NCBI GenBank assembly: GCA_965207445.1
Contig: CBDBLX010000002.1
Coordinates: 704,001 to 768,000 of the forward strand
DNA length: 64,000 bases
Direction: 5' to 3'
Source: Nitrosopumilus sp.
GTDB lineage: Archaea > Thermoproteota > Nitrososphaeria > Nitrososphaerales > Nitrosopumilaceae
The position numbers were made by a program, and so were the translations under genes. Under the pieces are notes generated by a model. That model saw only the letters and a list, made by a program, of their open reading frames with translations, searched no databases and was not told where the DNA came from. Of this stretch, positions 1-64,000 are shown in pieces. Within the stretch, counting starts at the first letter, position 1, and every line of letters begins with the position of its first letter.

Positions 1-234
1 ATTATTCTCATCGACTGCGAGAAATTGTGGGTGTACGAATGCCCCCTCTTTTCCTATTCCATACGCGCCCCAATTATATATCTCTGAATGATCAATGCTT
101 GCAAATGTCATTTGTGTATCTGCTGACATGCTTACTATCATTGCACCTATTACAAATACAGTAATTCCAAATAATACAATGTCAAATTTGACGACTCTTG
201 CCATGTGGTCAATACGCTTGACTGGTCTGTTCAT
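1..234 (-). CDS. 5' part of a secreted NHL-repeat/beta-propeller-like protein (runs off window)
   Basis: Manual translation MNRPVKRIDHMARVVKFDIVLFGITVFVIGAMIVSMSA...NWGAYGIGKEGAFVHPQFLAVDENN: hydrophobic signal then NHL-type 'G.F..P..LAVD' motif; start may be 204. Confidence 0.6.
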   Translation of the reverse strand, partial: MNRPVKRIDHMARVVKFDIVLFGITVFVIGAMIVSMSADTQMTFASIDHSEIYNWGAYGIGKEGAFVHPQFLAVDENN

Positions 235-439
235 AATATTATATTATAATAAAAGGTAATTACCATGCGTGTAAATAATTGTTGGGTCACTTGTCGAATT
301 TAGTTGACCTTTTTTTACCACTTTTAGCTGGATTGATGTTGAATTCCTAGAATACTTGTCACATATGATGTATTCATTGAACTGAATATGTGAGGTTTGT
401 AAAATTTACATTATGTTTGTTGAATAACTGGGCATTTTG

Positions 440-1351
440 TCAGAATGGCTTGTTTACATCTTTTGTAAAGACATAACTTGCTATTGCCACCATACCTGCA
501 ACAAATCCCACTATAACTGCAAATCCTATGAACATGGTGATGTCGCCTTCTGATACACCTGTCATCATCTCCCTTATGAGCAGTACTGCATACGTGACTG
601 GATTGAACTTTGCAAGAGTGGACAGCCACTCTGGAAGTAACTCGAGTGGAAACAGTGCAGGACTCATCATAAAAAGCGGCATCCCGAGCATATTGATCAT
701 GCCCCAAAAAGTCTCTTGCGATTTAGCAGTGGCTGCAACAGTTACAGATACTCCTGCAAATCCTAGTGAGAACAATATGACTATGCCCATAATTGGTATT
801 ATCATAATGGGATCTGAGAAAGTGACTCCTATTGCAAGTGCAATTCCTATTATGAGACTTGCTTGTAGTGCTGCGACTAGTGATATGGCCGCCATCTTGC
901 CGAGTGCAATTGATGCTCGTGAGATGGGTGTTGTTAGAACCATGTTCATAAAGCCGTATCGTCTGTCCCACAACGTATTGACTCCGCCAAATATACTTGT
1001 GAATATTGCAGTTAACACTATGACACCTGGCGCCATGAACTCGATATACTCTCCATCAAACCCAACTGACTCTATGAGTGGTTGTGTCCCTGCAAATGTA
1101 TTTCCCACTACTATTATCCATATTGCAGGTTGGATTAATCTGATGAGTACTCCGCTTTTTGATTTTTTGTATCGTTTTGCCTCTCTCCAAAATATCGTGT
1201 ATGCATCATATATTGCTGATTTAAATGATGATACAGGACTGTCTGTATGTAATGATGCTGTTGCTACTGCTACTGATGATGATGATTCTGATGGCAACGA
1301 AGCATGTCGTTGTGATGAATCTGTATGCTTATTTTGATGATCATGTGACAT
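440..1351 (-). CDS. ABC-2 type exporter permease (DrrB-like) with His/Ser-rich N-terminal extension
   Basis: Six hydrophobic segments, 'YIEFMAPG', 'FNPVTYAV'; directly downstream of ABC ATPase. Confidence 0.9.
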   Translation of the reverse strand: MSHDHQNKHTDSSQRHASLPSESSSSVAVATASLHTDSPVSSFKSAIYDAYTIFWREAKRYKKSKSGVLIRLIQPAIWIIVVGNTFAGTQPLIESVGFDGEYIEFMAPGVIVLTAIFTSIFGGVNTLWDRRYGFMNMVLTTPISRASIALGKMAAISLVAALQASLIIGIALAIGVTFSDPIMIIPIMGIVILFSLGFAGVSVTVAATAKSQETFWGMINMLGMPLFMMSPALFPLELLPEWLSTLAKFNPVTYAVLLIREMMTGVSEGDITMFIGFAVIVGFVAGMVAIASYVFTKDVNKPF

Positions 1352-1353
1352 AG

Positions 1354-2367
1354 TTACACCTTTCCCCTGTTCCTCTTCTTTCTTGCAATTTCTCGTCTTT
1401 GACTAAGTCCTGAATCATCCTCATCTCTTATCTCATGTCCTGTGTGATGTAAAAAGACATCGTCTAGTGTTGGATGTTTGACATTTATACTCTCAATTGT
1501 TGCCCCGCATCTTGCCGCTGCTTGAAATATCTTGGGTACTGATTCTGTGCCGTTTGATGCTATCATGGTAATGGAATTACATGTATGATCATAATGTATG
1601 TTGGATAACATGTCTGCCATATCTTGTAACTGTGACTGCATCTCTTGAATCTTGTCATGTATGACAATTGATATGATTTCATTACCCAGATTATCTTTCA
1701 TGTGTGATGGCTTGTCAATTACAATTATTTTGCCACCATCTATTATTCCAATTCTATCACATAGGTTGTCTGCTTCTTCCATGTAATGTGTGGTCAAAAA
1801 TACCGTAACGTTATACTCTGTGTGAATTTTTTTAATATAATCCCAGATCTTTCTGCGCGTCTGTATGTCTAGTCCTACAGTTGGCTCATCTAAAAATAGT
1901 ACCTCTGGCATGTGTAGCAAACCACCTGCTATGTCTAATCTCTTACGCATCCCACCTGAATACCCATTTACATAATCATGTTGTTTGTCCTCTAATTCTA
2001 CTAGTTGTAACATCTCATCTATTCTGGACTCTGTTATGTCTTTTGGTATGTGTGAGAGTCTTGCATGCAGATGCAAGTTTTCACGGCCCGTCATATATTC
2101 ATCAACTGATGTGTCTTGTTGTATGTATCCTATTTTTTGTCTGACTTTTTTGGGATCTTTTACTATGTTGTATCCACCTATGTATGCTGTCCCTGAGGAT
2201 GGTCCTAGTAAAGTGGTGAGCATCATTATGGTAGTACTTTTACCTGCTCCATTTGGGCCAAGAAATCCGAATATTTCTCCTGATTCGACCTCAAATGATA
2301 TGTCATTTACTGCTGTCAGTTCTCCGAATTTTTTTGTTAAATGTTTTGTATTTATTGCACTCAACAA
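1354..2367 (-). CDS. ABC exporter ATP-binding protein (DrrA-like)
   Basis: Walker A GPNGAGKST, signature YSGGMRKRL, Walker B LFLDEPT, C-terminal PTLDDVFL. Confidence 0.95.
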   Translation of the reverse strand: MLSAINTKHLTKKFGELTAVNDISFEVESGEIFGFLGPNGAGKSTTIMMLTTLLGPSSGTAYIGGYNIVKDPKKVRQKIGYIQQDTSVDEYMTGRENLHLHARLSHIPKDITESRIDEMLQLVELEDKQHDYVNGYSGGMRKRLDIAGGLLHMPEVLFLDEPTVGLDIQTRRKIWDYIKKIHTEYNVTVFLTTHYMEEADNLCDRIGIIDGGKIIVIDKPSHMKDNLGNEIISIVIHDKIQEMQSQLQDMADMLSNIHYDHTCNSITMIASNGTESVPKIFQAAARCGATIESINVKHPTLDDVFLHHTGHEIRDEDDSGLSQRREIARKKRNRGKV

Positions 2368-2569
2368 TTATCGTTATCTGGTCCCAATTATAATTTAAAT
2401 GAGTTTAAAATGTGTGTATGTTCAATCAATTGTTGGTGAGTTGAGTCAAAAAGGATGGTACATGAATTTGGCCATGGTATAGACACTGAATTTTTTTCTT
2501 CGATAGTATCTAATAATGAGTCACCTTTAAATCTCATGTATAATTTGTATTGATAATGGAGCGTGATAA

Positions 2570-4831
2570 GTGATGGGCGCAATGCTTAATGTTATCATTG
2601 CACTTGCAGTTGTAGTAGGAATTGTAGTTGCCATTGCAATATCTTTTGATAATGAGGTCGATGTTGTTGATGATAATGGTAATAACATGAGTTCATCTAC
2701 TGATCCTTTGTCAAATGGAACTCTCATACTAGACAATAGCACAACACTGTCTATATCACAAGGACAAATCATGGAGATCTCAGATAGAATACACCTAAGT
2801 GAGATATTATCTGCGTCTCTCGTTTCACCAAATCAATATTGGAATCAGCCGATGTTTCGTGAAATGGCTGTGCCTGCGTTGGCCCCTTCTATTATGGATG
2901 AGTCATTTATGTTTGATGATACGGTTGCACTTGATTCAGAATCCTTTACAATTACATCTGATGCAGACTATTCCACTACAAACGTTCAAGTCAAAGGTGT
3001 AGATGAGCCAGACTATATAAAAAATGATGGAGAGTATGCGTATATAGTCACTGACAACAACTTGATTATAGTGGATTTGTTGCCTGCCTCTGAGATTCAC
3101 GTAAAGACCAAAGTTGCACTTGATATTGATAACAATGATATTGAGAACATATTTCTAAATGGAAATGATCTTGTTCTATTCTATTCAGATCAAAGTGATA
3201 GTCTTGTGATCCGAGAGTATGAGTTCATACCGCAGAGCTCTTACAAGCCTGTAACCCGTGCTGTTGTAATTGATGTATCTGATCGTGAATCGCCTGCAAT
3301 ACGTGCTGATTATACAATTGATGGTAGGTTTAATGACGCTCGTATGGTAGACAAACATGTGTATATAATCACAACTAGCTATCTTGATTATGACTATCCT
3401 GAATTTCCAATAATTACTTTTGATGATGCGCGTATAACTCCAAAGGCATTTTACTTTGAGGGTGAATCTCATTTCTCAACATTTACAACACTCTCATCAC
3501 TAGACCTCTCAAATGATTACTCTGTTACATCTGAGACATTTTTGATGGGTGATACTGGAACATACTATGTCACACATTCTAACTTTTACCTTACGTATCT
3601 TCAAAGCTTACCACCTGGGTATAATTATGAACAAGCAGCTCATGAGCGCTTTGTCAAGGTCATTGTTCCATTACTGCCTAGTGATGTCCAGAATGAAATA
3701 ATGGACATGCTGCAGACTCGATGGGTAGAAGGCTCCCAAAAGTCTTGGCGAAGTATATCGGATATTCTTCAGAATTACTATAATTCTCTTGATGCTGATC
3801 AACGTGATGAGTTATTCATAAGTATAGAGAATGCTCTTATTGTGTATGATAATGAGATAATGCAAGAGCAGACACGCACTGTAATACATAAAGTATCCAT
3901 TGATGAAAGCGACATTGATTATGAGGCTCGTGGTTCTGTACCTGGCAGATTGTTAAATCAGTTCTCACTTGGTGAAAGTGGGAATGGTGAACGACTTCGT
4001 GTAGCAACTACTGTTGAATACCATACAGAGTTTGGAGGATTTGAGCGCTCAAATAGCGTTTACACTTTGGATGCTGATTTGGATATTGTAGGCAAGCTGG
4101 AAAATATCGCATTTGATGAAAGTATTTACTCTGTTAGATTTATGGATGATAGACTTTACATGGTTACTTTTCAGCAGATCGATCCATTTTTTGTAATTGA
4201 TATATCCGGTGACGTGCCACGTATATTGGGTGAGCTAAAAATTCCTGGGTTCTCAAACTATCTCCATCCGTATGATGATGATCATGTGATTGGAATTGGA
4301 CGTGATACAAAACTTGTAGATGGTAGGTGGGTGCAACCACTTGGTATTAAAATTGCACTGTTTAATGTCGCTGATGTATCAAACCCAATAGTTGCAGATG
4401 AGATAATTATTGGAGATGATCGCACTCATTCTGCTGCACTTGGAGATCACAAGGCCTTTTTCTTTGACAAACAACGTGATATAATGTCAATGCCAATTGA
4501 AGGATCATTTGATAGTATCAAAGATACTCTTAGAAAATTTGAGGTAAATAACATATTTGATTCTGGCATATTTTCAGAAGACTATTGGACTGGTTTTTAC
4601 ATAATTGATGTCAAAAACACTACAGGTATTGATGTGCGTGGTGCAATATCACACTCTGTTTTATCTAATAGTCCGCACAATTCTGATACATTGCCACGTA
4701 CATTTTACATTGATGATGTAATGTATACTGTCTCAAATTCTGCAATAATTGCAAGTGATATTAACTCACTTGATCGATTGGGATTTGTCAAGCTCACTGG
4801 AACTGGGTTGTTAATTGATTATCTGGACTGA
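2570..4831 (+). CDS. Membrane-anchored secreted beta-propeller domain protein
   Basis: N-terminal TM; 'YSTTNVQVKGVDEPDYIKNDG', 'VTFQQIDPFFVID', 'GELKIPGFSNYLHP' motifs. Confidence 0.85.
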   Translation: MMGAMLNVIIALAVVVGIVVAIAISFDNEVDVVDDNGNNMSSSTDPLSNGTLILDNSTTLSISQGQIMEISDRIHLSEILSASLVSPNQYWNQPMFREMAVPALAPSIMDESFMFDDTVALDSESFTITSDADYSTTNVQVKGVDEPDYIKNDGEYAYIVTDNNLIIVDLLPASEIHVKTKVALDIDNNDIENIFLNGNDLVLFYSDQSDSLVIREYEFIPQSSYKPVTRAVVIDVSDRESPAIRADYTIDGRFNDARMVDKHVYIITTSYLDYDYPEFPIITFDDARITPKAFYFEGESHFSTFTTLSSLDLSNDYSVTSETFLMGDTGTYYVTHSNFYLTYLQSLPPGYNYEQAAHERFVKVIVPLLPSDVQNEIMDMLQTRWVEGSQKSWRSISDILQNYYNSLDADQRDELFISIENALIVYDNEIMQEQTRTVIHKVSIDESDIDYEARGSVPGRLLNQFSLGESGNGERLRVATTVEYHTEFGGFERSNSVYTLDADLDIVGKLENIAFDESIYSVRFMDDRLYMVTFQQIDPFFVIDISGDVPRILGELKIPGFSNYLHPYDDDHVIGIGRDTKLVDGRWVQPLGIKIALFNVADVSNPIVADEIIIGDDRTHSAALGDHKAFFFDKQRDIMSMPIEGSFDSIKDTLRKFEVNNIFDSGIFSEDYWTGFYIIDVKNTTGIDVRGAISHSVLSNSPHNSDTLPRTFYIDDVMYTVSNSAIIASDINSLDRLGFVKLTGTGLLIDYLD

Positions 4832-5044
4832 TGTTTATTTGGTGTATTATAGAGTGTATGTACATTTTTTATCAAAGTTTGATCAATTCCGCATTTATTC
4901 ACTAGAACTTGGTTTTTAGATTTTTTATCAAATTTTATATGATTAAATATTGTTGTATGTTGTCTTTTTTTTATTTGTAACGAGTGTCAAAAATTAACTT
5001 ATAATAAATCATATAAATAATAAACTTTACTTCTACTATTATTA

Positions 5045-5752
5045 TTATATAATATGGACTATGGTGGTCAATCCTCTCTTTTCAATCTCTGATTCGTTGC
5101 CGTCAATTTCTACAAATGTTATAGTAAATGATATTAGATCTCGTCGTTGTGCGTTGTGCGCATGTAGTGTCAACTCTACATTTAATGTCTCTTGTGCTAT
5201 ATTTGATGAATCTTGCTCAATGTATGCATCGCATGTGGACTCTACTCTGAACTTTGAATTCTTAAAGTGTGATCCTATGATCATTTTTCTATTTGATCTC
5301 GCATTTGCCCTTGCAGTCACTTTAATGGAACCTGCTCTTGCTTCTGTATAGCTTGCCATCTTGTTTACAAATACGCCTATCTCAAGTGGTTTACCCGCTG
5401 TTGCCTCTGCCATCTTTTGCAATCCATCATTCATTGCAATATCTACTGACTTTATACTCTGAGCAACTTTTGCAATCCATTCACAACTTCTTTGTACTAC
5501 TGCATGTATCTCTGCACGTCTGCGTGTGTCTTCTTCTGCCGGTAGTTTGTAGTAATCAACCCATGCCTCATAATCGTGTTGTATGTCTTCAAGAAAATCC
5601 ATACATACTCGTCTATACTCATTTACATCATCTGTTCTCTCTGACTCGTCTTCAGAGTACATTGCACTACTTGCGCCACTGTTATCATCATTGAAATCCA
5701 TTGGCATTGCCATATAGTATGTGTGTTGTGTGGGTGTAAAAAACAGTTGCAT
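5045..5752 (-). CDS. Hypothetical protein (start probably downstream of 5752)
   Basis: Long ORF with protein-like composition. Confidence 0.6.
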   Translation of the reverse strand: MQLFFTPTQHTYYMAMPMDFNDDNSGASSAMYSEDESERTDDVNEYRRVCMDFLEDIQHDYEAWVDYYKLPAEEDTRRRAEIHAVVQRSCEWIAKVAQSIKSVDIAMNDGLQKMAEATAGKPLEIGVFVNKMASYTEARAGSIKVTARANARSNRKMIIGSHFKNSKFRVESTCDAYIEQDSSNIAQETLNVELTLHAHNAQRRDLISFTITFVEIDGNESEIEKRGLTTIVHII

Positions 5753-5892
5753 CTTTTTACAGTTAGATATATCAATCGTATGAAGATGCTATGGTGTATA
5801 TGGCAATGTTTACTCGTATTGTCTCTGACTTGCAAGACCAGTTGCATGGCAATCTTGCACAGATAATTTTACTATTACATCAGAATCCTGCC

Positions 5893-6294
5893 ATGGGTTA
5901 TACTCGTATTGTGGATATCGGGAAAAAGGTGGGTCGTGCATATGGTATCAACTTGGTGGTCAATTTTCCAAAGGAGGGTCGTATAAATGAGTATGACATG
6001 TATGGTAAGCGAGACCTCAGTTTGATCATAGACTATGAGCGAAAAAAATTCCCCATAGATCGTGATATAATAAAGGCAAAAGTTCTTGAAATATTTGGAA
6101 ATTCTGTAAAGACGCAGGATGCATACATGTATGAGGACAAAGAAGGTGTGCGTGTGTACACTGATAAATGGAAGATCGATATATTGCCTCACTCTCTTCA
6201 CATATGGACTGTATTTGATGAGCGTGTCACGTCTCTTTGTGACTGGCTACTTACTGTAGTATATCTTATGAAAGATACTTCTGATGTAAAATAA
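5893..6294 (+). CDS. Conserved thaumarchaeal hypothetical protein
   Basis: ORF 5791-6294; likely start MGYTRI at 5893. Confidence 0.6.
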   Translation: MGYTRIVDIGKKVGRAYGINLVVNFPKEGRINEYDMYGKRDLSLIIDYERKKFPIDRDIIKAKVLEIFGNSVKTQDAYMYEDKEGVRVYTDKWKIDILPHSLHIWTVFDERVTSLCDWLLTVVYLMKDTSDVK

Positions 6295-6386
6295 TAGATG
6301 TATTGATCATTTTTTTAATTTTCACAGACGATATAATCAAAATTGATTCATTACTGGCAGTTTGGTCTCGATTTGTTGATAATTAT

Positions 6387-6740
6387 TTAGACTCCTTGTA
6401 ATTCGTCAAACAATGCCTGTGCTTCAAAATCATTGGGGTCAATCTCTAGTATTTGGCTTGTTGCAATTGTGGCCTTTTCTTTTTGGCCCAACATTAGATG
6501 TGCATTTGTTTTTAGTTTTAATGTCTCTACATCGTCACTCTTTAAACTCAATGCTTTTTCAAAGTACTCTAGTGCTTTTTGAGCATCTTCGACCATAAAG
6601 TAGGTGCTTCCCATGATAAACATAAAGTCATGATCATTTTCATATTTTGTTTCTAATTCTTTACCAAGTGCAATTGCTTCTATATACTCACCGTCTGCTA
6701 TCATTTTTCTGATCTTTCGTTTAGGGTATAACATTGACAT
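6387..6740 (-). CDS. TPR-repeat protein
   Basis: Helical TPR pattern 'AQKALEYFEKALSLKSDDVETL', 'ILEIDPND'. Confidence 0.8.
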   Translation of the reverse strand: MSMLYPKRKIRKMIADGEYIEAIALGKELETKYENDHDFMFIMGSTYFMVEDAQKALEYFEKALSLKSDDVETLKLKTNAHLMLGQKEKATIATSQILEIDPNDFEAQALFDELQGV

Positions 6741-6771
6741 CTAACTCGTGTTTTTTTGTTTTATGGCAATG

Positions 6772-8322
6772 TTATGATATGACCATGATCCCACTCTGAA
6801 TCAAAAATTGTATAGCCTGCACAAATGTGTTGTCATCAATTATGCCCTGAGACCACCATTCTGCATTACTCTTTACCCATGTAGGTATCTCGTTTGCTTG
6901 GTCTGTTGTTGTAATATTATCTGTTTGTGATGCTGCTGCTGGAATCTGTATTATTTTCTCATTGATCAAAAACTGTATACCTTGCACAAAAGAATCATCA
7001 TCAATCAAACCCTCTGCCCACCATCCGGCATTACTCTTTACCCAGTCTGGTATTTGCATCTCTTGCACATCATTACTATCATCATTCATTATGGTTTCTG
7101 TTTCATCTAATTTGTCATTCTCTATTATGGTAATTGGTATCTGTACATAATCATTTGGATCTGTAGGGACAATATGTTCTGGTGATGTTCCATATACCCA
7201 TATGACATAATTTTCAACTCCTGGTTTCTCCATTACTATCATATCAAGTAAATATTGTCCAGACTGTGAGTATAGAAACTGTCTACCCTCTTCATTTGCA
7301 ATGGATCTTGTGGTGCGTAAATCACTATCTGTTGTAAACACATCAAACTGTACTTGGTTTAAAAATTCTGTCTCATCGTACTTTTTCATGAATTTTATGA
7401 GCAATTGCATATTACAACCTTCCTTTGGCTCTTCAGGGCCATACGATACGTGCACTTGATACAATGAACCCACTGTCTGTTTCTTTATGGTTGTATCTTT
7501 GTCAAATTTTTCTTCACATCCTTTTGTTGCTGAAAGATCGTTTGTAGATACCACGTCTGCAAATGGATTCTCTGTTATGCCTTCTTTGTAATCTAATAGT
7601 ACAAACTCATACTCTACTGGTGGAATTCCCTCTGGCACATGTACGAATGTTTTTGCTTTTATTGGAAATGGAAATTCATCTGCTACCCATACCTCACTAA
7701 CTGCACCGCCCGTTCTCCATCCAACTATGACCGTTTCCCAAGTAATTCCTGCTGCATTTATCTCATCTAATTCACGCGGCATTACCTGCTCACCTCCAAT
7801 GTTTGCTATCTTCCCCCATGATACATCTTTGAATGCTTTTGGCCCCTTTCCTTCTTGTGTGCTTTCTGCAGTTGCAAATGCTGACAACCATGCAATTGAG
7901 GACTTGAATGGGTTACGATATTTTTTTATCTCATCTGATCCGCCTGTGGGCTCTGGTGTAATCTTGCCCAATTCCATGTTTCCTACTATTGTATTTCTTC
8001 CATCATACACTACTGTCTCTGCTAGCCATTTTGTCTCACTACCCACCTGTATTTCACCTCTTATCCAGAGATCAATTTCAAATTTAACACACTCTTTGTA
8101 ATTTATGTGACACATAGAATATGAAAAATAGTCACCTTGTTTGAGGCCCTCGCCTGCATACCATGTACCTTCTTTGTCAACTCCGCCAGTTTGAAATTGT
8201 GCAAACGCCTCTGGTGTGTTTGTTGTCGTTGTTGTTGTGATTGCTATGGCCAATAGCATAAACACAGATAATATTGATAATGTTAATCTGGTGTTCATCT
8301 TGAGCAAACTACCTGTTTTCAA
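6772..8322 (-). CDS. Secreted protein with two C-terminal thaumarchaeal IPxWVKxNAxWW repeats
   Basis: Signal peptide ending AFA; 'IPDWVKSNAGWWAEGLIDDDSFVQGIQFLI' and 'IPTWVKSNAEWWSQG'. Confidence 0.8.
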   Translation of the reverse strand: MKTGSLLKMNTRLTLSILSVFMLLAIAITTTTTTNTPEAFAQFQTGGVDKEGTWYAGEGLKQGDYFSYSMCHINYKECVKFEIDLWIRGEIQVGSETKWLAETVVYDGRNTIVGNMELGKITPEPTGGSDEIKKYRNPFKSSIAWLSAFATAESTQEGKGPKAFKDVSWGKIANIGGEQVMPRELDEINAAGITWETVIVGWRTGGAVSEVWVADEFPFPIKAKTFVHVPEGIPPVEYEFVLLDYKEGITENPFADVVSTNDLSATKGCEEKFDKDTTIKKQTVGSLYQVHVSYGPEEPKEGCNMQLLIKFMKKYDETEFLNQVQFDVFTTDSDLRTTRSIANEEGRQFLYSQSGQYLLDMIVMEKPGVENYVIWVYGTSPEHIVPTDPNDYVQIPITIIENDKLDETETIMNDDSNDVQEMQIPDWVKSNAGWWAEGLIDDDSFVQGIQFLINEKIIQIPAAASQTDNITTTDQANEIPTWVKSNAEWWSQGIIDDNTFVQAIQFLIQSGIMVIS

Positions 8323-8446
8323 ACTATATCTTTTACGATAATCGAATAGTTAAACGTTATTTTATCAAATATTTTGCATACTGTCTATTTATTGGATTAT
8401 GACACTCAAATAAGCAAATATATCGGTAATTTTTACTAGAATCAGT

Positions 8447-8611
8447 ATGTGTGATTGTTCTCGTATACACTTGTATGAGGTGGAGTTTAAACTCGATGGT
8501 TTGATCGTTGTACCCACGTGCAAAAAATGTGGCTTTGCACTAGATGAAAAACAAGCAGAAAAATTCCAAAAAACTCTAGTTAAATCTTGGGGTATGGAAG
8601 TAGAAGAATAA
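8447..8611 (+). CDS. Small Cys-rich protein (54 aa, below ORF-track cutoff)
   Basis: MCDCSRIHLYEVEFKLDGLIVVPTCKKCGFALDEKQAEKFQKTLVKSWGMEVEE; CxC and CxxC motifs. Confidence 0.7.
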   Translation: MCDCSRIHLYEVEFKLDGLIVVPTCKKCGFALDEKQAEKFQKTLVKSWGMEVEE

Positions 8612-8891
8612 GTATGCCTTGATGATCAAAACACAAAGTTGTAGTTGTGTGTGACGTGTGTTTTTTGTATAGTTATGATTAAAGACGATAATACATGTCA
8701 AAAACTTTACATTGGTTGTACTGTCACTCACATATCATTATGTGATTATTTTTATATGGTGAAATATTTGTTAATATTTACCATAATCATAATTAAAAAA
8801 ATCTGCCATAATAATATCTGGCAAATACTTTTAGCAAAAATACTTGATGGTGTGATGTGTGCTAGTCACTCAAACCTGCCCATCTGAACTG

Positions 8892-9341
8892 TCACTCCAT
8901 CTGTTTGAACTCTTTTTTACTCATTCGAAGGATTACCTTTTCACCAATTCCCCATATGTCTGTCTTTGAGACAATCTTTGTCTTTGTTAATCCATCTGAG
9001 ACTTCTATGGATTCTAGCTCTTCTGTTTCTGGATTTTTATGTATGCGTTTTACTTTTCCTATCTTGTTTTGATCTCCATCTGTGACAGTCGTTCCCACTG
9101 TAATGGGTGGTCTGCTCAAATGCAGTGTCTTTTCTGAGAACTTGTCGATATAATCACTTGTTAAATAGTAGTCTTTGCTAAATCCTTGATGTACGGTCAC
9201 GCCTGAAACTACTAGTGTCTCTGGGTTTATGTGTATGTGCTTTATCTTGCCATACTCCACTCCCTCTCTATCGATGACTTTTCTTCCTCTGAATGTGTCG
9301 GCAGTTACTCCTTGTGTATCATTGAGTTTTGTTGTTGACAT
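8892..9341 (-). CDS. Tandem PRC-barrel domain protein
   Basis: Two 'G..V.D..G..G(K)(I/V)..IH.NPET' repeats. Confidence 0.8.
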   Translation of the reverse strand: MSTTKLNDTQGVTADTFRGRKVIDREGVEYGKIKHIHINPETLVVSGVTVHQGFSKDYYLTSDYIDKFSEKTLHLSRPPITVGTTVTDGDQNKIGKVKRIHKNPETEELESIEVSDGLTKTKIVSKTDIWGIGEKVILRMSKKEFKQME

Positions 9342-9422
9342 GATTATACATTACATAGTTTGCTTATCAATACGCGCATTGGCATTATTATACTAACATA
9401 TGATTAAATTATTTGATTAAAA

Positions 9423-9797
9423 ATGACATACATGCCACACTCCAATGTAAAGAATCGTGCAGATTTATCTACTACCATATCTAGAATGATCTTAATCACA
9501 AGAGGCAGAAAGACGGGAAAACCTCACAAAGTAGAGCTCACAGGCGTCACATACTCCGGTAAGGTATACTTTTCAAGACATAAACCAAATTCGGATTGGT
9601 ATCTTAATGCTACTGCAAATTCTGATGTGGCTGTACAGTTTGATAATCGTCTGATTGCTGGCACTGCACATGTGGTCTGTGATCCAAAATTATTGCAACA
9701 TATATCAGAGTTAAAATATCCTGGTGAGAAGCGGGCAAATGAAAAGAGAGTTGCAATAGAGGTGGAGTTAATTACATCTAGTGAGTTTAGAAATTAA
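9423..9797 (+). CDS. Deazaflavin (F420)-dependent nitroreductase-like split-barrel protein
   Basis: 'LITRGRKTGKPH', 'SDWYLNATAN' motifs. Confidence 0.75.
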   Translation: MTYMPHSNVKNRADLSTTISRMILITRGRKTGKPHKVELTGVTYSGKVYFSRHKPNSDWYLNATANSDVAVQFDNRLIAGTAHVVCDPKLLQHISELKYPGEKRANEKRVAIEVELITSSEFRN

Positions 9798-9827
9798 TCT
9801 ATATTGTATCCTTACGTACTTACTAAC

Positions 9828-10060
9828 GGATCTTCTGCGTTAATCGTTGGTATCTTGCACGCTAATATCATTGCCGTTTGTGCAACATTAATGCGCTACG
9901 TATTATGGCCGTCGTTGCATGAATGCTCAAGACCCTTGGATTCACATGACAAGGTTGCAACCGTTCAGTTATGTATTATCAAAAGTTTATTCAACCACGT
10001 CATGAGTACCTACAGAACTTTACCAGATTTCCGTTACCACACGATTAATGCAAAATATCA
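9828..10060. mobile_element. ~233-bp non-autonomous TIR element (MITE type B), copy 1
   Basis: Highly similar to 11747-11977; imperfect 17-bp TIRs. Confidence 0.8.
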
Positions 10061-11157
10061 GCCTACAGTCCTACTTTATATTCATTCACGTAACTCATAG
10101 AACAATGTCACGTGTAAACTTGCCCGTCGCATTAGGCTTGGTTCTGAACAGATATTGTAACAGTAAAAAAACAGTCAAAATACAATGTATGATCTCAGTA
10201 GTCAGTTTTGACGTAAAAACAGAATTTGAGAAGCCAATATTGGGCTATCAAGTGAGAGTAAAACAGAGTACCGAGTTTGATGGATTCATAGATAATATTT
10301 GTGCGGTCTCACATAACGATGATGAGTTGGGAATGTTCCATTTGGTGCAACAGCAAGATGAGTTCTATCTAATTAGCAGCGAACGGGCAGGAGTATTCAG
10401 GTACATCATATTAAAAATTTTCAAATATCTTTATCCAAAAATTATATTTTCATTCATTCATTCGAGTTCCATGTGTCAAATTTTGTCAGACTTTGAGACA
10501 AAACACAATGTTGAGCTAATGAAAAAGAAATCCATTGAGAAACAACTGTTTGGAATCTCTCCAAGAACTGAAATTTCATACAAAACACAAAAAACAGGCA
10601 GAGAGTACCCAAAAGTAAAAGATACTTTTGAAGAAGCGCAAATGCAAGATTTATGGATTGAAAAAATACAAGTGTTCAGTAATGCCAATAAAAAAACACA
10701 ATTTACCATCTCCAGACGAGGAGAGGTATCTATTGAAAAAGGTACGTTTGATACTTTTTTCTCTACAATTCTTGCGCCAATTATTCAACAAAGTAAACAA
10801 AAACGTAAACAGTTTGAAAATAGGAGTAGGAGCGAACAATCAGATAAAAGACCCAAACCGCTGATTGTGCGATTTGGCAAAGATGTTTTTAAGACAACGA
10901 AAACCAGAAAAGATTTTTCTAAAATCTTGGGCAAATACACAAAATGTAATTATTCTATAATTCACAATGGAAATCCTCATGTGTATTTATCTGTCTTGGA
11001 TAGAATTGATAACTCTTCATTCTCAGTACGAACAATTGGGGATAGTTCTTTGTTGCTGATTCCACAGATTAAAACTTCTGCATTATCTTTGCTAAGATTT
11101 TCCGAATTTCTTGTTTCTTCATTTCATGAAGGAGACATTCAGAACTATGAAACCTAA
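10048..11157 (+). CDS. Uncharacterised cargo protein (likely start 10105 or 10189)
   Basis: Long intact ORF; ATG at 10048 lies within the MITE TIR; overlaps the start of the downstream nuclease pseudogene. Confidence 0.8.
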   Translation: MQNISLQSYFIFIHVTHRTMSRVNLPVALGLVLNRYCNSKKTVKIQCMISVVSFDVKTEFEKPILGYQVRVKQSTEFDGFIDNICAVSHNDDELGMFHLVQQQDEFYLISSERAGVFRYIILKIFKYLYPKIIFSFIHSSSMCQILSDFETKHNVELMKKKSIEKQLFGISPRTEISYKTQKTGREYPKVKDTFEEAQMQDLWIEKIQVFSNANKKTQFTISRRGEVSIEKGTFDTFFSTILAPIIQQSKQKRKQFENRSRSEQSDKRPKPLIVRFGKDVFKTTKTRKDFSKILGKYTKCNYSIIHNGNPHVYLSVLDRIDNSSFSVRTIGDSSLLLIPQIKTSALSLLRFSEFLVSSFHEGDIQNYET

Positions 11158-11612
11158 AACTTCTGAACTAATTAAAGAATGCAGAGATGCAAAATAAAAT
11201 GAGTTTGATGCATACTATCAAACCGTAACCATATCTGTAGGTTTGAAACATTTGTTTGCAAGTTCATAACCATGTGTTTTCAAAGTTAATGAACTATCCA
11301 TGAAAACTAGTGACAACACAGTAACTCCAGATGCTATATTTCAATGCGATAATGATACTGTTGGAATCGTCTGTGAAATAAAAACGGCGCTACCCAATGA
11401 TGAAAAAATACTTTTTAAAGACATAGAAGAACAACTGGAAAAATATTCCAAAATAGAAACTCGCTGAAAAAGTCACAGACAAAGATTACGAATACAAAGT
11501 TAAATGGTCATCAAAAGCATCTAAAAATCGAAAAGAGTACTTGTTAGATAAATTATGTGGAAAAGAAAAGTCTCAAATTACTAGTGGAATACAAAAGAAA
11601 TTAACTGACTGA
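11147..11612 (+). pseudogene. PD-(D/E)XK nuclease pseudogene
   Basis: MKPKTSELIKECRDAK*NEF...ASS*PCVF...VTPDAIFQCDNDTVGIVCEIKTALP...EQLEKY...ETR*: PD, ExK and QxxxY motifs; stops at 11195, 11267, 11465; Lys-rich open frame 11469-11612 may be the C-terminus. Confidence 0.7.
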
Positions 11613-11746
11613 TTTGAATCGGTTTTACTGGCCAAGTTAATTCTTAAATCGAAATATGAAGAAATGAGATCAGTTCCGATTGTATTTATTTGGATTTAAT
11701 TTCTGTAAGAATTGGAAATTTTATATTATATTGTTCTGTGACTTCA

Positions 11747-11977
11747 GAATCTTCTGCGTTAATCGTTGGTATCTTGCACGCTAATATCATTGCCGTTTGT
11801 GTAACATCAATGCGCCACGTATTATGGCCGTCGTTGCATGAATGCTCAAGACTCTTGGATTCACATGACAAGGTTGCAACCGTTCAGTTACGTATTATCA
11901 AAAGTTTATTCAATCACGTCATGAGTACCCACAGCACTTTGCCAGATTTCCGTTACCAACATTAATGCAAAAGACCC
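11747..11977. mobile_element. ~231-bp MITE type B, copy 2
   Basis: Direct repeat of 9828-10060; ends GAATCTTCTGCGTTAAT and ATTAATGCAAAAGACCC. Confidence 0.8.
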
Positions 11978-12023
11978 CTTACTAACGTAACATCTTTTAA
12001 TGCCGTATGAACATGTCAGTACA

Positions 12024-12155
12024 ATGAAAGCGAGATTTAGTAGTATATGCCCTGAATGCAATGATAAAATAAAGGCTGGAAGAGAGATCGTAAAAAACTC
12101 CAAAGATGTATGGGTTCACAAAGCATGTTCTGATATTGAAGACGAACTCCCTTGA
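12024..12155 (+). CDS. Small zinc-finger protein (43 aa; in-frame ATG also at 12000)
   Basis: MKARFSSICPECNDKIKAGREIVKNSKDVWVHKACSDIEDELP; CxxC...HxxC. Confidence 0.65.
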   Translation: MKARFSSICPECNDKIKAGREIVKNSKDVWVHKACSDIEDELP

Positions 12156-12380
12156 ATCAAAATCAGAATTGTATTTTTGCATATGGCGCAATTCCATTTT
12201 TGGCGTTTTATGTATATGGCCATTTTTATCTTTTGATCTGCTGTTGAGTTGTCTGTATTTAATTACTGTGTGTAATTAATTACTTGATGTTGATCTTGTA
12301 TTTAACTAACAATTGCGCTATTTTTGGGCAACGTCATTACTTGACGTAATTTATTTAAGTCGGGTTTGTGCATTAAAAAT

Positions 12381-12839
12381 ATGAAAACAACAATCTTGTT
12401 GCTTGCAATTATAGCATCTGTTGCTATGATATCTGCTATATCTACTACTGCAAATGATGCGATGGCACAGACTCACTATCCGCAAGTCACGTTAACTCCT
12501 ATAAATGACGAGATTAGTATTCAACAGACACAAGTAGCCTTGAATGTCCCATCTGAGAATTCACTTCCATGGGGATATGTGACAGGACAAGCATCATCTA
12601 ATTATGTGCCTGGTTATCCTGTTGTAATTCAGTTCCACCAGAACGGAGAACCAGTACACATCGCACAGGTTAATCTCAACGATGATGGTTCTTATGAATA
12701 CATGTTCAGAGTCTTATCAATTGATTACAGTACAGGACAGACGACTCATATATTTGAAGGTGACTATATTGTCTCTATGTACAAAGTGGTTCCAAATACT
12801 GCACCTAGTATCGTAGACTCTAACACAGAGACCATCTAA
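12381..12839 (+). CDS. Exported hypothetical protein
   Basis: Signal peptide MKTTILLLAIIASVAMIS...AMA. Confidence 0.75.
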   Translation: MKTTILLLAIIASVAMISAISTTANDAMAQTHYPQVTLTPINDEISIQQTQVALNVPSENSLPWGYVTGQASSNYVPGYPVVIQFHQNGEPVHIAQVNLNDDGSYEYMFRVLSIDYSTGQTTHIFEGDYIVSMYKVVPNTAPSIVDSNTETI

Positions 12840-12912
12840 ATGCCCTTTGTTTTTGTTTTAATAAAGTGATTATTATAATATGATTTTATATTTATTTTTT
12901 GACCCCTCTGTG

Positions 12913-12962
12913 ATATTGATTGTATATTGATTGTATATTGATTGTATATTGATCGTATATTG
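12913..12962. repeat. 11-bp tandem repeat (ATATTGATTGT)x4.5
   Basis: Read directly upstream of the oligopeptidase gene. Confidence 0.9.
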
Positions 12963-13007
12963 TTTACTATCGGGTGGTTTTTTAAATGGCATGTAACATC
13001 CCAATAT

Positions 13008-14813
13008 ATGGCAGCTACTACTCGAACAAAGCATAAAACAGGTAGTTGGGATTTGAGTGAGCTTGCATCCGGACCGCGGGATTCAAACCTTGTATCACAA
13101 ATAACACTATTACAAAAAAAGACATCTCGATTTGAGAACGAGCGAAAGAACCTATTACCTGATATTTCGTCGAAAAAATTTGCAAAGATGCTACGTATGA
13201 TCGAAGATATTGTAGACCAAAGTAGTAGAATAGAGGGATTTGCATCACTGTTGCATGCTGCTGACACCCAGTCCGATGAGGCTACGTCACTTTTGATGCG
13301 TGTTGCCAAACTTGACTCTGATATATCAAATCGAATGTTATTTTTTAGTCTGTGGTGGAAACGTCACTTGGATGAAAAAAATGCCAAACGTCTTGCATCG
13401 CAATCCGGTGATCTTGAACAATATCTTTTGCATAAACGCAAACTTGCACAGTACTCGTTAAGTGAGCCTGAGGAAAAGATAATTAACATACTTGATGTGA
13501 CTGGGGCAGATGCACTTGAGAACTTGTATGACAAGATAACAAACGCATACAAGTACAAACTAAAAATAAACAAAAAAGTCCGTACAATGTCACGTGAGGA
13601 AATTGTCAATTATGTACGTAACAGTAATTCTAAATTGCGAAAAGATGCATATGTTGCGATACTATCTAGATACAATGCCGAAAAAGGCGTCATAGGTCAA
13701 ATATATCAAAACATTGTACAGAACTGGACTGATGAGACCATAAAGATACGTGGATACAGCACCCCTATATCTGCTCGAAATATTGGCAACAATCTTGACG
13801 ATAAGACTGTAAACTCACTTCTTGAAACATGTAAAAAAAATGCCCATATTTTCCAAAAATTTTTCCAATTAAAAGCCAAATTACTACATGTGAATAAACT
13901 GAGAAGATATGACATTTACGCCCCCTCTATCTCTAAAAAATCTGGGAAAAACTCCAAAGAAAAGCGCTATACGTATGATACTGCAGTTAACCTGGTACTT
14001 TGTGCACTCTCAGAATTCAGCCCCAATCTTGGTGAATTTGCAAAAGATGTCGTACTAAAAAACCACATTGACTCTGCTATACGACCTGGTAAACGTGATG
14101 GTGCATTTTGTAGTACTATATCACCTAGTATTGCTCCCTATATACTACTGAGCTATACTGGCAAGACAAAAGATGTCTTTACTCTGGCACACGAAATGGG
14201 ACATGCCGTTCACAGCCAAGCCGCCTCATCAAAGTCAATTTTGGCGCAGCATGCGCCACTTCCACTTGCTGAGACTGCATCTACATTTTCTGAGTTGTTG
14301 TTGTATGATGCTATGGATGGGCAGATGTCTGATGCTGAGCGTTTGCAGACATTGGTAGAAAAGACAGATGATCTATACGCTACGATAATGCGTCAAGCAT
14401 TCTTTACTACATTTGAGATTGCCGCACATGATGTGGTAACCAACAAGAATGGAACAATTGGTGATCTCTCAAAGTTATACATGAATAATCTAAAAGAGCA
14501 GTTTGGCAGCTCTATTGACATCTCTGCTGACTTTGAGATAGAGTGGAGCTGTATACCTCATTTTTACCACTCGCCGTTTTACTGTTATTCATACTCGTTT
14601 GGGAATTTGTTGTCTCTCTCGCTCTTTCAGAGATACAAAAAAGAAGGACGCGACTTTGTACCATCTTATGTGGATATTTTGTCTGCAGGCGGCTCTCAAA
14701 AACCCGAAGAGTTATTGTCACAGTATGGATTTGACATTTCATCACGCGCATTTTGGCAAGATGGCTTTGAGTATGTGTCTGGACAGATCAAAGAACTTGA
14801 ATCACTCACTTGA
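13008..14813 (+). CDS. pepF: M3B family oligoendopeptidase F
   Basis: 'WDLSEL', 'GKRDGAFC', HExxH 'TLAHEMGHAVH', 'AETASTFSE', 'PHFYHSPFYCYSYSFG'. Confidence 0.9.
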   Translation: MAATTRTKHKTGSWDLSELASGPRDSNLVSQITLLQKKTSRFENERKNLLPDISSKKFAKMLRMIEDIVDQSSRIEGFASLLHAADTQSDEATSLLMRVAKLDSDISNRMLFFSLWWKRHLDEKNAKRLASQSGDLEQYLLHKRKLAQYSLSEPEEKIINILDVTGADALENLYDKITNAYKYKLKINKKVRTMSREEIVNYVRNSNSKLRKDAYVAILSRYNAEKGVIGQIYQNIVQNWTDETIKIRGYSTPISARNIGNNLDDKTVNSLLETCKKNAHIFQKFFQLKAKLLHVNKLRRYDIYAPSISKKSGKNSKEKRYTYDTAVNLVLCALSEFSPNLGEFAKDVVLKNHIDSAIRPGKRDGAFCSTISPSIAPYILLSYTGKTKDVFTLAHEMGHAVHSQAASSKSILAQHAPLPLAETASTFSELLLYDAMDGQMSDAERLQTLVEKTDDLYATIMRQAFFTTFEIAAHDVVTNKNGTIGDLSKLYMNNLKEQFGSSIDISADFEIEWSCIPHFYHSPFYCYSYSFGNLLSLSLFQRYKKEGRDFVPSYVDILSAGGSQKPEELLSQYGFDISSRAFWQDGFEYVSGQIKELESLT

Positions 14814-15169
14814 TCTCATTTATACACTGGTACTAAATTATGCGTTCTAGTAGCTAGTTTTCAACCATCGAACACTTGTCAACGTGAATACTCGCATCTA
14901 TTATTGTGAGATATTAATCTGGATTTTGTAATTGATATTGTGTCTGGAATTTTATATTTATTTAGTCATTTTTTCTGAGTATATTACAAGTGAGTATTTC
15001 AAGTGGTGTGTTTGTTTATAGTTGTTGTAATGATAATTAATAATGGCCAGCAACTCAACGCACGAGTTGCCGACCTGTTCCCCGAACGGTTTGAATTCGA
15101 TGTCAATGTGATTCCGATATGCTATGATTTAAACCTTAAACTTTATACTGATTGCGGTGAGTCTAAAAT

Positions 15170-16390
15170 GTGACATTGGTACTGAATATTGTTATATCTA
15201 CACTGGTAGCAGTATCTATTCTAGTAATTCTAACCTCGTCAATCACACCTGTTAATTCTCAGTATATGCCTCATCCATTCCATGAGAGCATAACTGTATT
15301 AATTGATAGAACCGGATCTCACAATGTAACTACATCTGTCACATTACAAAGTACCGATACGATGGATATGAAAATACCTGATTCACTTGAGAGTGCAATC
15401 AGAGAGGATGGGCGAATATTTGCTGTTGTAGTGACAAATCATGACCGATGTATATTGGGCGTTGCTGATCAATCCTGTATATTGATAAGCACGCAATTAG
15501 ATAATAATGCATTAGGCATTACACAGATCCAAGAGTCTGCATTCAACACTGCTGAGATATACATCGATGAGATAAACCAACTCTTTGATACTGGTGCCAC
15601 ATTTCATTCTGTGTTTGTGCACTCTGGAAATGATCCATCAGACACTGCTACAGGTTTGCCCGCTGCAACTGCTGGTAAAACCACTGCATCTGTTGTGTAT
15701 GTGATGCCTATGCAAGATACTAACTTTATGTATGAAACAATCTCTGCAGTACTACTTTCTGCTAATATCCGAGACGCAGACGGGTTTTATGATGTTGCAA
15801 AAACATTATCCTTGAGACCACATTCTAAAATGTCTTTTTCAATTATCCCACTTGACAACAATTCCCTTTTTCAGTTAAAGGTGGCATCTGTTGGAAATAT
15901 TAATGCGACATTAATTGATGATTTGCGACCTATTGAATTAATGGAACTTGATACACTAAAACGTTCAAATTATTTGCAATCTCATCCTCTCAACTCAATA
16001 CTACAAGTTGTCATATCATCACCTGATCCTCTTACCACAATATCTGACTCTATACCTGCACCGCTCCCAACACGTGAGATAGATGGTGAAAAGATACCCA
16101 CTGAATTAAGAGATGGTTGGATATTTGACTCATCAACTGGCAAGATAATTCAAGCAAAGTATCTTTTACCATATACTGTATTGATGGCTGATAACCTTGT
16201 CATATCATTGGATAGTACTAATATCAATACTATGAATAATAACGCGACTACAACATTTAATGACATTGATATTCTTGACTCTGAGAATTATGAGCAAATT
16301 GTAATCGTAATTGCTATTGTTGCTGTTACTATTGTCACTGTTGTATTTTATCTTCGTGGGTATTCTGGACGATCTAAAGATCTAAACTAA
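15170..16390 (+). CDS. Exported protein with C-terminal membrane anchor
   Basis: N-terminal signal and C-terminal TM ending FYLRGY. Confidence 0.75.
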   Translation: MTLVLNIVISTLVAVSILVILTSSITPVNSQYMPHPFHESITVLIDRTGSHNVTTSVTLQSTDTMDMKIPDSLESAIREDGRIFAVVVTNHDRCILGVADQSCILISTQLDNNALGITQIQESAFNTAEIYIDEINQLFDTGATFHSVFVHSGNDPSDTATGLPAATAGKTTASVVYVMPMQDTNFMYETISAVLLSANIRDADGFYDVAKTLSLRPHSKMSFSIIPLDNNSLFQLKVASVGNINATLIDDLRPIELMELDTLKRSNYLQSHPLNSILQVVISSPDPLTTISDSIPAPLPTREIDGEKIPTELRDGWIFDSSTGKIIQAKYLLPYTVLMADNLVISLDSTNINTMNNNATTTFNDIDILDSENYEQIVIVIAIVAVTIVTVVFYLRGYSGRSKDLN

Positions 16391-16396
16391 TGACAA

Positions 16397-16948
16397 TTAT
16401 ATCAACAATACGGCTGCTGCAAACACAGTTGTCCATTTACCGTCCTTGTCACCTCTTGCTGCTTGTGTAATATTATGAGTGTTATATATCTGGCCTGATA
16501 TTGACCATTGTTGTCTCTTTTCATCCCAATTTTTATCTACATCAAATGGTATTCCAAGTGATGATGCGAGCATCTGTGCTGCAACATCTTCTGCATAATC
16601 ACCTGCTTGTGATGCATTTTGTCCAAATGATTCGTACTCTGACAAGTATCCGTATTTACTACTATCCTTTGGCCTTGCAAGTCCCACCGATGCTGCACAC
16701 ATGCGATGTGGTTCATTGGTTTGATTCTTGGAGTATATTGTAAATAGTATTTGGCCTGGTTTTATCTGCTTGAGTCCTTGGTTTCTTGTAATCAATTTTG
16801 CCTTTGGGGGGAATATACTTGATATCAATACAAGGTTTGTTCCTGAAATTCCTGCATTTCTGAGGGCATACTCAAAACTAGTAAGCTTGTCCTCGTGCAC
16901 ACCTTTACCTCTTGTCAAAAACAGTTTTTTTGCTACTAGATCTAGCAT
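16397..16948 (-). CDS. pdaD: Pyruvoyl-dependent arginine decarboxylase
   Basis: 'SFEYALRNAGI...NLVLISSIFPP' (Ser-Ser cleavage site), 'YGYLSEY'. Confidence 0.9.
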   Translation of the reverse strand: MLDLVAKKLFLTRGKGVHEDKLTSFEYALRNAGISGTNLVLISSIFPPKAKLITRNQGLKQIKPGQILFTIYSKNQTNEPHRMCAASVGLARPKDSSKYGYLSEYESFGQNASQAGDYAEDVAAQMLASSLGIPFDVDKNWDEKRQQWSISGQIYNTHNITQAARGDKDGKWTTVFAAAVLLI

Positions 16949-17092
16949 GTGAGAACCTTTGGTGGTTATTATTTATAATTTAGGTATATTATATATGAAT
17001 AGTTATTTTAATAGTATGTATAAATATAAAATATGTTACATTTGTGTGAAAAATTTACTCGTAAAATAAACCTAGTATGATCTCTTACTGTA

Positions 17093-17341
17093 TTATCTGC
17101 TGTCATCTCTGCGCTTTTTTTTGCGCTTACGCTTGTCCGGTGACCTCTCTTCTTGCGTTAATAATATGTATGTAAAGAAAGCACCTAGTCCGATGTTAAT
17201 CACACCCATAAACGTAATTATCATTGTTACTGATGGGGGTGCAATTACGAGTCCAATTATTATTCCAAGTCCACCTGTTGCAAAAAACAACATCATAAGG
17301 ATTTTAGCTCTGACAGGTTCGATATAGCGCATATTATACAC
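17093..17341 (-). CDS. Small two-TM membrane protein
   Basis: Two hydrophobic helices and basic tail 'DKRKRKKK'. Confidence 0.7.
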   Translation of the reverse strand: MYNMRYIEPVRAKILMMLFFATGGLGIIIGLVIAPPSVTMIITFMGVINIGLGAFFTYILLTQEERSPDKRKRKKKRRDDSR

Positions 17342-17434
17342 TGTGATATGGATAATTATAAAGTAAGTGTCTTGTAATATTATGTGGTTCTGATTCGCAA
17401 CATTTTAAATTTGAATGTAAATGCCATATATTAT

Positions 17435-17510
17435 GCCAATGTAGCTCAGCCTGGTTTAGAGCATTCGCCTTGTAAGCGAAAGGTCATGGGTTCAGATCCC
17501 ATCATTGGCT
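17435..17510 (+). tRNA. tRNA-Thr(TGT)
   Basis: GCCAATG/CATTGGC acceptor stem, D-arm TAGCTCAGCCTGG, anticodon arm TTCGC-CTTGTAA-GCGAA, T-arm GGGTTCAGATCCC; CCA not encoded. Confidence 0.95.
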
Positions 17511-17594
17511 TGTCATTATGTGTATTGGTGATTGACTTGCAACGTCACATATTTTTCCATATCAGTAGTTCAAAAAAATTAGAAGGTGTGTCAA

Positions 17595-18785
17595 TCACTC
17601 TAGTGCATAACCAGCAAATCTTGCTCCGTCTTCATATGTCACTACAGCTCTATAATTATTGCCAATGAAGGATGACTGGCTTGCAATTGCTTCGTTTCCA
17701 TTGTATGCCGTATCAATATCTGCTTTGTTTGTTCCACCCGGCCAGTGCTCTGCCAAGGCAAAAGCGTAACGTACGTCGTCCCTTGTAGGCGTTACGTGCA
17801 TGTATGCCACCACATATCTGCCCATAACATGATCCACACCTGAATATGAAAGTGCCTTGTAACCTGTGGATACTCCCTGTTTTTTGTAATAACTGCACTC
17901 CACTCCTTTTTTCTGGCAATCTTTAGTGAACACTTCTGCATAGTAATTTATCGGCGAGTATGATATTGATGATTCGTATGAAGCATTCGGCTTTGGCATT
18001 AGTGGGTGGCGTTCCTCACCGGGTGGATCAATGTGCTGAGCACCTTCTGGCGGTGGCTGATCCCATGATCGCCCTTGTGCCATTGTCAGATATCTGTCGC
18101 AGTCGTTCCCTTCTTCTATCAATGTACAATGACCGTACGAACCTACTGTTAACCAATAGTTTACATCGACATAGAACAATTCTGATGGCGGTTTTCCAAA
18201 CAGCGCATACATCTCCAATACTTCCAGTATTTCGGGTGTCAGTACCTTCATCTCGCCAAACAGGCCGGTTAGAATGTCTCCTGCGTTACCCGTCGTTGAA
18301 TATTCGGCCAGTAGATATTTGTGAAGTTTTTGTAATGGTTCTATTTCCGGTTGCTGGTATGTTTCATTTTGTATACGTTCAGAGATCACCAGTGCTGCGA
18401 TTCGGCCCGCGTCTTCTGTTGTATTTGTTAGTGTATGAAAGTTGTGTATCAACACCGCACCGCCATTGACTTTCTCCATATATTCATCACCTGTGCTGTT
18501 GCTCAAGAGATCATTCATGTGGTTGTACGCTGCCTTGGCCTGTTCTATTCCACCAAAATAGTTGACATTGGTTTGCGATTTCTCATACGGTATAAGATAG
18601 CGGTCAAAAATTTGTCCATTGGATAACGATTCTTGTTTCAATGCGGTTATACTTGATGGCGATCCCGTTCCATTTTCGTTTCCACTTTGAGCATCTGCCC
18701 ACGAGAATGGTATCGATGAAGGCAGCACTATAATCGCACTGAAAATTGATATTACCATGATAATTTTTGTTGTCTTTGAACTCAT
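17595..18785 (-). CDS. Lineage-specific secreted protein (396 aa)
   Basis: Signal peptide; more GC-rich than flanks; no recognisable family. Confidence 0.75.
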   Translation of the reverse strand: MSSKTTKIIMVISIFSAIIVLPSSIPFSWADAQSGNENGTGSPSSITALKQESLSNGQIFDRYLIPYEKSQTNVNYFGGIEQAKAAYNHMNDLLSNSTGDEYMEKVNGGAVLIHNFHTLTNTTEDAGRIAALVISERIQNETYQQPEIEPLQKLHKYLLAEYSTTGNAGDILTGLFGEMKVLTPEILEVLEMYALFGKPPSELFYVDVNYWLTVGSYGHCTLIEEGNDCDRYLTMAQGRSWDQPPPEGAQHIDPPGEERHPLMPKPNASYESSISYSPINYYAEVFTKDCQKKGVECSYYKKQGVSTGYKALSYSGVDHVMGRYVVAYMHVTPTRDDVRYAFALAEHWPGGTNKADIDTAYNGNEAIASQSSFIGNNYRAVVTYEDGARFAGYALE

Positions 18786-18913
18786 TACACGTCCTTACGA
18801 TGTTACGTTATATAAAAAGGTCGAACCAAATCCGGCGTGCCTTTTGGAGGCTTTTGTATTGGTACTACTATCTATGTATCTGTGTTTGAACTTTATAAAG
18901 AATCATGCGGTTG

Positions 18914-19430
18914 CAGTACTCGGAAATGTGTCTCCCGCAGGCAGTAATTGGGCAGTTGAATGTGGGTTGAGCGGCCACTGAGTGCCGCTTTATCATGATT
19001 AGATAAAATCTATATTATAACGTCCTTGCCCGCCCCCTGTGAGTATTGGCAAAAGTGGACAGGTGCGCCGCAGGGAGGCGGGTACGTGGATACTAAATGT
19101 CTCATCAGCCGTCATGAAATCCGCAGGCGTCGGGTTCTCGTCCGGGCACAATGCGCGCTACGGGGTGCGGGAATGACTGGCAATCCTGGTCGAGATGTGT
19201 AGCCAATCCCTGACGGCGGAGTCCGCGGTCCGGAACCTCAAGAACATACGCACCGCGCCGTCGGAGAAATGGTTTCGCACCATGATGAACATGATCAGCC
19301 GGGACGGGGCGGAGGCCGCCTGCGGCATGATGGTGAGACTAACCGTGCGGCTGGCCAAGAAGCGCGGCATGGGTAGGAGGGGAAGCGTACTGATGGCAAT
19401 AGACAAGTACCTGATCGGGCAGTTCGACCT
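18914..19430 (+). mobile_element. Truncated ISH3-family IS (left end plus transposase N-terminus)
   Basis: CAGTACTCGGAAATGTG matches the intact ISH3 TIR at 43953 at 13/17; 'PSEKW...AKKRGM...AID' parallels 'PSENT...AKKHNM...AID'. Confidence 0.7.
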
Positions 19431-19937
19431 GGTACGTGACTTGCTACAATGTAACCGCCACGCAAAAGGTCTGGCTAGTATTAATGCATCTATACCTTGT
19501 CTGTCTTTTTTTTTTGATGCTGCAATCACCTTTGTTGATCTGGGATTGGATAAGATTACATCCGGATTTAATTTCTCCTTGAGGAATTTGTACATCTTAT
19601 ACCATACAGAGGATGATTCAATCACATACTTTGCACCGTCTGGAAATTTGACAAACTTTTTTTCCACAATTTTGTAATCACATTCTATCTTTTCATTTTG
19701 TAAAACTGTTCCATCAGATTGCATGATGGCAACCCGCATGAATTTTTTGTGAAGATCAATTCCGACAAAATACTCTTCAGGTGTCTTTGTCGATTTCTTT
19801 TTCTTCTTTTTCGTCACAGGGCTTGTAACTGTCTTCATATGTACACTTTTTTTACCCATAATCTGTTTGTTTGCATTTTTGGCTTTGTTATGGTTGGCAT
19901 CATCTAACCTACTTGATGTGCTTTTCTTTTTTTCCAC
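19431..19937 (-). pseudogene. IS110-family transposase N-terminal (DEDD) fragment, frameshifted and truncated
   Basis: 'VGIDLHKK', 'VIESS', 'NP', then frameshifted KTD..DA..LA and LLRGGYI..SHVP; C-terminal domain absent. Confidence 0.85.
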
Positions 19938-19999
19938 ATATGATTAATTCCATAATTTTTTGTAGTATATGTTATATATGATTTGAGCCTATTGCATAT

Positions 20000-20947
20000 A
20001 TGATTTTGCACAAACAACTTATGCAACCTCTATTCGTTTTTGTGTTGGCGGTGTTTGTAATGTCGTCTACGTTTGTAGCAACTGATGCATTTGCAGACAT
20101 TCCTCCATGGATAAAGCAGAGTGCAGGATGGTGGGCCGATGGAATGATATCTGACAGTGAATTTCTGACAGGTATTTCTTATTTGATATCTACCAACACA
20201 ATTGTGGTCTCTATAGATGACATGCATGACGTTACCTCAGAAAAAGAAGATTCTGTTCCTCCATGGATAAAACAGAGTGCAGGATGGTGGGCCGATGGAC
20301 TGATATCTGATACTGACTTTCTTAGTGGTATTCAGTATTTAATACATGTAGGATTGATTACTGTCTCTGTATCTGATATGATCGGATCAGATAACGTCTC
20401 TAGTGAAGAAAATAACGAAAATGATGCTACTCTTGCAAAACTCAAATCAGATCTTGAAGAGTGCTCACAGATTACAAAAGCACACAAGCGAATTGATTGC
20501 GAAAAGCCGATCAAACAAGCAATTCTAGTACATGACTATAAAACAAATGCAGATGTGTTTTCAGTGGGGCCAATAAACTATTACTGGCTAGGATTAGATT
20601 CTGATGGGAATAGTTTTGAGATAACTCCATCTGGCCAAGCATTATTGGCGTTACGACTACTTGCAGAGAACACAAGCAACGAGATACAGTCACTGAACTG
20701 TACAAGTCCTGCTTTGTGTAATTATGATGTCTGGGATGGTTCTACTGCATTCCGGTATGCTGGTACTGACTTTACAAGTGGACAAATAGTACTAAATCCT
20801 GGTGATGCACGTGAATTCAATATACTCTTTGGACCTAATGTCGGATATGGGGGCTCAACGTTTCTGTATGATGAATCAAAAGATTATCATTTTAGAATAA
20901 ATGAATCATTTGGTTCTGTTATGATTCCAGTTGATATTCCAAACTAG
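20000..20947 (+). CDS. Secreted protein with two N-terminal IPPWIKQSAGWW repeats
   Basis: Signal ending AFA; duplicated 'PPWIKQSAGWWADGxISD'. Confidence 0.8.
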   Translation: MILHKQLMQPLFVFVLAVFVMSSTFVATDAFADIPPWIKQSAGWWADGMISDSEFLTGISYLISTNTIVVSIDDMHDVTSEKEDSVPPWIKQSAGWWADGLISDTDFLSGIQYLIHVGLITVSVSDMIGSDNVSSEENNENDATLAKLKSDLEECSQITKAHKRIDCEKPIKQAILVHDYKTNADVFSVGPINYYWLGLDSDGNSFEITPSGQALLALRLLAENTSNEIQSLNCTSPALCNYDVWDGSTAFRYAGTDFTSGQIVLNPGDAREFNILFGPNVGYGGSTFLYDESKDYHFRINESFGSVMIPVDIPN

Positions 20948-21029
20948 TAACCCCACTATTTTTCATTTTTATATTTTTTTTTACCATCTGTATTGGATAT
21001 CATATACTTTTGATTAATATCTTGGCTTG

Positions 21030-21350
21030 TTATTGATTGATTGATTGCGTTTTATTACTTGTCGGCTCTATGGTTTTGTCTTTTTTGGATGTCTTTTTGC
21101 CTTTTCTCTTTTTTATGAGACTATACATAATCATCCCAACATTAATAATTGATATTATTTCTATGAGGTCCACACCATACAAAAGCCAATCAAGTATGGG
21201 GTGAACTCTTGAGACGTATCCTGCCTCTAACATTATATCTGCATTCCATACCATGTGTGGTATCTGTATGAATTGTATGATGGCAATCAATATCACACTT
21301 CCTAGTATTTTATCTTCGTACCAATTCCAAAATTTGTTCCAAATATTCAT
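21030..21350 (-). CDS. Small membrane protein
   Basis: Two TM segments and basic tail. Confidence 0.7.
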   Translation of the reverse strand: MNIWNKFWNWYEDKILGSVILIAIIQFIQIPHMVWNADIMLEAGYVSRVHPILDWLLYGVDLIEIISIINVGMIMYSLIKKRKGKKTSKKDKTIEPTSNKTQSINQ

Positions 21351-21449
21351 AGTATTTTATGTATTTTTATTCTAAATAAAGTATATGAAAATTAGTGTTG
21401 TCTAATTAGTGATTCCTAATTAATCACAGCTAACTTGTACACATGATGG

Positions 21450-22997
21450 TCAGTGTGTATCCTTTTTTATCTTTTCACGTTTTATCCACACTGTGTCACC
21501 TTTACGATCCAAAATCTCAACATTCTCTGCCAATAATTCATCTCTTATTGTATCTGCTTTTTCATACTGTTTACTTTCTCTGAGTTTGTTGCGTTGTGTA
21601 ACAATGTCATCAATTCTCACATATTCATTGTCATATATCTTGCATATGTTCAATCCTAGTACGTTTAGCATATCTGTCATGTATGATATTGCATCTTTTG
21701 CCCATTTATGATCAAGTGTGTTTGTTACTATTTTGTTGTTTGTCTCTGATACTATTGTTAATAATGCTGATAGAGCCAAGTGCGTATTGAGGTCATCATT
21801 TAATGCATCTTTGAATTTCTGCTTCATCCTTACAAGATCGTTTGGTTTGTGATGTGTTGGAATATTTTCATCCGTTGGCTTGTAATCTTTGTCTATTCTA
21901 GTTGCATGTATGAGCTCAAAATAACATGCTTCTATATGACGCCATCGTGTAAGACTCTCTTGAATATTCTCTTCTGAATAATCAATTGGCTTTGCATAAT
22001 GCGCTGATAAGCAAAACAGCCTAATTACATTTGGTCCCCAGTCATTCAATGCTTGCCTTACTGATCTGATGTTGCCAAGTGACTTTGACATTTTCTCACC
22101 TTGAATAGTTACCATTCCAACATGCATCCAAATTCTAGCAAACGTATTGCCTGTACATGACTCGGATTGCGCAATCTCATTTTCATGATGTGGGAATATC
22201 AGATCACGTCCACCTCCGTGTATGTCTATTGTATCTCCGAGATACTTTGTACTCATGGCAGAGCATTCTATATGCCAGCCTGGCCTTCCATTCCCCCATG
22301 GACTTTTCCATGATGGATTACCGTCTTCAAATTTCCATAAAGCAAAATCCAGCGGATCTCGTTTTGCTTCATCTACTTGTATTCGTGCACCTGTCCTCAG
22401 TTCATTTACCCTTTTTTTTGAGAGGCAACAATATTTTGAATATTGAGACACTGCAAAATATACTCCGTTTTTTGATACATATGCCATATTTCTTTTGATC
22501 AATTTTTCAACAAATTTTATTATGTCTGAAATGTGTTCTGTTGCTTTAGGGTACGCATCTGCTCTGATTACGTTGAGCGCATCGAACTCTGTATAGTATC
22601 TCTCAATGTATCTGTTGCTTATCTCTTGTGCTGCTACATTTTCCATCTGTGCACGTGTGATTATTTTGTCATCAACATCGGTAAAATTTTGTATCATTTT
22701 GACTTTGAGGTTTTGCTCAAGATATCGTCTGAGTACGTCAAACACAATTATAGTTCTTGCATGGCCGATATGTGCATCATCATATACGGTTACACCGCAC
22801 AGGTATATTGATATTGTATTATTATTATTATTATTATTTTTTTTGACCAGTTTCTTTTTTTTATCTGATAACGTATCGTGGATTACTATGTTGCTATCTA
22901 CTGCCGTCTCACTATCTACTGTCTCCAACCTGTGCTGCTCATCTTGCGTCAGTGGAGGGATGTCACTATCTACTGCCGTCTCACTATCTACTGTCAT
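21450..22997 (-). CDS. cysS: Cysteine--tRNA ligase with repetitive N-terminal extension
   Basis: '[17 protein letters not shown]', '[12 protein letters not shown]', '[10 protein letters not shown]', KMSKS. Confidence 0.97.
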
Positions 22998-23010
22998 ATT
23001 TACTCACACT

Positions 23011-23835
23011 TCAAATATCATGTGACTGTTGCCCACTCTCTTCTCTTACTGGCGTATCTCTTTTATGCTTGCTTTTCTGATTCATTTTTGCTATTTTTTG
23101 TACTATTTCTATGTCTATGTGTAATGTCTGCGCTGTTTTTTGTATTGACATGCCTTTTTCGATCATACACCACAATATCGCATCTACATCTTCATACGTA
23201 GCGCCAATCTCCTCTTCTGCACTTTTACCATCTTTTTGCAGAAATGGATTGCTTTTTTTCTCTATTATTTTATCTGGTACTTTGAGATGCCTTGCAAGCT
23301 CACGCACTTGTGTTTTGTACAATGTTACTATTGGCATTACATCTGATGCACCGTCACCGTATTTTGTGAAATATCCGATCATATATTCACTTTTATCACT
23401 TGAACCTAATACAAGTCTGTTCTTTGCGTTTGCATAATAGTATAAAATATTCGATCGAATTCTGGCACAGAGATTGGCTCGTGATAACTTGTTTGGTTCC
23501 AAGTACATACTATACTCGTGAACTATGGGACTAATATCAATCAGTTTGTATTCTAATCCTAGAATTGATATGATTCTATGAGCATCTTCGGTCTCTGATT
23601 CTGGTGTTACTGTAGTGTCTGGCATTATGATTGCAAGTGTGTTTTTGCGTATCTCTTCTTCTGCTTTGCATATATATGCTAAAACTGCTGAATCTATACC
23701 GCCACTGAGTCCAAACACTACTCCTTTTGCTTGTGCATTGTTTAATTGAGTCTTGATGAGATTTATGGTGCGACGTGTGATCTCATCATAGTCCTTGTTT
23801 ATGATATTTGATATTATATCTGTACTCAATAACAT
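23011..23835 (-). CDS. nadE: NH3-dependent NAD+ synthetase
   Basis: 'GLSGGIDS', 'GYFTKYGDG', 'LYKTQVRELA'. Confidence 0.95.
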   Translation of the reverse strand: MLLSTDIISNIINKDYDEITRRTINLIKTQLNNAQAKGVVFGLSGGIDSAVLAYICKAEEEIRKNTLAIIMPDTTVTPESETEDAHRIISILGLEYKLIDISPIVHEYSMYLEPNKLSRANLCARIRSNILYYYANAKNRLVLGSSDKSEYMIGYFTKYGDGASDVMPIVTLYKTQVRELARHLKVPDKIIEKKSNPFLQKDGKSAEEEIGATYEDVDAILWCMIEKGMSIQKTAQTLHIDIEIVQKIAKMNQKSKHKRDTPVREESGQQSHDI

Positions 23836-23879
23836 AATATCTGTAATATGTTAGAATAAAGGTTTTGATGACAATGATC

Positions 23880-23951
23880 GTGATGATGATAGTGATGATG
23901 ATAGTGATGATGATAGTGATGGTGATAGTGATGGTGATAGTGATGGTGATC
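23880..23951. repeat. 12-bp tandem repeat GTGAT(G/A-variant)GATA x6
   Basis: (GTGATGATGATA)x3 followed by (GTGATGGTGATA)x~3. Confidence 0.9.
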
Positions 23952-24026
23952 GTGCTCTTGTAATATTTTTCTAATGTTTTGATACAATCCAAACATTACA
24001 ATAATTATTTTCTTTATATGATACAC

Positions 24027-24107
24027 GTAAAAGGTCAATTCTCGTGTCTGTTCTAGATGTTAGGCAATGAATCTGTGCCTAAATTTGGGAAGGGATTGAG
24101 CAGTTAC
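24027..24107. mobile_element. ~81-bp MITE type A, degenerate copy
   Basis: GTAA...GAATCTGTGCCTAAATTTGGGAAGG...CAGTTAC; TSD ATGATACAC/ATGATATAC. Confidence 0.75.
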
Positions 24108-24195
24108 ATGATATACGTGTGCGTGTGTTGTGTGTGTGTTGTGATTATACATTTGATGTCATGTAACTTTTGATGAACTTTTACATGGAAAACTC

Positions 24196-24501
24196 TCATT
24201 CTACGTCAACATATATGCCATCATCTCTGACTTGCACTTGATATGTTTGCAGCTTTACACCTTTAATGTAGTCTTTTAACTCTCCTGTTTTGATATTATA
24301 GTGCCAAAAGTGCAGGGGACACTCTACAATATCTCCGTCTAGTTTACCTGGTGCAATTGAACCATCTTGATGCACGCACAAATCATCTATTGCATGGTAG
24401 CCGTCTTGGTTGAAAAGTGCAATCTGTTTGCCATCTATATTAAATGCCTTTCCTTTACCGTCTGCTACGTCACCTTTTTGCGCAATTTTTCTCCATGCCA
24501 T
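24196..24501 (-). CDS. Rieske [2Fe-2S] ferredoxin
   Basis: CxH 'CVH' and CxxH 'CPLH'. Confidence 0.9.
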   Translation of the reverse strand: MAWRKIAQKGDVADGKGKAFNIDGKQIALFNQDGYHAIDDLCVHQDGSIAPGKLDGDIVECPLHFWHYNIKTGELKDYIKGVKLQTYQVQVRDDGIYVDVE

Positions 24502-24725
24502 GATTGTTGTGTATGTGGCATGTATTTAGATTGTTTGAATGCTTGGTACAATTAATTCAACACAACTGTTTAATTTCTATGTGTGGCGACCGTTTATTCC
24601 ATACACTTGCATTAATGAAGAAATAACTGAATTAGTATCTAAAATAAGATGACAAACGTGTGGACAATTATTTGAATATATAAATTAATCACGTCTATAG
24701 GATTTTATACTGTACATCAGGAGCT

Positions 24726-25982
24726 TTGATGATGAGCAAGGTAAAAGGTAGCTCTAAACTGGCACGACAAGGGGAAATGTCATATGAATGGGCAAGATCT
24801 CATATGCATATACTTGATAATACAATATCTAGATTAAAGAAAAGAGGGAATGGCAAACCACTTGATGGAGTTACAATTGGGCTCTGTTTGCATATTACAA
24901 AGGAAACATCAGTACTGTTAATGGGTCTAAAAGACTTGGGTGCCAATGTGGCGTGTTGCGGTGGCAATCCACTTACGACTCAAGACGACATTGCTGTGTT
25001 TTTGGCATCTCGTGGTATACACACGTATGCATGGAGTACTGAGACGCAAAAAGAGTACGAGTGGTGCATCTCAAAGGTACTCTCCCATAAACCATCCATA
25101 TTGGTCGATGATGGTGCTGATATGAACATCACTGCCCACTTTGACTCTAAATTCTCAGATCTACATATACTAGGCGCAACAGAGGAGACCACCGCAGGTG
25201 TGACTCGTATACGTGCAGTTCAAAAACAAGGCAAGCTCAAGTATCCTGTAATCTTGGTTAATGAGGCTCACACAAAAAATCTGTTTGATAACAGATATGG
25301 TACCGGCCAGTCATCAATTGATGGGTATCTACGTGCTATGAATCTCTTGATGGCATCAAAACGTGTCGTGGTTGCAGGATATGGGTGGGTTGGTAAAGGA
25401 GTTGCTGCTCGCTGTCGAGGCATGGGATCGCGTGTTGTCGTCACAGAAGTTGATCCCGTACGGGCACTTGAAGCGCACATGGATGGCTTTGATGTGGAGC
25501 CAATGTCAAAAGCATGTAAAACCGGTCAAATATTTATCACATGTACTGGAATGCGTGATGTTATAACAGGTGAGCATATTGATAAGATGCCTAACTCTGC
25601 TATAATGGGTAATGTGGGACATTTTGATGTTGAGATTGACAGCGACTATTTGTTAGAGCAATCAAAATCTGTTCGTGAAGTTAGGCCAAACCTTGATGAA
25701 TGCACTCTCAAAAATGGCAAAAAAGTATATCTTATTGGTAAAGGACGTCTTGCAAATTTGGTTGCAGCAGAAGGACACCCTCCTGAAGTAATGGCCCAGT
25801 CGTTCTCAAACCAACTGAGCTCTATATTTTACATTCTAGAGAACCACAATACGATGAAAAATGAGATTATAACCGTACCAGAGTCAATTGACAAGCAAGT
25901 AGCAATTGATGCATTGGATGCTATGGATGTGAAGATTGACAAGCTTACGCCAATTCAGAAGAAATATGCTGAGAGTTGGTAA
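24726..25982 (+). CDS. ahcY: S-adenosylhomocysteine hydrolase
   Basis: 'EETTAG', 'FDNRYGTGQS', 'GYGWVGKG', 'GRLANL...GHP'. Confidence 0.97.
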   Translation: MMMSKVKGSSKLARQGEMSYEWARSHMHILDNTISRLKKRGNGKPLDGVTIGLCLHITKETSVLLMGLKDLGANVACCGGNPLTTQDDIAVFLASRGIHTYAWSTETQKEYEWCISKVLSHKPSILVDDGADMNITAHFDSKFSDLHILGATEETTAGVTRIRAVQKQGKLKYPVILVNEAHTKNLFDNRYGTGQSSIDGYLRAMNLLMASKRVVVAGYGWVGKGVAARCRGMGSRVVVTEVDPVRALEAHMDGFDVEPMSKACKTGQIFITCTGMRDVITGEHIDKMPNSAIMGNVGHFDVEIDSDYLLEQSKSVREVRPNLDECTLKNGKKVYLIGKGRLANLVAAEGHPPEVMAQSFSNQLSSIFYILENHNTMKNEIITVPESIDKQVAIDALDAMDVKIDKLTPIQKKYAESW

Positions 25983-26047
25983 GCTTTTAACTCTTGTATG
26001 TGTTGTTGTATTATTGATTAATGGTAGTGGTGGTGGTGATGTGACAG

Positions 26048-27799
26048 ATGGTATCTAAAAAGGCAATCATTACAAGCGCACTTCCATATGCAAATGGAGA
26101 GATACATTTGGGGCATGTGGCATCTACATATTTGCCTGCTGATGTGACGTGCAGATATCTAAAACTAAAGGGCGTACAGGCTTACTATATCTGTGCATCT
26201 GATGATTTTGGAACACCCATCCTCATCCAGTCTGAGAAAAAGGGCATTACACCAAAAGAGTATGTTGCACAATGGAATAAACGCGACCGCGAGGATTTTG
26301 AGGCGCTTGGAATAGAGTTTGACTACTTTTCACAGACTAGTTCACAACGTAACATACAGTTTGTTCAAGATGTATTCTCCAAATTGTTTCGTGCAGGGCA
26401 CATATATGAAAATGAAATATTGCAATTTTACTGTGAGTCTTGTGCAAAGTTTCTTCCTGACCGTTATGTCAAAGGTACATGTCCATCCTGTGGCGCAGTT
26501 GATCAATACTCTGATCTGTGTGAGGTATGTAGTAGAATACCAGACGATATACATGATCCAAAGTGTGCAATATGTGGCGATACTCCTACAAAGAAGAGAA
26601 CTAGTCATTCGTTTTTTCGACTGAGCAGCTTTGCACAAGATTTGTCAAAGTGGCTTGATGATAATGTGAATCTTCAAAAAGATGTAAAACGATATGTACA
26701 GCACTGGATATCAACAGGGCTCTCAGATTGGGATATCACTCGTGACATACCATGGGGGGTTCCGGTGCCGTTGCAGCAAGCTGACGGCAGTGACTCAAAA
26801 AATGTACATACTTCAAAGGTATTTTATGGGTGGTTTGATAACCATTTGGCTTATATCTCATCGGCAATTGAGTTTTTAGAGAAAAAAAATATTGATGGAA
26901 AAGAGTTTTGGAACTCTGCTGACATCTATCACTTTATTGGCAAAGATATTGTATATCACCACTATCTGTTTCTTCCTGCGATGCGGCTTGGTATTGATTC
27001 AGAATACAAACTTCCTGATTTTATACCTACACGTGGACACCTTACGTTACAGTCAAAAAAGATATCAAAAAGTAGAAATTGGTATATTGGATTGCGTGAA
27101 TTCTTACAGTATTACCCTGCTGATTATCTGAGATACTATCTTGCATCCATTAACCCTTACTCTCAAGATGACATCAATTTTGACTGGGACGAGTTTGCAT
27201 TAAAGATAAACTCTGAATTAATTGGAAATCTTGGCAACTTTGTGAACCGTGCATTAGGGTTTACTGTAAAAAAGTTCGATGGTGTGGTGCCTAAAACCAC
27301 TTTATCTGTTGACGATATCTATAATGATATTTCTAATGATATTTCTAATGATATTTCTAATGATGATAGTAAAGCCATAAAGCAGATCACAACACTAAGT
27401 TCTGAGATTGGTATGTTAATGGAACAAAATCACCTTGATCGTGCACTTAAAAGGTTGATGGCATTCTCTTCTCACTTTAATCAGTACTTTCAACACAAAG
27501 AGCCATGGCGAGGTGAGTCACCGTCTGCTGAAAACTGCATATTTCTGTCTGTTAATGCAGCACGTAGTATTGCAATTGCGTTATACCCATTTCTCTCAAA
27601 CTCTGCATCAAAGATGTGGATGCAACTGGGACTTGATAATTGTGGTGGCGTTGAGGACTGTTCTTGGAGTGACATATCAAATATAATCATTAAACCTGGC
27701 CATAAATTGGGCCATGTCTCGCCATTGTTTGAACGCATCGATGAAAAAGAAATTAAGCAACACAAACAGAAACTAGGTCATTTTGATGATGCTACATAA
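26048..27799 (+). CDS. metG: Methionine--tRNA ligase
   Basis: 'SALPYANG..HLGH', zinc knuckles, 'IGKDI', KISKS. Confidence 0.97.
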   Translation: MVSKKAIITSALPYANGEIHLGHVASTYLPADVTCRYLKLKGVQAYYICASDDFGTPILIQSEKKGITPKEYVAQWNKRDREDFEALGIEFDYFSQTSSQRNIQFVQDVFSKLFRAGHIYENEILQFYCESCAKFLPDRYVKGTCPSCGAVDQYSDLCEVCSRIPDDIHDPKCAICGDTPTKKRTSHSFFRLSSFAQDLSKWLDDNVNLQKDVKRYVQHWISTGLSDWDITRDIPWGVPVPLQQADGSDSKNVHTSKVFYGWFDNHLAYISSAIEFLEKKNIDGKEFWNSADIYHFIGKDIVYHHYLFLPAMRLGIDSEYKLPDFIPTRGHLTLQSKKISKSRNWYIGLREFLQYYPADYLRYYLASINPYSQDDINFDWDEFALKINSELIGNLGNFVNRALGFTVKKFDGVVPKTTLSVDDIYNDISNDISNDISNDDSKAIKQITTLSSEIGMLMEQNHLDRALKRLMAFSSHFNQYFQHKEPWRGESPSAENCIFLSVNAARSIAIALYPFLSNSASKMWMQLGLDNCGGVEDCSWSDISNIIIKPGHKLGHVSPLFERIDEKEIKQHKQKLGHFDDAT

Positions 27800-27928
27800 T
27801 GTTGATTCTGATGATGATAAACGTATGTCTGTATTTATACGAGGCAGACGATCCTGGACACTACTTGAGCAAGTACTAAAATTTACAAACAACCAAATGA
27901 TCGACACAATCTCTAATATGTCGAATAA

Positions 27929-28010
27929 GTAACCGTTCAACCCCACGTACCTGCGCCAGATGTTAGGTGGTGAATTTGTGCCTAAATTTGGGAAGGAGTT
28001 GAACGGTTAC
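27929..28010. mobile_element. 82-bp MITE type A
   Basis: TIRs GTAACCGTTCAAC/GTTGAACGGTTAC; perfect TSD GTCGAATAA. Confidence 0.9.
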
Positions 28011-28059
28011 GTCGAATAAAATATCTAGATTTTTATCGACATGATGCTGACTAGTCAAC

Positions 28060-28887
28060 ATGTCTAAGAAAGATATCTCAACTACACATCATGCTCCAAA
28101 TATGATGTCTAAATTTGCTAGAATTACCACCAGACACTCTTATGATCTGAGTACTGGCAAGGCCTTGCATTCTCAGATCAGATACAGATTATATCCAAAA
28201 TACTATTTCAAAGGTATGATTAACACTCCTGAACTATTCATTATGGTTCATGGACTTCGAAATGATGAGCGTGGTGCATCTGAAAAGCTAAAAATTGCAC
28301 AAAATATGCTACAGAGACTCTGGCATGGTGATGATTCATACCATGCAGTAGGATTCAGTTACGACTCTAATACTAGAGGTGCACATATCAGTCGTTACCA
28401 AAAACATGCACTAGCAGTAGGACGTCGCATCGCAAAGGCAAATAGAAAATACTTGGCTCAGTTTTTATTAGACTTTAAAAAAAATAGCAAAAATACAAAG
28501 ATTAGATTGCTTGGACACTCACTTGGCTCAGAGGTCATACATCACACCATTGTACATCTTGCAAGTTTGTCGAAACTCCACTCGACACACAATATTATTG
28601 AAAGTGCTCATTTTTTTGGCTCGTCTCTACCCAATAATATTCAACATGATGCAAAAGTGTGCAATGCAATTGATCATTGCATAAGTGACAAACTTGTAAA
28701 CTATTATGCACCTACTGATGATGTTTTATCATATGCTACAAAAACAAAGATAATTTCTGGTGCCCGTCCACTTGGGTTATGTGGTGTTGCATCTGGCCCT
28801 GTTGCTGCCAAGTATAGACAATACAAAGTATGCCCTGAAAATCACCGGTTTGCAAGCTATGCAACTGCACTAGAATCATTTCCATGA
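28060..28887 (+). CDS. Alpha/beta hydrolase (DUF726/DUF900-like)
   Basis: 'MVHGL' and nucleophile elbow GHSLG. Confidence 0.8.
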   Translation: MSKKDISTTHHAPNMMSKFARITTRHSYDLSTGKALHSQIRYRLYPKYYFKGMINTPELFIMVHGLRNDERGASEKLKIAQNMLQRLWHGDDSYHAVGFSYDSNTRGAHISRYQKHALAVGRRIAKANRKYLAQFLLDFKKNSKNTKIRLLGHSLGSEVIHHTIVHLASLSKLHSTHNIIESAHFFGSSLPNNIQHDAKVCNAIDHCISDKLVNYYAPTDDVLSYATKTKIISGARPLGLCGVASGPVAAKYRQYKVCPENHRFASYATALESFP

Positions 28888-28920
28888 TGTGTAAACGACT
28901 AACTCTTAAGACGCCCTACT

Positions 28921-29928
28921 TTGGTTTTTTGTATGAGTGTTCGTGATTCTGCACATTCGATTAACTTTTGCGTATTAGGTAATCAAAAACTTGCGCTTGA
29001 ATTTGGCAAGGCTGGCACTTCATCTGATATTACCATATATGATAAAAAGGCTCGTGACGCGGTAAGAACGTGGGTTGTGGCAAGCGGGTTTCCAGAAAAA
29101 ATACCTCCGTTATTTCAAACGATCTTGATGTCTGAATATGTAATTTTTTATGTAGATTTACTTGACAAATTTACCGGTGAGCAGATTATTGCACTTGACA
29201 TTTTAGGTAAAAAAGACGGAATACTGTGTCATGCCTATGAAGTTGATTCAACTAAACTCGATATGATGATCAAAGGCACTGTGGTTGAAAATTATACTCG
29301 CGTTGAGATACCAAATCTTATAGATGCCGTCAATGCAATGCCACCTATTGCCTCTGATGTAAATACATCTACTAGTCCATCTGAGATCGTAATAGATCAT
29401 TCTTTTGATGTCAAAGGTGTTGGAACTGTAATACTTGGAAGAGTAACTCGTGGTTCTATAAAACAGTATGATACACTACTGCACTATCCTATACTATCTG
29501 AGGTTTTGGTAAAGTCGATACAGATGCACGATGATCCTGTAAGTTTGGCATCATATCCGGCACGTGTGGGGTTGGCTCTTAAAGGTGTAAAACCTGATGA
29601 TATACAGCGCGGTGATATTTTATCTCTTGCACAAAATGATTCACTAGTTGTATCATCGCATATACGATTGGAATATGTGCCTAATCGCTTTTACAAAGGA
29701 GGCTTGTCTGAGAATCAAGGATGTATCATATCGATAGGACTTTTGGCACGTGCATCAATAATATCTCAGATTGTCACGTCTAGTGATGATGATGATGAAA
29801 TAACCACAATTGACTTGAAATTTACAAAACCAATTGTATGTCACATAGGTGACACTGCTGTACTCTTGAGGCCCGAAGCTACTCCGGTTAGAATCGTGGG
29901 GTCGGGGCGTATCGTAGAATCCGTCTAA
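28921..29928 (+). CDS. SelB/EF-Tu-like translation-factor protein with degenerate G-domain
   Basis: 'IDHSFDVKGVGTVILG', 'VKSIQMHD', 'RVGLALKG...RGD'. Confidence 0.8.
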   Translation: MVFCMSVRDSAHSINFCVLGNQKLALEFGKAGTSSDITIYDKKARDAVRTWVVASGFPEKIPPLFQTILMSEYVIFYVDLLDKFTGEQIIALDILGKKDGILCHAYEVDSTKLDMMIKGTVVENYTRVEIPNLIDAVNAMPPIASDVNTSTSPSEIVIDHSFDVKGVGTVILGRVTRGSIKQYDTLLHYPILSEVLVKSIQMHDDPVSLASYPARVGLALKGVKPDDIQRGDILSLAQNDSLVVSSHIRLEYVPNRFYKGGLSENQGCIISIGLLARASIISQIVTSSDDDDEITTIDLKFTKPIVCHIGDTAVLLRPEATPVRIVGSGRIVESV

Positions 29929-29937
29929 AATAATAGT

Positions 29938-30549
29938 ATGAAGCATATTATACAATGTGAGGAAATGTCACAACAACCATCTTTATCTACTGTTAAGAGA
30001 TTGACAATTGGAATGACTGGGAGCACAGGCTCCATATATGGAATACGCTTGCTTGAAGTGTTACGGGAACTCAGAATAGAAACACACCTTGTAATGTCTG
30101 ATTGGGCAACAAAATGCATCACAATGGAGACTGACTATACTGTGTCTGATGTTAAAAATCTTGCCACCTTTACTTCTAGTGACTCAAATATGGCATCTAC
30201 AATATCAAGTGGAACATCTCTGATAAATGGTATGATTGTGGCGCCTTGTAGCATGAAGACAGTGTCTGCAATTGCAAATGGGTATGATGACACACTAATC
30301 TCTAGAGCAGCAGGTGTTACGATCAAAGAATCCCGTAAACTAGTTTTAATAGCAAGGGAATCTCCCTTGTCTGCAATACATCTTGAGAATATGTTAAAAC
30401 TTGCTCGACTTGGAGTAGTTATCATGCCACCTGTGACAGAATTTTATACCAAACCAAAAACATTATCTGATATTGTAAATCACACTATTGGCAAATGCCT
30501 TGATCAATTCCAAATTCCACACATGATCTCTGATCGGTGGGGTTCCTAG
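29938..30549 (+). CDS. ubiX: Flavin prenyltransferase UbiX
   Basis: 'GMTGSTGSIYG', 'APCSMKT', 'RESPLSAIHLENM'. Confidence 0.93.
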   Translation: MKHIIQCEEMSQQPSLSTVKRLTIGMTGSTGSIYGIRLLEVLRELRIETHLVMSDWATKCITMETDYTVSDVKNLATFTSSDSNMASTISSGTSLINGMIVAPCSMKTVSAIANGYDDTLISRAAGVTIKESRKLVLIARESPLSAIHLENMLKLARLGVVIMPPVTEFYTKPKTLSDIVNHTIGKCLDQFQIPHMISDRWGS

Positions 30550-30572
30550 TTGCAATGATGCAGTGATAATTA

Positions 30573-31055
30573 ATGCAAAAATTCATTCTGAGAAATACTG
30601 TACATACTGACATTGAATCTGCTTATACTATATTATGTGATCCTAAAGTATACCAAAGCGTGATTCCGCATCATTACCCATCTGTTCGTGTAATGTCTGT
30701 TCGTGGTAATACAATGGTTGCAGAAGAGCATCTGATTATTGGACAGTGTGAGTTAGTTATCATGGCAAAGCATGTTTTTGCCCCTCCACATAGACATGAG
30801 ACATTTATCATAGGCGGTGATGCAAAACGATCTCATATAATACATGATCTTGTAGAAAATAAGAGATCTAATAATGTAGATTTGAATAATACAATTGATC
30901 ATAATATATCATACACTACTGTCACTACTACTATTGAGTTTAATATGGGCAGGCTTGCATTTTTCTCAAGACATCGTACTATCCAATCGATCGAAGATTC
31001 GTTTAAGAGTATAATGCATGATCTTGTCAATGTAGCAGAGTCTAAATCTAAATGA
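30573..31055 (+). CDS. SRPBCC/polyketide cyclase-like protein
   Basis: START-like pattern 'YPSVRVMSVR...VAEEHL'. Confidence 0.6.
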   Translation: MQKFILRNTVHTDIESAYTILCDPKVYQSVIPHHYPSVRVMSVRGNTMVAEEHLIIGQCELVIMAKHVFAPPHRHETFIIGGDAKRSHIIHDLVENKRSNNVDLNNTIDHNISYTTVTTTIEFNMGRLAFFSRHRTIQSIEDSFKSIMHDLVNVAESKSK

Positions 31056-31119
31056 TAATATTATATCTGATAATTTATTTTAAAATTTATCATTTAATTA
31101 TCATATCTGGTGTAAAATT

Positions 31120-31320
31120 TTACTGTTTTTTTTCCTTGTAGTCTTTCAGCTCTTTGTCGCCTTCAATCTTACCTTTTTCAAACTCACCTTTTGCTCTGCC
31201 CATAGTCTTTGCTAGTTCGGGTATCTTTTTGGCACCAAATATTAGCACTACTACCACAATGAGTAGTATTATCCATTCTTGGCCTGCTATAAATCCTACA
31301 AGTGAATCTAGAATTATCAT
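31120..31320 (-). CDS. tatA: Twin-arginine translocase TatA/E
   Basis: 'LIFGAKKIPELAKTMGRA..EF'. Confidence 0.93.
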   Translation of the reverse strand: MIILDSLVGFIAGQEWIILLIVVVVLIFGAKKIPELAKTMGRAKGEFEKGKIEGDKELKDYKEKKQ

Positions 31321-31555
31321 GATGTGTGTTGGTGGTTTTTAGATTTAAGTGTTAGATCTGGTGAGTTTTATGTACCGAGGATTGTTTTATGCAATCTGTG
31401 GTTTTGATATTGTGTATGCTACAAGTCTACCTGCCAATCACCGTATTCTTGTTATACTGTAGTAGACGATCTGATTCACTCTAATTTATTATAAAATATG
31501 TAATCTAATTTAAAATATTTTTGTTTGTTTTTGTGTGTTTGATCAACTTGAACTA

Positions 31556-31870
31556 TTAGTCTGATGGATTGATCTTCATCTCACCGTATTTTTTACTTAC
31601 AGATATTGATACCTCGCCTCGAAATTCTTTGGTGTAGCCATTGATGATCTCAACAACATCCCCCTCTTTTACCTTTGAGATTTCATCTCCCCAGAGTGTC
31701 ATCTTTATCTCTCCACTGTCATCTCCTAGTACGTGATCACATACATCTTTTGACTCACCTGATGCCTTTAACGTGACGGTTCGTTTTTCGCCGAGTTTTT
31801 TGACTTTGGCTTTTAAGTTTATACTGTTACGCATCTTTGTGGCTTGCTCAACTGTAACGTATTCTGTCAT
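31556..31870 (-). CDS. OB-fold single-stranded DNA-binding protein
   Basis: 'GDDSGEIKMTLW', 'GDVVEIINGY..EFRG'. Confidence 0.85.
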   Translation of the reverse strand: MTEYVTVEQATKMRNSINLKAKVKKLGEKRTVTLKASGESKDVCDHVLGDDSGEIKMTLWGDEISKVKEGDVVEIINGYTKEFRGEVSISVSKKYGEMKINPSD

Positions 31871-32454
31871 TGTATTTTGTACGATACGCGTAATTATAAG
31901 CCTTTATTCTTTCAACGTAACATAACCTTTCAAGACACTTACTCATTTTTACATCTAAATGATGATGTGTTGCAAAATATTTGTTTAAACTCACTTTTGG
32001 TGATGTATTACATTTGTGAGTATTTTGAGTGAAAACATTCATTTAAAAATTATTAGATGGTTTAAAAAGGATACACCCTCAATAAAAAAATAAACACATA
32101 TTTTTTTTTGACATACTAGGTTCATTTGTAAATTCAGTTGATGGTATTCAGAGGCATGTTGATTAAGAATTAGGCTCTAATAGTGCAATAACCATTCAAT
32201 AATATTGTCGTCGTTATTATGCTGTCACTGCCACACAACCTCGTAGAGCAACACATCTTCAAGCCCATTGTGACGGATTGTCGTCATTATTATTATGATG
32301 ATGATGTCACCGCCACACCGTCTTGTACCATATAAAAAGTCCCCCTGCCTCAACACTACAATCATCATTTTTTGTGTATTTTTAGTCTATGATCTGCCTA
32401 GCCATACTACTAATGAACCGAAATTGAGAAATAACCGTCTTTATGAGTAATTTT

Positions 32455-32553
32455 GCAGAGATATCGAAGCCTGGTCAACCGAGAGGGACTCAAGATCCGT
32501 AAGTGATCCCTTCTCTAAGGAGTTCGTGGGTTCGAATCCCACTCTCTGCACCA
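32455..32553 (+). tRNA. tRNA-Leu(CAA) with ~11-nt intron at 37/38 (about 32495-32505)
   Basis: GCAGAG/CTCTGC acceptor stem plus CCA; AGGGA-CTCAAG-[ATCCGTAAGTG]-A-TCCCT; long variable arm; GGTTCGAATCCC. Confidence 0.9.
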
Positions 32554-33263
32554 ATTAATCATGATGCTAACTGTATACGCACTTTACGAACTGAATGATT
32601 CATGATCTCTTCGTGAATCTTTGCAACTTTTTTGTCTTTGAAGGTGAGATTGCACCTAAAACATTTGTAGACACTCTCTGACATAAATGCGCTAAACATG
32701 AATTGTTTATAAGAGTATTGAATATTCTGTGCATATTTATATTATATGTGGAATAATAACATAAAAAATTATAATTATTATATAATTTTACCAAATTTAA
32801 TATAATATTTTGTATCTAATATCTTGTATCTAATTCTCGTTATAAAGTGAAATACCCTCTCATAGTGTGAGGGCACAGACACGTAGTAATTAAAACAATG
32901 ATCCGTGAGTTTTTGGTATTTTGTATCCATTTGTTGTTCCTGATCCATCTATGTCCATCTATGGATTTTTCGATTCTTTATTTGAAACACTGCACGGATA
33001 ATATCTGAACTCTATGTCTGCAAATGACAAACCATTTGACATCATTACTTCTGAATGATCAAATTATACGTATATCATGATTAAAAATTTATTGTGTTAG
33101 AATTATGATTGTAATTGGCCTTGATGCATTTTGTATTCTGCATGTTGATAAAATTTGTGACAAATTCATAGTATGCTACATTTTTGTTGCTTAATTGTAT
33201 AGTAATCACACATCTGAAAAAAAGAATTTTACAACAATACATCTACCACATAATGACTGTAAA

Positions 33264-33887
33264 ATGGAAGATCCACTTTTTGATACTGTAACAAATTTTT
33301 CGTATCTGGGAATATTTTTACTACTCGTTGGAATAAATGCATCTCCAATACTAATGCCTCCAAGCTGGATAGTTTTGGCATCATTTCATCTCATTGATCC
33401 TACATTGGATATTATACTTCTTGCTGTGGTTGGTGCAACGGGAGCTACAATTGGGAGGTTTGTACTCAAATATGTGAGTAAATATTTTCGAAGATTTGTA
33501 AGCAATGAAAGATGTGAAAATCTTGATGTGATCGGCACATATCTTAACAATAAAAAGTATGGATATTTGATTGCGTCTTTTCTTTTTGGAGCAACACCTC
33601 TTCCAAGTAACATGTTATTCATTGCATATGGTTTGATGGGTGCAAAGAGTCTTGGGATTTATGTAGGGTTTTGGGCTGGCCGACTTATATCATATGTAAT
33701 AATGATCAATCTTGGTGAGATGGTGTTGCGTCCTTTTCTTGGAATATTCGAAGAGAGACTTGTGGGCATATTGTTAATTGATGTTGCAGGAGTTGGAATA
33801 ATCGTCCTCTTTGCATCAATTAACTGGACTGTTTTAATAACACAACGACGATTAAAATTTGTCCGGCCAAAAATATGGCGACTTTGA
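33264..33887 (+). CDS. DedA/VTT-like membrane protein
   Basis: Multiple TMs; 'GATGATIGR', 'ATPLPSN'. Confidence 0.7.
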   Translation: MEDPLFDTVTNFSYLGIFLLLVGINASPILMPPSWIVLASFHLIDPTLDIILLAVVGATGATIGRFVLKYVSKYFRRFVSNERCENLDVIGTYLNNKKYGYLIASFLFGATPLPSNMLFIAYGLMGAKSLGIYVGFWAGRLISYVIMINLGEMVLRPFLGIFEERLVGILLIDVAGVGIIVLFASINWTVLITQRRLKFVRPKIWRL

Positions 33888-34182
33888 TTATCTACTATGT
33901 GATATTTTTTTTCACATAAATTGTTTGTCTAATTTTACATTGATCTTTTACACTCTAAAAATACACATTGATTGTTTGTACTTGATGGTGCCATATCCAA
34001 CATACTCACAAAGAGCAGATCGCCTTGTAGCATAATGACGGTGTGTGTTTTTTTAAAAACGGACTATGTGAAAAGATGAGATGGATTCATATCTGATGTA
34101 TTCTCTGAGTATCTAAAAGCGATGTATTGTAGCCAATCTACGGGCAAGTACCGTGGAAGATTGTATGTGGCAGTAGAGTGGT

Positions 34183-34550
34183 AAAAGTGAACACACAATT
34201 TTCTCTTCTTCAACAACCAATTCATCAAAAAACTTGTGTTGTGTCAAAAGGGCAAAAGTGAACACACAATTCCCTCCCATACACCATTATGGCATTTAGA
34301 ATCTTCCCTGTGTGTGCATCCTCATAGAATCTTATTCGGTATGCAGAAACTCCAAGAATACACAGATATGCCAAAATGTGAAACCGTATCCAGCGATATG
34401 GAAAGTCGACCAAGGTAAGTGTTTGTAAAATTTGTGAATCTGAATTTGCACATCTTACATTGATATCTTGAGTTTAGACGTTTTAGTGACCTGTGATTGT
34501 ATTTTGGGCAAATTCGTCTTCCACACCAACCTTCTCTTGACAAAAAATGC
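34183..34550 (-). pseudogene. IS1595-like transposase N-terminal zinc-ribbon remnant
   Basis: 'W...RICPKY...RYQCKMCKFRFTNFTNTYL'; 18-bp direct repeat at 34183 and 34254. Confidence 0.55.
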
Positions 34551-34900
34551 CCTACTTTTTGTCAAATTATTTGCTAAGATTATTGGATGATTGTTAGGCA
34601 CAACCTAGGCGTGAAATTATTTATCAATATGTACTTTTTCAAGGTCCAAACTCTTAGGTATTACCTAAAATTAATAGTTGGCATGATTATATGTATGAGC
34701 ATAATCGAAAAAAGGATAGTTGGGATTGGGCAGAAGTTAAAGAAGCAAAGCGTATTGCACGGCGTGCCTATAAATTTACAAGTAAGATTTATCTGTAAAA
34801 TGTAATCTAAAGTTGAGGTGCGCACTCTTCTTGTATTATGAATCAAGTGTAAACATTCGGATTCATCATCTCAAAATTAAACCACTGTGTTTAGGAGCAA

Positions 34901-35215
34901 TTAACCATAATCAATATATCTGTCATAACGTTTCTCAACTTCTTTGTTGTTCCCTGTTGTAATCTTTTTGTATTCTTGATCTCTGCGCATTGCAATGTAT
35001 CGACGTATCTCTACAAAGCCTGATTCATGTTTAGGATATATATCAAAAAGTGGTTCTGCCAATTTTAAATACTCGAGAACTTTATTGCGATACTCTTCTC
35101 GTGTAGGATTTCGTATGTGTTGCATTCGAAACCAAATGACTGCCCAACTAGAGCCTATTACATGTGGCAATAGATCAAATGCCCTCTCAATCTCAAATCT
35201 CTCGTCGTTTCTCAT
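34901..35215 (-). CDS. Conserved thaumarchaeal hypothetical protein
   Basis: ATGA overlap with the hemB stop. Confidence 0.75.
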   Translation of the reverse strand: MRNDERFEIERAFDLLPHVIGSSWAVIWFRMQHIRNPTREEYRNKVLEYLKLAEPLFDIYPKHESGFVEIRRYIAMRRDQEYKKITTGNNKEVEKRYDRYIDYG

Positions 35216-36207
35216 TTTGATACAAGAGTTCCTGCTATATCTTTTGCAAAGTATGTGACTATCATATCTGCACCTGCTCGTTTTATTGAATGTAGTATTT
35301 CAAGTGCTACTTTTTGACCATTCACATATCCTGCTGCCGCTGCTGCTTTGACCATTGCGTACTCACCTGATGCACTATATGCAGCTATGGGTAGATCAAA
35401 TCTCCTGCGAGATTCTACTATGAGATCAAGATATGCTAGTGCTGGCTTGATCGTCAATATGTCTACTCCTTCTGATACATCTAATTCTGATTCGAGCATT
35501 GCCTCGTGAAAGTTTGTGTATGGTGCTTGATACGTGGCTCTGTCCCCAAATTGTGGGCCAGACTCTACTGCATCTCTGAATGGTGAGTAAAAGTTAGAAT
35601 GATGTTTTGATGCTTGTGACATTATTAACACATCTGTAAATCCTGCATCATCCAATGCGCTTCTGATTGTAGACACTTGTCCGTCCATCATGGCAGATAA
35701 TGATACAATGTCTACTCCTGCTCTTGCTTGAGTGATTGCTGTCTTTGCAAGTATCTCTAAACTAGTATCATTATCAATTCTTTTTTTACCCTTATTATCA
35801 GTGTGAATAATACCACAATGTCCTGATGATGCATATTGACACATACAGACATCTGCCATTATCACAATATCATCTCCGAATGTTTTTCGTATTTGTGATG
35901 CTGTTTGTTGTACGATTCCATCTTGTGCAAATGCTGCACTCCCTACATCGTCTTTTATTGCAGGTATACCAAATAACATGATGGCTGGAATTCCTACCTG
36001 TATGATTGATTCTACTTCGTCAGTCACATCTGATAGTGGGAAACGTTGTATGCCTGGCATTCTATCAATTGAGACTTTTTCAGACAAGTTCTCTTGAACA
36101 AATATTGGACATACAAGATCTGTTGGTGTAATGTTCGTTTCTTGAAAAAGATTGCGCATTTGTGCAGTTCTACGAAACCTGCGTAAACGACGAGCAGGAA
36201 AAGACAA
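35212..36207 (-). CDS. hemB: Porphobilinogen synthase
   Basis: 'DVCMCQYASSGHCG', 'SAMMDGQV', 'FYSPFRDA', 'KPALAYLD'. Confidence 0.96.
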   Translation of the reverse strand: MSFPARRLRRFRRTAQMRNLFQETNITPTDLVCPIFVQENLSEKVSIDRMPGIQRFPLSDVTDEVESIIQVGIPAIMLFGIPAIKDDVGSAAFAQDGIVQQTASQIRKTFGDDIVIMADVCMCQYASSGHCGIIHTDNKGKKRIDNDTSLEILAKTAITQARAGVDIVSLSAMMDGQVSTIRSALDDAGFTDVLIMSQASKHHSNFYSPFRDAVESGPQFGDRATYQAPYTNFHEAMLESELDVSEGVDILTIKPALAYLDLIVESRRRFDLPIAAYSASGEYAMVKAAAAAGYVNGQKVALEILHSIKRAGADMIVTYFAKDIAGTLVSK

Positions 36208-36399
36208 TATCTATTGATACTCTAAACAAGATATAACCGTATATGTTTTATAATATGATCTTTTATTTTAATTAAATTAATTATTATGTAATGTATTGTG
36301 TCTAAAAATTCATACAATTAAACTGATATCTCATTGATTTATTTTATTTTGTCTGATGATATATTGCGCATTAAAAGATTCAATATTGTTTTTCTGTGG

Positions 36400-36479
36400 G
36401 TAACCGTTCAACCCCCGTCTTGCGCCAGACGTTAAGCGGTGAATTTGTGCCTAAATTTGGGAAGGGGTTGAACGGTTAC
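36400..36479. mobile_element. 80-bp MITE type A
   Basis: TIRs GTAACCGTTCAACCCC/GGGGTTGAACGGTTAC; perfect TSD TTTCTGTGG. Confidence 0.92.
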
Positions 36480-36529
36480 TTTCTGTGGTACCTTTAGACA
36501 TTAATGTACGATTTTTGTAATTTCATTTA

Positions 36530-37153
36530 ATGCGAAAAAGAGGTCTGTTTATAATGTGCATTGGCGCCATTATCTTTGGTATCTCATTTATTATTGCTGA
36601 TTCTATACTAATGTCTGATTTTTCTGGCCCCGCGGGTTTTGATGCAGACTCTATTTTTGAGAGTATATTTGATGAAATTACTGATGAGATTATTATAGCA
36701 CCCGGCTCCACTGAGACTATCTCATATATTGTGGAGTCTGACAATTCACCTATTTTGTTAGCAATTCATATAGTTGATTACATACAAGAGGATGTTTTAT
36801 CGATCAAACTATCTGATACATATGGCAATGTGTATGGAGAATTTGTACAATCCGAAGAGATGCGATTTGAGATAATAGAATCTGCAAGAGAGGGTGTACT
36901 TGATATTGCAGTGACAAACTCTGGCAACAAATACGTTGCAATATTTGCAATGTTTTCAGAAGATCCCGAAAATTCTGCAATGTATACTGATCCCAACTCG
37001 CCTCTCAATACACTGATTATTCCACTCGCTATAACTGGAATTCTGATTATTATGGGATTTTTGGTACTAGTTGTCGGCGTAATTATATTTATTGTGGATA
37101 TGAGACAACAGCGGCGTGTAGATGGATTTGATGATTGGTCGTCAGGCCGTTAA
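36530..37153 (+). CDS. Membrane protein with N- and C-terminal TMs
   Basis: Hydrophobic termini. Confidence 0.7.
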   Translation: MRKRGLFIMCIGAIIFGISFIIADSILMSDFSGPAGFDADSIFESIFDEITDEIIIAPGSTETISYIVESDNSPILLAIHIVDYIQEDVLSIKLSDTYGNVYGEFVQSEEMRFEIIESAREGVLDIAVTNSGNKYVAIFAMFSEDPENSAMYTDPNSPLNTLIIPLAITGILIIMGFLVLVVGVIIFIVDMRQQRRVDGFDDWSSGR

Positions 37154-37343
37154 TCGTTATTTGGATGTTATTTGTTTGTTCACTTGTTTGTATTATTTTT
37201 TTATGTACATTATTTGTATTAACAAAGTTCTATTTAATTTCTTCAAAATGATGTTTTCTAAATGTGTTAATTGATAGAACCTTGTATCTATTGCAATAAC
37301 GGTTACTACTCACTTTTTAAATGGGTGTTTGGATGTGTAATTT

Positions 37344-38156
37344 GTGGCATCTAATACGCAAGACTCACGGCACCCACCACTGCAACAGCAACCACCACCA
37401 CAACCACAGCAACAGCAACCACCACCACAACCACAGCAACAGCAACCACCACCACATACGTCACCTCTGAGTGAACAACCTCCACAACCACCACCACAAC
37501 AGCTTTATTTTGGTTTCTCATTTTACAAAATTGATCCCAAGTGGCGTTGGATGGCAGATTTGGCCAAAGAAGAGTCTGCAAAAGAGGTTAAAAATATACT
37601 CGACTATGCTAAAATATCGTATCGTTCGTACTCTAATATTGGGTTGCGTGATGATGCTGACTTTTTACTGTGGTTTTTAGCACCTACCGTTGATGACATA
37701 CAATCTGTTACGGAAAAACTCTACAGCACAGTCTTTGGCAAATACATCATTCCCTCTCGTACATACATATCATGTACACGCCCTTCTGTATATTCGTCTG
37801 ATGCCATTCCTCAAGGGTTTGTTGCAGGTGATGCCCCGAAAAGATATGTTATTGTATATCCATTTACAAAGACTCGTGAATGGTATCTGTTACCGCAGAC
37901 AAAGCGTCAGGAGATTATGGATGAACATATTGCAGTCAGTCGTAGATACCCTCAGATAGTGTTAAACACTACATACTCTTTTGGTATACACGATGAAGAC
38001 TTTATGCTTGCATTTGAGATGGATAACATCCGTGACTTTCAAGACTTGATAATGGATTTGAGGGAGACACAGGTGTCAACATATGTCAAAAATGATATTC
38101 CAATGATTACATGCATCAAAAAAGAGATTGTATCATTGATTCAAAGTTTAGGCTAG
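37344..38156 (+). CDS. Chlorite dismutase/coproheme decarboxylase family protein with Gln/Pro N-terminal extension
   Basis: 'GLRDDADFLLW', 'YPFTKTREWYLL...MDEH', 'TTYSFGIHDEDF'. Confidence 0.88.
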   Translation: MASNTQDSRHPPLQQQPPPQPQQQQPPPQPQQQQPPPHTSPLSEQPPQPPPQQLYFGFSFYKIDPKWRWMADLAKEESAKEVKNILDYAKISYRSYSNIGLRDDADFLLWFLAPTVDDIQSVTEKLYSTVFGKYIIPSRTYISCTRPSVYSSDAIPQGFVAGDAPKRYVIVYPFTKTREWYLLPQTKRQEIMDEHIAVSRRYPQIVLNTTYSFGIHDEDFMLAFEMDNIRDFQDLIMDLRETQVSTYVKNDIPMITCIKKEIVSLIQSLG

Positions 38157-38309
38157 ACACGTTTTTGTTGCAATTCTTCGTAATGATAATATTTTGAAGT
38201 ATGTGGCGGTATAATCATTGTAACAAAAATTAATGTCTGTATACAAATTTACTGAACTAATAAATCCAAATTGGGTAAACATAAATTTTCATATTATAAT
38301 TCATTGTAC

Positions 38310-39308
38310 ATGAGATACAACAAATTAGGCAAGTCTGGAATTAAAGTATCTGAGATAGGCTTTGGTGCCTGGGCTATTGCACTTGATTGGTGGGGCAAAA
38401 AGATACAAGAAGATGAAGCAATTACAATGCTCAAAAAGGCATATGATGTTGGAATTAACTATTTTGAGACAGGTGACATGTATGGTAAAGGTAAGAGTGA
38501 ACGCTTGATTGGTGAGGCGTTTGGTGATATGAGAGATGAGATTGTCATATCCACCAAATATGGTTATGATTTTTCAGGTGTGGAGCAGATAGGTCATAGT
38601 GAATTGCCTCAAAAGTTTGATAAAGTATTTACAAAAAAAGCACTTTTGGCAAGCCTTGAGCGTTTAAAAACTGATTATATTGATATATATGGTTTACATA
38701 ATCCAAAGATGAATCACATCAAAGACGATTTAATATTTACAACACTAGACTCTATGATAAATGATGGTGTGATCAAGACCTATCAGGTTGCGCTTGGACC
38801 TGCCATTGGCTGGACTCAAGAAGGACTTGATGCAATGGAGCGACCAAATGTCTCTGCGGTGCAGACTGTATACAACATACTTGAGCAAACTCCTGGAAAC
38901 GAACTTTTACAAAAGGCAATCCAAAAAGATGTGGGTATACTAGTTAGAGTTCCAGAGGCCTCTGGTATATTGACTGGCAAGGTAGATGCAAACACAAAGA
39001 TAGATGAAAAAGATCATAGGTCTGTTCGCAAGGGCGAATGGATAAAGACATCCTTGCAAAAAGTAGAACAACTGCGTCCTATTGCAGAACGAAATGGACT
39101 GACGATCACAGAACTTGCAATGAAGTTTATTATGAGTAAAAAAGGGTTTTCATCGGTACTGCCTACTATAACTGAAATCGATGAGATAATCACCTATGCT
39201 GATATGGCAGATGGCAGATATATATCAGAATCCGACATGCTTGAGATTGACAGATTGTATAATACATGGCCCTCATACGATTTGAAAAAAACCATATATG
39301 CCAAGTGA
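38310..39308 (+). CDS. Aldo/keto reductase
   Basis: 'LGKSGIKVSEIGFGAW', 'SLERLKTDYIDIYGLH'. Confidence 0.92.
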   Translation: MRYNKLGKSGIKVSEIGFGAWAIALDWWGKKIQEDEAITMLKKAYDVGINYFETGDMYGKGKSERLIGEAFGDMRDEIVISTKYGYDFSGVEQIGHSELPQKFDKVFTKKALLASLERLKTDYIDIYGLHNPKMNHIKDDLIFTTLDSMINDGVIKTYQVALGPAIGWTQEGLDAMERPNVSAVQTVYNILEQTPGNELLQKAIQKDVGILVRVPEASGILTGKVDANTKIDEKDHRSVRKGEWIKTSLQKVEQLRPIAERNGLTITELAMKFIMSKKGFSSVLPTITEIDEIITYADMADGRYISESDMLEIDRLYNTWPSYDLKKTIYAK

Positions 39309-39643
39309 CAATAATGACAAATCATAATTCTGTAATGTTGAATGTAATTGCGCATATGAACCGCTCCCAGATTGGAGAGCCGCGCAAATGGGACAAAATT
39401 ACCAAAAAGTTATCTTCTGATATGCCGCTCAGTGTCTCTGATATCGAATATTATACTAGATTGACACGCATATACAATCAAACCAGTACAATTTCCAAGC
39501 GCAAAAATTATCATACTATGCTATCTGATCTAGATGAAAAGCCTCGTTGTACCGTATGTGGTGAACCATCTCAATTTTATTGTCACATAAACGATCAATA
39601 TTTTTGTCAAATACATATAGTGGGACATGATCCAAACGAATAA
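39266..39643 (+). CDS. Hypothetical protein with C-terminal Cys/His zinc finger
   Basis: 'CTVCG....FYC......FCQIH'. Confidence 0.6.
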   Translation: MALIRFEKNHICQVTIMTNHNSVMLNVIAHMNRSQIGEPRKWDKITKKLSSDMPLSVSDIEYYTRLTRIYNQTSTISKRKNYHTMLSDLDEKPRCTVCGEPSQFYCHINDQYFCQIHIVGHDPNE

Positions 39644-39745
39644 TTTATATATTCATGTTGTATTTGTGGATTTTTCATTATGATTCATGTGTATGATTTA
39701 TATATATTATCATATACATTAAGTTGTAATTAATTTACCCTTGAC

Positions 39746-40801
39746 TTAATGTGTAGTTATTGGCGTTGTTATGTTATCTTTTTTCTCCAAGGCAAATTCA
39801 TTCTCTACAAAATATTCGACTCGTGTTTTTTTGAACTCACGTGAGCTAAACAGTATTTTGTATTCTTTTACATCTATCTGTTTTTGTATGGTATCTGCAA
39901 CTTCTCTTGCCTCCTTTTGTGTCTTACAGTGTATCATAGAGAACACATTGTAGGGCCAGTCCTTGTATGTAGGCCTCTCATAACAGTGGCTGACTTGAGG
40001 AAATGCACCTAAATTTTCACCTACCTTTGTTATGCGCTCTTCTGGCACCTTCCACACAATCATTCCATTTGCAGTAAACCCTGCCTGTCTATGTCTCAAA
40101 ATGGCAGCAAACCTTCTCATTACTCCGATCTCCTCGTAATGCTTTAGTTTTTCAAACAAATCATCTTGTGTCATGTTAAGTTTCTTTGCAGGTTCTGCAA
40201 AAGGCTCATCGACAATATTCAAATCTTTTTGCAACTCTCTGACAAACTCTTTGTCAAGTGCAGTGGGTTTGAACTCTACATCTTTGATCTCTTTTTTCTT
40301 TTCTGTTGGTTTGACTTTGTGCTTTTTATCCTCAACCATGTCTAACTTCACGCCAATTTTGAAGAGCTGCAATGTAGGTAGCATGCGTACTCTTCGTATT
40401 CCTTTGAGTGTAGAAAATTTGTCAAGCTCGTCTTTTAGATTGGACCCTGGTGGTACTGCTAGTGTAAACCATAGGTTAAATTCATGATTGCGCTCATAAT
40501 TGTGACTCACACCTGGGTGTCTGTTTATCTGGTGTGCAACATATTCTAACTGGTCTGATTCTATATCCATTGCAACAAGTGAGCTTGTGTATCCTAGCCT
40601 ACGTGTATCAAATATTGCACTCAACTGTCGCAATATCCCTATCTCTTTGAGTCTGGTAATTTTTTCCTTTATGATATCTGGTGTAGTGTTGAATTTTACA
40701 CTCATGTTATGAAACGGACGTTTTACAAGTGGGAATGTCCATTGAATCTCATTTAAGAGTTCTGTGTCTAGTTTGTCCATCTCTGTTGTCATTAAACTCA
40801 A
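39746..40801 (-). CDS. Fused siroheme decarboxylase AhbA/AhbB (NirDL-like, Lrp/AsnC fold)
   Basis: Two Lrp-like halves with 'VSHNYER' and 'VSHCYERP...WPYN..SMIH'. Confidence 0.88.
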   Translation of the reverse strand: MSLMTTEMDKLDTELLNEIQWTFPLVKRPFHNMSVKFNTTPDIIKEKITRLKEIGILRQLSAIFDTRRLGYTSSLVAMDIESDQLEYVAHQINRHPGVSHNYERNHEFNLWFTLAVPPGSNLKDELDKFSTLKGIRRVRMLPTLQLFKIGVKLDMVEDKKHKVKPTEKKKEIKDVEFKPTALDKEFVRELQKDLNIVDEPFAEPAKKLNMTQDDLFEKLKHYEEIGVMRRFAAILRHRQAGFTANGMIVWKVPEERITKVGENLGAFPQVSHCYERPTYKDWPYNVFSMIHCKTQKEAREVADTIQKQIDVKEYKILFSSREFKKTRVEYFVENEFALEKKDNITTPITTH

Positions 40802-40841
40802 TCATGTGTAATTGATTAAAAATGTATGTTAGTGTGATTTT

Positions 40842-40922
40842 GTAACCGTTCACCCCTTTGTATATGCGCCAGATATAGGTGGTGAATTTGTGCCTAAATT
40901 TGGGAAAAAGTTGAACGGTTAC
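40842..40922. mobile_element. 81-bp MITE type A
   Basis: GTAACCGTTCA...TGAACGGTTAC; TSD TGTGATTTT/TGTGGTTTT. Confidence 0.88.
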
Positions 40923-41069
40923 TGTGGTTTTATTGTGTATAGTTGGTATGTGTAAATATTATTACTGTAATTGTAATATCTTGCTTTTTACACATGTCAT
41001 ATGTGTTGTAATGTGTGTTGGCATTTACCAAATCGATTAAATAAATATCTCAAATATGTAGCACATACA

Positions 41070-41729
41070 ATGATAATTGATCTGCGCATAAAGGGTAAAA
41101 CCATACTGGTTTTGGGTTCTGGTTCTCAAGCAGAGCGTCGAGTACACCAGATACTAGATGAGCATGCTAATATTGTCGTTGTTGCCTTGTCTGCTACATC
41201 TGATAAGATATTGGAGTGGAGTAGAGAAGGACGCATACACTTAATCACTAACTGTGATATACAAGACGCGTCACTTTTGGACAAGTACAAACCTGATTTG
41301 TTGATCGCAACAACTGACGATCATGCTGTTAATGAGATGTTATTAAACGCCGCTAAATCTTATGGTGTGTTGGCGTATCGTTCTGACTCTTATGATGAGA
41401 GTGATTATGCACATCCTGCTGTTTTGCGTTTTGATGGAGATGTCTCAGTTGCAGTATTTACTGGAGGGCAGAGCCCAATTGTATCAAAGTACATACGTCG
41501 CAAAGTCAAAGATGCACTAGTTGATGTGATTACACCTAGTATACTTGCAAAATTATCTATTCAAGATATGGCTCGAAAAGAAGCCAAATCCAAAATATCG
41601 TCCCAAATTGAGCGCAAAAAAGTCCTTGATCGTATAATGTATGATAAAGCCATTGATCGGTTAATAAGAGACGGAGAGATTAAAGATGCCAAAGAGCGTG
41701 CCATGTTCATACTAGGTGATAAACAGTGA
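41070..41729 (+). CDS. Precorrin-2 dehydrogenase/sirohydrochlorin ferrochelatase (CysG N-terminal/SirC-like)
   Basis: 'LVLGSG..AERR', 'IATTDD..VN', 'VAVFTGGQSP'; overlaps hemA start. Confidence 0.85.
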   Translation: MIIDLRIKGKTILVLGSGSQAERRVHQILDEHANIVVVALSATSDKILEWSREGRIHLITNCDIQDASLLDKYKPDLLIATTDDHAVNEMLLNAAKSYGVLAYRSDSYDESDYAHPAVLRFDGDVSVAVFTGGQSPIVSKYIRRKVKDALVDVITPSILAKLSIQDMARKEAKSKISSQIERKKVLDRIMYDKAIDRLIRDGEIKDAKERAMFILGDKQ

Positions 41730-43195
41730 AGCGACAAAATATTCTCAATGCACGAGTCACTTTTCGTAACTCTCCGATACATGTGCTTGAGCGTTTTACT
41801 ATTAGAGATGTGTACGATGCATATGAGCAATTTCGCAAACACTCTGATCTTGATGAGTGTGTTATAATACAGACGTGCAATCGTATAGAACTCTTTGCAA
41901 AGTCTGACTCTATTACTGATAATGAGAGTCGAATCAAACGTACATGGGCCTCATTAACAGGACTCGACGAGGCTGACTTTAATACAAACATGAAGATATC
42001 TCGTGGAGATGACGCATTATATCACCTACTCAAATTAACATCGGGGTTGGACTCTATGGTGGTTGGGGAAGAACAAATACTAGGTCAGATCAAAGAGTCT
42101 ATTACCACTGCTAGACAGATGCATGCCTCTGGAAGACACATGAATACATTGTTTGACAAGGCAATCAAAATCGGTACCCGAATTAGAAACAATACGGGAG
42201 TTGGTAAGGGGGGTATATCGGTAGGTTCGATGGCAGTAAAACTTGCCGAAGAAAATATTGATGACTTGAAATCAAAAAAGATTCTATTGATTGGGACAGG
42301 TGAAGTATCTACATTGGTTGCAAAGTCACTTTTGCGTAGAAGATATGCATTTGATATTACTAGTCGAACAATGACACGTGCACGCGCGTTTTGTGAGTCC
42401 ATGGGTGGGACACCTGTGCGATTTGAGAATGTACTGTCGGGATTTACAGACTATGATGTTATGTTTGTAGCAACCACTGCGCCCTATTCTCTTGTAACGT
42501 ATGAGCGACTATCTCAAGCAATGTCTGATTCTGATGATACTAGTTCACTGACACGACCTGGTATGATGATATTGGATTTATCAAACCCTCGTACCGTTGA
42601 TGAACGTGTTGCTACCATTGCAGGTATAAAATTGATGAATCTTGATCAAATATCTGAGATGGTAGAAAAGAACATGTCTACTCGTTCAGGTAAGATACAG
42701 GTAATTGAGAACATGATCAAAGAGGAAGTAAATGTATTAGATGCTTCTATGCGTAGGCTTGATGCAGAACCAATTGCAGAGCATGTGTTTAAGAGTATAG
42801 AAGCATTACGTGTTAAAGAACTTCAAAAAGGATTGCGCACCTTACATGAGACTGATCCGAGACGTATAAAGATAATCGACGATCTGACTCGTGAAATAGT
42901 TGAGAGTGTTTTGTCTGCCCCTATGAACAATTTGCGTAAAGCATCTGAGCGTGATGATGCTGGTGTTATTGCATTTGCAAAAAAATTGTTTGATTATGAT
43001 GTGTATTCTGTTGATATGACATGTGATAATGATGCCTCTGTTCATGATGCCTCTGAAGCTAATACTGATGATTGTAGCACCGGTGATGATGTTGGTGATG
43101 ATACTACTACTGATGTACATGGTTCTGATTCTAATATTGTTGTTGATTCCTCTAATACTGATAAAACTGATGACCATAATACTTTACACGTATGA
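41726..43195 (+). CDS. hemA: Glutamyl-tRNA reductase with acidic C-terminal tail
   Basis: 'QTCNRIE', 'SGLDSMVVGEEQILGQ', 'IGTGE'. Confidence 0.96.
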   Translation: MKRQNILNARVTFRNSPIHVLERFTIRDVYDAYEQFRKHSDLDECVIIQTCNRIELFAKSDSITDNESRIKRTWASLTGLDEADFNTNMKISRGDDALYHLLKLTSGLDSMVVGEEQILGQIKESITTARQMHASGRHMNTLFDKAIKIGTRIRNNTGVGKGGISVGSMAVKLAEENIDDLKSKKILLIGTGEVSTLVAKSLLRRRYAFDITSRTMTRARAFCESMGGTPVRFENVLSGFTDYDVMFVATTAPYSLVTYERLSQAMSDSDDTSSLTRPGMMILDLSNPRTVDERVATIAGIKLMNLDQISEMVEKNMSTRSGKIQVIENMIKEEVNVLDASMRRLDAEPIAEHVFKSIEALRVKELQKGLRTLHETDPRRIKIIDDLTREIVESVLSAPMNNLRKASERDDAGVIAFAKKLFDYDVYSVDMTCDNDASVHDASEANTDDCSTGDDVGDDTTTDVHGSDSNIVVDSSNTDKTDDHNTLHV

Positions 43196-43952
43196 ACCAA
43201 CCCGTTTTAACATAATAATAAGATCATATATTTTTAAGATGTATCATCAGACGACAGACCGATATTTTTACACAATTCCTCCCAGACATTTAGTCCACGT
43301 AGATTTCACGTCTCAACACAACTAAATATTACACAGAGATTTTCTGCCCCCCTGTCACTCTTTAACTGTAAATGATTGTTCCTCTGACTTGTTACATGTT
43401 TCATCTACTGTCCTCTAATATTTGTGGTAGAGTGGACAAATGGATACAAAACAAATGCAAAAAGTTTGGGCGCTGCGTTTTCTAGTGTGGTGCCAAACTT
43501 TTTCATTATTTCGTATCTACTTTTTTTATATCTAGATATTATATCACGCAACCATTTTTGAAGTTTTGTAACATATGAACGCTTACTCTTTGGTGAGTGG
43601 CAGACTCGAGTCCATTTGCGCAACGTGATAATTTTTTTGTTCAACGCATTATACAGATTGATAGCAGATTCAAGTTCACTACAATTTGCAATAGTTTCAC
43701 TCTCCTGCACAATTTGTTGTGTGCAGCGCTGTTTTATGTGATCTGGAAATACCGCATCATGTATGGTATCCATCTTGACTTGCCGCACCAACAGTTTTTG
43801 GACTATGCTGAGCTCTGTTGCACTATGACTTTGAGCGTGCATATGCACCACAGTGTCATAGTTTCTAACTACAATTATTCATCTTTTGTGCTCACCTTTG
43901 TATTCTGTTTCATCCATGATTACTGATTGTGATTTTTCTAATTCTGTCATGT

Positions 43953-45343
43953 CAGTAGTTCGCAATGTGTTTTATATGATTTTATTTAAATAATCTGCAA
44001 TGTCGTTGAACGTTGATGATCATATTTGATCAGATCAAATAGAAAGTATAATATGTGGGGACATTTTAGTACCTCTGATAATATATGAAAAATGAGGTAC
44101 TAGAACATCAATATGAATTAGGACAAGTAAATTATAAAGTTTTACGAAAACGATTCGACGATCTCGGACTAGACATATCAACCAGATATAACCACACGTA
44201 TGAGGTGGATGATTATCTTGGTACACTTGTCACCATGTCACTCAACAACATGTGCGTAAATGCAGCAACACACAAAAGAAAACGCAATGAGGCTAACTAT
44301 TTTAGAAAAAACGAGCGCATAAACATACCATCTGAAAATACTGTGCTCAAATGCCTAAAAAGTGCAGATCTAGAGAAAGTAAAACAATGGGGTGACGAGA
44401 ATGTCAAAGCAATGCTCAAGAATGCCAAAAAACATAACATGGTCAAAAAAGGCGGTACTATTGCAATTGATATGACCGGATGGGAATATTATGGCAAGGC
44501 ACTCAAACCCGAGATGCTAAAAACAAAGCCCAAAAATGGTACTGCGAGATTTCATTCATTTATGACGGCACAAATGGTAAATCAAGCAGGTAACATACCT
44601 TTGTTTGCACATCGTGTGACCAGTAAGGATAAAATGGTCACAGTCATGCGTAAAATCATTGAAAAATTAATTCGAGAGGATGCACGTCCGGAACTTGGCC
44701 TCTTTGATCGGGGTTTTTACAATGTTGCATGCATAGATGAACTTTTGCGCTTGCGCCTGTCTTTCATAATGCCGGCAATTAAAAATAAGCGCATACAAAA
44801 ATATATTTTAGAAGTTCACAACAAAAAGAGAAAAACTGCATCAGTCATTGAGATGCGTGATAAAAACAAAAAAGCAGTAAAGTTCACATTACTTATCGTC
44901 AAAAAAAATAATGCCAAAGGAACTGATAAAACAGTCGATCAGTATGTGGCATTTGCCACAAATATGAAAATCACTAGCAAAAGCAAACTCATCAAAACCA
45001 TCCCAGAGACTTATCGCAAGCGCTGGATAATAGAGACAGGATACAGAGTGATAAAAAACACGACTCCAAAGACAACTAGCAACGCCTTGCAGCTTCGATT
45101 ACTGTTGATATTTTTTGGAATGTTATTATATGGTTTATGGGTAATGGCAAGGTACGAAAATTACGGCGGACTTGTAGATGAAAAATTATTCACAATGGAT
45201 GCGTTTGTAGATTCAATTGCCGGTTCAATCAGAAGACTGCTTCGGTGGGAATTGGAGCACGGGGGTTCCTTACCATTGTAAATCTGTCGCACTGTATAAT
45301 TAGAAATAAGATCATTAAAAATTGAGCACATTGCGAACTACTG
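43953..45343 (+). mobile_element. Intact ISH3-family insertion sequence (1391 bp)
   Basis: Perfect 17-bp TIR CAGTAGTTCGCAATGTG; 4-bp TSD ATGT. Confidence 0.92.
44085..45281 (+). CDS. ISH3-family DDE transposase
   Basis: 'IAIDMT...YYG', 'FDRGFY', 'YRKRWIIETGYRVIK'. Confidence 0.92.
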   Translation: MKNEVLEHQYELGQVNYKVLRKRFDDLGLDISTRYNHTYEVDDYLGTLVTMSLNNMCVNAATHKRKRNEANYFRKNERINIPSENTVLKCLKSADLEKVKQWGDENVKAMLKNAKKHNMVKKGGTIAIDMTGWEYYGKALKPEMLKTKPKNGTARFHSFMTAQMVNQAGNIPLFAHRVTSKDKMVTVMRKIIEKLIREDARPELGLFDRGFYNVACIDELLRLRLSFIMPAIKNKRIQKYILEVHNKKRKTASVIEMRDKNKKAVKFTLLIVKKNNAKGTDKTVDQYVAFATNMKITSKSKLIKTIPETYRKRWIIETGYRVIKNTTPKTTSNALQLRLLLIFFGMLLYGLWVMARYENYGGLVDEKLFTMDAFVDSIAGSIRRLLRWELEHGGSLPL

Positions 45344-46027
45344 ATGTAGCCGTCTCTTGTGGATTTTAGTATTGTAGTTTGACGGTAGTACATATTACGA
45401 ATTGTCGTATCAGAAACGTTTAGTTTGTGCAGGTTATTCAAATCTTGTGTAATCGTTTCAACAGTCTTTCTGTGTGAGAGTTGATATGTTATATAACGAA
45501 TTACAGAATAATCGCACTGGTCGTTTACTGAAATGTTCTTTAGCTTAATTTTGCACCGCAGTCAAGATAATTGTACTGGGTAGTTTTGTGTAATGTTAGT
45601 GTGAGGAACAAATCAGGTATCGAAACTATTGTCCGTTTTTTATCTTTGTTGATGTCTTGCATGTTGTTTTTACCCTCACATTCTGGGCAGGCATGTAGCA
45701 ACATGTCTCTTTTTTTCTGTTGCTTTGAATATATGAGTACAACCATTTCGTTAGTTTTTGATATTGATGTTATACTCTGTCATTGTCCTATGCAACTTAC
45801 TAGATGAGTTGCTGTGAGCATTCCTACTGGCCGACATCTAATTTGAAGGGGGCTTTTACATAACCACTACTAATTACATGACTCGGAAAATTATGTGCAA
45901 GTATGTCTATGCTGTGAAATATTATAAAAGATAAACTGACCTTGATTTGCTAAATGAATAATAAATTACATAACGCAATATACCAATCTCTCATAATTTG
46001 GTACTAATCGCAACAAACACTAATGGT

Positions 46028-46210
46028 TTAGCATTCTCTTCGTTCCAATTCTAGCTTGATTTTGTAGATGGTCTCTTCACATCGATCAACTAAATCTGCA
46101 TATCCTCTCCATGCTTCCATTTCTGCAAGTTTGGTCTTGAGTTCCTCACAGGTGCGAAGGTCATCAATATCAAATGGTGTTACTGGTGCCATACTTTTGT
46201 TTTTCTGCAC
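46028..46210 (-). CDS. Small hypothetical coiled-coil protein
   Basis: Overlaps the end of the MNT-HEPN gene; protein-like sequence. Confidence 0.45.
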   Translation of the reverse strand: MQKNKSMAPVTPFDIDDLRTCEELKTKLAEMEAWRGYADLVDRCEETIYKIKLELERREC

Positions 46211-46886
46211 ATGCCCAATTAAACGTTTCTTTAGCTAGTGATGTAAATTGAATATGATTTACATCTGTATGCTGCCAAAAATATTTTGAAAGTTTTGCAA
46301 TGGTATTTGCGTATGGTGCATTGACTTTCTTGGCATATTTATCTAGGTCCTTTGTGTGAGAAAATTGATTGTCCTTTAATAATAGGACAGTTTTTAGAGA
46401 AGCTGCCACACTATGAAACGCTAGAGTAAGCATATATCGGGCAGTACACTCTTGCATGACTTTTGTCTGTATCTTGAACAAAAATTGTTTTGCTTTGTTT
46501 AGCCAATATGTACTAGACAGTTCATAATTTACAATAGGTGATATTGTCAACCCATCAAGTGATCCATAAACTAGAATGTTATTACGTAAAGCATAATAGT
46601 ATTCTGTACCATATATGTTACATTTATCTTGTATGTGAGAATATGTGTCAAGAAAGACTGTAGTACTTTTGACACCTCCTTCACACTTTAAGATATCACA
46701 TATGTGCCAATTAAGTTTAAACCATTGAGATTCGGCAAGTGTTTTATTTAATATGCACATAATGTCTAAGTCACTATCGGGGCGCTGTGTATTGCGTGCT
46801 TGTGAACCAAAAACAATTACTGTATTAATTTTATCTGGCATGTTTTGTTTTAACATGTCAATGGATACACGTCCTTGCTTGTTCAT
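46170..46886 (-). CDS. Minimal nucleotidyltransferase-HEPN fusion protein
   Basis: MNT motif 'FGSQARNTQRPDSDLDI'; HEPN-like 'FHSVAASLKTVLL...HTKDL'. Confidence 0.75.
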   Translation of the reverse strand: MNKQGRVSIDMLKQNMPDKINTVIVFGSQARNTQRPDSDLDIMCILNKTLAESQWFKLNWHICDILKCEGGVKSTTVFLDTYSHIQDKCNIYGTEYYYALRNNILVYGSLDGLTISPIVNYELSSTYWLNKAKQFLFKIQTKVMQECTARYMLTLAFHSVAASLKTVLLLKDNQFSHTKDLDKYAKKVNAPYANTIAKLSKYFWQHTDVNHIQFTSLAKETFNWACAEKQKYGTSNTI

Positions 46887-47440
46887 AAAAATATAATGAT
46901 AATTCTACAATAAATATTCTCAGAAATGAATGTATGTTCTGTGGGTTAACGTATCATCTCGGGTCAAATCGGCAGTCACAAACGGTACCGGGACTTTGCT
47001 ATGGGCGGCAAAACGAAAGATATATTAAACTAAATGCGCGCTTAATTTAATCCTGAAACGAAGAGTCCAAAGTAATCATGAATTGTATGCGCGCATGACA
47101 GTGGCGCAGACTGTCAGGTGCAAAGCCTGCAATGGCACAGGCGTGGTAATGATGGTAGATGACAAGTGCAGAGAGTCATCCCAGAATACGCTACTGTGCA
47201 GAGAGGTGGCCAGGGCATGGGGTGCAGTTGCAACACATGAGTAATTTTTGAAGAGTATCTATGAGATATCCCAAAACGTAATAACGGGACTGGTTAAAAT
47301 CGGCCAAAAAAGATGACAAGATTGCAGAACAGCAGCAGACCATTGAGAGAATGGATAGTGAGTTGAGGGTGTACAAGGATAGGGTGAATGGTGGTGATGG
47401 TGGTGATGGTGTGGGAAAAGATAATGATGCTGACAGTGGA

Positions 47441-47556
47441 GCATAATAGTTTCATTAAAGATCCGATAGTTTTCTAATATTTTGTATTCATAATATGTGC
47501 TCAACTTCGAGATGAATATCAATCAAAATATCGGATCTTTAATCATATCAGTAAGC
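47441..47556. repeat. 116-bp inverted-repeat element, copy 1
   Basis: ATTAAAGATCCGATA...TATCGGATCTTTAAT core within ~28-bp imperfect IRs; near-identical to 54365-54480. Confidence 0.85.
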
Positions 47557-49135
47557 AGGAGAAAAAGAAGAACTCGGGCAAAAAAAGACCCGGCGTGAAT
47601 ACCGACGCGCCGTAGTCGTGTATGAGGCGCAAAAAATGGGCTTGGTTCCAAGACGGTTGCAGCAGAGACACAAAAAAGAAGAAGAAAGCCGGGGCCCAGA
47701 AGGGCCACAGAGGTGTGTCGCGCGGGGGAAAAGTTGACAAGACTGTACACCTCCAATCCGGATTATGTGACGGGTGTGGAAGATTTGATGGGATGAGTCA
47801 AGACCATTCGCAAGCGCATGAATGACTTGGGTAAATCTAGACTAACCACAAATGAAGTGATGTATGTTAAGAATGTGAGACTGTGTCCGGAATGCCTCAT
47901 CTATGTCATCTCGCACGCAGATGACATACATGGCACGTCGTTTGGGACAAGCATGCGCGCACAAATACATACATACCGGGACGGGCATGCAACAGAGATA
48001 TATGTGTACATACATTGCCGGGATAGAGGATGTGTCATTTTCAGAAGGGACTATATCTGCGTGCATCTCTGCGATTTCAGCACACGAGGACGGACCTGTG
48101 CTGGCATTGCCTAACGAACAGCCCATCACGTTTGATGATGATGACCTGCGCGAGTTTCGCTCGCCCGTACGGCCGTGTCCACCAGATGACACCGAATACG
48201 GACGGCTTGATGCGATACTTACACAACGCTCCACACTGTGGACGTCGTTTCTCCCCCCACCTCTCACCGATAATGGTGCGCATCATACAGCGTACATCGA
48301 TGGATCCGTATGCCAGCACCGACGAGACTGGCAACCATATAGGAGGGGCCGGCGTGCAGACGTCAGTTGCCAAAACCACACATACCACGCAGGTTCGAAT
48401 CATCAAGCACCGGGACGCAGACACGCTGCACAAGATCTGGGTCTGGCTAAAACACAGGCCCGCAATGCGTGACGGCACTCGCGGATACGAGTGGCACGCA
48501 AACAAAGAGGATGGTACAGATGGGGACAGGGCATGATGCGACGTCCACCTTTTACGTGACGCCGAAGAGTCTACCATGGAATACAATCTTGGATCACCGC
48601 AACACGTGCGTCACCATGAGATGCGCGGCATATGCCACGACGCCAACCGCATCCGCAAGATCGCAATGGACCGTGCAGGTGGACCCCTTGTATGTGCAAG
48701 CCATCTAGGGCACATCCACAAGATTCGGGGACTTGTATCATACATTGAACAGCAGAACCACAGGCTCACAAAACACGTCCAGAATCCCTTGAGATGGCAC
48801 CTCCTGACGCGGTCACCACGACCATATCAAACGCGCTGCCCAACATGTTCACTCTGATTCGTGTACCGGACATGCCCCTCCTCCACAACAACAACGGCAA
48901 CGAGTTGTCAATACGCGATAACGTCGTAGTCGACCGTCGCCGCATTGTATTTCCCGATGCAGTGGGCGCTTACAACTTTTCTGTAATGAGAACTGTCGTT
49001 GCCACCTGCAAAAAGAATGGCACTATCTCATATAAGGGCGTCACGGGCATGGCAGAAGATTCAACATGGAACATCTTCAGCGTCGGTATACCTCCGCCGA
49101 TCTTCGGCTCGACAGGGGGCGGAGACGCACACTGA
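47557..49135 (+). pseudogene. Multiply frameshifted IS66-family transposase (GC-rich)
   Basis: 'GAQKGHRG..R...CDGCG', 'CPEC', 'HNNNGNELSIR..VV.RR...GA..FSVMRTVVATCKKNG' spread over several frames. Confidence 0.8.
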
Positions 49136-49508
49136 CAACAGGACAGAACTCACGACATCCGTAGTTCAGTTTCGCCCCCACATGCATAATTGACCAATAC
49201 GGCGGCAGGGTTGTCGCCACATGGGTATGAATTTGACCTGAGCTGATATGATTGACAAAACATCTACGCCCAATAAAACAAATTACACTCAACATCATCC
49301 TACATAATATAAATACTATATGAACAATTTATGTTCATTAAATTATTATTTTTATCTGGATATTTTATTTTATAACTAGTTTGAGATCAAAATATCATAT
49401 TTTACCTAGATATAAAATAATCAAATATCAAAATTTATTATTTTAAAATCTACAAATATTATTTTCAATCTCATAAGATGATATGTTATTGTTGTATGGT
49501 CTACTACA

Positions 49509-49796
49509 TTATTCTATTATCTTGACTCCTTGCCAAAATGCTATCATTCCTTGTATCTGCTGTGCCTCTGAACTAGGCTCAGCATAATACCATGCGCAGT
49601 CGTTGTTTGACTTGCCATCTTTTGTTACGATGGAATAATAGTTTGCCATTCCCTTCCAGCCGCAAAAACTCGTGGCCTTGCTTTTTTGCAACAACTCCAT
49701 ATTGACTGAGTCTGCAGGAAAGTAGTGATTCCCCTCTACCACTATTGTATCGTCACTTTGAGCAATTATAGTATCATTCCATACAGCTTTGACCAT
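49509..49796 (-). CDS. DUF427 family protein
   Basis: 'VEGNHYFP', 'CGWKG.A.YY', 'AWYY..P'. Confidence 0.9.
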   Translation of the reverse strand: MVKAVWNDTIIAQSDDTIVVEGNHYFPADSVNMELLQKSKATSFCGWKGMANYYSIVTKDGKSNNDCAWYYAEPSSEAQQIQGMIAFWQGVKIIE

Positions 49797-49805
49797 TCAA
49801 ATCAC

Positions 49806-51272
49806 CTATTGTACATCTCCCTTCATCTCTTCTCGTGACCGAAACTGTGGAGTCACGCCAAGTGCATCATAATTACCTGTCGCACAAGAAAAACACATAG
49901 AATCAATGGGAATATTAACTGCTGTTGCTAGTGTTTGCGCATCGTTGTATCCTAAAAAGTCTGCACCAATGTCACGTCTTACCCTCTCTACCACTTCTTC
50001 TCGCGTCATATTGTTCTCTTTAAACCCATTGCTCGGATATGTTGCAAGCTCCTCTTGTGATGGAAAGTCTATTCCTGCATAACATGGGTGCGTGACAGGT
50101 GGATATGTAATTAACATACTTATCTTACGTGCTCCTGCACGCTTTAGTGCTTTGACAATTGACTTTGAGCTAGTCCCTCTAACCAAACTATCATCGATAA
50201 CTATTACATGCTTGTCTACTATAATCTCCTTTATTGGCATTATCCACCTGTTGATCTCAATGCGCTCAGTCTGATGTGGCTCGATGAAACTGCGCAATGG
50301 TCCTCTCTTACTATATCTGTCCTTGAGTAACCCCTCATCAAAAGATATGCCGATCTCTTGAGCATATCCTAATGCAGCGGGTCTAGCAGAGTCTGGAACA
50401 GGAATTACCAAATCTGCATCATGTATTGGGAATTTGTGTGCTAGGAGCTTGCCAATATTCTTTCTTGCAACATAGATGTTTGTTCCTTCCATGTTGCTTG
50501 ATGGATGTGCAAAATATGTAAACTCAAATGAACAGTGAGCCCTTGACTTGTCATTTGAGAACATCTCGGATTCTAATCCATCCACGCTTATCCGAAGCAA
50601 CTCACCTGGTGTCACGTTTCGAACCAAAGACGCACCAACTGCAGAGAGTGCTGATGATTCAGACGCTACAATGTATACATTATCATCTTTTTTATGTCCT
50701 AGCACCATGGGTCGAAACCCCTTTGAGTCCCTTGCGGCATAAACTGAGCCATCATCTGAGACAAATGTAAAACAAAATGATCCGACCATCTCATCTTTTA
50801 ATATTGTTAATGCTTGTCCAATTTTGCTATTTTCTGATATTAGTGACACTAGACGTTGAGCGGCTACTAGCGTATCGCTTGCACTCTGTGGTGTAAATGT
50901 ACATCCACCGACTAAATTTGAGAGTTCATGTGCATTTGCTATTGTGCCATTGTGTGCGATACACAAATCCTTGACTTTGAGTGGTTGTGTATTTTCTAGT
51001 CCACCACTTCCTACAGTTGAGTACCTTACATGTCCAATTACTGCATGTGACGAGTATTCGGCAGACAATCGTTTAAAATCCGATGATGAATCAGATACTA
51101 ATCCCATGCGCTTTAGTGGACTTTTGTTTGGTATTGCAATACCCCATGCCTCTTGGCCGCGATGTTGCAGTGCTCTTAGTGCATCAATACACATTGGAAC
51201 AACATTTGTTTTGTTCAGGCTAAACACACCCACTACTCCGCAGTTCTCGTGAGGTCTGTCATCAAGTACCAT
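49806..51272 (-). CDS. purF: Amidophosphoribosyltransferase
   Basis: 'ENCGVVG', 'LQHRGQE', 'IDDSLVRGT'. Confidence 0.97.
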   Translation of the reverse strand: MVLDDRPHENCGVVGVFSLNKTNVVPMCIDALRALQHRGQEAWGIAIPNKSPLKRMGLVSDSSSDFKRLSAEYSSHAVIGHVRYSTVGSGGLENTQPLKVKDLCIAHNGTIANAHELSNLVGGCTFTPQSASDTLVAAQRLVSLISENSKIGQALTILKDEMVGSFCFTFVSDDGSVYAARDSKGFRPMVLGHKKDDNVYIVASESSALSAVGASLVRNVTPGELLRISVDGLESEMFSNDKSRAHCSFEFTYFAHPSSNMEGTNIYVARKNIGKLLAHKFPIHDADLVIPVPDSARPAALGYAQEIGISFDEGLLKDRYSKRGPLRSFIEPHQTERIEINRWIMPIKEIIVDKHVIVIDDSLVRGTSSKSIVKALKRAGARKISMLITYPPVTHPCYAGIDFPSQEELATYPSNGFKENNMTREEVVERVRRDIGADFLGYNDAQTLATAVNIPIDSMCFSCATGNYDALGVTPQFRSREEMKGDVQ

Positions 51273-53589
51273 GTATTATATCCCCCAATACACTTGACCA
51301 TTCATGACGTGTCTTCTGAACATTTAATCTGGCAATTATATCATTATTTAATACATGTTTAGAATTTACAAATGTGATGTGACTGCCTCCTATCTCACCT
51401 ATATGCTCGTATGTGGCATTTGATGCTGATAACATATTCTTGGCATTATTTATTTTGTTAGCACTTATGATCAGAATATATCTTGAATGACTCTCTGAGA
51501 ACATTACTGTTTCATTATATGTAAAATCATCAATGTTACCATCATTATCACTATTATCATATGCATTGTAATCTCCTGTAGTATCTTCAGTAGAATCATT
51601 ATACTGAAATGGTATCTTTGCAAGATCAACTCTGCATCCTATCCCACTCTCAAGACACATCTCAGATATTGCAACGGCAATACCCCCCTTTGAGCAGTCA
51701 TGTGCAATACTAACAAGCCCTGATCGCTTTATCTGAATTATTGCATCAGAGTTGGTTTTAGATTCTGTATAGTTGACTCGAGGACATCTACCCCCAATAT
51801 CAATACCTCTAACATGGCCATAGTATTCGGATCCTCCCATCTCGTATTTTGTTTTGCCTACTATAATGATATGATCCCCTTTGCAAAGATTCCTTTGAGT
51901 TGTTGTTTGTATTGTATTTTCTGATTTGTCTGATGCTAATGTTGTTGTTTCTGATAAACTTGGTATCAATCCCAACACCGCAATTACTGGAGTTGGTTTG
52001 ATCGGTCCTGATGCAGTCTCATTGTACAGACTGACCTTGCCGCCTATGCATGGTATATTCATCGCTTTTGCAAAATCTGATATGCCATATAATGACTCTT
52101 TGAATGTCCAAAATATCTCTGGATCATTTGGATCTCCGAATTGCATATGATCGAGCATTCCTATTGGTGTTGCACCCGTACATACTACGTTTCTGCATGC
52201 TTCCTCAAAGCATCCTATTGCACCTTGACGCGGATTGATATAACAATGCTTTGGGTTCCCATCCATGGACACTGCCAAGTGTTTGCCATTGTCGAGTCTT
52301 AAAACTGCTGCATCGGCACCGGGCCTGACTGTTGTTCTAATTCCAACCTCATAATCGTACTGGTTGTATACTGACTTGCGACTGGCAATATTTGGTGATA
52401 ATAACAACTTGTGCAATGCGTCAGTAAAATATGTGATATCATGTGATATCATGGATTTTATATGTATATTTTCAATATCACTCAAATATAATGGTCTTTT
52501 AGCAGGCAAATCCAATAGTTTCGCATTTGCGACTAGTTCAGCTGGCATCTTGGCTATTGTATTTTTATCTCTATCTGTTATGTTCATCATTTTATCTGAT
52601 CTAACAGTTCCAATTACGGAACATGTGACTTGAAATTTTGCACATATCTTTTTTATCGTATCAATACCCTTGTCTGCGTCTGTAATTATTAACATTCTCT
52701 CTTGAGACTCTGATGTCATTATTTCTACTGCATGCATGTTGGACTCTCTTGTATGAACTGACATGACGTCCATCTCGATTCCTATTCCTAATGTGTCTGC
52801 TGTCTCTGATATGGCACATGAGAGTCCACCTCCACCTAGATCCTTCATGGCATGTATTACACCTGCATTCCTAATCTCTAGTATTGCCTCTATCAATAAT
52901 TTTTCTATAAATGGATCTGGTATCTGGACTGCTGATCTGTCTTCTGTCTCTAGTGCATCTGATGCAAACTGTGATCCTCCGATTCCATCTCGACCTGTAT
53001 CCCCACCTAGTAACATTACAGCATCGCCTACATTTGCGTGGTTCTTAATCAGTTTGTCACGTTTGCCAAATCCAATTGCTGCCACATCGACCATTGTATA
53101 TCCTAAATAAGATGAATCAAACTCAATCTCACCACCTATTGTTGGTATGCCAAGACAGTTACCATAGTCTGATATTCCACGTATGACGTTCTTAAAGAGC
53201 CATCTTGCTTTTGGATCTATCGTAACATCTCCAAAACGTAACCCATCTAATATTGCAATAGGCCGTGTGCCTGCAGATAAAATATCTCGAATTACGCCTC
53301 CCACACCTGTAGCAGCACCCCCATACGGTTCTACTGCTGATGGATGGTTGTGGCTTTCAATATGTGCTGTTATGACATAGCCGTCCCCAACATCTAGTAC
53401 GCCTGAATCATATCCTTTTTCAGTAATTACAAGTGGTCCATCTGTCGGAAGTATTTTGAGATGCTTTTTTGAAGACTTGTACGAACAGTGCTCTGACCAT
53501 TCTGCGGCTATTATATGTCTCTCTGTATCGTTTGGTTGCCTTTTGAGCTTTGATACTAGATATTCTAGTTCCTCTGATTCTAGACTCAG
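51262..53589 (-). CDS. purL: Phosphoribosylformylglycinamidine synthase subunit PurL (CTG start)
   Basis: Frame is open 95 codons upstream of the track start and includes 'WSEHCSYKSSK' and 'ESHNHPSAVEPYGGAATG'. Confidence 0.93.
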   Translation of the reverse strand: MSLESEELEYLVSKLKRQPNDTERHIIAAEWSEHCSYKSSKKHLKILPTDGPLVITEKGYDSGVLDVGDGYVITAHIESHNHPSAVEPYGGAATGVGGVIRDILSAGTRPIAILDGLRFGDVTIDPKARWLFKNVIRGISDYGNCLGIPTIGGEIEFDSSYLGYTMVDVAAIGFGKRDKLIKNHANVGDAVMLLGGDTGRDGIGGSQFASDALETEDRSAVQIPDPFIEKLLIEAILEIRNAGVIHAMKDLGGGGLSCAISETADTLGIGIEMDVMSVHTRESNMHAVEIMTSESQERMLIITDADKGIDTIKKICAKFQVTCSVIGTVRSDKMMNITDRDKNTIAKMPAELVANAKLLDLPAKRPLYLSDIENIHIKSMISHDITYFTDALHKLLLSPNIASRKSVYNQYDYEVGIRTTVRPGADAAVLRLDNGKHLAVSMDGNPKHCYINPRQGAIGCFEEACRNVVCTGATPIGMLDHMQFGDPNDPEIFWTFKESLYGISDFAKAMNIPCIGGKVSLYNETASGPIKPTPVIAVLGLIPSLSETTTLASDKSENTIQTTTQRNLCKGDHIIIVGKTKYEMGGSEYYGHVRGIDIGGRCPRVNYTESKTNSDAIIQIKRSGLVSIAHDCSKGGIAVAISEMCLESGIGCRVDLAKIPFQYNDSTEDTTGDYNAYDNSDNDGNIDDFTYNETVMFSESHSRYILIISANKINNAKNMLSASNATYEHIGEIGGSHITFVNSKHVLNNDIIARLNVQKTRHEWSSVLGDIIHGT

Positions 53590-54308
53590 TTTGTAGTTGC
53601 ACCTCTTTGCAAAGTCGTATTTTGTGTAATTGTGAGATCTGTCATAGATTTGACAAGTGATTCGAATATCAACCTAGCCGGTTTGCAATCTATTGGATTC
53701 GTATCATATTCTGCTGCTCTTTCAGGATGTGGCATTAGCCCTACTATATTGTAGTCTTTATTACACACTCCTGCTATTTGTTCAACTGAGCCGTTGATCT
53801 CATTTGAATATTTGAATACAATTTGATTGTGTTTTTTCATATCAATTAATGTGTCATCATCTGCATAGTAGCGGCCTTGTCCATTTGCTATTGGGATTGG
53901 TATGTTTTGTCCCATCTGTAAGCAAGAAGTAAATGGCGTATGTGTGTTATTTACAGTTAGATGTGTCCATTGACACATGAATCCTAGTGATTCGTTTACA
54001 AGCAAGGCCCCTGGCAACAATCCTGATTCAACTAGAATCTGAAAGCCATTACACACTCCGAGTATTGGTACATGCTGTGATGCTTGTTGTGTTACATCAC
54101 TCATTATGGGGCTATGTGCTGCAATTGCTCCTGCTCGTAGACGGTCACCGTATGAGAATCCGCCGGGTAGTATTATTGCACTTGTATCTGTAGGCAAGGG
54201 TTTGGTATGCCATACATATTGTACATTTAAATCAAACACATCTTGTAAAACGTGGTGCATGTCACGATCACAGTTGCTACCTGGAAAGACTACGATCACG
54301 ACTTTCAC
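53586..54308 (-). CDS. purQ: FGAM synthase glutaminase subunit PurQ
   Basis: 'FPGSNCD', 'PGGFSYGD', 'GVCNGFQIL', 'MPHPER'. Confidence 0.97.
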   Translation of the reverse strand: MKVVIVVFPGSNCDRDMHHVLQDVFDLNVQYVWHTKPLPTDTSAIILPGGFSYGDRLRAGAIAAHSPIMSDVTQQASQHVPILGVCNGFQILVESGLLPGALLVNESLGFMCQWTHLTVNNTHTPFTSCLQMGQNIPIPIANGQGRYYADDDTLIDMKKHNQIVFKYSNEINGSVEQIAGVCNKDYNIVGLMPHPERAAEYDTNPIDCKPARLIFESLVKSMTDLTITQNTTLQRGATTN

Positions 54309-54364
54309 AATGTGTTGTTTGTATGGACGTATTTATTTTGTAGCAGATTTGAGGTTACACACAT

Positions 54365-54480
54365 GCATAATAGTTTCATTAAAGATCCGATAGTTTTCTA
54401 ATATTTTGTATTCATAATATGTGCTCAATTTCAAGATGAATATCAATTAAAATATCGGATCTTTAATCATATCAGTAAGC
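54365..54480. repeat. 116-bp inverted-repeat element, copy 2
   Basis: About 3 substitutions versus 47441-47556. Confidence 0.85.
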
Positions 54481-54641
54481 ATCTTGGAGCACATACAAGA
54501 CGAAAACATCGCCGCGGTGCCCGACATACATGACATGATAAACGTATTTTATCATTCCACCTAGAATTGGACAAAATTCATCGCCGCGGGCCAGATACAC
54601 ACGAGCGGAATGGTAAATTAGTCGAAACTGAGCGTAATCTG

Positions 54642-55142
54642 CTACGGGGCCCTGACGTTAATGGAATGAGCAAGGACTTCGGGATAAGTGCACGGCATCG
54701 GGTTTTTCGTCTCTGCATCATAGTGCCAGAATTGGATGTATTTTCTGCCTTTCGTATCGGCCGTCCCGAGGTATTTATAAAATGACAAGTACGTGGTGTC
54801 TTGCCCTTGTCCTTCTATGCAACCAAAAGCAAATGTGGTGTTTACCGGATAGTTGTTGACGTACTCGAAGAATTTGGAATGGCCAGATCCGTCGACATAT
54901 GTTCCGTTGAAGATGATGGTCAGGGAATCGTCAAGCTCGTTGTGAAATATCGCCTTCATAAAATATGGATGTATAGTCATGTCAATTGGGATCATGTCCA
55001 AATGGGCAAATGTTGGATCCGTAGATATTGAATTTTTGATCGGCATTGTAAAGGTGTCATGTATGTAAATCGCGTTGTAACCTAGCAGGGCCAGTATGGT
55101 CGCCACCGCCACCACGGATGCCATCACAATCAAAGCTTTCAT
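54642..55142 (-). CDS. Membrane-anchored hypothetical protein
   Basis: N-terminal TM; two Cys; located in island. Confidence 0.7.
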   Translation of the reverse strand: MKALIVMASVVAVATILALLGYNAIYIHDTFTMPIKNSISTDPTFAHLDMIPIDMTIHPYFMKAIFHNELDDSLTIIFNGTYVDGSGHSKFFEYVNNYPVNTTFAFGCIEGQGQDTTYLSFYKYLGTADTKGRKYIQFWHYDAETKNPMPCTYPEVLAHSINVRAP

Positions 55143-55166
55143 TTTAAAAAAAAGGGGGGGTGGGGG

Positions 55167-55391
55167 TTAATTAACCCAATAGTAACTGCCGTCGGACTCT
55201 ACCTTTATTCCCAAAATCCAATCATGCGTTGCTTGTAGGTTCTTGTACGCAGTTGCGCAGGAGTTAATGTTTAGGCCGTCTTCTGTGTATTCGGTTCGCA
55301 GTGTGTTTGCGAGGTATGGGGTTGTTTCGACGCTGTTGATGACATTTTCAGGGCCAGAGTAATTATCACATGCGGATCCGTAAAAATACAT
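55167..55391 (-). pseudogene. Orphan C-terminal fragment of a probable secreted protein
   Basis: Open frame ending ...GSYYWVN*, cut upstream by IS66 sequence. Confidence 0.45.
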
Positions 55392-56327
55392 CCAAGCATC
55401 TCGATAAGCGTGTTCTGGCTTTTCTCCCGCACATGCGGCTCGGCGTTAACTCGCTGGCAATCATCCACATCATGCGGTACCTGACGATCTCGTACGACAA
55501 GATCGAAAAACCGTTCTCGATGATGTACCGCCGGAACCTTCCCATCTCCAGGCGCGAGGACGCCGACGCGCTCATGTCGGAGCAGCTTGAGCCCGTGTAC
55601 GACGATCTGATGGCCGGACTCAAGAACGCGGAAATCTTCGGGGGCAACGAGACCGGCTGGTACGAGAACGGGCGGCTGGGCTGGGCGTGGGTGTTCCAGA
55701 CCCCGGACGCCGTCGCGTTCCACCTCTCCGGCTCCCACAGCAAGGCCGTCTCAGAGGTGTTCCTGGGTGATTTTGACGGAATAACAGTGGGGGACTCGCA
55801 TCCTGCATGGAACGCGGTGGGGGGACGCGCTGCAAAAATACCTGCTACACTATTTCTGAGACTTGTACCGCACACTTGACCGCAGCAACAAAGCCGAGTT
55901 CGTCGGGCTCTTCGGCGAGCTGCGCTCCGTACTGAAGTTCGCGGTAAGCCTGCGCGGCAGACACGGGCGCGTCGCGGACATCCTGCGTGGAAGTATAACC
56001 CAGCTGCAGAACCGCATAAACGCGCTTGCGGCCCGAACCTACGCGGACGGCGACTGCAAAAGATACGCAAAGCGCCTGAGGCGGGAGAGAAACTCACTGC
56101 TGACGTTCCTGAGATACGACGGCGTCCCGTACCACAACAATGCAAGCGAGCAGGCCGTGCGGATATTCGCCATAATGAGGAAGATATTCTACGGTTGCAT
56201 GTCCGAAAAGAGACTAAAGACCACGGAGATACGCGAAACCGTATTCGTCATGTACGAGAGGCGCGGGATAAACCCCCACCACAAAACTTGCTCCAACAAT
56301 TATAATTCCAATAAAAATTACGAGTAA
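55390..56327 (+). pseudogene. 5'-truncated, frameshifted IS66-family (ISBst12-like) transposase
   Basis: 'NETGW...WAWVF', 'VGDSHPAWN', 'LLTFL...VPYHNNASEQAVR...RK'; GC-rich. Confidence 0.85.
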
Positions 56328-56369
56328 TCTAAAATAGATAAAACATGAATCATGAGTCACATACTTTGT

Positions 56370-56687
56370 CTACTTTTGCGTTGTATGTTCTATAGTTACA
56401 CAAAGTGTACTTGTAATTGGATTGTATATGTGGAGTCTCTCACACACACCTTTGATCTCATTTATGGCTGCATTGGCACTTGCGGATTTTATTGTAAACT
56501 TTAGCATCTTTGCAGTTCGTATGTCTAATATGTGATTGACGTCTGTGTCTTTTCGTTTATCACCATCATCACAATCATATTTTTTTTTCCCTTCCTTTAA
56601 CACAAGATCTTTTAAAATTGTTCTTCCTTCGGGATCACTTAGACCTGATTTGTTCTCTATTGTAGCTATGACTTTGAATTCTTCCAT
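56370..56687 (-). CDS. purS: FGAM synthase subunit PurS
   Basis: 'K.GLSDPEG.TI', 'IRTAK', 'IYNP'. Confidence 0.88.
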   Translation of the reverse strand: MEEFKVIATIENKSGLSDPEGRTILKDLVLKEGKKKYDCDDGDKRKDTDVNHILDIRTAKMLKFTIKSASANAAINEIKGVCERLHIYNPITSTLCVTIEHTTQK

Positions 56688-56728
56688 ACATCTGATATGG
56701 TGGCGTATTATCTATATTTTGTTTGTGT

Positions 56729-56810
56729 GTACCCGTTTGGCCTCCATACCTGCGCCAGACGTTAGGCGGTGAATTTGTGCCTAAGTTTGGGAAGGGGTTT
56801 GAACGGTTAT
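56729..56810. mobile_element. 82-bp MITE type A
   Basis: Conserved core; perfect TSD TGTTTGTGT. Confidence 0.88.
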
Positions 56811-56858
56811 TGTTTGTGTCAAATATTGGAATTTATACTAGGAATAAGTTGTGTCATT

Positions 56859-57326
56859 ATGGCAAGAAATAGATCGCGATATTGGAAGTTAGAGCCTAGT
56901 GATATGAACGAGTTAAAGTACGATGAGTCAAAATTATTAAACTGGGAGATAAAATGCACAAAACAACCCGAAGAGGAAGCTCGGTTCATTGGTGTCTTTA
57001 TGTATCGAAATGGAACTCCTTATGATTATGAAGTGATAAAAGGAGTATGTTATTACTATAACAATATTAGTAGAGATGATCTACCTGCTATTACTGCATT
57101 TTTACAAAAACGATTTGGTGGCAAGGCTATGGAAAAGGGTGAGCGCATATTATTATCTGGTTCTACTGAGGTGTATTCGCCCTCTGAGATACGCGATCTT
57201 GCATTGGCGCTGGCATCAGAATTTGATCTCATGCCGATCATATCATTGGAGTTTGAGGGTCCAACACAAGAGGAGTTGAAAGATGCAGGACTGCCAGAGG
57301 CAAAACTCTTACCAATTCCTACGTAA
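56859..57326 (+). CDS. Conserved thaumarchaeal hypothetical protein
   Basis: Likely start MARNRS at 56859; the track start lies inside the MITE. Confidence 0.7.
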   Translation: MARNRSRYWKLEPSDMNELKYDESKLLNWEIKCTKQPEEEARFIGVFMYRNGTPYDYEVIKGVCYYYNNISRDDLPAITAFLQKRFGGKAMEKGERILLSGSTEVYSPSEIRDLALALASEFDLMPIISLEFEGPTQEELKDAGLPEAKLLPIPT

Positions 57327-57344
57327 TTACTACATATTGCGATA

Positions 57345-58148
57345 ATGTCGAATCTTGAAGGGTTTGGTGAGCATGCCGAAGAGCTGCGTAAGAGGGCTGT
57401 TCGTGCTGTGTTGGCAGTTGCCATAATTACGATATTCATACTGACGTTTCATATAGAACCATACCAATTAAACTCAAATATTGTGATATACTATCCTACT
57501 CCACAACCACTAGACAATATCGCAGCTCAAATTACTGGACACTTACGTGACGCACTTGTCCCTGATACAGTACAATTGATCCAGACTGCGCCTGGCGAAG
57601 CATTTTTTGCGCAAATATACATTGCTGCTTTGGTTGGTATGGCCGTTGCAATGCCTATTATCGTTCGTGAGGTTTCCTCGTTTATCGGGCCTGCATTGGC
57701 AGAAAATGAGATACATGTGGGTAGAGCAATATCACTTCCTGCAATAGGATTGTTTGCAGTTGGTTGTCTGTTTTCATATCAACTAGTTGTGCCATACATA
57801 CTGGACTTTTTGTACAGATATGGAGAATCTTCTGGACTGGTGACATTTTTGAATGTTATAGATTTTGTCACGTTTGTTTTACAATTTTTGATTGCATTTG
57901 GCATATCGTTTCAGCTCCCTCTTGGTATGTATGCAATAACAATGTCTGGTATGGTTGATCCTGACTTTTGGAAAAAGAATGCACGATATGCTATAGTAAT
58001 CATTGTAATATTTGGTGCTGTAATAACACCTGATGGGAGTGGTGTTACGATGTGGTTTATTGCAATTCCAATGATCGCATTGTATGCTGCTGGTACATTG
58101 TTTATAATACAAAAAGCCAAGAAATCTCAGAGTACTAGATCTGTTTGA
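57345..58148 (+). CDS. tatC: Twin-arginine translocase TatC
   Basis: 'EHAEELRKR', 'FIGPAL', 'FQLP', 'ITPDG'. Confidence 0.95.
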   Translation: MSNLEGFGEHAEELRKRAVRAVLAVAIITIFILTFHIEPYQLNSNIVIYYPTPQPLDNIAAQITGHLRDALVPDTVQLIQTAPGEAFFAQIYIAALVGMAVAMPIIVREVSSFIGPALAENEIHVGRAISLPAIGLFAVGCLFSYQLVVPYILDFLYRYGESSGLVTFLNVIDFVTFVLQFLIAFGISFQLPLGMYAITMSGMVDPDFWKKNARYAIVIIVIFGAVITPDGSGVTMWFIAIPMIALYAAGTLFIIQKAKKSQSTRSV

Positions 58149-58283
58149 TCTGTATGTCTATAGATCTCTATTTGGATATTTTTTATAATTATATTTTTAT
58201 ATAATAAAGTGACGTATAATGATTTATAAGCTGTAATGATCATAAACTGTAATGATCTATAAACTATAATGATAATTTAAGAA

Positions 58284-59060
58284 TTATGCCGTTGTCTGTT
58301 GTTCAATAACCCAGTCGTATCCATCTTTTTCGAGCTTGTCTGCTAGTGAAGCGTCACCAGTCTTTAATATCTGTCCGTTTGCAAATACATGAACATAATC
58401 AAGCTTGTCCAAAAATCTGAGTATACGTGCATAGTGTGTAATGACAACTATCGTAGAGTCGACTCCTGAGACTTGACTAATTGCCTTTGCAACTGCCTGT
58501 ACTGCATCAATGTCTAATCCTGAATCTGGTTCATCTAGTATTGATATTTTTGGTTTTAGTACTGCCATCTGTAATACTTCTGCACGTTTTTTTTCACCAC
58601 CTGAAAATCCCTCATTAAGATATCTTGATAGAAACTCTTCTTTCAATCCAACTTTTTCTAAATTCTCTTTTAAATATTTTTGAAATTCACGTACTGTAAT
58701 GAATACCTCTCTGTCATCTCCCTCAAGTGCCTTACTAAGTGAGTTGTATGCAGTCCTCAAAAAGTGTGAAAATCCTACACCTGATACTTCTGTTGGGTAC
58801 TGGAATCCCAAAAACAGTCCTCTTTTTGCTCTCTCATCTGCTGTCATCTCTAGTATACTCTGTCCATCAAGCAGTATGTCTCCTTGTGTTATCTCATATT
58901 TTGGGTGCGCTAGCAATGTGTATGCAAGTGTGCTTTTACCTGACCCATTTGGACCCATTATGGCATGAACTTGTCCTGGACCTGTCTTTAGGTTTACACC
59001 TTTGAGTATCTCTTTGCCGTCTCTATTGACGTGCAAGTCTTTAATCTCAAGTACTGCCAT
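58284..59060 (-). CDS. sufC: Fe-S cluster assembly ATPase SufC
   Basis: 'GPNGSGKST', 'FQYP', 'NEGFSGGEKKR', 'DEPDSGLDIDA'. Confidence 0.95.
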   Translation of the reverse strand: MAVLEIKDLHVNRDGKEILKGVNLKTGPGQVHAIMGPNGSGKSTLAYTLLAHPKYEITQGDILLDGQSILEMTADERAKRGLFLGFQYPTEVSGVGFSHFLRTAYNSLSKALEGDDREVFITVREFQKYLKENLEKVGLKEEFLSRYLNEGFSGGEKKRAEVLQMAVLKPKISILDEPDSGLDIDAVQAVAKAISQVSGVDSTIVVITHYARILRFLDKLDYVHVFANGQILKTGDASLADKLEKDGYDWVIEQQTTA

Positions 59061-59259
59061 TATTGCGTATTTTTAGAGTCGATATATAATACAGACGATA
59101 TTTAGCTAATCCTAAGATTGAGTGATTTTTATTGACACATTGCGCTAAAATGACGGGTAATATTAAAATATAATTATATTCATAACATATCCAACAAACA
59201 TGATATTTAGATCAAAAAATAATAAAAAAAAGGATGGTGGTGTTTGTACAACCTTACCT

Positions 59260-60213
59260 TTACGAGTGTTTACCTTTGGCAGATGGCTTTAGTGATATCT
59301 TGATCTTATAATTTGCCAAGATCTCCCTGCACCTGTTTCGTATAGTGACTTCTGTCACTTCAGCTACAGTTGATATCTCTCTCTGCGGTATGCCATGTCC
59401 CAATAATACTGATGACATGTACAGGTATGCTGCTGCTACTCCGTGTGGGGATTTCCCATTCATTAAGGCTGCATTTTGTGTCTTTTTTGCTATCTCTAGT
59501 GCTAGTCTCAGAATTTTTGTGTCAACTTGGATCATGTTTGCGTACTTTGAGATGTATTGGTCTGTGGTTATTGCGGGTGTATTTATCTGCTCAACTTCAA
59601 TTACTATATTACGATAGTATCTTGAGGCTAGTCTGATTTTGGGTTTTTTTGTCTTGCTTGTTTTTGTTGCAATCTCTTCTATTGTTCGGACTACTCCGCA
59701 TTGTTTACAGGCCATATACAGTATGGCTGCTGCCATTCCCTCAACTGACTTGCCTTTGATGCTTGTTTGGCTATCTATATTTCTGTACAGTATGGCTGCA
59801 GTCTCTAGTACTGTTTTTGGAAGGTTGAGGATTTCTGCTGCTGCTCCCATAACTGCGAGTGCAGTGGCCAATCTTCTCTCACTTGGTCCTGCTACTCTGA
59901 TTCGTTTTTGCCAGTTACGGAGACTGTTCATCTGGGCTGCTATGCGACGATCTATCATCTTACCACTAAAGTCTTTTGTACCATTACTGATGATCGTAGA
60001 CACCCCCAAGTCGTGTTGACTGTATGTGTTGTGTCCTGTTGCCCTCGAGTTTTTGAGTTTTTCCTCTAAACTGAAGCCTGCATTTTCTTGATAATCTACG
60101 GTGTGGCTGTCTATAACAATTCCACATCCTGTGCAGATCGTCTCTCCATTCTCTTCGTCGTCTATTAGCACTGAGTTGCACTCTTGACAGAGTTGTTTTT
60201 TTAACATACTCAT
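59260..60213 (-). CDS. tfb: Transcription initiation factor IIB
   Basis: Zn ribbon CQEC...CTGCG; cyclin repeats; 'VTEVTIRNR'. Confidence 0.95.
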   Translation of the reverse strand: MSMLKKQLCQECNSVLIDDEENGETICTGCGIVIDSHTVDYQENAGFSLEEKLKNSRATGHNTYSQHDLGVSTIISNGTKDFSGKMIDRRIAAQMNSLRNWQKRIRVAGPSERRLATALAVMGAAAEILNLPKTVLETAAILYRNIDSQTSIKGKSVEGMAAAILYMACKQCGVVRTIEEIATKTSKTKKPKIRLASRYYRNIVIEVEQINTPAITTDQYISKYANMIQVDTKILRLALEIAKKTQNAALMNGKSPHGVAAAYLYMSSVLLGHGIPQREISTVAEVTEVTIRNRCREILANYKIKISLKPSAKGKHS

Positions 60214-60539
60214 CTTGTTTCTCTTCTCCTAGTTTTTCGTGTGTTTTGTTGAAATTGTTGACGTTTATTGCTTTTTTGTTGTTGTGGATGGTGATGTTGT
60301 TGTTGTTGCTTGTTATGTATGGCAAAGATCACCTTGCCGACATGCTTTTTGATGTTGTTTGTTAGCGGTATGGCTGATGCAAGAGGATCTCTAGTTGGAC
60401 CTATAAGCTCCATTACCTTTGCCACTCGCGTGCCTGTTTTATCACAGAGTATCTGACCCTCTTCAATAGGCTCATCAATACTTATGATTACTCTACCACT
60501 ACCTGCTATGTGTAGTATTTCGCCAATTTTCTTCAACAC
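60210..60539 (-). CDS. gar1: H/ACA RNP subunit Gar1/Naf1
   Basis: 'GEILHIAGSGR...VAKVMELIGP..P'; operonic with tfb. Confidence 0.8.
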   Translation of the reverse strand: MLKKIGEILHIAGSGRVIISIDEPIEEGQILCDKTGTRVAKVMELIGPTRDPLASAIPLTNNIKKHVGKVIFAIHNKQQQQHHHPQQQKSNKRQQFQQNTRKTRRRETR

Positions 60540-60625
60540 AATTGGTTGAATTGGATTGTTTATGTGATAGCTTGGTCAAAAAGCTTAGAGTTGTTAGTTA
60601 ATTTATTTAGACTTTATTAATTTGA

Positions 60626-60931
60626 TCATTTTTTCTTATTCTTTGCCCTTTTTGCAAGCAGCGCTTTTGATATCATGTCTAGTATGATGCCTTTGGTTTT
60701 GTCTGTTTTTGGAGTTGTGATGTATCCAGATTTGACATGAGATCTCTTTGGCAAACGTGCCTTTTCATTGGTATCAGTAATCTCAAGCCCTGCTGATGTG
60801 GCAGAATCTATCAACTCTTTTAATGATGGATCAAATACACATCTTGCACGGCCCAGTCTGCGACCCTTTGATTTTTTGAGATTCTTGTTAAAATAGTCTA
60901 GCCATACAACAACATGATCGTAGTCTTTCAT
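60626..60931 (-). CDS. srp19: Signal recognition particle 19 kDa protein
   Basis: 'VVWLDYFN..L..S.GRR'. Confidence 0.88.
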   Translation of the reverse strand: MKDYDHVVVWLDYFNKNLKKSKGRRLGRARCVFDPSLKELIDSATSAGLEITDTNEKARLPKRSHVKSGYITTPKTDKTKGIILDMISKALLAKRAKNKKK

Positions 60932-61046
60932 TTCATTCTTGTTTGTTGTTGTGATAATATCTATTTTTTGATTTGTGGTTTAGTGTTTTTATTTGGGATA
61001 TTTACTAAAACAAGGTTTTTATTTCAACACCAACTCAATTGTGTTA

Positions 61047-61214
61047 TTGAGTAGTAAGAAAAAGTCTGCACCTCTACCTGCGTCTAGCGGAGGACTCATG
61101 CGATTTTTTGAAGATGAGACCAAAGGTTTCCGAATAGATCCTCGAATCGTGGTATCGATTCCAATAAGTTTGATTGTCGTATCTTGGGCACTTGAACTCT
61201 TTTTGGCGCCGTGA
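61047..61214 (+). CDS. secG: Preprotein translocase subunit Sec61beta
   Basis: 'LPASSGGLMRFFEDE...IDP' plus TM; likely TTG start at 61047. Confidence 0.88.
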   Translation: MSSKKKSAPLPASSGGLMRFFEDETKGFRIDPRIVVSIPISLIVVSWALELFLAP

Positions 61215-62968
61215 GCACAATGGACGAAAAATCTGACGATGGCGTCTCTGTGATACATAATCGATTTTCACTTACACTTGTCAATCCTGCGTCACATTAC
61301 TTTTCACTTGTTGTCTCACTTGTCATTGCAATTGTAATATCAGTTTCAATACACATATTTTACCTTCCTGACTCTGAGTATATTTTAACTAGTACACTTG
61401 CAGTCGCTGTGGTACTATTTCTAACTCAGCTATTAGATACTCGTTTTACAAGAAAGAAAGAGTACTCTAAATCCTTACACTCTTCTCTCTTTGCCAATCT
61501 GTTGTGGCTTGCATCTATCTTGTCTGGAATTGTGGCGGGATTTGTGCTTGGAAAAGAGCTGACATCTTTCTTTATTGTCTTTGGCATGCTTTTATTTGCT
61601 AGCTTTAGAATCGGCATATATACTACAACACTTGGTGTGTCATTGAGACGTGCATGGGCAATATGTATGGTTCAACCACTTGCAATGTTTTTGGTGTTTG
61701 TGCCCTATGAGATGTGGATTGATATACTGTTTGATCCATTGGCATTGGCGTATGGTATATCATTTATGATCATTGCATCTGTTTGGTCACACTTGACTGA
61801 TGTGGCAGGACGTCCTGGTATGGAGAGCACCCACAAGACTATTCAGGCATATCTGGCATCTCAAGTCGGTGACTATGAAGATGCTGAAAATATAATGGAG
61901 CAACGTGCACATGTTGCAAAAGTTTCAACTGCACAGATACGTCTGACACCAAAAGAAAAAGGTGATTCTGATTTTAGAATGGTGTTGCCTGATATTCATC
62001 CTGGACCTTACCATCCTGTTGGAGGAAGCAACGTACCTTATTTGATTTACAAGAATCTCTCATCATCTGCAATGGTTATGCATAGTGTCTCAGACCATGC
62101 GCTTAATTTACCATCTAGGCATGAGGTTGAAACCTATCTAAAGTCACTTGAGCAGTATAGTGTGACAGAAGATGGTTTGTTGTGCACTGAACCTGTCACG
62201 GTGACTATAAACCGTGCTCGTGTGACTGGTCTGTTGTTTGGACGACGTCCTCTGATATTTTTGTCCCTTTCTCCTCATGGTATGGAAGATGTGCCAAGTT
62301 ATATCAAAGCTGAAATTGAACAATATGCAAAAAATCGTGACTATACGGGTGCACTTGTTGTAGACTGTCACAATGCAATGGGTACATTGATATCTGATGC
62401 AGATGCTCAAGATATGTTAAAGGCTGCAAAGTCATGTCTTGACAATCTAGTCTCACGCGATACATTTCCAATAGAATTTGGCTATGCCAACTCTGATGAT
62501 ATGGATGTTGTAGCCAATGATTTGGGTTTGGGTGGATTGGGTATAATTTGTTTGAAAATAAACAACAAACGACACTATATTGGATGGGCAGATGCTAACA
62601 ATATGGAGAATGGTGTACGTGAGCAGATAATTGAACATCTTGCATCCAAGGGACATGTAATGCTTGAGATATGTACATCTGATACACACTTTTCACGTGT
62701 AAAGGTGAGAAATCGCAATGGATATAATCACCTTGGTCTGGTGACTTCTACTGAACAACTCTCAGAATGGTTTGAAAAATTAGCCTTTACTGCTCAGCAA
62801 AAGACCGTGTCTGCTACATTTGAGATACTAGAGCATGAGACTGATATACGTGTCATGGGCAGTGGTATATTTGATGACTATTCAAAAGCATTAGAGAACT
62901 CGTTGAGAATAACAAAATACTTTGCGCTTGGGGGTGTTGCACTGTTCCTGACCAGCCTGTTTTTGTGA
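61211..62968 (+). CDS. DUF2070 family membrane protein
   Basis: N-terminal TMs; 'IHPGP', 'DCHN', 'DANN', 'TSDTH'. Confidence 0.88.
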   Translation: MSTMDEKSDDGVSVIHNRFSLTLVNPASHYFSLVVSLVIAIVISVSIHIFYLPDSEYILTSTLAVAVVLFLTQLLDTRFTRKKEYSKSLHSSLFANLLWLASILSGIVAGFVLGKELTSFFIVFGMLLFASFRIGIYTTTLGVSLRRAWAICMVQPLAMFLVFVPYEMWIDILFDPLALAYGISFMIIASVWSHLTDVAGRPGMESTHKTIQAYLASQVGDYEDAENIMEQRAHVAKVSTAQIRLTPKEKGDSDFRMVLPDIHPGPYHPVGGSNVPYLIYKNLSSSAMVMHSVSDHALNLPSRHEVETYLKSLEQYSVTEDGLLCTEPVTVTINRARVTGLLFGRRPLIFLSLSPHGMEDVPSYIKAEIEQYAKNRDYTGALVVDCHNAMGTLISDADAQDMLKAAKSCLDNLVSRDTFPIEFGYANSDDMDVVANDLGLGGLGIICLKINNKRHYIGWADANNMENGVREQIIEHLASKGHVMLEICTSDTHFSRVKVRNRNGYNHLGLVTSTEQLSEWFEKLAFTAQQKTVSATFEILEHETDIRVMGSGIFDDYSKALENSLRITKYFALGGVALFLTSLFL

Positions 62969-63055
62969 TGGCTTTATAATGCTTGTGTGATTTTATAATG
63001 TTTAATCATTAAAAACATTATTTTTTACTATTCTTTTTATAATAGTATTATTATT

Positions 63056-63712
63056 TTATTGATGCTGCTGTGGCTGCTGTGGCTGTGCGTCATCTATCAT
63101 TCTCATTTTGTCTAAATTCCCATAAAATTCGTCTACAAATGATGAAAATTTTGCAATGGGTACTATGGGAACATTATTCACATACTCTGTATCGTGGTCA
63201 TGTAGAGTTACTATCACTGGTGCTGCAATTGCTCCCTGTGTCTCTGCTACATAACGACGAGTACGTTCTATCTGTTTTTCAACCACTTTTGATATTGCAG
63301 ATGGCGCGGTGTATTTCCAGTGCTTGCAATCTATTAACATTGCAATTCCCATGCGTATTGCAACTATATCTATCTCAATTACAGGTGATTTGAATCTAAG
63401 ATTCTGCATTACTGCAAAATTTTTTGCCGCAAGTATCTCTGTTGCCAACCCTTCAAAATCTCTCCAATCTATCTGAGGCGCTACCTCATCAAGTGAAACT
63501 CCATATCTATCAAGCAACATGATTGCTACTTTTAACTTGTCTCCTCGCTCAAAATAATAAGTTTCATTTGCAACATGACCAATATTCTCGTCCACTAGGC
63601 TATCTAGTATCATTTGTGACTCTTGTATATTATTACCTGTCACTGCACTGTAATCTCTTGTTGATATTCCTCCGCTGATCATCCCATGCAATATGCGGCT
63701 TGTCATATTCAT
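63056..63712 (-). CDS. Restriction endonuclease-like (Mrr/PD-(D/E)XK) protein
   Basis: 'WRDFEGL', 'EIDIVA...IDCKHW'. Confidence 0.8.
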   Translation of the reverse strand: MNMTSRILHGMISGGISTRDYSAVTGNNIQESQMILDSLVDENIGHVANETYYFERGDKLKVAIMLLDRYGVSLDEVAPQIDWRDFEGLATEILAAKNFAVMQNLRFKSPVIEIDIVAIRMGIAMLIDCKHWKYTAPSAISKVVEKQIERTRRYVAETQGAIAAPVIVTLHDHDTEYVNNVPIVPIAKFSSFVDEFYGNLDKMRMIDDAQPQQPQQHQ

Positions 63713-64000
63713 TAACTGTTTTTAGAAAATTGTGTTATATAGTTGAACTAGTATTATTATTATTATTATTATTATTGTACCTGTGGATTAGCATTGCATG
63801 AAATCTTGAGTAATCTCGTAGATACTTTTTAGGAACTACTTGTATAACTGATTCATATCATCTGTACAAATAATTTTATATAACAACATGTTACGGAACA
63901 CTCTATTACTATGAAACTGACTTAATTATTTCTGCTCATTTATACAAAATCAAACTTTGTTTGATTTGAGATGATCTTATGTGTAATTTAACTATATTCT

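Follow-up and report, generated by a model that had tools for sequence, protein, structure and literature searches.

A dead, transposon-borne copy of a candidate DNA-sensing nuclease module in Nitrosopumilus sp. points to a patchily distributed gene family

By analogy, GAPS4 appears to be the closest functional analogue of the locus described here. According to the accessible part of its description, it is an anti-phage system triggered by DNA damage, and its 2:2 complex contains a partner protein that is predicted to encircle DNA (PMC13748975). Similarly, RdgC forms DNA-binding rings, and its fold is common to the phage-exclusion protein RexA and to Iml3/Chl4, as outlined in the available text of PMC11077077. 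In the accessible portion of PMC12988326, nearly a third of archaeal genomes are reported to hold no antiviral system beyond CRISPR and R-M. On the large plasmid of Methanocaldococcus jannaschii, adjacent genes (MJ_RS09135, then MJ_RS09130) encode what we take to be MJECL33 (PF25924) and MJECL32 (PF27326), an assignment based on the presence of PF25924 on homologues of MJ_RS09135. This plasmid pair adjoins an OLD-type nuclease, and a type I R-M system is located ~8 kb away.

We analysed a stretch of 64,000 nucleotides from Nitrosopumilus sp. (the window), whose host genome comprises two contigs (2.61 Mb). The earlier note on this DNA had described part of it as mobile cargo, consisting of an uncharacterised two-gene module in which an unknown protein is coupled to a PD-(D/E)XK nuclease. 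The following features were assigned, all on the + strand.

9819..9827, + strand: left copy of a 9-bp target-site duplication, the identical 9-mer being present at both outer ends
9828..10059, + strand: left MITE, made up of the first ~130 nt and the last ~78 nt of a resident ~2.1-kb IS, with a degenerate inner end
10075-10081, + strand: TATA-like TTTATAT, ~27 nt 5' of the probable ORF1 start, a spacing suggestive of the leaderless type
10105..11157, + strand: ORF1, intact, 350 aa, assigned from homologues, an AF2 model, Foldseek and VIA-align matches and a predicted interface; predicted RdgC/Iml3/CENP-L-like domain (residues ~5-235) and KA1/TBP-like C-terminal domain (residues ~245-345)
11147..11467, + strand: 5' part of the ORF2 pseudogene (residues 1-105), PD-(D/E)XK core, with stops at 11195 and 11267 and a deletion junction at ~11457-11465
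11457..11612, + strand: 3' remnant of the ORF2 pseudogene in a different frame, the last ~50 residues (end of the winged-helix region)
11747..11977, + strand: right MITE, a direct repeat of the left one, its outer end close to the terminal sequence of the IS
11978..11986, + strand: right copy of the 9-bp target-site duplication, the identical 9-mer

We are modestly inclined to regard this locus as a dead, transposon-borne copy of an undescribed DNA-sensing nuclease module that would serve in anti-virus/anti-plasmid defence.

The vehicle of the gene pair could be identified by comparing its flanks with IS elements of the same genome. The two MITEs are 96% identical over 210 nt, and each combines ~130 nt from the start of the resident IS with ~78 nt from its end, at 84–87% identity; for the left MITE, this identity was to both ends of a full IS at position 2221233 of the same contig. 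At the three full-length IS copies inspected, 9-bp duplications occurred, the same length as at the MITE block. We thereby directly observed the structure of a MITE-flanked composite transposon, with two IS-derived non-autonomous ends, a target duplication at the outer MITE ends alone and a cognate transposase in the genome, where, among 12 further IS-related loci that were examined, four have an intact transposase frame (579–595 aa). As the target-site duplication is confined to the outer ends, with degenerate inner ends, the MITE-ORF1-ORF2-MITE block of 2,150 bp most likely moved as a single composite transposon, in agreement with the previous designation as mobile cargo. Integron attC-like sites were also considered for the 210-nt repeats, an idea given up when the repeats proved to match the two ends of the resident IS. 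The transposase of the parent IS shares 25–27% identity with proteins that have DDE_Tnp_IS240 and SWIM matches. According to the accessible text of PMC7986276, canonical IS6 elements have an 8-bp target duplication and 14-bp inverted repeats and are mostly ~800 bp long, and IS6-type pseudo-compound transposons resemble the present block in having directly repeated IS-derived ends around passenger genes and an outer target duplication. The parent IS differs from these canonical elements (PMC7986276) by its 9-bp duplication, its ~28-bp inverted repeats and its length of 2.1 kb, and with regard to the 8-bp duplication and ~14-bp inverted repeats it falls outside canonical IS6.

ORF1 is part of an open frame that extends from 10048 to 11157 on the + strand, giving 369 aa when counted from the first ATG, and the C-terminal motifs quoted in the earlier note were found within it. 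ATG 10048 is located inside the left MITE end, and the first 19 codons of the longer frame begin in the repeat. As the homologues and the database gene call P0002 (350 aa) begin at ATG 10105, the true start is most likely at this position, which yields a protein of 350 aa. The TATA-to-start distance rule for leaderless transcripts, against which the TATA-like element was read, is established knowledge. Searches with ORF1 returned 34 matches, comprising the window's own protein and others at 44–92% identity, and 38 homologues of ORF2 were obtained at 41–94% identity to an intact copy, indicating that the two genes are not chance frames.

The ATG of ORF2 at 11147 overlaps the 3' end of ORF1 (11157), exactly as had been proposed. 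The catalytic motif can be read directly in the window, where ORF2 keeps P61-D62, E77-x-K79 and Q96-x-x-x-Y100 (QLEKY), and the PD...EIK...QLEKY motifs noted before were thus confirmed. Of three in-frame stops previously listed, those at 11195 and 11267 proved to be true nonsense codons, and the only ones, when the frame was compared to the intact references P0036 (329 aa) and P0051 (338 aa), with 80–88% identity over the aligned pieces. At ~11457–11465, in contrast, ORF2 skips from residue ~105 to residue ~280 of the intact homologue and continues in a changed frame to its end at 11612, the 3' remnant being 88% identical to residues 288–338 of P0051. By this alignment, the supposed stop at 11465 is the junction of a ~175-codon deletion with frameshift. 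These lesions are directly visible and are unlikely to be assembly errors, since contigs of four runs from one sample, which may be the assembly's own source, span 9942–11778 with zero letter differences among the contigs listed. The first nonsense codon cuts the ORF2 frame at codon 17, and most of the winged-helix region is deleted, together with most of the predicted interface to ORF1 (homologue residues ~157–250). Thus, the window copy of the module is dead and cannot work.

Loss of the nuclease next to an intact partner had previously been taken to suggest the inactivation of a toxic effector. Over 321 ORF1 sites, the window displayed 16 lineage-specific substitutions compared to 7 in its closest relative (92% identical), and over 155 sites of the dead ORF2 it had 6 derived substitutions, plus the 2 stops, compared to 6 in the relative. 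Per site, ORF1 of the window thus accumulates changes no more slowly than the pseudogene ORF2 and may simply be drifting. By a rough reckoning, chance alone would place two later lesions both in ORF2 in ~10–25% of cases. The data fit a general decay of the cassette no worse than they fit a selective loss of a toxin, and the earlier suggestion was not sustained.

No family was assigned by Pfam or NCBIfam to the window proteins or their homologues. Precomputed Pfam labels were present on none of the 34 ORF1 matches and none of the 38 ORF2 matches, which sets the ORF1 family apart from MJECL33, all 13 of whose homologues carried PF25924. The scanned Pfam copy gave no family to MJ_RS09135 and MJ_RS09130 either and therefore appears to be without the PF25924/PF27326 models. 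PADLOC scans of the window proteins and their homologues were not informative; among 123 ORF1-family members, they yielded one weak partial match, to PDC-S19 (P0142, E 2e-4, 61 residues), a model that was matched in no control genome, and no match to GAPS4, for which PADLOC 2.0.0 presumably contains models. Weak matches to PycTM, for a neighbouring membrane protein (E 5e-4), and to JetB (E 0.008) were not taken as assignments. Searches of PDB sequences gave nothing significant. No description of the pair turned up in listings of accessible literature on RdgC and defence and on archaeal defence; paywalled articles and supplementary data, among them the GAPS4 homologue dataset, could bear on novelty. 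MJECL33, MJECL32 and AF0896 were named in no relevant paper found in the literature search. The designation of the pair as uncharacterised was upheld by these scans.

The AF2 model of ORF1 reached a pLDDT of 95. Foldseek matched it to Iml3 (E 4e-5), CENP-L (2e-4) and RdgC (1e-3) with TM values of 0.26–0.34, and VIA returned Iml3 (Z 9.2, rmsd 6.0, 179 aligned), CENP-L (Z 9.2) and RdgC (Z 7.6, rmsd 4.9, 187 aligned); several phage RdgC proteins in BFVD also matched the model. Residues ~5–235 are predicted to adopt an RdgC/Iml3-like fold, the match being a distant one (179–200 residues, rmsd 5–6). Hence, the view that ORF1 belongs to no recognised family still holds for Pfam and NCBIfam but no longer for its predicted fold. 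Residues ~245–345 matched KA1/TBP-like domains (VIA Z 8.2), and this C-terminal domain contains a conserved HxGNP...D..D.S motif. For ORF2, the model of the homologue P0036 (pLDDT 85.6) had its best VIA match in XisH (2okf, Z 7.1, rmsd 3.3, 125 aligned), with further matches to Avs3 (Z 6.3), AF1548 (Z 6.1), BglII (Z 6.0) and DpnI (Z 5.5), while residues ~210–300 matched winged-helix structures. Foldseek gave no match for this model at E≤0.001. The Z values are middling and consistent with the catalytic motif. Of 32 ORF2 rows in the alignment (one row is probably a duplicate), 27 retain P-D and E-x-K and five have lost a catalytic residue. Taken together, sequence and model point to a family of PD-(D/E)XK nucleases with a restriction-endonuclease-like core and a C-terminal winged helix, for which metal-dependent cleavage of nucleic acid would be expected.

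A 1:1 model of the window's ORF1 with the intact ORF2 of locus L002, a pair from two organisms, reached an ipSAE of 0.76 compared to 0.00 for the best control. Of 157 solved pairs, 116 attained this mark, as did 2 of 215 mismatched ones, counts that are only roughly valid with the alignments used. The runs shared at least 88% of contacts, and the partner pLDDT was at least 80. On the ORF1 side, the predicted interface comprises residues 242–323, including the near-invariant H287, N290, P291 and P320, and it includes the most conserved ORF1 motif. On the ORF2 side, residues 195–250 and 298–305 plus 21, 24 and 157–168 are involved, which places the interface on the winged-helix side, and the catalytic residues 61–79 are not part of it. 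The model supports binding, with the C-terminal domain of ORF1 predicted to dock on the winged helix of ORF2.

Coupling of the two genes was directly observed among homologues. At 18 ORF1-first loci, the nuclease gene was located directly downstream at 8 (one broken), and no partner was detectable at the other 10 (one at a contig end). All three loci from pattern scans had a downstream nuclease gene, which was truncated at one of them and interrupted by the contig end at another. ORF1 also matched seven plasmid records, and the five examined (four haloarchaeal, one Arthrobacter) all carried a downstream ORF2-family gene, three of the five being recognised partly via an alignment containing them; the Arthrobacter protein independently matched that of Halosegnis (E 8e-10). 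Intact pairs include P0007/P0036 at locus L002, WP_276236300/299 on the Halosegnis plasmid and WP_224049921/922 of Arthrobacter. In the reciprocal test, ORF1 was directly upstream at 7 of 8 new nuclease-first loci (one ORF1 apparently frameshifted), and the eighth was an N-terminally truncated ORF2 remnant. Full-length ORF2 was always preceded by ORF1 sequence (7/7 full-length nuclease-first loci), whereas ORF1 often occurred alone; with 10 of the 18 ORF1-first loci lacking a detectable nuclease, ORF1 is not obligately paired. The coupling claimed before is thereby conserved in homologues, though for ORF1 co-occurrence with a nuclease was found at only part of the loci. This asymmetry could be expected of a toxin-antitoxin or addiction module, in which ORF2 would be a toxic DNase and ORF1 its bound inhibitor, stabilising the mobile DNA that carries them, and the predicted tight binding, the upstream position of the partner and the location on plasmids and a transposon fit such a module as well. 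We nevertheless consider it rather unlikely: ORF1 is predicted to contact the nuclease on its winged-helix side and not at the catalytic residues, a clamp-like protein of 350 aa would be large for a plain antitoxin, and GAPS4, which is of similar design, is reported in the accessible part of its description not to be a toxin-antitoxin system (PMC13748975).

With respect to genomic neighbourhood, 9 of 32 loci had R-M or defence-type genes no more than ~7 kb away when hand-picked ORFs were scanned. These neighbours were type IIG, type ISP, type I, MTase-Mrr, two N6/N4 MTases and a DUF1156 MTase with HNH, the remaining ones being DUF6997 with SIR2 and cas1, and AbiJ-N with a KAP NTPase. However, a tblastn control by the same criterion placed 9% of the window's genome within 7 kb of an R-M-like match compared to 2 of the 32 loci (self-matches dropped), and the enrichment near defence genes that had been suggested as a check was not found. 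An alternative role would be that of a modification-dependent or R-M-accessory restriction enzyme similar to DpnI or Mrr, with the winged helix reading a DNA mark and ORF1 acting as specificity or loading subunit. No methyltransferase is a constant neighbour or lies inside the window's transposon, and by the model of the complex ORF1 would occupy the winged helix; we therefore regard this role as unlikely, even though methyltransferase or R-M genes are neighbours at 8 of 32 loci and the layout of nuclease and winged helix is like that of DpnI (Z 5.5) and AF1548 (Z 6.1).

ORF1 was present in 10 and ORF2 in 11 of 401 class-level genomes, the window's genome counted. A phylum-wide search of 401 genomes using a deep ORF1 profile, with a different draw and a lossy prefilter, returned the window's genome as the sole match. 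At E≤0.001, ORF1 relatives were found in the representatives of 530 clusters built at 50% identity, so that the family comprises at least this number of clusters. Searches of limited sensitivity found no ORF1 relatives in viral contigs or phage records. Transposases were located near many of the homologous loci, and decay of the module was seen repeatedly (in the window and at L001, L029, L031 and L078). The pair is patchy in its distribution and mobile. This pattern bears on a third alternative, in which an RdgC-like regulator and an XisH/NucS-like nuclease would serve a mobile element or host DNA metabolism in recombination, repair or mobility rather than immunity. RdgC itself acts on RecA-dependent recombination, which it regulates according to the available text of PMC11077077, the excision factor XisH is the top fold match of ORF2, and both the nearby transposases and the persistence of ORF1 without a partner would be in line with such an accessory. 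Unlike housekeeping repair genes, however, the module was not found in ~390 of the 401 class-level genomes searched and has decayed repeatedly, and it displays no fixed link to one element type. Of the alternatives considered, this one appears the least probable.

For the DNA-sensing defence module that we favour, the following mode of action can be envisaged by analogy with RdgC, RexA and GAPS4. ORF1 would dimerise into a ring around DNA, and this clamp would sense DNA ends or aberrant, foreign or damaged DNA. The ORF2 nuclease might stay bound to this clamp until foreign or damaged DNA is met and then be released or directed at a target, whereupon it would degrade the DNA of the invader or of the host.

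Somewhat doubtfully, a broader proposal can be put forward, namely that the pair belongs to a widespread undescribed immune family of archaea and bacteria in which an RdgC/Iml3-like clamp sensor is combined with swappable effectors, usually a PD-(D/E)XK nuclease anchored by its winged helix. Three haloarchaeal plasmid loci combine a decayed nuclease motif with an adjacent, co-oriented gene for a hydrophobic protein; a fourth haloarchaeal locus has an intact motif and no such neighbour. The gain of a membrane protein at nuclease-decayed loci, where it may replace the nuclease, is suggestive and concerns very few loci. Antiviral systems of archaea are poorly catalogued, and a family with at least 530 clusters was missed by the scanned copies of Pfam, NCBIfam and PADLOC. 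As the window copy is dead, its value is that of a pointer to this family, which is now directly testable, since its folds and interface have been predicted and culturable hosts (Halosegnis, Arthrobacter) carry plasmids with intact pairs. In addition, the window illustrates how such cargo probably moves in ammonia-oxidising archaea, namely on a composite transposon with MITE flanks. New here are the assignment of a predicted RdgC/Iml3 fold, the mapping of the predicted interface, the composite-MITE vehicle and the drift argument. If the module does function in defence, the 'DNA ring plus nuclease' logic of GAPS4 and RexA would be extended into archaea.

In comparison with known systems, neither a housekeeping function nor identity with a described system emerged outright for the pair. 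ORF1/ORF2 probably represent a distant sister clade of the MJECL33/MJECL32 pair and not strict members, and the searches returned no function for either. Both pairs have the partner gene upstream, overlapping the nuclease gene, and the PD...ExK...QxxxY motif is common to both nucleases. The ESM Atlas likened ORF1 to MJECL33 and ORF2 to MJECL32, both at 0.94, with a low recognition value for ORF1 and PF27326 on only 30% of the cluster. Alignment of ORF1 and MJECL33 profiles by hhalign ran end to end (295 columns, E 1.3e-4, 15% identity, probability 53%), and the HMM cross-search between the two families was not significant (best E 0.03). Compared to RdgC, lambda RexA and Iml3-Chl4 (CENP-L/N), ORF1 has an additional KA1/TBP-like C-terminal domain, which holds the conserved residues. 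RexA pairs with the membrane protein RexB, whereas the partner of ORF1 is a nuclease. With GAPS4, as set out in the accessible part of its description, the module has in common two genes, carriage on mobile elements and a PD-(D/E)xK nuclease with a docking partner that would encircle DNA as a ring (PMC13748975). The GAPS4a motif is the non-canonical HGxD-SxK, and the GAPS4 nuclease docks on a helical domain of the ring subunit (PMC13748975). ORF2, in contrast, has the canonical PD...EIK...QxxKY, and ORF1 is predicted to bind the nuclease's own winged helix. Judging from its naming, GAPS4 has the nuclease gene first, while here the partner gene comes first. Since ORF2 is without the HGxD-SxK motif, the pair was not filed as GAPS4; judged from the published description, the module appears to resemble GAPS4 in design but not in motif.

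The resident insertion sequence (IS) of ~2.1 kb occurs in multiple copies on contig C2 of the Nitrosopumilus genome G000, with inverted repeats of ~28 bp and 9-bp target duplications. Several copies carry deletions or are split by other elements. The transposase comprises 579–595 aa; its N-terminal part is zinc-finger-like and is separated from the DDE domain by a variable tandem repeat, which consists of a duplicated ~30-aa unit and DNGD/DNGG repeats. Example copies and a further MITE derivative on this contig are:

2221233-2223324, IS copy
2238824-2240915, IS copy
1719735-1721874, IS copy
620884-623023, IS copy
~1834380-1834600, MITE derivative of the IS

Slightly differing MITE copies in other flanking contexts were observed in lower-depth read contigs of the same sample (loose ends at window positions 9827 and 11960), suggesting that the MITE has also inserted elsewhere in coexisting strains or relatives.

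In the window, the insertion is preceded by genes for a PRC-barrel protein and an F420-dependent reductase (8892-9797) and followed by a short conserved sequence (12022-12163). Both flanks occupy differing locations in relatives of the same genus, e.g. G102 and G105, indicating that the region around the insertion was rearranged in this lineage. Further downstream, an ORF at 19158-19937, which we take to be similar to the N-terminus of an IS110-type transposase, apparently runs on into unrelated sequence.

At least 4–5 copies of ORF1, the partner gene, are present in each of three large, GC-rich genomes of genus g11 (G236, G292, and G345), many of them orphaned or decayed. The loci concerned are:

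L025-L032
L037-L040
L074-L077
L081

At L077, a second ORF1 copy directly follows the pair. In G304, a homologue of the nuclease gene ORF2 (L078:7116-8057) lacks its N-terminal part, is not accompanied by ORF1, and immediately follows RNA polymerase subunit genes; it is another decayed copy.

Three haloarchaeal plasmid copies have a decayed nuclease motif, each alongside a co-oriented membrane protein:

L045:10109-10759
L046:6245-7630
L047:6255-7577

One of these proteins (216 aa) weakly matches PycTM; the other two (440–461 aa) are mutually related, with a C-terminal layout that is presumably CorA-like. Possibly, the effector was swapped at these loci, a membrane protein replacing the decayed nuclease.

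In two other genomes (family f3), a SWIM/IS240-type transposase adjoins the ORF1 homologue or lies one gene away (L033:4540-5817 and L041:4872-6248). These transposases are related to that of the resident IS, and the arrangement echoes the composite transposon in the window.
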